Assembly: GCA_964658305.1 (NCBI GenBank)
Contig: OZ210884.1
Span: 310,001 to 374,000 of the forward strand
Direction of reading: 5' to 3'
DNA: 64,000 bases
Source: Leptogorgia sarmentosa
Lineage: Eukaryota
Positions within the stretch are counted from its first letter, which is position 1, and each line of letters opens with the position of its first letter. Under the pieces are notes generated by a model that was not told the DNA's origin, did no database searches, and saw only the letters and a program-made list of their open reading frames with translations. A program made the position numbers and the translations under genes. Shown here one piece after another: positions 1-64,000 of this stretch.

Positions 1-59
1 CTTTATAAAGATGTTGCCCCCCCTGCCCTGGATTGCTTCCGGCGCCGCTAATTTTTTTT

Positions 60-468
60 CCGTAGACAGTCGGTAGCATCCTTGATGGTCGGTAGCATCA
101 TTTACATGTGACCGGCAGTCACAATGTCGCAGCCTAATATAAAGTTGTTTGCTTACGGTACGCTTTCGGCAAGCTGGCTGCTAGCGCTTTCGGTAAGGAG
201 CGCAGCAAATAACAAACCGAAGCGCGGTGGGGCTGGAATCTCTTTTCGCCGGAAGACTTGTTTATTTTTTTCAAAAATTTCTAATTGAAGAGATTTTTTC
301 TCGCTTCATAGTGTTTAGGGTTAGACTGTTATAAGGTTAGGGTCAGGTTTACCGTTTGGGTTTGGCTTATTTCGTAAAAATAAATGGAGTTTAACTACAG
401 TCGAAAATTTCCCGAATAAAAAGTCGATGATGCTACCGACCATCAAGGATGCTACCGACTGTCTACGG
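60..468. mobile_element. MITE with ~41-bp terminal inverted repeats (CCGTAGACAGTCGGTAGCATCC...)
   Basis: 60-100 is the reverse complement of 428-468; T/A tracts and GGCGCC extend the symmetry outward; a related end occurs at ~18102-18137. Confidence 0.8.
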
Positions 469-697
469 AAAAAAAATTTGCTCCGGCGCCTCTGGTTCCG
501 CCCCTGCGACGTATGCGACCAGAGAGTTAAGATGCATACAATAATATTACGATTCGTGTGAAATATATTCACTAATAGCTACTTGAAATTATAACGATTA
601 TTCCTGCTGTTAATTACTGAAATATTTTGTTCGATTTTACTGGAAGATCGAAGATATATTCATTTCGAAGTGCAAGCCATGCAAGATTAATGCCAAG

Positions 698-778
698 GTA
701 GTCGTGGCCGACGGTTGAGATCAGGGACTTCAAATCTGTTGGGAAATTCCAGCGCAGTTTAAGATCCTGCCGACTACG
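698..778 (+). pseudogene. Degenerate tRNA-Ser-like gene with TCA at the anticodon position
   Basis: GTAGTCGTGGCCGA...ATCCTGCCGACTACG ends match tRNA-Ser at 45520; loop reads GACT-TCA-AATC; D arm, anticodon stem and T loop are damaged. Confidence 0.65.
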
Positions 779-1323
779 CAACAGCAATGGTTCAAAATTT
801 TTTGTCCAGAATGAATTTGGCAAAGTTTTGTTGCTATAGCATGCAATTAAGGAAAAAAAAAGAGAAAGTCACCAAAGAATTTCACTAAGAGACTTTTTTT
901 TATTAAAGCAAAGTTTGCAACTTCTAACTCCAGTCCGAAAGACGAGTGCTATTCGAAGTCTTTGGAAAACTCAGGAGTGTACTATGTTATTCAAATTGCA
1001 CGAGAAACCATACTGTTACTTGTCAATAGTTTGCAAAAAAGTATTCGAGACAATTGTAGTGTTAGCTTACGTCTCAAAGATAAATTTCACTGGCAGAGTT
1101 TTCTTCCTCCGTTTATTTCGAATTTTAGAGAACGGTTTCAAAACGGTTTCAAAAATTCACCGAAGCACGTAACTTTTGTCAGCCTCGCTTGAGATAAAGT
1201 TTTTCCCTCATAAGAAAAAGATAAAAGCTATATTTTCGACCCGAAGATAATTTTTGCTTTGTTTAGCGTGGCCGCGATATTTGTTTTGTTCTGTAGCTTG
1301 AGCTGTAATTTAATTGGTTCAAA

Positions 1324-1420
1324 GTGATTACAGAAAATTGCACTGTGATTACAGAAAATTGGACTTGATTACACAAAACTGCACTGTGATTACACAAAAT
1401 TGCACTATTATTACAAATTA
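1324..1420 (+). repeat. 21-bp minisatellite (GTGATTACACAAAATTGCACT), ~4.5 copies
   Basis: Tandem copies seen directly. Confidence 0.85.
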
Positions 1421-2994
1421 TACAGCAGACAGACGAGTTTCATATCAGGGCTATTTGCATAAAATACAGGCTTATAATTTAAGTTGGTGTACTTAAGTCA
1501 AGCACTTAAGAGGCGACGTATTGTATAATGAATACTAATCATTTTCAAGTGTGCGGGTTAAAGGAAAACTTGTGTTCATGCAGATAGTCACGTTTTATAG
1601 TGATTACTAACTTTGCTTGTGTAGCCGATGAATAAACAGGTAAAAGAAAGTATATATAGATAAGTTTATAGTCTCTCAAAACAAATATTGAGTTTTATAA
1701 TTATTTTCTGACAATAACAAAATAATATTTTAGAGATGGATATAACGTTTAATAAAGTGATGCATTTTGAAGTGGGATAGACTGAGCAGCACTGATGTGG
1801 GTTTTCCCTGAACAAATTGCGCGTAAATGTGAAGTTTGGTCAGCATCAGTGAAACCTGTATGTATGCTATTACATGAGTATGTGCAATATTCACAATGAA
1901 ACAAAATAAAATATTATTCCAAACTATAGATGTGACATATATCGGGTTTTCCTCTCAATAACTACAGAGTCGATGAATAGACAAGTTCCTTGCTTCGCTA
2001 TTTCCCAGATTAGACGTTTCAAATGTCTTGATGTGCCTGCTTAAATAGGCTCATGCTTCAAACAATCTCTTTTTTAGTTATTGTTCATAGATGAGGTTGA
2101 AGCAACAACTCTGTCCTGGTCGAAATTGAAAGGCAGTAGTTTTAGGTGACCATTAAGATGCGACACTTTATACTAAACAGCCGCGTGTCAAAGTCCCAAA
2201 ATGTTTGTTATATATTATTAGAGATTGAAGAATTTTACCATTCAGGCTAGAACCGCGCTGCTTTTCGCTGTTTCAAAGTGCTGTCGCTTCGTCTTTTCTT
2301 TCGCTGATATTTCCTGAGTCCTTACGATCCAACGAATTTAAAAGATCGGTGAAATCTTTCACTTCTTCGCCAAAGTTTCTACATTACAAGAAAAAATGTT
2401 GTTCACTCTATCTGATCATTTACTCGCTGCATTACAGTTCATATAAGATTGGCGGACATGCACCCGGGTTTGAAAATCGCCCGTGACGGCTCCTCAAGCG
2501 CCACTCACCATTTTTAATTCATCAAATTACTCTATACTTGTGTACACGCACATATGGAAAACACTCCGAGAATTGTCTAAAGTCCATAATTGAATGCATC
2601 CTTACTTCAACCACACGTATTCGATGTCTTTCCTTCTGCAGCACCTTTGGCCTTTGCCCTGGATTAACTTATTGCTTTTTTCCTCGCAAAATCAAGAGAT
2701 GTGCCCACATTGCACCTAGAAGAGAAGAGAAAAAAACTTATCATGTGGTTGCGGGTTCCATTCAGGGAAAAATGCTGAACATAAGGGGGCATAACACTTC
2801 TTTCCAAGGAGTGGTACGCGAGGACAGATTTCACATTTGTTAATAAAGCACACTAATGATCATTTCGGTTTCTCAGTATGTTACATTTTCTCCAGACATT
2901 GTGGTCGATATTTATTAGTAATTAGTATTGGTAATCAATGGAGCCAAGTAAAAAATGTTTGATGTCACGTGCATTTGTTTTCAACATTTCAACA

Positions 2995-3236
2995 GGAGTC
3001 TTGAAACGTTCGGTCGTGAATGCAATTCAACTGGGCTTTGTATAGATCACTCCTGGTGAAGACACAAGACTGGAGTGTTGAAACGTTGGGTTGTGAATGC
3101 AATGCACCTGGGCTTTATATAGATCACTCCTGATGAAGACACTAGACTGGAGTGTTGAAACGTTGGGTCGTGAATGCAATTTAACTGGGCTTTGTATAGA
3201 TGACTCCTGATGAAGACACTAGACTGGTGTGTTGAA
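2995..3236 (+). repeat. 77-bp tandem repeat, ~3 copies
   Basis: GGAGT(C/G)TTGAAACG recurs at 2995, 3072 and 3149. Confidence 0.85.
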
Positions 3237-3679
3237 ATAAAAAAAACACACACAGCTAGAATAGCCAATGTAGAACAGGAAAACATAATACATGATTTTT
3301 TAGTACCTTTCAATAGCGTTTTCCCACTGGATGGTATAGCCAGACAGTTGAAAGACTCGAGATTTACAATTCATGAATTTTGCAAGCTTTCGTTCCAAAG
3401 ACACAGATCCATTGACTTTGAAATGAGACACTCACACTGGATATACTAAACGAAATGAAACTGGAAGTCAGTTAAATCCGACAAAATTTTCGTACTTATA
3501 GCAATATCTAATAGCACTGACTGCTACGTAGGTAGGAAAAATTTCCAGTATCGCTATACACAGGGAAAACTTTAATGATTTTTTCCCCGCGCATAAACAA
3601 GTTATAAGGCCCGGACTATCGGGGATCAGAGTTGACAAGAGATGAGGTACTTTCGCCTGTGTTTCACTCCCGACTATCA

Positions 3680-4101
3680 TATCAACTCTCATGCGCTGGC
3701 CAAACGAGGATGAGAGTTGAGAAGTGAGAGTTTGTACGAGAGTTCTGTCAACTCCCATGCGCTGGTCAAACGAGGATGAGAGTTGATGAGAGTTGAGAAG
3801 CGAAAGTTTAGTGAGAGTTTGTACGAGAGTTCTGTCAACTCCCATGCGCTGGTCAAACGAGGATGAGAGTTGATGAGAGTTGAGAAGCGAAAGTTTGTAC
3901 GAGAATTCTGTCAACTCTCATGCGCTGGTCAAACGAGGATGAGAGTTGATGAGAGTTGAGAAGCGAGAGTTTGTACGAGAGTTCTGTCAACTCTCATGCG
4001 CTGGTCAAACGAGGATGAGAGTTGTTGAGAGTTGAGAAGCGAAAGTTTGTACGAGAGTTCTGTCAACTCTCATGCGCTGGTCAAACGAGGATGAGAGTTG
4101 A
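3680..4101 (+). repeat. ~76-bp tandem repeat, ~5.5 copies
   Basis: Unit ...GTTTGTACGAGAGTTCTGTCAACTCTCATGCGCTGGTCAAACGAGGATGAGAGTTG... with period 76 (3885, 3961, 4037). Confidence 0.9.
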
Positions 4102-5610
4102 CCAGGAAATGATGTTCATGGCTGATCAAACGCGTACAAACTCTCATTAACATTCGCCAAAGTTTCAACCAGTTCAAAGTCGATGAGAGTAGATAAGAGT
4201 TGTTTAACTGAGCCTTATAGAGAAGCTCTTTTGCACATCAGTTGTCTAATCACAAAGCCTGAAATAAGGGCCGGCAGTCAGCGGTTTTCCGACCAAATCC
4301 CTGTTTTTCCGAGCAAATGCACTGAAATGATCGGAACTTTCGTCCGGACAAATTTCAAGAAAAAGTTTCAAGTTTTGACTGTATCTGAGGACCAAACTCA
4401 CAAATGAGGTGATAAAGATATTCAAAATCGGAGAACAACATCAAAACACCGCAAAAGTTCGACTGACTACCTAAACGATGCAAACAGATTTGACATTTCA
4501 AGCTGCAGAGGCCCACATAACGAAGGGCCTTTGCTCGAAACGTCAAACCTGTTTGTAGAGAGGTCAACATATCTCGATTTCCGCGAACGGGTACGGGTAG
4601 CGCTATTTTTTTTATGACATTTGCATCAACATCTTTGTATTTAAATTTAATCAATGTATGTGTTCTGTCATAAAAGACCATAGGCTGATGCAACAAGCAG
4701 AAAAGATTGAATGAAACATTTAAATACCGCAATATTGGATTTCGATATTGTTAATTCGAGTACACACTGGCCTCACATGAGCCATTTCTGAATCAAGCAG
4801 AGGACTGGGACATATGACTTGTTTTTGGAGTGACAACATGCATCAAACAGTATGCCAAATACGACATCTAGGAAGGTAGGATGTGGGGCCGTTCTGCCTT
4901 GGGCCGTTTTGACTGGTCACCGGAAGGTTTGTGCAGCCGATACTGTATATTGTAATTGAGGAATATTTGAATTACATTTCCTCTCTAATTCAGGCCATGT
5001 ACATGTACAGTATATTGTTAATAGTCACATCCCTTACCTGTCTCTCCTGTAGTTGAAATGCAGCCAATGGACTATGGCAAGTTTTCTGTGTCGCAAATTC
5101 CACAATCCAGAGAATCGTCAGAACACACACTGATCAAAGCTCCTCTAAAGGAATAAAAACCATCATGAATGAAAAGGATGGTAAAGAAGGCAATGAACTG
5201 ATACATTTCATTTCAACTGGTATAATAGAGCCCCCAGCTCACAGCCTAGCTCAGCTCGCTCAAAACTCCAAATCTTTTTCTTTCATTCAGATAATGAGGA
5301 AATTACCCTTGTTTGTGTTGGTCACTAGGGTTAGAATAGCGTTTGGGTTAAGGTTATTTATTATATTTATATTTTGGTTGCTGATAATTTGAGAAAGCAC
5401 CAACAAGATGGCAAATATTTTGAAGAAATGATTTATTATACTGTACAGGGTGTTCCATAGAAAAGTACACTCTATAGAAACCTGCCCTTTTTTTTGTTAA
5501 ACATTTGTTGTTATACCTTTGAGAATTGAATTGACTGCTACATGAACTACAGAAGTGTTTCTAACGACATGTGTTTGTGTCGCTGTTTGTTTAAGAGGCT
5601 CAATAAACAC

Positions 5611-6117
5611 CCGTTGAACAAAGACCTCAACGGGTAGTACCCGATATTTCTCAATTGAGAACATGGGTAGTGCCCACGCTGGACTATCGTCTAAGTAGCC
5701 TGGCCTGGTAAATTATGAACAGTGATTGCCCTGGTCTATAATCATATGCATTTAGCCAGGCCAGAGTGGTGAACAGCGAGCTCGATTTAGCTCAAGCGGT
5801 AAGGCGCGGGGCGTGCGTTGCAGTTCTATAGTTCAAGCCCCGGTTCGACACATTTTTTCAGCGTTAGTGATGAAAACTTTTTTTTCCTCAATATTATTCT
5901 GACCACAATGGTCAGGGTTAGGATTCTAGGGTTTGGGTTGGGATTAAGGAAATTCTTAGTATATAGAAAAATGGTTTATATCTAACACTATATAACTATA
6001 TCAAGAGTAATACTGAAACGCCGATCAGCAAGCTTAGGCGATAGTCCAGCGTGGGCATTACCCGTGTTCTCAATTGAGAAATATTGGGTACTACCCGTTG
6101 AGGTCTTTGTTCAACGG
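5611..6117. mobile_element. MITE with ~85-bp TIRs (CCGTTGAACAAAGACCTCAACGGG...)
   Basis: 5611-5695 is the near-perfect reverse complement of ~6033-6117. Confidence 0.85.
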
Positions 6118-6354
6118 CTGCAATAAAATATCCAAATGTGCAATACCCCGAGATTAACAACAAAGGAATCACCCTGTATGTATCCTTGGGGAAGTACAGT
6201 ATAACTGTATTCTACCATACAGCTTGATCAACATTATCAATACAATGACTGTTGTGTGTATTTTGGGAGAAATAAAATCAAATTTTTATTGCGTAGGGGA
6301 ATGAGCCCAAGAGGGGACGATTGCTGGTAAGGGTGCAGAATGTTATTGTGATGT

Positions 6355-6471
6355 TACTCTGAGTAAATATCCACACCGGGCAGGCTGAAAAATTAGCCTG
6401 GCCTCAGTGGGAATTGAACCTGTGACCTTTGGTCTACTAGTCCAATGCTCTACCAACTGAGCTACAAGGTC
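6355..6471 (-). mobile_element. tRNA-derived SINE fragment (tRNA-Thr-AGT-like head)
   Basis: Minus strand has A box TAGCTCAGTTGGTAGAGC and B box GGTTCAATTCC, followed by a non-tRNA body with a small hairpin (CAGGCT...AGCCTG). Confidence 0.65.
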
Positions 6472-7448
6472 AAGTCAGTTCAAATTTATTATATTTCAGA
6501 ACTCACTAGTTCATTTGATATGTAAGTTTCTGATATACAGTACAATATGAATGTCATATCAGAATAATGAGAATATTATACCAGAAACTTACAGATATCA
6601 AAGGTTGAGGGTTCGATTAACAGTGTCGATTAGCGGTGTCGAGAAACATCACAATAACATCTTTTACCAGGTTCTGCAATGCTTTTTGTACATTTTCATA
6701 GTAGAATCATTCAGAAACAAAGCAACATACTGACGTAAAGATCAGAAGTAAATCACAATTAAAAACTGTACCTCATTAACACTTTACTTTCACATCGTGA
6801 GACCATACACTCAACACTGGCTGTCCATAGCTTTCATTCTGGTTAAGGCAAATATTTAATACACAATATGAGATGTCCCATATAGTTCAATACATGAACA
6901 GTGTACCTAGATAGTGTATAACAACATCATGAGCAGAAAAAGTTTGAAAAATAACATTTGATGAAATAAACCTCCAAATTACTGTACCCATTATTATACA
7001 ATGCACATGAAATCAAATGCTATAATTGTTTTCTTTCCAAACCAAAACCAGATTTCCAAACTTTCGAAACCAGAAACCAGAAGTTCCAAACGTTTCCAAA
7101 CCAGAAACCAGAAGATCCTAACAAAGAATTTATGATCTCACAATGCAGAGCAAATCAAATGCTTTTAAAATGTTATAATCGAATTCAAGATCGCAACTTT
7201 TAATACCCCAAACATTTATGATTTGCAGGTAAGAAACAAAATATCTCAGATAATTCAATATAAACCCCTCGAAAATGTCCAATATGTTGTTGTACAAACG
7301 AAAACAAAGCGTGGACGATGCCGGATTACTTCGATTTTCAAAACGGTTGCAATATAGCGAGAAAGATACCGAGAACACTCGAGCTACAAGTCAAGCAAGA
7401 CGAAGGCAAAAGGATCGATTACAGGATTATCACGTTACGAAAAGGATA

Positions 7449-9564
7449 CCCTTACGAAAATGTTCTATAGAATCCTATAGAATATGTTATTGAATATTTA
7501 TCTCTTATAGAATATTCTAAAGAATTCATATCCTATAGAATATTCTTTTGCTATATTCTATAGGATTTGAGATCGTATAGAATATGTCATTGCACATTCA
7601 TATGAAATATCCTATTACATGTTCTATACAATATGTTTTATAACATGGTATGGGATATTCTATCGAATATCTCGCTGAATGTGAACTTTTTCATGAAATT
7701 TATTCAATATTATTTATTTTTACTGTTTATCCGCATCATTTTAATTAATACATAAGCCGATTGGTACCATAGATATCCACGTACTTCACGAATTAGTGAC
7801 TAGTCTTATTAATTGGCAGAATTGGCACTTTATAGATCATGGTAGAAATAACAGACTGGCTCTGTATGCCCTGTTTTATACGTGGAATAAGTACATGGTA
7901 TATGAATTAATAGCTTGAAAAATACATTGGCGTAGCGAGTTACAATGCCATGTGAATTATACTCAATGCTGTCAGAAATCAATCCTTTATTAATTGAGAT
8001 CAGTTGCCATGTTTTACCATATTTGGAGAGACCATGATCCTTTGCGCGTTCAGCGTGAGCGCGTCATTTTTAAATTTTGAAAATTAACGCTATTTTGGTT
8101 GAGATTATTGATGAAATTTCGACGAAAAACAGGAGGAATTGTGCCAATTGTGTCATATTTACACGATCTTTCGTTAGGTAAGTGTTATCTATTCTCAATG
8201 CTCAAATTTTCTACAAATTTATGTTGTAGCGTTTATCTACACGCACAATTTATATGCCATATACTATAGCTGTATGTGAACACTCAACGATAAATATCGG
8301 TGGGAAATTTGCCACGCTATCATATAGCTTATGTTGTCATTTTGTTGAAACACACTTCTATTCTTTGTAACAATGTTATAAACATGTTTGTGCTGACAAG
8401 CATTAACATAGATACCAACTAATATATACTTATAATAGGACCCCAAATATGTGCCCATGTCATGTGGACATTGTGGGTCGACTCCAGCTGGACCATACAC
8501 CTATTTTTAACATCTTGTAATTTCTTTTCATGTTAGATTGTTGCTTATCTTGATGAACACTGAAGACATAAAGAAACAAATCTGGCACTGCCTTATAGTT
8601 ATGGATGACAGGATACTGGTAACACTGCTTTCCCTTCCCATGAATGGATTACATTTTAATGACAGTTATATTTGGACATTCTAACTAGTAAACAATGTGC
8701 AATCTGAGTTCGTCACCACTTGCAGTAACAGATATGTGCTTATCATATAGGTGCAGGGATCCTAAAAATCTTCAAAAGCATTTCTTTAGCTAACCGCTAG
8801 GAAATTCAGATTTGAACAACATACTATTTCAATGCTTTTGGTGTCTTAATGTTTAGGCACCCTGCATTTACTTTTGTTGCATGTATATATTTGTATGTAA
8901 TGTTTACCTTAAACATACTTTTATATAATTTAATATATGTATAAGTTTTTATGTAAATTCTAAACCTTCAGAAATTTCTTTACAATTAAATATCTTACTA
9001 TTGTAACTATTTTACAATTGTGTAGAATATTATATAGAATATTCTACAATTTCATTGAATGTGCAATTGAATATTACAAAGAATACCTTTCAACATCCTC
9101 TCGAATATACTACAGAATGTTCTATAGAATATACGGAATATTCTATGTGCTCTAGAACGTCTATAGTATGTGCTATAGTATGTGCTATAGAACTTCTATA
9201 GAATCTATAGTATGTGCTATAGAACTTCTATAGAATCTATAGTATGTGCTATAGAACTTCTATAGAATGTGCTGTAGAACGTCAGTATGTGCTATAGAAC
9301 TTCCATAGAATGTGCTGTAGAACGTCTATAGTATGTGCTATAGAACTTCTATATAGAATCTATAGTATGTGCTATAGAACTTCTATAGAATGTGCTGTAG
9401 AACGTCAGTATGTGCTATAGAACTTCCATAGAATGTGCTATAGAACTTCTATTGATTGTCTTATAGAATAGGTTCCAAAATCGTTTAGAATATCCTATAG
9501 AACACTTATAGAATATTCTATAAAATATTTTAATGTAATATTCTATAGAATATTTTTGTAAGGG
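7449..9564. mobile_element. Non-autonomous CACTA/EnSpm-like DNA transposon
   Basis: Termini CCCTTACGAAAATGTTCTATAGAAT / ATTCTATAGAATATTTTTGTAAGGG, TA on both flanks, many subterminal TTCTATAGAA palindromes (7460-7680 and 9020-9560). Confidence 0.75.
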
Positions 9565-10336
9565 TACAAATTTATCCAGACTTTTGCCGTAACGATCGCG
9601 AGTAATTTCGGCAAGGGATGGTACGCAAGACACGTTGGTTTATAAGGAAAGCCATGCCGAGCAGTCTGCAAAATATAAACATGCATTACAAACGCTACAA
9701 CAATTAATGTTTAGTTGTTTACATTTTAAATCGACATTATATTAATGCGACCTAAATGGACGGTCTATTTTTACCTTCAACAGCGAAAACTGCTCGGGTT
9801 TCTTCCTTTCCTCTATCCATTCTTCATCCTTGTTGCTGTTTCCAGTTTTAAATAAGGTCAAAGAAGGTACACGCCAGGTATTTCTAGCTCTGCTCAATGC
9901 TCATAAATACATCGGCTTTCCACAAACCACATTTTCAACGAACTCAGAACTTGCATGTTGATGAGCTCCCCGATTCATATAAAAATTTTTGTGGCGACAT
10001 TTTCTGCGACGACTTTGATTTGCTGCGATATTTTTTTCTGGTCTTCGATTTATATGAATCGGGGAGATCATCAACATGCAAGTTCTGAGTTCCTTGAAGT
10101 TGTGGTTTGTGGAAAGCTCAAGGGGACGGTTGTTCGTAACCCGTTTAGCTTATTTTGATTGTTCAATGAACACATAGACGTGTTTGATATTCTGGACTTA
10201 TCCACCGTTTAAGCTAAACGGGCTACGAACAACCGACCACAGAAGTCTAGTCACAAACTTTCCTGTACTTCGTCTTAAGTACTATATTTGTTCTCATCCA
10301 ACAACACCGCAGATTGAGAGAAAAGAGAGAAAACTG

Positions 10337-10409
10337 CGACCCCACCAGGATTCGAACCTGGAATCTTCTCATCCGAAGTGAGACGCCTTATCCGTTAGGC
10401 CATGAGGCC
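10337..10409 (-). tRNA. tRNA-Arg(TCG)
   Basis: 73-nt cloverleaf GGCCTCATGGCCTAACGGATAAGGCGTCTCACTTCGGATGAGAAGATTCCAGGTTCGAATCCTGGTGGGGTCG. Confidence 0.85.
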
Positions 10410-10500
10410 ACCTGATACGTACGCCCTCTGAAAATCAAGAAATTCTAATTCTTGTAACTATCCAATCACCTCCCGGTTGAAAACTATGACAGATAAAAAA

Positions 10501-10557
10501 CGACCCCGCCAGCATTCGAACCTGGAATCTTCTGATCCGTAGTCAGACACCTTATCC
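10501..10557 (-). pseudogene. 5'-truncated tRNA-Arg(ACG)
   Basis: Matches the 3' part of the copy at 24681-24753; 5' end replaced by unrelated sequence. Confidence 0.75.
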
Positions 10558-11030
10558 GAAGTTAAGATCACCTTTTAGACATCGTATTTTGACCTTTTTC
10601 AGTAATGCAGGTCAAAATGAGATCTATGAATATTAATGATATGAAGATTTGCACTCTACGCTACAATCTAAAATTGCTTTTAAATTTCCAACAAATTGAA
10701 ACATCATAAATCTAACTTCGTCAGTCGATGGAGAATATCCCTGATAATCATTGTGCAAAACATTGTCGCGATCTGATACGAACTGACGAAGCCTTAGCGG
10801 TTTTAACCTGCTTTAGTTATGCAACTAATTTTGAATATTGTGAATTGCGATTAGTACGGGCGGTACGGTACAGTTTAAAATCGCTTGTAAATTTCTTCAA
10901 AATCAAAAAATCAAAAATCTAACTCCGTCAGTCGATGGAGAATATCCTTTAGAATCACTGTGTGAAGTTTCACGCCGGCCTCTTGCGAATTGACGGAGCC
11001 TTAGGGTTTTTTAAAGAAGCATCAGCCCCT

Positions 11031-12286
<1,256 letters not shown>

Positions 12287-12405
12287 GATTAGCAGCGTTT
12301 GGGGACCAGTTCCTGTTTCTGGTCCAAAATGTGTCGACCGTTGATCGTTACAGCTTAGAGGGCAACTTCAGTAAAGTTACATGAAGTAGGGGCGAGATAA
12401 TTATT

Positions 12406-12418
12406 CGAAACGGAAACC
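12406..12418 (+). promoter_or_regulatory. Possible IRF-binding (GAAANNGAAA) element upstream of the NLR
   Basis: CGAAACGGAAACC ~110 bp upstream of ATG 12521; TATAAAA at 12475-12481. Confidence 0.3.
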
Positions 12419-12520
12419 ACAATGGAATAAATTAACAGAAGAGCAATCTAATCAAGTCTCAACAAGATTTCGTGTATAAAACGCAGTAAAAATTGTGAAT
12501 ATTTCCCTGATTTTACAAAG

Positions 12521-15500
12521 ATGATGGATAGTATAAAGGGCTATCTACCTCGAAATAGATTCAGTACCTTGTCTTACGTATGTGTGATACTTCATTTAAT
12601 CTTTGGAGCTACATTGATAGCTATTACAGCGAATTTAAAATAGCGACGATGCGGAAAAGTTCAGCTGTGCGGTCGACACAACATTTGCGACGCACAAGAC
12701 ATACGTGGAGAAAACGTGTTTTTCAATCTACAACGATGATTACAACTCTCCTGTCAGACTTTATGCTTTCGTCCTGTTGAGTTTCGGCTCTGTAGCTGTT
12801 GTGAGTCTCGTTTATTCGCTTGCAGTTGCAAACCGTATCGACGAAACAGAAAGATACTTGACCAAATGTGACGAGAACAAAACCGATGCAAAGAAAGAGA
12901 CATTTGAACCAGGTAGAAAGAGTTTCCATGTTTTCTATTGCTATTTTATCCACCTTGTTACTCGTTTCATGCTTGGTATAATATTTACCATCCTACAGTA
13001 TGCTGTATTTTATCCGAGTGGTTTTCATTCCCAATTCACCAGTGTTTACCCAGAATTAAAACAACCAGACCCCACCATAACTACAACTATGAATACCAGT
13101 GTCCTCTTGTCAAATGTAACATGTACAAACTTGGCCGCAAAGGATAAACAGTTTTGGGGAGCATTTGTTTCCGTATGTAATGTCATTGCTGCCTTAATTG
13201 CACTGGTAGAAGTGATTTATCTTGCATTGCATGGGTTTTGTTGTTTCAAACCTCGATCTGATCTTCCTTGGTCATGTGATTCACAATTTATTGCTGAGTA
13301 TTTTCTTGGAAAGCAATACATCCCATTTGAGAATGATGAGTTTACTGGCGTAGACAATTGTACCCCAAACAGCACTGAAATTTACAAACAGAATGTTTGG
13401 AAGGCTTCTATTACACCAGACATAAATTATGGGCTCGACACAGACACAAGTTTGGACGAGATATTTATTGATGTTGTTATTCAAACTGAACAAGCACCAT
13501 TGAAATTTCCAAAAGATATGACCAGGCATGAGATCAATGATGTTTATATGAAAGTTCCTAAACACTCAATAGGTCTTGAAGAGGTTAAAGATTTATTTCA
13601 TCCAAACAAGGATACAAAGGGTAATTCCCCACGAACTATTTTAGTCCTTGGAAGACCTGGAATTGGCAAGACTGTTTTGACCAGGAAAATTATGCGAGAT
13701 TGGGCAAGGGGGATTGACAAATTTTACCACGGCAAGATTGCGTTCTTCTTCAAATTTAGATGGTTTCATTTTGAGCAATTACAAAATTTGACACTTAAGA
13801 AATTTCTTCAATTAGCAACAGAACTGAGTGAAGATGCGTTTGAAAGTGTTTTTGAAGAAATTTGGGCAAACCCTCAAAATGCTATATTTGTCTTTGATGG
13901 CTTTGATGAATATCTTGCGAATCTCCAGAAATTTCAGGACTTTCTAGACCTGTCTAAAATGTGCCCGAATCACTCTACTTCTCCCATGTCGGCAACGTTT
14001 CTTTTCATTAAAATTTTGTCTGGCCAGATTTTACCTGGGGCAACAGTGTTGGTAACTAGCAGACCAAGTGCCATTGATGTTTTATCAAAATTTCATTTTG
14101 ATCGAAAAGTAGAGATAATTGGATTCACTGAAGAGAAAATTGAGAACTATGTTGAAAAATTTTGTGCTAATAATGAAAAAGATGAGCTAAAACCAAAGAT
14201 ATGGAATCATATCAAATCATCAGAACTAAAGAACATGTGTTATATTCCGGTGAATTGTTTTATAGTGTGTTTTACTTTGTTAAATGACCTAAGTGATGAA
14301 GGCAATGACAGTGCCTTGCCAACTACTTTAACTGACCTGTATCGGGAAGCTTTACATCATTTTTATAACCATAATAATCGAGACCTCCCCAAAGAACATT
14401 ATGAAAAGGTTATTAAGGAACTCCAACAGTTGGCTTTTGATGGTATGAAAAATGACCAATTGATTTTTGATGCTGAATTTGTTAATGAGCAGATGGAAAA
14501 ATCAGGATTGTTGCATCGTTTACCAGTCCCATTTTGTCAAGCTCAAGCTTGTTTCATTCATTTAACTGTACAAGAATTTCTTGCAGCCAAACATATAGTG
14601 GAAACAAAAAAACCAGAGGATATCGAAGAATTTATTACTTCTCATGTTGAACATGGCAAATGGCATCTGGTACTTCAGTTTCTGGCTGGGTTGTTGGGAA
14701 AGAGAATGAAAATGTGTAAAGAATACAAGAGTTGTGTTTTGGCTTTTAGAGAACATTTGCAAATTGAAATTGAAGGTGAGGATACTGTTTACACAGTGCA
14801 GGCTGATCGAATGTTGATGATGAAGTGTTTAAGAGAAACAGAGAGTGAAGATATTGCAGAAGAAGTCGGAATGACATCTGCTTTGAAAGACGTGACTAAG
14901 ATATATCATGGTGGAGAATATTTTTCCCCAAGTGATTGGGTAGCACTAGTGTTTGTTTGCAAGCACTTAAAACATCTAAAAATCTTATCTTTGAGTTTGA
15001 TAGCACATTTTGATTCTGTGGTAGAAATCGCAAAATTACTTTGTCACAGATGCATTGAAGCATTGAGATTCAGCGGGTGCCTCATTTCCCCCGTACAAGA
15101 GATCCTGGAACATCTTCTTACTGCAATAACATCAACACAATGTCGCATTAATCATGAACATTGTAAACTGGCTTACCTAAATCTTTCTCAGAACGGTATT
15201 ACTGATGCTGATTTATCCACGTTAACTGAGTTTCTTAAAAATGGTCATAAGATTTGTCTGAAGGAGTTACACCTGAGAGGCAATACGGGAATCACTTCTG
15301 ATGGAATTTCTATGTTTTGTGATGTTCTGGGCTATGAGGCTTGTAAGCAACTTGCATTGCTTAGTCTTCACTTTTGTCGGCTTCTAGGTGATGATGGTGT
15401 GCGATTTCTATGTAATGCATTGAAAGCGAAGCAGCATGGACTTAAGGTGTTGTCTCTTCATTCATGTTCTTTAACCACTGAAAGCACAAGTTGGCTCGGA

Positions 15501-16178
15501 CAGCTTCTCAGTGATGAACATTGTGAAATTACCAACTTGCAACTAAGTCTTAATGATCTACGTGATGAAGGTGTGCGTAAGTTGTGTGATGGTTTCAGAC
15601 AAGGGCAACGTAAACTTGATGTTTTAAATATTTCCTATTGTTCATTAACCCATAAATGCATGCCTTACCTAAGTGAGGTCTGTGGTGATGAAATGTGTAG
15701 CATTACTTACTTGTCACTTCGCGGGAATAAGAGTATAGTTGATAAAGGTGCAAGTATGTTGTTTGATGCTTTGAGAGTAAAACAGTCCAGCCTCATTGAG
15801 TTGAATTTGAGTAGGTGTGGTTTAACAAAGGAATGTATGACTTCCTTGTGTGGAGCTCTCGGTGATGAACACTGTCAACTGACCTACTTGGATCTTGAGA
15901 AGAATGATATAGATGATGAAGGTGTAGAGATGTTGTGTTGTGTTCTTGGGAAGGAACAGTGTAAGCTTACTGTGCTGGATCTTAAGTTTTGTTCGTTGAC
16001 AGATAAATGCATCTCTTCTTTGTCCGAAGCCCTCGGAAAGGATAGTTGCAGACTTACTGAATTAGAATTAGGCCTCATATACTCCTCCTCTAATAAATTC
16101 TCTTCTGAGGGAAAGAAATCGCTTAAAGACATGATGGAATCTGAACATTGTAGGGCAAGAGGTTTAAGAATAACATAA
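12521..16178 (+). CDS. Transmembrane NLR: 4-TM connexin-like N-terminal domain + NACHT + RI-like LRRs; apparent 1-nt frameshift at ~12638
   Basis: ORF 12705-16178 has Walker A GRPGIGKT (13650-13673), Walker B IFVFDGFDE, LVTSRP, winged-helix FIHLTVQEFLAA and many LxLxxN/CxL LRRs. ATG 12521 encodes TM1 in another frame, joined by removing one A from the AAAA at 12637-12640. Confidence 0.9.
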
Positions 16179-19141
16179 TTTGTCCTATCAGAGTATGAAA
16201 TGGTGAACTCTTCCTGTACTCAAAGTGTTGGATTGGAAACTTTATAAACGAGTTGACTGAGACAAATGCTACGATGGAACCATGTCGCACCTCACTACCA
16301 CAGTTTCACGGCTCGCGACGATCATCAGCTTTGCGCTTCGGTAGTTCTACGGTGAATTTGAGACAAGGATTTTCCCAGGACGGTGAGGTATTTATTCGCC
16401 TGTTGGTTCCTGCAGAATCTTGTACTTGTTCTACAGCAGGCATGTCGGACATTAATCCAAACTATGCTGAATTTCATGGAACATTCGACGAAACTTTCAC
16501 GACTCAATTGCTCGCATTCTCAGCTGAAGCGGATTGCTTTAAATTGACCGCATCAAAGTATTGGATTGGTAACTATATAAAACGAGTAGTGCACTGGGTC
16601 GAGTGTGATGACGCAACTACGGCGTAACTAGAGAAAGTGTTACACGATAAAAAGCTCATTGGACGGATGCTTACACCTTGAGTTATGTGGAACTTTCCAA
16701 GAGATTAACTTATTTTAAGGTATATTGAAACTGAATATTTATTTTTCCAAAATCAGAATTTCCAATGAATGCCAGCAGCCGGCAGATTCGTCGGGGCTAT
16801 TTGACGATCTAACGCCAACTATTTTCAAAAAAAGGAATCAATGATTGATTATTAGGCTGTTTTGAAAAGTAAAAAACCGTGAAGTTTCGATTCAATTTTA
16901 GTTTAGCCAATGTTTAAAGCTGAAAACTTCAAAGCAAATTTTCTAATCAAACAACTCGTTTAAAGCTTTCTTCTTTAGAAATCTTGTCTGCCTCCATTTC
17001 GGATTTTTCTTTTGTCGAGTTTTGGAATGAAAGTACGTGAAGAAAAACGCAAAGTAAAACAGCGGTTAATGCAGGGTTAACGTTAATCCAGCTTTGGACA
17101 ACCTGCCCATGGCTAGGGCTGTTGGAAATTCTATTGGAAATCCTGCAAAAGATAAATATTTGTTACATGCGAATAACAAAATTTTCTCTTGAAATTTTCC
17201 TGATTTTAGTGAAATTTTATTGTCCAGATTTGCTAATTCACATTTCCTAAGAAATTGTCTTTGGTTGTGGTTTCCCATCGCAATCAAACTCGAAAATAAA
17301 TAAGCAGAAACACAGTTGTGGCAATGGAAGTGTTGCTAAAGTATTGTATCAACTCATTCGCTCACACGAATCAATTCACTTGAGAGTTTTAGGGAATTAT
17401 TCGCAATTTTCGTGTATTTGATTACGTCTGGTCGCTTCCTGTTTTTTATGATTGGCCAGTTGCACCAAAACCAAATGTGATTGGATCATTCTAGAAGAAG
17501 TTTATCAACTATACGAAATGTTGTCGAATTATCAAATAACTAAGCAAATGATTCAATTGCTTTGTGTGTGCAAATGAATTGATAAAATATATTGGGAACA
17601 ATTCCATTGACGAATTTCAAAACTGTTGCGTTTCGATGATGTATGATGGAGTGTTTGATTTCACAACTGATGCTCAATTTGAACCGATTCATAACAAAAA
17701 CATCGTCGTGTGATTAAAGCTAGAACAGAGACGGCGAAATTATAGTAATATGTCGATTCTTGTACATTGTAAATATTTAGTTATTGTAGATTAGGTCAAT
17801 GAGTGAATAGCATGTTCCTGTGTAATACATAAAACGTCAGTCACTACGAACATTTGAGATACTGTAATATGGGCAATTATTACCGAAGCATATGTAAGTT
17901 TAGAATTGTAGTTTTCAAATCAAATGTTTTACAAAATTCAGATTGCTGGAAATCTTGTTACCTAAAATATTCAAGTTGTGTTTGTGCTTTGTTTTTAATT
18001 ATGGTGAATATTTACTGTTAGGAAAATCAGAGGGGTACACATTTGATTTAACATTATGTTGGGGAAGCTGGTTGTTATAGTCCCTCCCTTGAGGAATTGC
18101 TGGCGCCACCGCAAATTTTTTTTCCGTAGACAGTCGGACCCCTCCGAGATTGTCGTACTCCTCCTTAGCTCGTGCCCAGACCTGTGATAAACATACGCAC
18201 GCGGATACAATACCTGCAATTTCCCGCATGCTTATTTTTGCCTGGTATTAATATACAAAAATAGGTACACAAAGTGTACATGTATCTGCGCCTATGTCAG
18301 GTTGCGCCTATGTAGCTTGATGATCAAGTCTTATTTGTTTTCAGCTTTTCGATACACGCATCTTATCTGTCCCTAATACGCGATCTTGCATGTATAAAAT
18401 GGTTTACTGCTAGGGAATAGGCGAATAGCGCAAAAAAATACTAGGCAAGACGTGAGGTTGTGCGGAGACGTATTCAATACTTGATATAAGCTTTCATGAC
18501 TATCTCGCATTCCGGAATTCCCGCGATCATATATCAAATTGCATAAGGAATTGAAACTTGACGACATATGATATCGCGTTTTATGTTATTGCGTCTTTAA
18601 AATAGACACAGCGCTTTGCGATTGTTTGTGAAAAATGTGGCTCTCTAAAAACCAAATTTACCCTTTTCAATACCGTATTATAATAATATATTTATACACA
18701 ATATATTCCGTCCATTCGTGCGCATTTGCGTAGACGCTAAAGTGTATGTATGATCGGTATGCGCATTACGCGTAGGTTCAAAACAGAATACATGAAACAA
18801 TATATAATTTCGTTTGTTTTGTCTCGCGCTTAAAGGACAACGGCAACAAAAAATTTTATTGGCTATTTTACTATAATAGCATCAATACACCTTACGCGTT
18901 ATGTTTTTCTGACGTCAATAGAACACAATTAAGAGTTATTACACAATATTATATCTTAAATTCATCATCCCGTCCGCCATTTTGAATTAATGCGAAAAAA
19001 TTATGTTTTGGTCATGCAATCTCTATGACGTCAGGTGTGGGGTTTGGCAATTTTTGCAATAGACTGCTATAGAGGTTCGTAGGTTGTTAATAACTTTTTA
19101 AACAGCAAGAAAGCAAAACAAACGAAACATTTGATCAATTA

Positions 19142-19738
19142 ATGGATGAAATTCACGAAAATCAAGTGAGTGAAGTTCTGCCGTATCAGTTTGAACCCGA
19201 ACCAGGCCAAAACGCGAACTGTAGCGAATACTCTAGTGACTGTGAAAGCCAGTCTTCATCTGATGAAGACATTGGAATAAAAGCGTTTGAAACCGAAAAC
19301 GCTTGGCGCTTTGATTCACTAAAATGGTGCAAATGTGGTCATTGCTCGATACATAACAAAGTGATTGAAAATTTCTGTTGTAAAGAAAAATCATTAGAAT
19401 ACGACGAATATGATTCACTTTTGTCGCAAGCAGAAGAGGCAGGGAACCAGTGTATTACATGCCTACCGGAGTTTGCTGAAAATATGCTATCGCAAGGAGA
19501 TTTAAGGATTGATGTATGTAGATACTTAGAAGAAAATTGGCCGCTTGGCGATGAAGATATTGAAAGAACTCATAAACTTTACCGCTTGGTATCTTATCAG
19601 AGGTGCTCCCGTTGGATATTCCAAATATTGGGAAAGAAAAAGAGAAGACCGTTTTCGTCTTGTATATATGCGAAAATACGAGAACAATTTCCTTCAACAG
19701 ATGGGCTGTATACACATTTTAAGTACGCTAACAAGTAG
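19142..19738 (+). CDS. KolX-like / P2X7 C-terminal ballast-like Cys-rich protein (198 aa)
   Basis: Motifs PYQFEP, WCKCGHC, ENFCCKE, CIT, YRLVSYQR..RWI...LGKKKRRP..SC...IREQFP. Confidence 0.8.
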   Translation: MDEIHENQVSEVLPYQFEPEPGQNANCSEYSSDCESQSSSDEDIGIKAFETENAWRFDSLKWCKCGHCSIHNKVIENFCCKEKSLEYDEYDSLLSQAEEAGNQCITCLPEFAENMLSQGDLRIDVCRYLEENWPLGDEDIERTHKLYRLVSYQRCSRWIFQILGKKKRRPFSSCIYAKIREQFPSTDGLYTHFKYANK

Positions 19739-19859
19739 AACGGTATTTATAAGTTGCAACATACGTACATATTCATACAGTAGATAGCTTCATATTATAT
19801 ATTTGTACATGGAACATATATACATATTTACAAGGCGTTGGATTTGTTACTTGCGAGTG

Positions 19860-20206
19860 TCATAGCGAGTTATGACACTTTGTCTTGCTACATTTACACT
19901 CCGAACAACAAAGTTCTTTACTGCTTTTGCAAATACACCTTTTTGTCGCACATTTCCCTTTACAGGAGCATGAATTTTCTTTCTCTGTTGGTGCATGTGT
20001 TAAAGGTAAAGCAGGTTTGCTAAACCGACTACGTATGGCAGCAACGACAACTTCTTTTGACGGCTTTGGCCTTCCCTTCAAATACTTTTCCACCAAAGAA
20101 CAGGGCTCTGGCGGCAATATTTTCTTTGCGTGTTTTCTTGCTTTCTTAAGAGTGTTGTGCTTACACCTTAATTTCATCACTTCATCAAGAATTACTTTGA
20201 CATATC
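19860..20206 (-). CDS. Terminal exon of Kolobok transposase with CXC-like Cys cluster; catalytic core absent
   Basis: Acceptor TTTTTTAG|GATATG; YVKVILDEV...CSCKGKCATKRCICKSSKELCCSECKC. Confidence 0.6.
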
Positions 20207-20807
20207 CTAAAAAACAAATAGCATGGAATCATTCAGATAAATTAAATGGAAATTTTAAAGTTGTGCCAATTCGCAATATATACTTGTCACTGAAGCATGC
20301 ATGGACTTAATTGTTAGTTACAATCAATTGTTAGTTGAAAATCTTGACCGTTCTGATATGAAACTACAATCAAATTATTTTATACAACAGGTTTATACGA
20401 AAATTTGGTAAAGGCAATGCTTCTGGGAAATAAATGAACAAAGCACTAAAATCGGAGGATTACGTCACTGAAATGTACATGTTTTTCACTGAAATGTACA
20501 AGCTATTAATAATTATACAACTACATTCGAATAATCGCGAATATTTCTGTCGGCAACACGTCTCGGTAGGGACTGTGGTCATATAAACTGGCGCTTGACA
20601 AGAAAATGATACGTTGGGGGTTCGATTGTTTTCATGTAGGTATTGTTTATTATTAAAATAATTTTTTCACTAAATTTTTAGATCTGTTTACAAACTATTT
20701 TAGGATACCCATGATGAAATCTCATGAACAATTACTTTATATAATTTATCTATTCTTACCATAAGTTGGCTTTTCCTTTAAAGGTTTGGCGATAATGCAT
20801 GAACTAC

Positions 20808-21167
20808 CTTTCTTCGAAGTCTTTCTTCTGAGGTCTTTCTCTGTTTCGTCTCGGTTTTTTCCATCATAGGTTTGTTCAAGGTAGGAACAGCATTCTTTTT
20901 TAACATAACCAAAGTCTGATCTTCACAGCTGATTGATTTAAGAAATTTTGGGGAGTGTGCTGGGTCGTATGAGTCATCAGTGAAGTGAAGCGAGCATATC
21001 CTAGTATTTACTGTTGGTGTGAACGCTTTGCGTTTGCAAAATTCTATCCAAAATTCTCTCCTCTTACGTGTTTCGCTATCCTTACCAGCAGGAAAAGAAA
21101 AGAAATGCAATTCTTTGTTTATATTTTTTTTGCTGTGGCTGTTACACCCATAAACTGGACAATACAT
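20808..21167 (-). CDS. THAP domain, exon 1 of Kolobok transposase
   Basis: MYCPVYGC...FFSFP...WIEFCKR...RICSLHF...AVPT; ends at AAG|GTAG donor. Confidence 0.85.
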
Positions 21168-22238
21168 TTTCCAAAATACACATAATTCCTCGAATGATTG
21201 AATGTGTGTGGATTGCAACCCCACAGTTGACGTCATCAAATATATTCATGTATAAATTAGCATAGGCGCGAAATTCAAAATGGCGGACGGGATGATAAAT
21301 TTAAGATAAAATATTGGGTAATAACTCTTAATTGTGTTCTATTGACGTCAGAAAAACATAACGCCTAAGGTGTATTGATGCTATTATAGTAAAATAGCCA
21401 ATAAAATTTTTTGTTGCCATTGTCCTTTAATAAACGCACAAACCCGTTTTATTACAAGCTACGAAATCTATTTTCCTGGGATTGAATGTTTCAACCATTC
21501 CGTATGGCGAAGCGTCAAAATATAGTAGATATTCCGTGATCACAATGACACCGCGGTCAATCCAAACATGTAAAATGTGTCAGTGCGACAGTGCCGACAC
21601 GCTAAAGTATCGTAGGGAAAATATACGCGCAATTGTGTCAAGACATTAAACTCTTTCATAACCTTAAATATTCGCTGTGTTCAATTGTATAAATTGCGTC
21701 ATGATATTTTTGCTTTGATGATCTAAATTGCATAGCGAACGCGAACCTCTTTAATTAATATCTTTAAAAGCAATGCCAATGTCTGCAATTTGCGTCATGA
21801 TATTTTTGCGTATAAATTTCCTTAGTATAAATAGTGTTCTAAACGGCGCAAACGCTCATAAATTAACCTCTATTTCAGTGAAGTCACTCGTCGCTGCGAA
21901 CATTATATTTTCTTTTTATCTGGATATTCATGCGAAACAAAATCCACGATCAAACAGACAAACACATCACCACTTTTAGCTCGCGCCTATATCAGCCCCC
22001 ATTTTGTAATATTTAGCCCGCAAGAACTCCACGTTGGTTCCCTTAAATTTGCGGGTGGGCTCAGTGAGAATTACGTCATCTCAATGTTACGTTGTCGCCT
22101 ATTGGCTAAATTTAACTAACGAATTCGCTGATTGGCTGCGAGCTAACAGTTAACAGCTAACAGCTAACAGCTAACAACTCGATAGCAATATATCTGCGTC
22201 ACTACGTCTCGCAGATACAAATATAAAATACAGAGAAT

Positions 22239-22790
22239 ATGGCTAACGAAGAAGGTATTGCCGACCTTCTTCGCGAAGTAATACACGATACAACAAATAT
22301 ATTCTCTGGCGAAGACAATACCGATACATTATATGAATGTGTAAGAAACGTTTTACCCATCGAAGAAGAAAATTACGAAATTATCAGGGTCCAAGGAACT
22401 GCTCGAACGTTCAAAGCGAAAATCAAAGCCAATCTGCAAAGCGAAGGAGATATAACGAAGTTCATTCAGAATTACGGGCTAAAGAACAATGAAACTTTGA
22501 GGATTGCTAAAACAAGAAATGGTTGCCCAAAGTCAAACGGAGAAGGTATACTAACCCAATACTACCGATGCCATCACAATACAAGGTATGAAGGCACACA
22601 ATATCCAAGTGAAATCTTGTCGTCTCGACCAAGCAAACGATTCAAGAATACCAATTGTCCATTTTCCCTTGTCGTAAGGTTAAGTAAGAAGCGTGACGTA
22701 CACGAAGTTGGCTCCACTATTGACATAGAGTGGAACCACAATCACTCTGTTCAGTCACTACACTCGCTTAGTTTTAAGGATGTACCAATC
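22239..22790 (+). pseudogene. Truncated Mutator/MULE-like transposase N-terminus
   Basis: YYRCHHNTR...KNTNCPFSL...WNHNH (C2H2, FAR1/WRKY-like); ends abruptly at the hAT fragment. Confidence 0.55.
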
Positions 22791-23675
22791 TCTGCCACCC
22801 ATTTCACCATTTGATTGCCGTCTCACAAAAATGGAAATCGGGAATGCTTTCCCATATTCGTCATTCGGATAAGAGTGACCCGTTTGCCTTGCCATCGAAG
22901 AGCCAGGCCCAATCAATACAGCAGCACGTACCTCAGACTGTGAAATATTTTCGGTCATTAATAACTCGTCTACGTTCAAAAGCGGTGTCTCACTCTCACT
23001 TTCATCGACCGTTTCTTCGCTATTTGGAGTAACTGTGTCTGTACCTATTTCGCTATAGGTCTCGATTTCCTCCTGATGTACTTCTTGAGTCCCTTCCTTT
23101 GAACTCGTTGAAGCTTCCTCGATGTTGTGTTCCAGTCCAGTATTACTTTCAATGGCATCAGAACCAGGTGAAGTTCGTGAAGATGGTCCAGAGGGCAATG
23201 GAATAACATTTCCCGACTGAACATCGTCTTGTGCGTGCAACTCAATCGAGTCTGCAGCGTTACTTGGCTTCGATGTCCAACCAAACTCGAACAGAGTTTT
23301 CCTCCCTCTCTTTGCTTGATCTTCTCTACTTTGTTTTTCCTTTCTTTTGGTTGACCCAAATTTATGCTGATAGCTCATAATCATGCATGAAAATACATTC
23401 AATATCCATGATTCTTGAACATTTCGCCATTTGCATATGCGGCTAGCTTGCGGGCGCTTCAACGCATCGAGGTACTTGATGTTATGTCAATATGCTCTCA
23501 GAAAACAAGCATGTTTTGCTCGTCGTTCATTTGAATTTCAATGATTTCTCAATGTAAATTCCAGGTGAGAAATCACTTCTATGTCAAACTATTAATCTGT
23601 ACAGGATAATAGATGGGGTAGGGGGCCCTTGAAAATTTTTTGACCAGGGGCCCGAAATTCCTCTCGACGGCCCTG
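22785..23675 (-). mobile_element. 5' fragment of hAT transposon (ZMYM1/TTF-type transposase N-terminus)
   Basis: Terminus CAGGGCCGTCGAGAG at 23675; ORF MSYQHKFGSTKRKEK...TLFEFGW...F.RRQSNGE...RDW. Confidence 0.65.
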
Positions 23676-23682
23676 TTTTCAC

Positions 23683-24370
23683 CACTGAGCTATATTATTA
23701 ATCTGGAGATCAGGCACTCCACAGAACGGTGTCGCCAAAAACATGGCGGATTTTACGTCACACGTCCCCTATTCTCATGATGGTAATTCCTGACCACAGT
23801 TGAAGTGTTTGCAGGCGCCGTTTCCAACCCCCCCCCCTGGATTTTGCTGTACGATTTTATATATAAATATATATACTGAAGTGCTGTCCTGATATTTTTT
23901 CAAAGAATTGAGATAAAGTATTAAAATTCTCTTACATCTCAAAAATATATTGTTGTATTTGTTGTTGATGTACGCGCCTATAAATACCGAACGCGATTGA
24001 TTTAAGAGGACAGGAATGGACCAGTGTGACGACAGTTCTTTGTTGTCAAAGGAGTTGTGACATCCGTAAACATAGCAAAAACGCGGCATGTTGATAATCA
24101 ACAAAATTCAACGAAATATTGTTTTGAATTTAAAACTTTGACGTGATGTTAACTGGTATTTTAGTATTTTATTTTCAGACAGGGGGTGAGAAAACTGCTC
24201 ACTTACGGCAATATTATTTGGTCAGTGGTTAGTCGCCAGAAATAGGTCATAATGACGTAAATTTCGTCATAATGACGTAAATTTCGCTAAAATCCGCTTG
24301 TTTTTGGCAAACATTTTGTACGGCGAGGTATTACGACCTGATCTCCAGATATATTAAGTATAGCTCAGTG
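23683..24370 (-). mobile_element. Non-autonomous P-element-like transposon with THAP remnant
   Basis: TIRs CACTGAGCTATA...ATCTGGAGATCAGG / CCTGATCTCCAGAT...TATAGCTCAGTG; internal MPRFCYVYGCHN; no perfect TSD. Confidence 0.65.
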
Positions 24371-24517
24371 TTTATAACTAGCATTTATAAGGAGTTTAAG
24401 ACTAGCATTTATATGGAGTTTAAGGACGATCTTTTAGAATTCCAGTCACACACTTTCCTGTACTGCTTCTTAACGATATTTGTTCTCATCCACACGTAGT
24501 TTGAAGATAGAAGACTG

Positions 24518-24590
24518 CGACCCCACCAGGATTCGAACCTAGAATCTTCTCATCCGAAGTGAGACGCCTTATCGGTTAGGCCATGAGGCC
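24518..24590 (-). tRNA. tRNA-Arg(TCG), probably degenerate
   Basis: Copy of 10337-10409 with D-loop and T-stem substitutions. Confidence 0.6.
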
Positions 24591-24680
24591 ACCTAATGCC
24601 ATCGCCCTCTGAAGATCAAGAAATTCTAAATCTTGTAACGATCCAATCACTTCCATGTTGAAAACTATCACAGAAAAAAA

Positions 24681-24753
24681 CGACCTCACCAGGATCCAAA
24701 CCTGGAATCTTCTGATCCGTAGTCAGACACCTTATCCATTGGGCCACGGGGCC
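24681..24753 (-). pseudogene. tRNA-Arg(ACG) with mutated T loop
   Basis: CTGACTACGGATCAG anticodon arm; T loop GGTTTGGATCC. Confidence 0.65.
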
Positions 24754-24879
24754 TATTGCATAAAAGCCTTCTGGTGCGCATAGTGTGGAGAACCAAACTG
24801 CATTTCCATTGAAAAAGAAAATTTATTTCGTGCGCCAATGACAAGCCACACTAATCGAATTCTCATCGAAACCATGTCG

Positions 24880-24952
24880 TGGCCCGCGTGAGGATCGAAC
24901 TCACGACCTTAGCGTTATTAGCGCCACGCTCTACCTACTGAGCTAACGGGCC
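24880..24952 (-). tRNA. tRNA-Ile(AAT)
   Basis: GGCCCGTTAGCTCAGTAGGTAGAGCGTGGCGCTAATAACGCTAAGGTCGTGAGTTCGATCCTCACGCGGGCCA. Confidence 0.85.
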
Positions 24953-36284: not shown

Positions 36285-39282
36285 TCACACTATATTAAAG
36301 TGCCAAGCATCCTTATTAGAAAGCAGCTCGCTAAATTCTTCAGAAAGTTCGTTGTAGGACTGGTATGTTGAAGGAATTTCAAGTAACGGCCCACAAGTGT
36401 GTACCACTGGTCTACGTGTTGTGCCCTCGAGGACATTAAATGTTACTTCGATGCGTGGAAAGCAGATAACATCACTACCCGTCACAAATTGTAAAAATAG
36501 AGACAAGAAATTTCCCTGCAGTGACCGAATATACTTCTTTAAGTGATCAAGACACTGGCGTTCCTTATCTGATGTCGGTTCGGACTGAATTAATTTCAAA
36601 ACCTTCTTTGTAGTTGGCCTCTTAGCTTCATATAGGTTTTCCACATCTTTAACGGATTGGAAATTTGGGAGAATTCTCAATGACTTAAGAACAGGAGACC
36701 AGCAACTTAACACATATCTCGGTTTTTGAATGATCTCTTGATGAGCAATTTCGGACATGATGTGGCGAATATTGTCTTTTGAAGGATTTCGAAAGCACTT
36801 ATAATTACTCAATAAATCCATCAAATCCTCATCATCTGGATCAAAATCAAAGTCGTCTTTGAGACATTTATCAAAAGTGCTTCTCTCGTCATCGGATAGA
36901 TATTGGCGGAAACATGATAGCAAAAACTCCCCCGAAATACTATTATCACCAAACAAACAAACAATAAGGAAACCCATAGATAGCGACAATGGAAAATATC
37001 CGTCTCTTACATACCCATACAATAATATACGAGCAATGGCTTGCCATTCATCTTTCTGGTAGTCATGTCTTATAGCAGGAATCTTTTCTTGTGCTCCAAT
37101 AGCCACGGAGTTGAAGAACTGGTTCCAGAAAGTTGCAAGTGCATCACGAAAAACACCATCTCCCTTTCCTATTTCTACCTTTCCATTGTATCCAATAAGT
37201 GTGATTTCTTTGCATTACTACTTCTTCTTTAAATGTTACTATCATGTCATCCTTTAAGATGGTTCGATGCCAGACCACAGAATAAATAGGGGACTCTTTT
37301 ATGTTTGACACAACGTCAATAAACGAAAAATCATTATCATAGGTATCTGCAAAAACAATTTATTAGTCAGTTGAATCACGGTTAATAACTAACAGTGGTA
37401 GAATAAAATATGGACAGGTACCCAAGCAAAATTAAAATACAAGGACTGAATACAACCTAGTACATGAATAGTTATAGATTTCATTAGCCTAGTTCTATTA
37501 ATTAAACAATACTCGATGGGAGAAGCAACTTTTAGTTATTAATTTGACTATGAACACTTTAATGAATATGGACTATATATATACAGCTTGTTGATGTCAA
37601 TAATTTCTGGGTCTATGTCACAGTAGTTTAGTAGCTTGATAAATATAATGAATAGTTAGTTGTTGTTTTATGCACTACTCAACCTAATTTACTTGGGGAT
37701 TAAATTGTCAGATTTACCTAAAAAGATGTCCATGTCATTTACATCCTCCATGTTTGGTTCATTGATTGTTGTATTGCTCATGACAGGTTCACATACATTT
37801 GTAGATCCCTCAGACACTTCTTTATTTATCTCAACCACCTGCACTTCCTCCATGTTTAGTTCATCAGATCCACTATAACCCACATTACATGGAGTAGCAC
37901 ATGACATAATCTGAATAAATAAATTCATGTTAATACCAACACTTGATCAAGTTTGGTGAATTTTAACAGGATGCAACAATGCCCAAATTGTTCATAGTTG
38001 TCAACAATATTGTTCAGCATTGTTACACCTAGCCTGATTGTGGGTTCAGCTGATTCAGACTCATCAATGCTAAACAATATTGTTGACAACTATGAACAAT
38101 TTGGGCAGCACAACATTGTTGCATCCTGTTTTCACCAATCTTGAACCTGGGATAATTTTTAGCTTTGTACATGAGAGACCATCAATCATCATGCATAATC
38201 ATTTATTATTCAGATCAAAATTGGGGGGGGGACCACTTTGGTTCATTGATTGTGTATTCTCATGACAGGCTCACATACATTTGTAGATCCCTCAGACACT
38301 TCTTTATTTATCTCAACCACCTGCACTTCCTCCATGTTTAGTTCATCAGATCCACTATAACCCACATTACATGGAGTAGCACATGACATAATCTGAATAA
38401 ATAATTCATGTTAATACCAACACTTGAACCTGGGATAATTTTTAGCTTTGTATATAAGAGATCATCAATCATCATGCATAATCATTTATTATTTAGATCA
38501 AAATCGGGGGGGGGGGACCACTGGGGAATACCCACTCCTTTTTATTGCAGTATTGAAATATATAATTTACTCATTTTCAATCATTTGAAATTTCCTTGTA
38601 CATACCTTATCAAATTCAGAGTCACTATCACTATGCGGCCTACACAAAAATTCCAAATAATCTTCCGTTTTGCAAACGTGAAACGTCAGCCGTGTGTATG
38701 CCTTTCCTATATCTTCCTTGTACTTTTTTAAAGTGAATGGTTCCTCACTTCCAGGTAGACAAATGACTTTCGTTTTATCTGGATATAGTAGGGTGAATCC
38801 GCGCAATGCACACGTTAATTCACTGTTAAACCTTAGAATTTTATCGGACGCTTTTTTTAGCAGCTCGTCGGCGTTAATGCTCGGATTGACAGTAAGAGGC
38901 AACGAACTTCCTCTTACGAACTTTAAATCATTATCGCGGAATCTCCTTAAACCAACATTTATCGTGACTTCGCTTGGCGTTTTCTTATTTCCATTCGTTT
39001 AACCTTTGTTTTTTTGGCTTTGGGTTTGAATCTCGATTTTCGTTCTTCTTCCTTACGTTTTTGGTATTCGCGGAACGACACAGGTGTCGATAACCGACTT
39101 TTTGAAACTGGCGTGAACGAAGTGCTTGATGTCGATGTACCCTGTGATGTATTGTTCACTGTGCTGCAGCCACTAGTGCTAACACTTACAGCAGGTTTTT
39201 CCACTTTTTCGATACATTGGCCACAAACGTGACAAAATTTTGCCCCAACTAATGATGAACACCCGCACTGACTACAGAACAT
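36285..39282 (-). pseudogene. Multi-exon zinc-ribbon + HECT E3 ubiquitin ligase gene (G2E3-like HECT) with frameshifts
   Basis: MFCSQCG...AKFCHVCG; inferred exons ~39282-38606, ~37910-37718, 37346-36285; GDGVFRDALATFW, GYFPLSL, FLQFVTGS, RRPVVHTCGPLLEIPSTY (catalytic Cys motif); frameshifts near 39000 and 37212. Confidence 0.8.
37947..38143. mobile_element. Palindromic MITE in HECT intron
   Basis: GCCCAAATTGTTCATAGTTGTCAACAATATTGTT mirrored at 38072-38106. Confidence 0.7.
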
Positions 39283-40019
39283 TTATACTTCAATGTCAAA
39301 GTCTACACTTTTTACAAATATACAACCAGTACGAAACGTGCAATATAAAATATTGTCGCAATACGCGCGCATTGCTTCATGGGAATTACATTATTTTAGG
39401 TGTGCATCTACGTTTTATTTTGTTTGCATCGACTTTTTAAAGTATGCATCAACATTTTTAAGTTTGCATTCACAATTCTATTATTAAGTTTGCATCGCTT
39501 TTTTAAAGTTTGCATCGACTTTTTAAAGTTTGCATCGACTTTTTAAAGTTTGCATCGATTTTTTAAAGTTTGCATCGACTTTTTTAAAAGATTGCATTGA
39601 GTTTTTTAAAGTTTGCATGTCCCTTGTGGGCCATCGTAGTATACGAGTATGATTCTACTAATCCTCGATAGATAGTGAGTAGCAAAACATGTAAATTTTC
39701 GTTCAAGAAAATGTCTTCTGAGACGCGTTTTTAAATTACGTTTTGCAATATTTTCATGTTTGATCTCTGATTCTACTAAAACAATTAGATTACTCGCTCT
39801 CGATTTCTACGAGATGATAATATAATAGAAATCTCGAGCTCGTAATCTAATTGTTAATTATATTCACCGGACGGCAAAAATCTATTGTCCGGCTCGCTTC
39901 AGAATTATGTGTTTCTCCACCGGAAACTTTCAACTATGAGTTCGATCGACCATAATGCAGGTGGGTAAATCAAGGACTATTTGAAACTTCTAAATACTTT
40001 TAAGTCTTTGATGCGACTA

Positions 40020-41902
40020 CCCAGCTAACAAAATTACGTTGTGGCAACGTTGTCCGAACGTTCGACGAACGTCGGGACAACGTTAGTAATTTTGGTTGTA
40101 GTAACGTTTTTTTGTGAACTCCTAAATACGTAGTAGCAACGTTGGGCATAACGTTGCGATTTACGTTATTACAACGTTGAAACGACGTTCCACAATAACG
40201 TGAAAAAAACGTCGAGAGTATAACGTTGTGACTATACGTTTGTTTAACGTTTTACTGTGACATTGGATCAACGTTGTGACTTTGTGCTGCGCAGTTAACA
40301 GTGAACATACAAACATTGAAATCTTCAAAGTTCTATATATTATCTTTAAATAAAGTAAATAAACGAGAGGAACGTCAATGCGTGTGAAAATTTATATAAT
40401 TCAGAGGCAATAATTTTAATAAAATATTTGAATACATATAAAAATAATAAATAGCTTGATCGCAATATAGTTATAACAAGAAGATCTGAATACATATATA
40501 AATAGCATGATAAAATAGTGTTTGCCGTGTTTTAAAGAATATTTAAACATATATGAACAGTCTGGAAATATTATTTTCGTTCATTCCAATGAATATATTG
40601 AATGATATACTCTACTGCCCCAAGTATTGTCATTCAACGCGTTTTTACGATCCTGCAAAAGCAAAAGAGTACAGTATAAGTGCTTTGGGAGGAACTTTAT
40701 GAACTTGCATAAATATTTGAAATATATAGTAAGTCACGAAGGGCTGTAATAAAACTACAACGCGGCTAATTTTATCTCGGCTTTCGGCCAGGCCTCGTGC
40801 TTAATTTATAGCTGCAAACATAATTGTACAATGAAATGTTCCAAGCTGACTTCAGCAGCCTGATCTAAAGATCAGTGATATTTGATTTTATCATAATTAT
40901 ACAATCAAGTGTAAACGGCAGCCGGACGTCTTTCTCGCAAAATATGGAAACGATTCAATACACGCGCAAAAAAACAGCCCGTCGAGACATTCCTGTATGT
41001 TTGTGCTTCCTATTTAGGGGAAAGACGACCTGATTAACGACAATGAAGCACAGATACCGAAGAATAATATAGCGAAATATTCGAACATTCGATCTCAGTT
41101 GTCGGCTTCGTTGTCGTTGAAGTTGATAAAGCACATGTCATAGACATAGTAATTTTTATTATAGGAATGACTGTATAATATACTGTGATATAGCTAGTTA
41201 TGTATAAGATGATTGTAATATCCACACTTACATTATATTCCCTGATTTCTGTGGCAGATGGATTTGACCGTGAACTTGATAAGAATCCACGCTGCGTAAA
41301 TAAATGCAAAACACACAACTATCAAGCTTAGTTTCCTTAGCCCTGCTGATTATTCACAAGTAAAAACAGGGTAGATACACATAGTATTCATACTTACATA
41401 AAATCAGTCGATATATAAGACGAATAACAGATATAACCAGAATGTCGGTTCAAAACGACGAAATCAGACGGTTGGTGAAGTATAAAGTCCACATGGACAA
41501 AGTCCACAATTCAAAATTTCACAAGAAACCTGAAACGACGAGCAATCTCCCGCCGAAATATCGCTTGGACGTTTAATATAACGTTGCATAGACGTTATTA
41601 GAAGGTCATAATGTAACGTTCAAGCAAGGTTGAACTCCAACGTTGCGCAAACGATGTATAAATGTCCATGCAGCATGTTATCTCGTAACGTTGCTTCAAC
41701 GTAGAAATATAACGTTCTGGGCTCGTTTTCCGAACGTCTTGATGCGCACGTTATACTCCAACGTTGCTACGACGTTTGTTAAACGATCCTATTTTCCGAA
41801 GAAGGTCAACAACGTTGTATGAATGTCGTGGTAATGTTAGGTCCGACCTAACATTCCCACAACCTTTTACCAACGTCGTGATTACGTTGTGTGTTAGCTG
41901 GG
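40020..41902. mobile_element. Non-autonomous CACTA/EnSpm-like DNA transposon
   Basis: CCCAGCTAACA...TGTTAGCTGGG termini, TA both sides, dense subterminal AACGTT palindromes. Confidence 0.8.
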
Positions 41903-42949
41903 TATATTCATTCACACAATAATTTATATGTGTGAAATATCGGTTTTAAGTGAGATTATATTTTTCCCGAAAAACAACTGCATTCACTCGCGAATGCGTC
42001 AAATATTGAATTCGATTTACGTGTTAGCTCTGAAATTGTCTTGGCTAGCTTTACAGGATATTTTCTGTTCTGATTATGTATACATATATAAAATTATGTT
42101 TGTTAAAGGGTTACGGAGGGTAATTAAAACGGTTTCGTCACGAGTATCTGTATCCGCTATTTAGGTCGTGTTGCATGTAGCGAAAGAATACCAAAACTAC
42201 GAGATTTCAAAAATTAGTCAAACCAATCCAATGCGCAATAATAGTCGATCGAACACTGACAATTCAAGTTTTGCTTGCTGTCTTCTTCTATATGCTTGAA
42301 GCCCACGAAATTTACATGATAGATGTCTTTTTGAGCGCATAATCACCAACTATGCTGACTACGTTACTTATCGTTGCCGCTTATATTGTGTTTTCTGGGT
42401 CATCCTACTTATAAGAATGCTGGATCCAGTTGCAATTCAATGGTCTATTTCGCCCGTCAGTATATGAGTTTGACGGAATGCAAAATGAATGCAAAACACT
42501 CCGGGTAACAATTGACCTGCAAATGTGGCAGCATGAATCTCTGCTATTCGTCGTGTCGAAGCGTTTCTTAAACAAAATACACATTTTGATCTATAACGCC
42601 ATTGTCTGTCCGTACATTCACTACAGGCTATTGCAGTAAAGTAAGGATCCGGAAGGTATTTAGTGAAACGCAATCAAAACGACTTCAAAAACTGCAAATT
42701 GTAGAGCAGCTAGAATTAATGAGAGAATCTAATTGTCGCGGGTCGCGGGTTTTTGTCGCGGATCAACGACCGTTTACGAGAGGGAAATAAGCAACGACCG
42801 TTTACGAGAGGGAAATAAGCGGCACCAATGAAAGAGTTTGGTCCTTAACTTCAAAATAGCCAACAAATAATACTTGGTAGTAATGCGCAGGATTTTCAAG
42901 TCTGGGAAATTCCGATTTTCAAAATCTTCAAAATCTTACTAACACTAAC

Positions 42950-43385
42950 TTGAAATTCAACGGGACCGGATGGTATCTCAGGTTGGGTCGTTAAAGAAAA
43001 TGCTGATATTTTTGCACCATTCCTATTGCATCAATTGAAAATAAGTCGTATCGCGAAGGCGGTCTCCACAATCTTGGAAACACGCAGATGTTGTACCAAT
43101 TCGGAAAAAAGAACCAGTACGCGATGTTAACCGCCAATATCGGTCTATTTCCCTTAGTACGATTGTGTCGAAAGTCGCGGAAGGCTATGTTGTTGATAAT
43201 TTTATAAAACCAGCTGTGTTTACAAAAGTTAACACCAATGAGAACGGGGAACGATTCCAAACTCAAGCACAGTTCAAGCCCGCATAAGTATGCTTCACTC
43301 TTGGAGTGAATCAACTGATGGCAACGGTGGTAATGATGTACGAGTAATGATATTTGACTTCAGAAAGCCTTTCGCTCTAATAGGT
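42950..43385 (+). pseudogene. Degenerate LINE (CR1/L2-like) reverse transcriptase fragment
   Basis: Remnant motifs STGPDGISGWVVKENAD, WKHADVVPI, SISL..IVSKVAE, IFDFRK, with frameshifts. Confidence 0.7.
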
Positions 43386-43542
43386 CAGCGTCTATTAGTT
43401 TGATTCATTTCAGAACCTAAGAGCGTACTGATTATATAATTTCTCTTTAGTAAACATCCTCATCGTTTGAAGTGGTGCCTTTCGTTGTACAAGAAAGGAA
43501 GAAACGTGAAACAATTGGGAAACATTGTCATGATCGTGTTAA

Positions 43543-43614
43543 GGTTCTGTGGTGTAATGGTAAGCACTTTGGACTTTGAATCCAGCGATCCGAGTTCAAG
43601 TCTCGGCAGAGCCT
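43543..43614 (+). tRNA. tRNA-Gln(TTG)
   Basis: GGTTCTGTGGTGTAATGGTAAGCACTTTGGACTTTGAATCCAGCGATCCGAGTTCAAGTCTCGGCAGAGCCT followed by a T run. Confidence 0.9.
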
Positions 43615-43877
43615 ATTTTAGACATTACATTTGATTTTTTTATAATACAGCGAATTGTATTACCTTTCTCTTCCACCATTCATTTGGCAATTCAGAGTTA
43701 ATTGAAACAAATTGATCCAAGAACAAAATTAATGTGAATGTGAACTTGATAATTTAATTACTAAAGGAATACTCGTATTCGGCTCACGTCAGTTGTCAAG
43801 AGAAAATCAGAACGGGATGCGGCATGTTGAAGGTAGCAAAGAATAAATGTGGTAGGAAATTCCGTGTTTTCATGTGT

Positions 43878-44001
43878 GTCAGGATGGCCGACCGGTCTAA
43901 GGCGCCAGACTCAAGTGCAAAAACTTGTCACGATCAACCTTGACATAATAGGGCGTTCTGGTCGACACATGTCGTCGTCGGTTCGAATCCCACTCTTGAC
44001 A
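43878..44001 (+). tRNA. tRNA-Leu(CAA) with ~40-nt intron (some mismatches)
   Basis: GTCAGGATGGCCGA...CCAGACTCAAG[intron]TTCTGG...GGTTCGAATCCCACTCTTGACA. Confidence 0.75.
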
Positions 44002-44358
44002 ACAAATTTACAAAAAAATTGAGAACATTTCTTTTCAGAGCTGATCTATTTACGCAAATTCGATATCACCAAGAAATGTTTCTGGTTTTTTACTGAAAAA
44101 TTCCAAACAGAAAAATATCTCCAATAAAAAAAGTTAATACGTATCTTTCCTGATAATATGTATCTTTCATATGTATATGTATCTTAACTGTGATTGATTG
44201 AAAAAATTCCAATAAAATAATGTGTAGTAATTTTGCTGATGAGATTTAAAGTGCAACAATCTCCTGGAACTTACTCTGTTTATTATTTGAAGGTGTTCGT
44301 GAAAATGTTCGGTATCTTGTGGAATATGAATATTTTAACAAAAGAATTGAGCAATTTT

Positions 44359-44429
44359 GCGTTGGTGGTTCAGTGGTAGAATTCTCGCCTGCCACGCGGG
44401 AGACCGGGGTTCGATTCCCCGCTAACGCA
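44359..44429 (+). tRNA. tRNA-Gly(GCC)
   Basis: 71-nt cloverleaf, CTCGCCTGCCACGCGGG arm. Confidence 0.9.
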
Positions 44430-44522
44430 GAATATTGTCATTTTGTTGCATTTCAATTTCAACTGCAACACGACAGAAAACCTGGCATTTAACACAGAAA
44501 TATCCAAGCAACAAGTTATCAC

Positions 44523-44594
44523 TCCCATGTGATCTACTGGTTGGGATCTGGCGTTTTCACTGCCATGGCCCGGGTTCGATTCCCGGCGTGGGAA
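44523..44594 (+). tRNA. tRNA-Glu(TTC), degenerate D arm
   Basis: TCCCATGT...TGGCGTTTTCACTGCCA...CCGGGTTCGATTCCCGGCGTGGGAA. Confidence 0.6.
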
Positions 44595-44680
44595 TTTATT
44601 ATGAAAATTTCAATTTGAAGCAGCTTGTGTTCACATTTTCAAACTCGTTCTCTGAAACCAAACCATTTTAACAGCGCTAC

Positions 44681-44753
44681 GACCTTGTAGCGCAATTGGT
44701 AGCGCGTCTGACTCCAGATCGGAGGGTTAAGTGTTCAATTCACTTCAAGGTCA
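44681..44753 (+). tRNA. tRNA-Trp(CCA)
   Basis: GACCTTGTAGCGCAATTGGTAGCGCGTCTGACTCCAGATCGGA...GTGTTCAATTCACTTCAAGGTCA. Confidence 0.75.
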
Positions 44754-44849
44754 AGCACTTCGGACCACGCTGTCTCTCGACATTTTCTTCCAAATTCAAA
44801 TTAAAAATATTATCGTTATTTTCACATTCCGAGAAAAGATATATGTTTC

Positions 44850-45052
44850 TCCCATGTGGTCCAGTGGTCAGGGTCTGGCGCTCTCACCGCCAAGGCACGT
44901 GTTCTGCCAGTGTTCTGCCCGTGTTCTGCCCGTGTTCTGCCCGTGTTCTGCCCGTGTTCTGCCCGTGTTCTGCCCGTGTTCTGCCCGTGTTCTGCCCGTG
45001 TTCTGCCCGTGTTCTGCCCGTGTTCTGCCGTGTTCTATTCCCGGCATGGGAA
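44850..45052 (+). pseudogene. tRNA-Glu(CTC) interrupted by 13 copies of an 11-bp repeat
   Basis: 5' half to CTCTCACCGCCAAG, then (GCCCGTGTTCT)n at 44895-45036, then ATTCCCGGCATGGGAA. Confidence 0.85.
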
Positions 45053-45334
45053 TAATACTTGCGCCAGAAAGGGAAAAAACATGCAATTGGAGAAATTAGC
45101 AAAACCATTGCTATTATGCTGGCACTATCCCTCTTACCCATTCCTTTGGTGTTTTCTGTATTTAAGTCTTTGTTGACATGATCTTGCTTTCCAACAAAAA
45201 ATGATTTTGCTGATCATGTTTAAAGTGTAACAATTTCATAGAATTTACTCTGTTTTATTATTCGAAGGTGTTTGGTGCAAATGTTCGGAATCTTGTGGAA
45301 TATGAACATTATAACAAAACAGTTGGGCAACTTT

Positions 45335-45405
45335 GCGTTGGTGGTTCAGTGGTAGAATTCTCGCCTGCCACGCGGGAGACTGGGGTTCGATTCCCCGCTG
45401 ACGCA
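45335..45405 (+). tRNA. tRNA-Gly(GCC), second copy
   Basis: Duplicate of 44359-44429 including flanks; two substitutions. Confidence 0.75.
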
Positions 45406-45519
45406 GATTATTGTCATTTTGTTGCATTTCAACTGCAACACGCGGTCACCTCAGAGTGTACGTCAGTTGTAGATGTCAATGTTTAGTTTAACAACGCGAA
45501 ACCTGTTGGTTGTAGTAAG

Positions 45520-45601
45520 GTAGTCGTGGCCGAGCGGTTAAGGCGATAGACTAGAAATCTGTTTGGAGTTTCCCGCGCAGGTTCTAATCCTGCCGACTAC
45601 G
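45520..45601 (+). tRNA. tRNA-Ser(AGA)
   Basis: 82 nt, ATAGACTAGAAATCTGT arm, long variable arm; T loop TTCTAAT variant. Confidence 0.75.
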
Positions 45602-46082
45602 ATGCAAAGTCTTTAAAATTTTGACCTCGAAGATAAACATGAATTGTTTTGTTGGGGAAAAACTCGATGGCAGGAAGTTGTGTTCTCGGTGGAGGTGGCT
45701 GAGTGTTTAAAGTGACAGATTCAATGCCCAAGTTTTCCATCTACAAAATCAACGGAAAGAAGTCGCGTTTTTTATTGCTTGCGATGCGTAGCATGGCAAG
45801 CTTTAAATTCGGCATTTTTTAATTTTTTTTTATTTTTTTTTAATCGTGTTGTAGACAGCAGTCTCCCGCTCGGCCAACTGCTAAAACTACCAGCAACTCA
45901 TTATTATTCAGTTTTAAACGACCAAAGACACTCGCGATTGCGTCCCCGATTTTCTGGAGGGTATTCTCCCCCTGGATCATTAGTATTCAAGCCTGTCATT
46001 TCGTCACTCTCCGGAGTCTTGCAATTACGTCACACTAAAACATTTAACTATTATTCAATAGTTAGTAGTGTCACTACCTATA

Positions 46083-46668
46083 CAGGGTGTCTCAAAAAAA
46101 AGGTAATCCATTTTTGGCATGCCATTGTGCGTTAATTACTGGGTGTACGAACGTGATTTTTGCATGGTCATAAAGATCAAGGTCTTAGCAGTTGAATGAC
46201 ATATTTCTTGTACGATATGGAAGAAAATCAGGCAAATGCGAGCGTGTTGAAAAATCTCGGTGAAAAACGCATTCTTTCACCTCTGAGAATTGCAGCTAAA
46301 CTTATTAAAAATTAACTCCCTCTGGGACTCGGAGATGACGACCTTCCCTTCAACAATCGACCTGATTATGCATAATTATTAATAATCCTGATAAAATCTT
46401 TGTTACCATGACACATTCGTGATGAATTGCATTTTTCTTTTGTTATGCACTGCTTTAATTAGGCACAGAGGTGAAAGAATGCGTTTTTCACCGAGATTTT
46501 TCAACACGCTCGCATTTGCCTGATTTTCTTCCATATCGTACAGGAAATATGGCATTCAACTGCTAAGACCTTGATCTTTATGACCATGCAAAAATCACGT
46601 TCGTACACCCAGTAATTAACGCACAATGGCATGCCAAAGTTCGATTACCTTTTTTTTGAGACACCCTG
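46083..46668. mobile_element. Tc1/mariner-type MITE with ~205-bp TIRs
   Basis: TA-CAGGGTGTCTCAAAAAAAAGGTAATC ... GATTACCTTTTTTTTGAGACACCCTG-TA; 46083-46287 mirrors 46464-46668. Confidence 0.9.
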
Positions 46669-47544
46669 TATATTCAAATTACTATTGTCTTGAGCATAAA
46701 TTGTGGGACCCATTTATTTAGTAAACCTAGGCGTGATTTAATACGCATGCGTGGTGGATCGATCATTCGTTTTACAGCAAAGTTGAACCACAAATTACAA
46801 CTCAAATTTTTGCCGTTTACCAATATTTCATCTTTTGCAAAGTGCCATTCCACTGTTTAAAGTTTAGGCTGTTTGATCGTCACAACGATTTTGATGTCCG
46901 ATCCAAACTATCTAAATGTCGAATAGTAAACCGTAGGTATGTTGATGTAGTTGATATTTCAGGTGTCAATACGTGTACAACTTTCAAATGAGATGTGAAT
47001 TTGTTTGCCGTTTGCGATTTATAGCTTGCCGTAAATGTCACTGGGCTAACTGTTAACCAAATGTAAAGCAAGAGCAGCTGTAAGAACTTTCAATAAAATG
47101 TCTTGGCCAAAAGCAAGGGATTACTATATATCAAGAGAGATACAAAATATTAGCCAAAATAATCTGGCTAGTAAGTCGAACCAAACAAATACTGAACTTG
47201 CTTGCCGTCTTCTGTCGATTTAGCGCTGGGAAATTAAATAATTAAGCTTTTGGCCATCAAATATTACTTGATCTACCCAACTACAACGACAGAATGATAT
47301 CTTATGTAGCGCTTGTGTACTAAATAAACGAAGGTGTTGATCATTTCAGTATAATGTAAACAAATACATTATTATTTCGTGTCGAGCGTGTATGAATAAA
47401 TTATCTAACAAGACAAAGGTAAAAACGGGGCACGTCAAGGGTTTTACTACATCCCGGGCGTTCTTTGCCGGCGCCCGCGATTAGCATAAAATTAGACAGC
47501 GGTTCAACAAGAAAGCATCACAGCTTAGCATTGCTGATTTCTCG

Positions 47545-47626
47545 ATAGGTTAGGGTCAGATTACGGGCCGGGTTGGGGTTATTAATAAATAACCCCAACC
47601 CGGCCCGTAGTCTGACCCTAACCTAT
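47545..47626. repeat. Near-perfect 82-bp hairpin
   Basis: ATAGGTTAGGGTCAGATTACGGGCCGGGTTGGGGTTATT mirrored with one mismatch. Confidence 0.85.
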
Positions 47627-47629
47627 TTC

Positions 47630-49045
47630 TTGACAGGTTAATGAGAATGAAAACAGATGCTGTTGCTCTGATCAGTCACACCAGAGGAGTTACAGGGGGT
47701 TGCCAAAAAAAAAGAGCCCCCTTGTCTCACACAGAAATAAACAAGGTTTATACAAGTCATATTCCTTATGTCGTAAAAAAAGGATTGCACGACAAATCAG
47801 ATGTAGAGAAATAGTCCTATTTCACTCTAAGAACACAACATTTGGTAAGCAATATGATATCCGCAACCTTTGATGATCTGTGGACTGCACCCAAGGATGT
47901 TCTAGACAAGTTTATGAACGTATTCATGGTTGTTATTCTTCCAACCCTGACTCCTCAAATAACTACTCCTCAATTCGAGATGAACATTTCATATCTAGTC
48001 TTCTCTCCTGGCTCCGCAACAAATTCTCAATGGGATTGAGGTCTGGGCTTTGTGTTAGCAAAAGAACACTTTAATTTTCAATTAAAATTGATTCCTCAGA
48101 TAATATTCCACAATACGAATGGTTCCTGGGAGTCCTTGCCATGCTGCCATATTAAGTTATCTCCCTGGTGTAATCGGACTGAAGATTGTTTGAATTAAAT
48201 TTTTCGGTTTATTTTTGGCAGAGGCGGCGTTTTAGTCCATGTTGATATTTGGTTACATATATGTGCGCTTTATTAGTGGCTGTGCGAGGTCAGCGATATT
48301 TGGGCAAACATTCGAGAGTTGATAATCTCTGAACAGCCTCTCTCATCAAAAGCCTGTCTTCGTGAATCCTTGTCTTGTGCGGTGTTCCAGAACCTGGCAT
48401 TCATCCAGCACTCTCACTTTCCTTCATACGACTTTTTTTGCCCAAGAATAGCTGAGTCTATATTCGTTGCTACTTTCCAAGCACTCGCGTCTAGCACGGG
48501 GCGAGTCCAATATTGAAGGTTTCTAGCTATCTTCTTCTTAGCCCTTTCTTCTCATTTGCTTCCTCGATGGCAACAGTTTCACACTGATTACAGTGAGATT
48601 GGCTGAAACCCATCACTTTTAGCACGAACTATTTGTTGAATGCTTGTGAGGCAATATATTTTATCCATACCGCATGTGCGTCTACATTTACACAAAAAGC
48701 CCTTTTTAAATAGGGGGGCTCTTTTTTTTTGGCAACCCCCTGTAGCTCAAAGAAGGCGCGAAACCATCAAACCTCACCTTCACAGGGATTATATTGAGCT
48801 ATGCTCACAAGAGGCTCCGGTGACAAGCTTACTGTTTGGAGACGACCTCCAAACAGAATTGACTCGCATCCGGACAACAAACAAAATTGGAAATACAACA
48901 AATCCATCATCACACGCGTCGAGCCAACGCCGGCTTTACAAGCCAATTACGAGCAATTATGGTGACAAACAGCCTCCTTTTTTATGGCGAGGAGCCCAGT
49001 CGTACAGAGGGCTGGAGAACAACAACAAGCGCGGTCAGAACCGGG
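47630..49045 (+). pseudogene. DIRS-like ORF1 (gag-like) fragment split by the Tc1 insertion
   Basis: TDAVALISH before the insertion; AQRRRETIKPHLHRDYIELCS...TSLLFGDDL after it; family assignment from recalled motif. Confidence 0.5.
47693..48742 (-). mobile_element. Degenerate Tc1-like transposon
   Basis: TA-flanked TIRs CAGGGGGTTGCCAAAAAAAAAGAGCCCCCT; minus-strand remnant QSPDLNPIENL at ~48015-48050. Confidence 0.85.
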
Positions 49046-49047
49046 GT

Positions 49048-64000: not shown

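What the first reader, a model, noticed from the sequence alone, without database searches (positions are those of the whole stretch)
12521..16178. NLR immune receptor with an N-terminal connexin-like four-transmembrane domain
Seen: after repairing one frameshift, the ~235 aa before the NACHT read TM1 (LSYVCVILHLIFGATLIAITA), a loop DDAEKFSC...VEKTCFSIYND, TM2 (LYAFVLLSFGSVAVVSLVY), TM3 (YFIHLVTRFMLGIIFTILQYAVFYPSGF), a loop ending VTCTNLAAKDK, and TM4 (CNVIAALIALVEVIYL). Established: connexins have ExxxFxC...CYD in EL1, YxxxxxxR/KxxxExxFxxxQxxxYGF in TM3, CxxxRPTEK in EL2 and NxxELxYL in TM4. They are generally regarded as chordate-restricted. TM-bearing NLRs are known in anthozoans. Inference: NACHT oligomerisation could assemble or gate a large-pore channel, analogous to plant resistosomes and bacterial TM-effector STAND ATPases, and the domain may bear on the origin of connexins.
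Basis: partly seen in the sequence, partly recalled or inferred. Interest (0 to 1): 0.9.

Follow-up and report, generated by a model that had tools for sequence, protein, structure and literature searches.

The report
Connexin-like NLR gene, broken copy
This immune-sensor (NLR) gene, likely from an octocoral, begins with a four-helix membrane domain related to the connexins of vertebrate gap junctions; a 2026 preprint already describes this fusion, and this copy is broken by a one-base frameshift, so it is likely a young pseudogene or an assembly error.

Summary
Window 12521-16178 (+) is one uninterrupted coding stretch of 1218 codons. It reads: N-terminal helix, four hydrophobic helices, NACHT ATPase, helical domain, leucine-rich repeats. 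One surplus base at 12637-12641 breaks it just after the first membrane helix.

The connexin reading also holds.
- Pfam's Connexin model is the only membrane family that matches. The match is weak for the window (15.7 bits). It appears in 23 of 35 intact relatives, 3 of them above Pfam's cut-off.
- A profile of 19 relatives finds only connexins among solved structures at E below 1.
- An AlphaFold2 model of the closest intact relative matches solved connexins first (Foldseek E 5e-6; Z 13-15).

The finding is not new. A bioRxiv preprint of June 2026 (10.64898/2026.06.13.731801) describes these anthozoan "connexin-like NLRs". It reports 4-100 copies per genome, single exons and two cysteines per loop, and shows that they form ATP- and glutamate-permeable hemichannels.

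The window's copy has also lost one loop cysteine that all 62 relatives keep. Whether NACHT assembly gates the pore remains untested.

The parts
12521..12637 (+). Start codon (12521) and frame A: short charged N-terminal helix, then TM1 (hydrophobic core 12569-12625)
   Evidence: tblastn of P0001 residues 1-38 gives 74% identity. The invariant D3, K6, F14, H25 and G29 of alignment A1 are kept.
12635..12643 (+). Break: TTAAAATAG. One surplus base shifts the frame by +1, and frame A runs into TAG at 12641-43.
   Evidence: The joined reading aligns with 19 intact relatives with no gap at the join.
12626..12770 (+). Extracellular loop 1 (predicted), with the two family cysteines at 12666-68 and 12717-19
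   Evidence: Cys is present in 57 of 62 relatives; the other 5 gene models lack this stretch.
12771..12827 (+). TM2 hydrophobic core
   Evidence: KD 2.21. The AF2 helix of the relative spans residues 77-119.
12939..13010 (+). TM3 hydrophobic core. It holds the H-L-V-x-R...F-T-I-L-Q-Y stretch that HMMER pairs with connexin TM3.
13011..13172 (+). Extracellular loop 2 (predicted beta hairpin). Ser codon AGT at 13041-43 stands where every relative has Cys. The second Cys, at 13122-24, is kept.
   Evidence: 62 of 62 relatives have Cys at both positions; strands 171-177 and 197-204 in the relative's model.
13173..13229 (+). TM4 hydrophobic core, with the E-V-I-Y-L stretch paired with connexin TM4
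13230..13631 (+). Cytosolic linker between TM4 and NACHT, conserved in the family (W-S-C-D...). No Pfam family in the local library.
13632..14171 (+). NACHT NTPase domain. Walker A G-R-P-G-I-G-K-T at 13650-13673; Walker B-like F-V-F-D-G-F-D-E at 13887-13910.
   Evidence: (PF05729, E 1.3e-26, 93.9 bits)
14559..14861 (+). NLR helical domain (NLRC4_HD2-like), below Pfam's cut-off
   Evidence: E 8e-06; 26.8 bits against a cut-off of 33.1
15165..16150 (+). Leucine-rich repeats of the ribonuclease-inhibitor type (bounds approximate)
   Evidence: LRR_6 E 4e-20; also LRR_1 and LRR_4. One search shows internal repeat alignments over 15504-16151.
16176..16178 (+). Stop codon. The C-terminal end resembles the ends of relatives P0004 and P0006.

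Best explanation
The locus is a single-exon gene for an NLR (NACHT ATPase plus leucine-rich repeats) whose first ~240 residues are a connexin-like four-helix membrane domain, and in this assembly one surplus base breaks it just after the first membrane helix; intact relatives would likely assemble through this domain into a plasma-membrane hemichannel with the NACHT-LRR part in the cytosol.

Shown here:
- The domain order.
- The four hydrophobic helices.
- The sequence and fold link to connexins.
- Membership of a large family: 62 close relatives, and 271 cluster representatives at E up to 0.001. The closest named members are octocoral proteins.
- Two lesions in this copy: the frameshift, and Ser in place of an invariant loop Cys.

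Shown by others (Butler et al. 2026 preprint): stony-coral and sea-anemone members of this kind, expressed in HeLa cells, reach the plasma membrane and release ATP and glutamate on depolarisation. Some also respond to raised CO2. They do not form gap junctions.

Inferred:
- The octocoral clade behaves the same way.
- The subunits form a ring of six or seven.
- Ligand sensing by the LRRs and NACHT oligomerisation act on the pore.

For this particular copy I put about 55% on a young pseudogene or null allele and about 45% on an assembly error. Two lesions sit in the same domain, yet the remaining 1179 codons are still open. The confidence given is for the identity of the gene and its family, not for this sub-claim.
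For: Architecture:
- NACHT 1.3e-26, LRR_6 4e-20, HD2 8e-06, Connexin 0.013.
- Walker A and Walker B present.

Family:
- 62 hits among 757 candidates, 35-78% identity over the N-terminal 245 residues. All are NLR-length. Named ones come from Paramuricea clavata and Dendronephthya gigantea. 15 of 62 already carry a precomputed PF00029 hit.
- 271, 199 and 83 representatives at E up to 1e-3, 1e-10 and 1e-30.

Link to connexins by sequence:
- PF00029 at E up to 0.1 in 23 of 35 relatives. It is above the 31.3-bit cut-off in 3: P0046 at 36.7 bits and E 4.8e-9 (residues 16-236 against profile 18-224 of 225), P0017 at 32.7 bits and P0049 at 32.6 bits.
- PF00029 at E up to 1e-3 in 25 of 71 more distant representatives, and no innexin, pannexin, LRRC8 or CALHM family is listed.
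- the profile of 19 relatives finds 29 distinct PDB sequences at E up to 10. Nineteen are connexins, with Cx32 best at E 9.5e-4. The other 10 are picornavirus capsid proteins at E above 1.3.

Link to connexins by fold:
- AF2 model of P0001 residues 1-250, pLDDT 70.5, with four long helices and a loop hairpin.
- Foldseek gives 105 matches at E up to 1e-3. Every listed row from rank 1 to rank 34 is a connexin (some ranks are collapsed duplicate chains that the tool does not show), with Cx32 7zxm_A at E 5.2e-6 and TM 0.65.
- Cx50 Z 15.1 (rmsd 3.8, 164 aligned), Cx32 Z 14.2, Cx26 Z 14.0, Cx40.1 Z 13.8.

Single exon and break.

Lost cysteine. The window keeps 38 of 39 columns that are at least 90% conserved.

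Function of relatives: preprint sections 5, 6 and 10 and passages from sections 7 and 8.
Against: - The window's own Connexin score (15.7 bits) is below Pfam's cut-off. 12 of 35 relatives give no PF00029 hit at E up to 0.1.
- The best PDB profile hit is only E 9.5e-4 at the whole-sequence level, and the single-stretch E is 0.14.
- By fold alone the separation from other large-pore channels is small: LRRC8A Z 13.6, pannexin-2 Z 12.8, innexin-6 Z 11.4, against connexins at 13-15. The tool warns that helical bundles reach Z about 13 easily.
- The family has 2+2 loop cysteines, not the 3+3 of most connexins.
- No octocoral member has been tested. The preprint's main text names no octocoral, and I could not see its figures or supplements.
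So pseudogene against assembly error is a judgement, and expression of this locus is unknown.
- The folded protein is a relative (P0001, about 76% identical in this domain), not the window's own broken product.
Confidence: 0.88

Rival explanations
1. The gene is intact in the animal. The surplus base at 12637-12641 would be an assembly or base-calling error, and Ser at 13041-43 a tolerated variant or a second error.
For: - The 1179 codons after the break carry no stop.
- 38 of 39 conserved columns of the membrane domain are kept.
- Walker A and B are intact.
- The break lies in a short A-run.
- A perfectly uniform 1256-bp (AAC)n array lies 235 bp upstream. That points to a repeat-rich stretch where assemblies can err. 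This last point is inference.
Against: - A four-base run is not a typical error hot spot.
- A second lesion in the same domain removes a cysteine kept by 62 of 62 relatives. That fits relaxed constraint better than two independent errors.
Confidence: 0.4
2. The four-helix domain only anchors the NLR to a membrane, as a localisation device, and forms no conducting pore in the animal.
For: No experiment on an octocoral member exists. The homo-oligomer question was not settled here.
Against: - Stony-coral and sea-anemone members, including NACHT-bearing ones, released ATP and glutamate in HeLa cells (preprint sections 6 and 8).
- The invariant residues of the family lie in the loops and in TM3/TM4, at positions that HMMER pairs with connexin positions.
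Confidence: 0.1
3. The likeness to connexins reflects only the common fold of large-pore four-TM channels (pannexin, innexin, LRRC8) or convergence, not descent shared with connexins.
For: - Z-scores for LRRC8A (13.6) and pannexins (12.3-12.8) are close to those of connexins.
- The 2+2 cysteines are the pattern usually linked with innexins, as the preprint itself notes (section 5).
Against: - The sequence profiles single out connexins. PF00029 is the only channel family hit in 23 of 35 and 25 of 71 members.
- The PDB profile search returns connexins only at E below 1.
- The preprint reports HHpred probability 99.95% to Cx31.3, and one pannexin match against 159 connexin matches from 210 queries (section 5).
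Confidence: 0.05
4. The break is read through by a programmed +1 ribosomal frameshift at AAA-UAG. The lysine tRNA would slip one base at the stop codon, giving ...L-K-S-D-D..., which has exactly the family's length.
For: The geometry fits: a 0-frame stop directly follows an A-rich codon, the product has the family's length, and Lys at this position occurs in relatives P0038 and P0044.
Against: - None of the relatives whose models reach this point needs a shift.
- No stimulatory element was sought or seen.
- Such sites are very rare in animals (recalled knowledge).
Confidence: 0.02

Closest known systems
Anthozoan connexin-like NLRs (CxL-NLRs), Butler et al., bioRxiv 10.64898/2026.06.13.731801 (June 2026)
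   Same: - N-terminal connexin-like domain, then NACHT, then LRRs.
- The coding sequence is a single exon.
- Two cysteines per extracellular loop in the family.
- Many copies per genome.
- Pfam, PDB-profile and Foldseek links to chordate connexins.
   Different: - The closest named relatives of the window's gene are octocoral proteins. The preprint's main text names no octocoral, and its tested proteins come from stony corals and a sea anemone.
- This copy is frameshifted and lacks one of the four loop cysteines.
- Nothing here was tested at the bench.
Chordate connexins (Cx32/GJB1, Cx26/GJB2, Cx31.3/GJC3, Cx50, Cx43; Pfam PF00029)
   Same: - Four-TM fold with a short N-terminal helix and a loop hairpin.
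- HMMER pairs the last EL1 Cys and Y-D, TM3, the EL2 Cys followed by a (D/E)-K pair, and the TM4 E-V-x-Y-L stretch.
- Best structural matches.
   Different: - Only 14-18% identity to solved connexins in the structural alignments.
- 2+2 rather than 3+3 loop cysteines.
- A longer second loop that carries N-x-S/T sites.
- A roughly 980-residue NACHT-LRR tail in place of a short regulatory tail.
- Relatives formed hemichannels, not gap junctions (preprint section 7 passages).
LRRC8 (volume-regulated anion channel) subunits
   Same: A large-pore four-TM domain followed in the same chain by cytosolic leucine-rich repeats. Structural match Z 13.6 to LRRC8A.
   Different: LRRC8 has no NACHT switch between pore and repeats. 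No sequence-profile match was found here. LRRC8 is pannexin-related, which is recalled knowledge.
Plant ZAR1-type resistosomes and bacterial STAND ATPases with TM effectors
   Same: As a working analogy only: a STAND/NLR switch coupled to a membrane-permeabilising part.
   Different: In those systems the pore forms only after activation, from soluble helices or separate effector domains (recalled knowledge). Here a constitutive four-TM channel domain of a different fold is fused N-terminally. No homology in the membrane part was tested or seen.

Membership tests
Connexin superfamily (Pfam PF00029) | Match to the Connexin profile at or above Pfam's gathering score (31.3 bits): the window's own product | tested here: not met
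   15.7 bits, E 0.013, residues 23-130 of frame B against profile 59-172 of 225. TM1 lies in the other frame and was not part of that query.
Connexin superfamily (Pfam PF00029) | Match to the Connexin profile: the family the window's gene belongs to | tested here: met
   23 of 35 relatives at E up to 0.1, and 3 of 35 above 31.3 bits (P0046 36.7, P0017 32.7, P0049 32.6), collinear over nearly the whole profile; 25 of 71 distant representatives at E up to 1e-3, best 2.8e-9.
Connexin superfamily (Pfam PF00029) | Four transmembrane helices in connexin order with two extracellular loops | tested here: met
   four hydropathy cores; helices 16-46, 77-119, 130-163 and 206-242 plus a loop hairpin in the relative's model. 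Which side of the membrane the loops face was not tested.
Connexin superfamily (Pfam PF00029) | Fold match to solved connexin subunits | tested here: met
   every listed row from rank 1 to rank 34 is a connexin, E from 5.2e-6. Z 13.0-15.1 for six connexin representatives, covering about 85-99% of the solved chains. LRRC8A and pannexins follow within 1-2 Z units.
Connexin superfamily (Pfam PF00029) | Three conserved cysteines in each extracellular loop (canonical pattern; recalled, and stated indirectly in the preprint) | tested here: not met
   the family has 2+2 and the window 2+1. The preprint notes 2+2 also in the vertebrate epsilon clade (section 5).
Connexin superfamily (Pfam PF00029) | Hexameric channel that passes small molecules | not testable with these tools
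   Bench data exist only for other anthozoan members (preprint sections 6-8).
Anthozoan CxL-NLR (Butler et al. 2026) | Domain order: connexin-like domain, then NACHT, then LRR, in one chain | tested here: met
Anthozoan CxL-NLR (Butler et al. 2026) | Coding sequence on a single exon | tested here: met
   one collinear tblastn match over 12521-16214, interrupted only by the one-base shift. No gap at the join.
Anthozoan CxL-NLR (Butler et al. 2026) | Two cysteines in each extracellular loop | tested here: not met
   The window has Ser (AGT, 13041-43) at the first EL2 position, where 62 of 62 relatives have Cys. The other three cysteines are kept. The family itself meets the feature.
NLR (NACHT-LRR) | NACHT NTPase with Walker A and Walker B | tested here: met
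   PF05729 at 93.9 bits against a cut-off of 26.7; both motifs present.
NLR (NACHT-LRR) | C-terminal leucine-rich repeats | tested here: met
   LRR_6 at 70.6 bits against a cut-off of 23.4, in 4 stretches
Innexin / pannexin, LRRC8, CALHM | Significant match to the family's Pfam profile | tested here: not met
   None of these is listed for the window (E up to 1), for 35 relatives (E up to 0.1) or among the 17 families hit by 71 representatives (E up to 1e-3). The fold resemblance to LRRC8A, pannexins and INX-6 is real.

The most novel reading that the evidence does not exclude
In intact members of this family, ligand-driven assembly of the cytosolic NACHT ring directly opens or builds the fused connexin-like pore. 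Receptor, switch and large-pore channel would then sit in one polypeptide. That would be an animal counterpart of plant resistosome channels, releasing ATP as a danger signal or killing the cell.
Probability: 0.2. Interest if true: 0.8.

Novelty: already known. Interest (0 to 1): 0.3.

Why it matters
The fusion matters for two fields. It places connexin-type channels before the split of cnidarians and bilaterians. It also shows an NLR tied to the membrane by a pore-forming domain.

Both points are already made, with bench data, in the 2026 preprint. This window adds three small things:
- The closest named relatives are octocoral proteins, and the clade is large: 62 close relatives, with 271 cluster representatives for the wider domain family.
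- Members of the family decay, or are mis-assembled, by small lesions. That fits the birth-and-death turnover expected of expanded immune-receptor families.
- Ten of the 62 public gene models for this clade lack TM1, so they may be mis-annotated.

The open question worth testing is whether the NACHT switch controls the pore.

Tried and rejected
1. Reading across the break by reference with a four-letter step. AAAT=X and TTAA=L each recur in frame elsewhere (codons 115 and 26) and derail the frame. I used intact relatives for profiles and folding instead, and an X-joined reading inside scripts only.
2. The window's own genome. None is held, so paralogues in the same genome could not be counted. 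tblastn with P0001 and P0046 finds no second copy within the window.
The frameshift, the Ser codon and expression therefore stay unchecked.
4. Homo-oligomer prediction. Four copies of residues 10-245 of P0001 gave no verdict (scores 0.28 and 0.25 against a mark of 0.32; controls not run; alignment not used). This is neither support nor evidence against.
5. An intron across the break. Rejected, because only 4 nt separate conserved residues of the two frames and the join aligns without a gap.
6. Other membrane families. Only faint hits appeared: PTPLA and TMEM72 at E 0.03-0.07 in a few relatives and SLATT_fungal at E 0.041 on the 40-residue frame A piece. All are far below their cut-offs.
7. The bacterial promoter/terminator scan is meaningless for a eukaryotic locus and was ignored.
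8. Earlier scan notes. Nothing on this genome and nothing on connexin-NLRs.
9. Literature beyond the preprint. Six searches combined connexin with NACHT, NLR, NOD-like receptor, cnidaria, coral, Acropora, anthozoan and octocoral. No other relevant paper turned up. The preprint's references 32 and 33, said to have annotated connexin domains in cnidarian NLRs earlier, could not be identified because its reference list is not held.
10. PF27087, listed in the precomputed column for most relatives, is not in the local Pfam copy. I do not know what it covers.
Full report
**What is in the sequence**

Between 12521 and 16178 on the + strand lie two adjoining open frames.
- Frame A starts at ATG 12521 and stops at TAG 12641-43 after 40 codons.
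- Frame B is open from 12639 to the stop at 16176-78 (1179 codons).
- Frame B is +1 from frame A, and a TAA at 12636-38 closes it upstream. The change of frame must therefore happen within TTAAAATAG (12635-12643).

I read across the break with X inside a script. The result is a 1218-residue protein that aligns with intact relatives with no gap at the join. Only four nucleotides separate the last conserved residue of frame A from the first of frame B. The break is therefore one surplus base, not an intron.

The C-terminal end resembles the ends of relatives P0004 and P0006. The gene is one coding exon.

**Domains**

Pfam on frame B gives:
- NACHT: E 1.3e-26, 93.9 bits, residues 332-511.
- LRR_6: E 4e-20.
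- NLRC4_HD2: E 8e-06, below its cut-off.
- Connexin PF00029: E 0.013, 15.7 bits against a cut-off of 31.3.

Walker A and Walker B are present at 13650-13673 and 13887-13910.

Hydropathy over the joined reading gives four cores above 1.8, at residues 17-35, 84-102, 140-163 and 218-236.

**Relatives**

A search with the first 245 residues of frame B, among proteins of NLR length, found 62 proteins at E up to 0.01 among 757 candidates.
- E values run from 5.5e-120 to 5.3e-25, and identity from 35 to 78%.
- The relatives that a source names by organism are from the octocorals Paramuricea clavata and Dendronephthya gigantea. The window's animal is therefore probably an octocoral, which is an inference.
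- Fifteen of the 62 already carry a precomputed PF00029 hit.
- Fifty-two of the 62 gene models contain TM1 in the same frame as the rest. The other ten start later.
- In P0001 the join reads I-T-M-D-S-N-S-D-D-M-E-K-F-S-C, against the window's I-T-A-N-L-[break]-S-D-D-A-E-K-F-S-C, of equal length.

A profile of 19 N-terminal domains (A1) was searched against 1.84 billion cluster representatives. It finds 271 proteins at E up to 1e-3, 199 at up to 1e-10 and 83 at up to 1e-30.

Only one copy lies in the window. No whole genome is held for it.

**Is the membrane domain connexin-like?**

Three independent tests agree.

1. Pfam.
   - Among 35 full-length relatives, PF00029 is hit at E up to 0.1 in 23.
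   - It is above Pfam's own cut-off in 3: P0046 at 36.7 bits and E 4.8e-9 (residues 16-236 against profile 18-224 of 225), P0017 at 32.7 and P0049 at 32.6. P0062 falls just short at 31.2. Twelve give no hit.
   - Among 71 more distant representatives, 25 hit PF00029 at E up to 1e-3 and 29 hit NACHT. No innexin, pannexin, LRRC8 or CALHM model appears among the 17 families listed.

2. Solved structures by sequence.
   - The A1 profile finds 29 distinct PDB sequences at E up to 10. Nineteen are connexins and ten are picornavirus capsid proteins at E above 1.3.
   - The five best are all Cx32, with E from 9.5e-4 to 7.1e-3.
   - The printed alignment pairs the last EL1 cysteine and Y-D, TM3 up to Y-P-G, the EL2 cysteine followed by a (D/E)-K pair, and the TM4 A-E-V-x-Y-L-I stretch.

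3. Fold.
   - AlphaFold2 of P0001 residues 1-250 with A1 gives pLDDT 70.5 and pTM 0.59. The model has four long helices, a loop helix and a two-stranded hairpin in loop 2.
   - Foldseek against the PDB gives 105 matches at E up to 1e-3. Every listed row from rank 1 to rank 34 is a connexin, with Cx32 7zxm_A at E 5.2e-6 and target TM 0.65. Pannexin-2 is rank 35.
   - The Foldseek-independent search puts Cx50 first (Z 15.1, rmsd 3.8 over 164 residues), then Cx32 at 14.2, Cx26 at 14.0 and Cx40.1 at 13.8. LRRC8A follows at 13.6, Cx31.3 at 13.2, pannexins at 11.5-12.8 and innexin-6 at 11.4.
   - The fold alone therefore places the domain in the large-pore four-TM group, with connexins on top by a small margin. 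The sequence profiles are what single out connexins.

**Differences from canonical connexins**
- The family has two invariant cysteines in each loop, not three.
- The second loop is long and carries N-x-S/T sites.
- Identity to solved connexins is 14-18% in the structural alignments.

**This copy**

Of the 39 columns of A1 that are at least 90% conserved, the window keeps 38. The one change is Ser (AGT, 13041-43) at the first loop-2 cysteine, where 62 of 62 relatives have Cys.

Together with the frameshift, that makes two lesions in the same domain, while 1179 downstream codons stay open. I read this as a very young pseudogene or null allele (about 55%) against an assembly error (about 45%).

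A programmed +1 shift at AAA-UAG would give a product of the right length. No relative needs one, so I give it about 2%.

**What is known**

[quoted passage not shown] I read the abstract, sections 5, 6, 10 and 12, and passages from sections 3, 7, 8 and 9. I could not see the figures, tables or supplements, and the reference list is not held.

The preprint reports the following.
- Connexin-like (CxL) domains sit at the N-termini of anthozoan NLRs.
- Coral genomes hold 4-100 copies, and 92% of the CxL proteins carry a NACHT domain.
- The genes are typically single-exon, with two cysteines per loop.
- HHpred gives 99.95% to Cx31.3, and Foldseek top hits are chordate connexins.
- In HeLa cells the proteins localise to the plasma membrane and release ATP and glutamate on depolarisation. 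Some also respond to CO2. The cnidarian proteins show no gap-junction coupling.
- NACHT-bearing constructs still form channels.
- AlphaFold3 favours hexamers or heptamers.
- Connexin domains had been annotated in cnidarian NLRs before (its references 32 and 33).

Its main text names no octocoral. Its survey used all RefSeq-annotated cnidarian genomes (section 12), so octocorals may be covered in the parts I could not see.

Six literature searches found no other relevant paper.

**How it most likely works**

Shown here: the architecture and the homology.

Shown by others for sister members: a membrane hemichannel that passes ATP and glutamate.

Inferred for intact octocoral members:
- Six or seven subunits would form the pore.
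- The short charged N-terminal helix (invariant D3 and K6) would line it.
- Loops 1 and 2 would face outside, each held by disulfides.
- The NACHT-LRR tail would hang in the cytosol, where it could sense ligands.

Whether NACHT oligomerisation opens or builds the pore is untested. It is the most interesting open reading (about 20%).

A four-copy prediction of the membrane domain gave no verdict and counts neither way.

**Verdict**

The class is already described, and this copy is a broken member of it. Interest is low to moderate.

Noticed in passing
window 11031-12286: A perfectly uniform (AAC)n array of 418.7 units (100% matches, 1256 bp). It ends 235 bp upstream of the gene's start codon. 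It may be a real giant microsatellite or an assembly product (also seen as poly-N/T/Q frames).
   Followed up: partly
window 49056-59974: A satellite of about 10.9 kb with a 19-bp unit (587 copies, 79% matches). GC is about 0.29 and GC skew is strongly positive.
   Followed up: no
window 19094-19738 (+): A 214-codon open frame matches the P2X7 receptor intracellular domain family (P2RX7_C, E 1.5e-13). It lies 3 kb downstream of the NLR. This may be a repeat-borne domain rather than a receptor gene.
   Followed up: no
window 33749-33933 and 39422-39618, with ORFs 34824-35621 (+) and 36285-37214 (-): Two arrays of a 20-bp unit are reverse complements of each other. They flank a roughly 5.5-kb stretch that holds an integrase-core ORF (rva_4, E 3.4e-23) and a weak HECT-like ORF (E 1.3e-06). 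This looks like a mobile element with inverted subterminal repeat arrays.
   Followed up: no
proteins P0008, P0009, P0020, P0025, P0026, P0029, P0030, P0040, P0045, P0051: Ten of the 62 public gene models of this clade lack TM1. Five of them start at the M-E-K-F-S-C methionine just after it. They may be truncated models, or copies broken upstream like the window's. Without TM1 the predicted topology would be inverted.
   Followed up: partly
window 12452-12520: The stretch just upstream of the start codon translates in frame to a peptide (..K-N-C-E-Y-F-P-D-F-T-K-M-M-D..) that resembles the extended N-termini of models P0007 and P0012. The 5' leader is therefore conserved among paralogues. A TATAAAA string lies at about 12474-12480.
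   Followed up: no
precomputed Pfam column: Most relatives carry PF27087.1, a family absent from the local Pfam copy. I do not know what part of the protein it covers.
   Followed up: no
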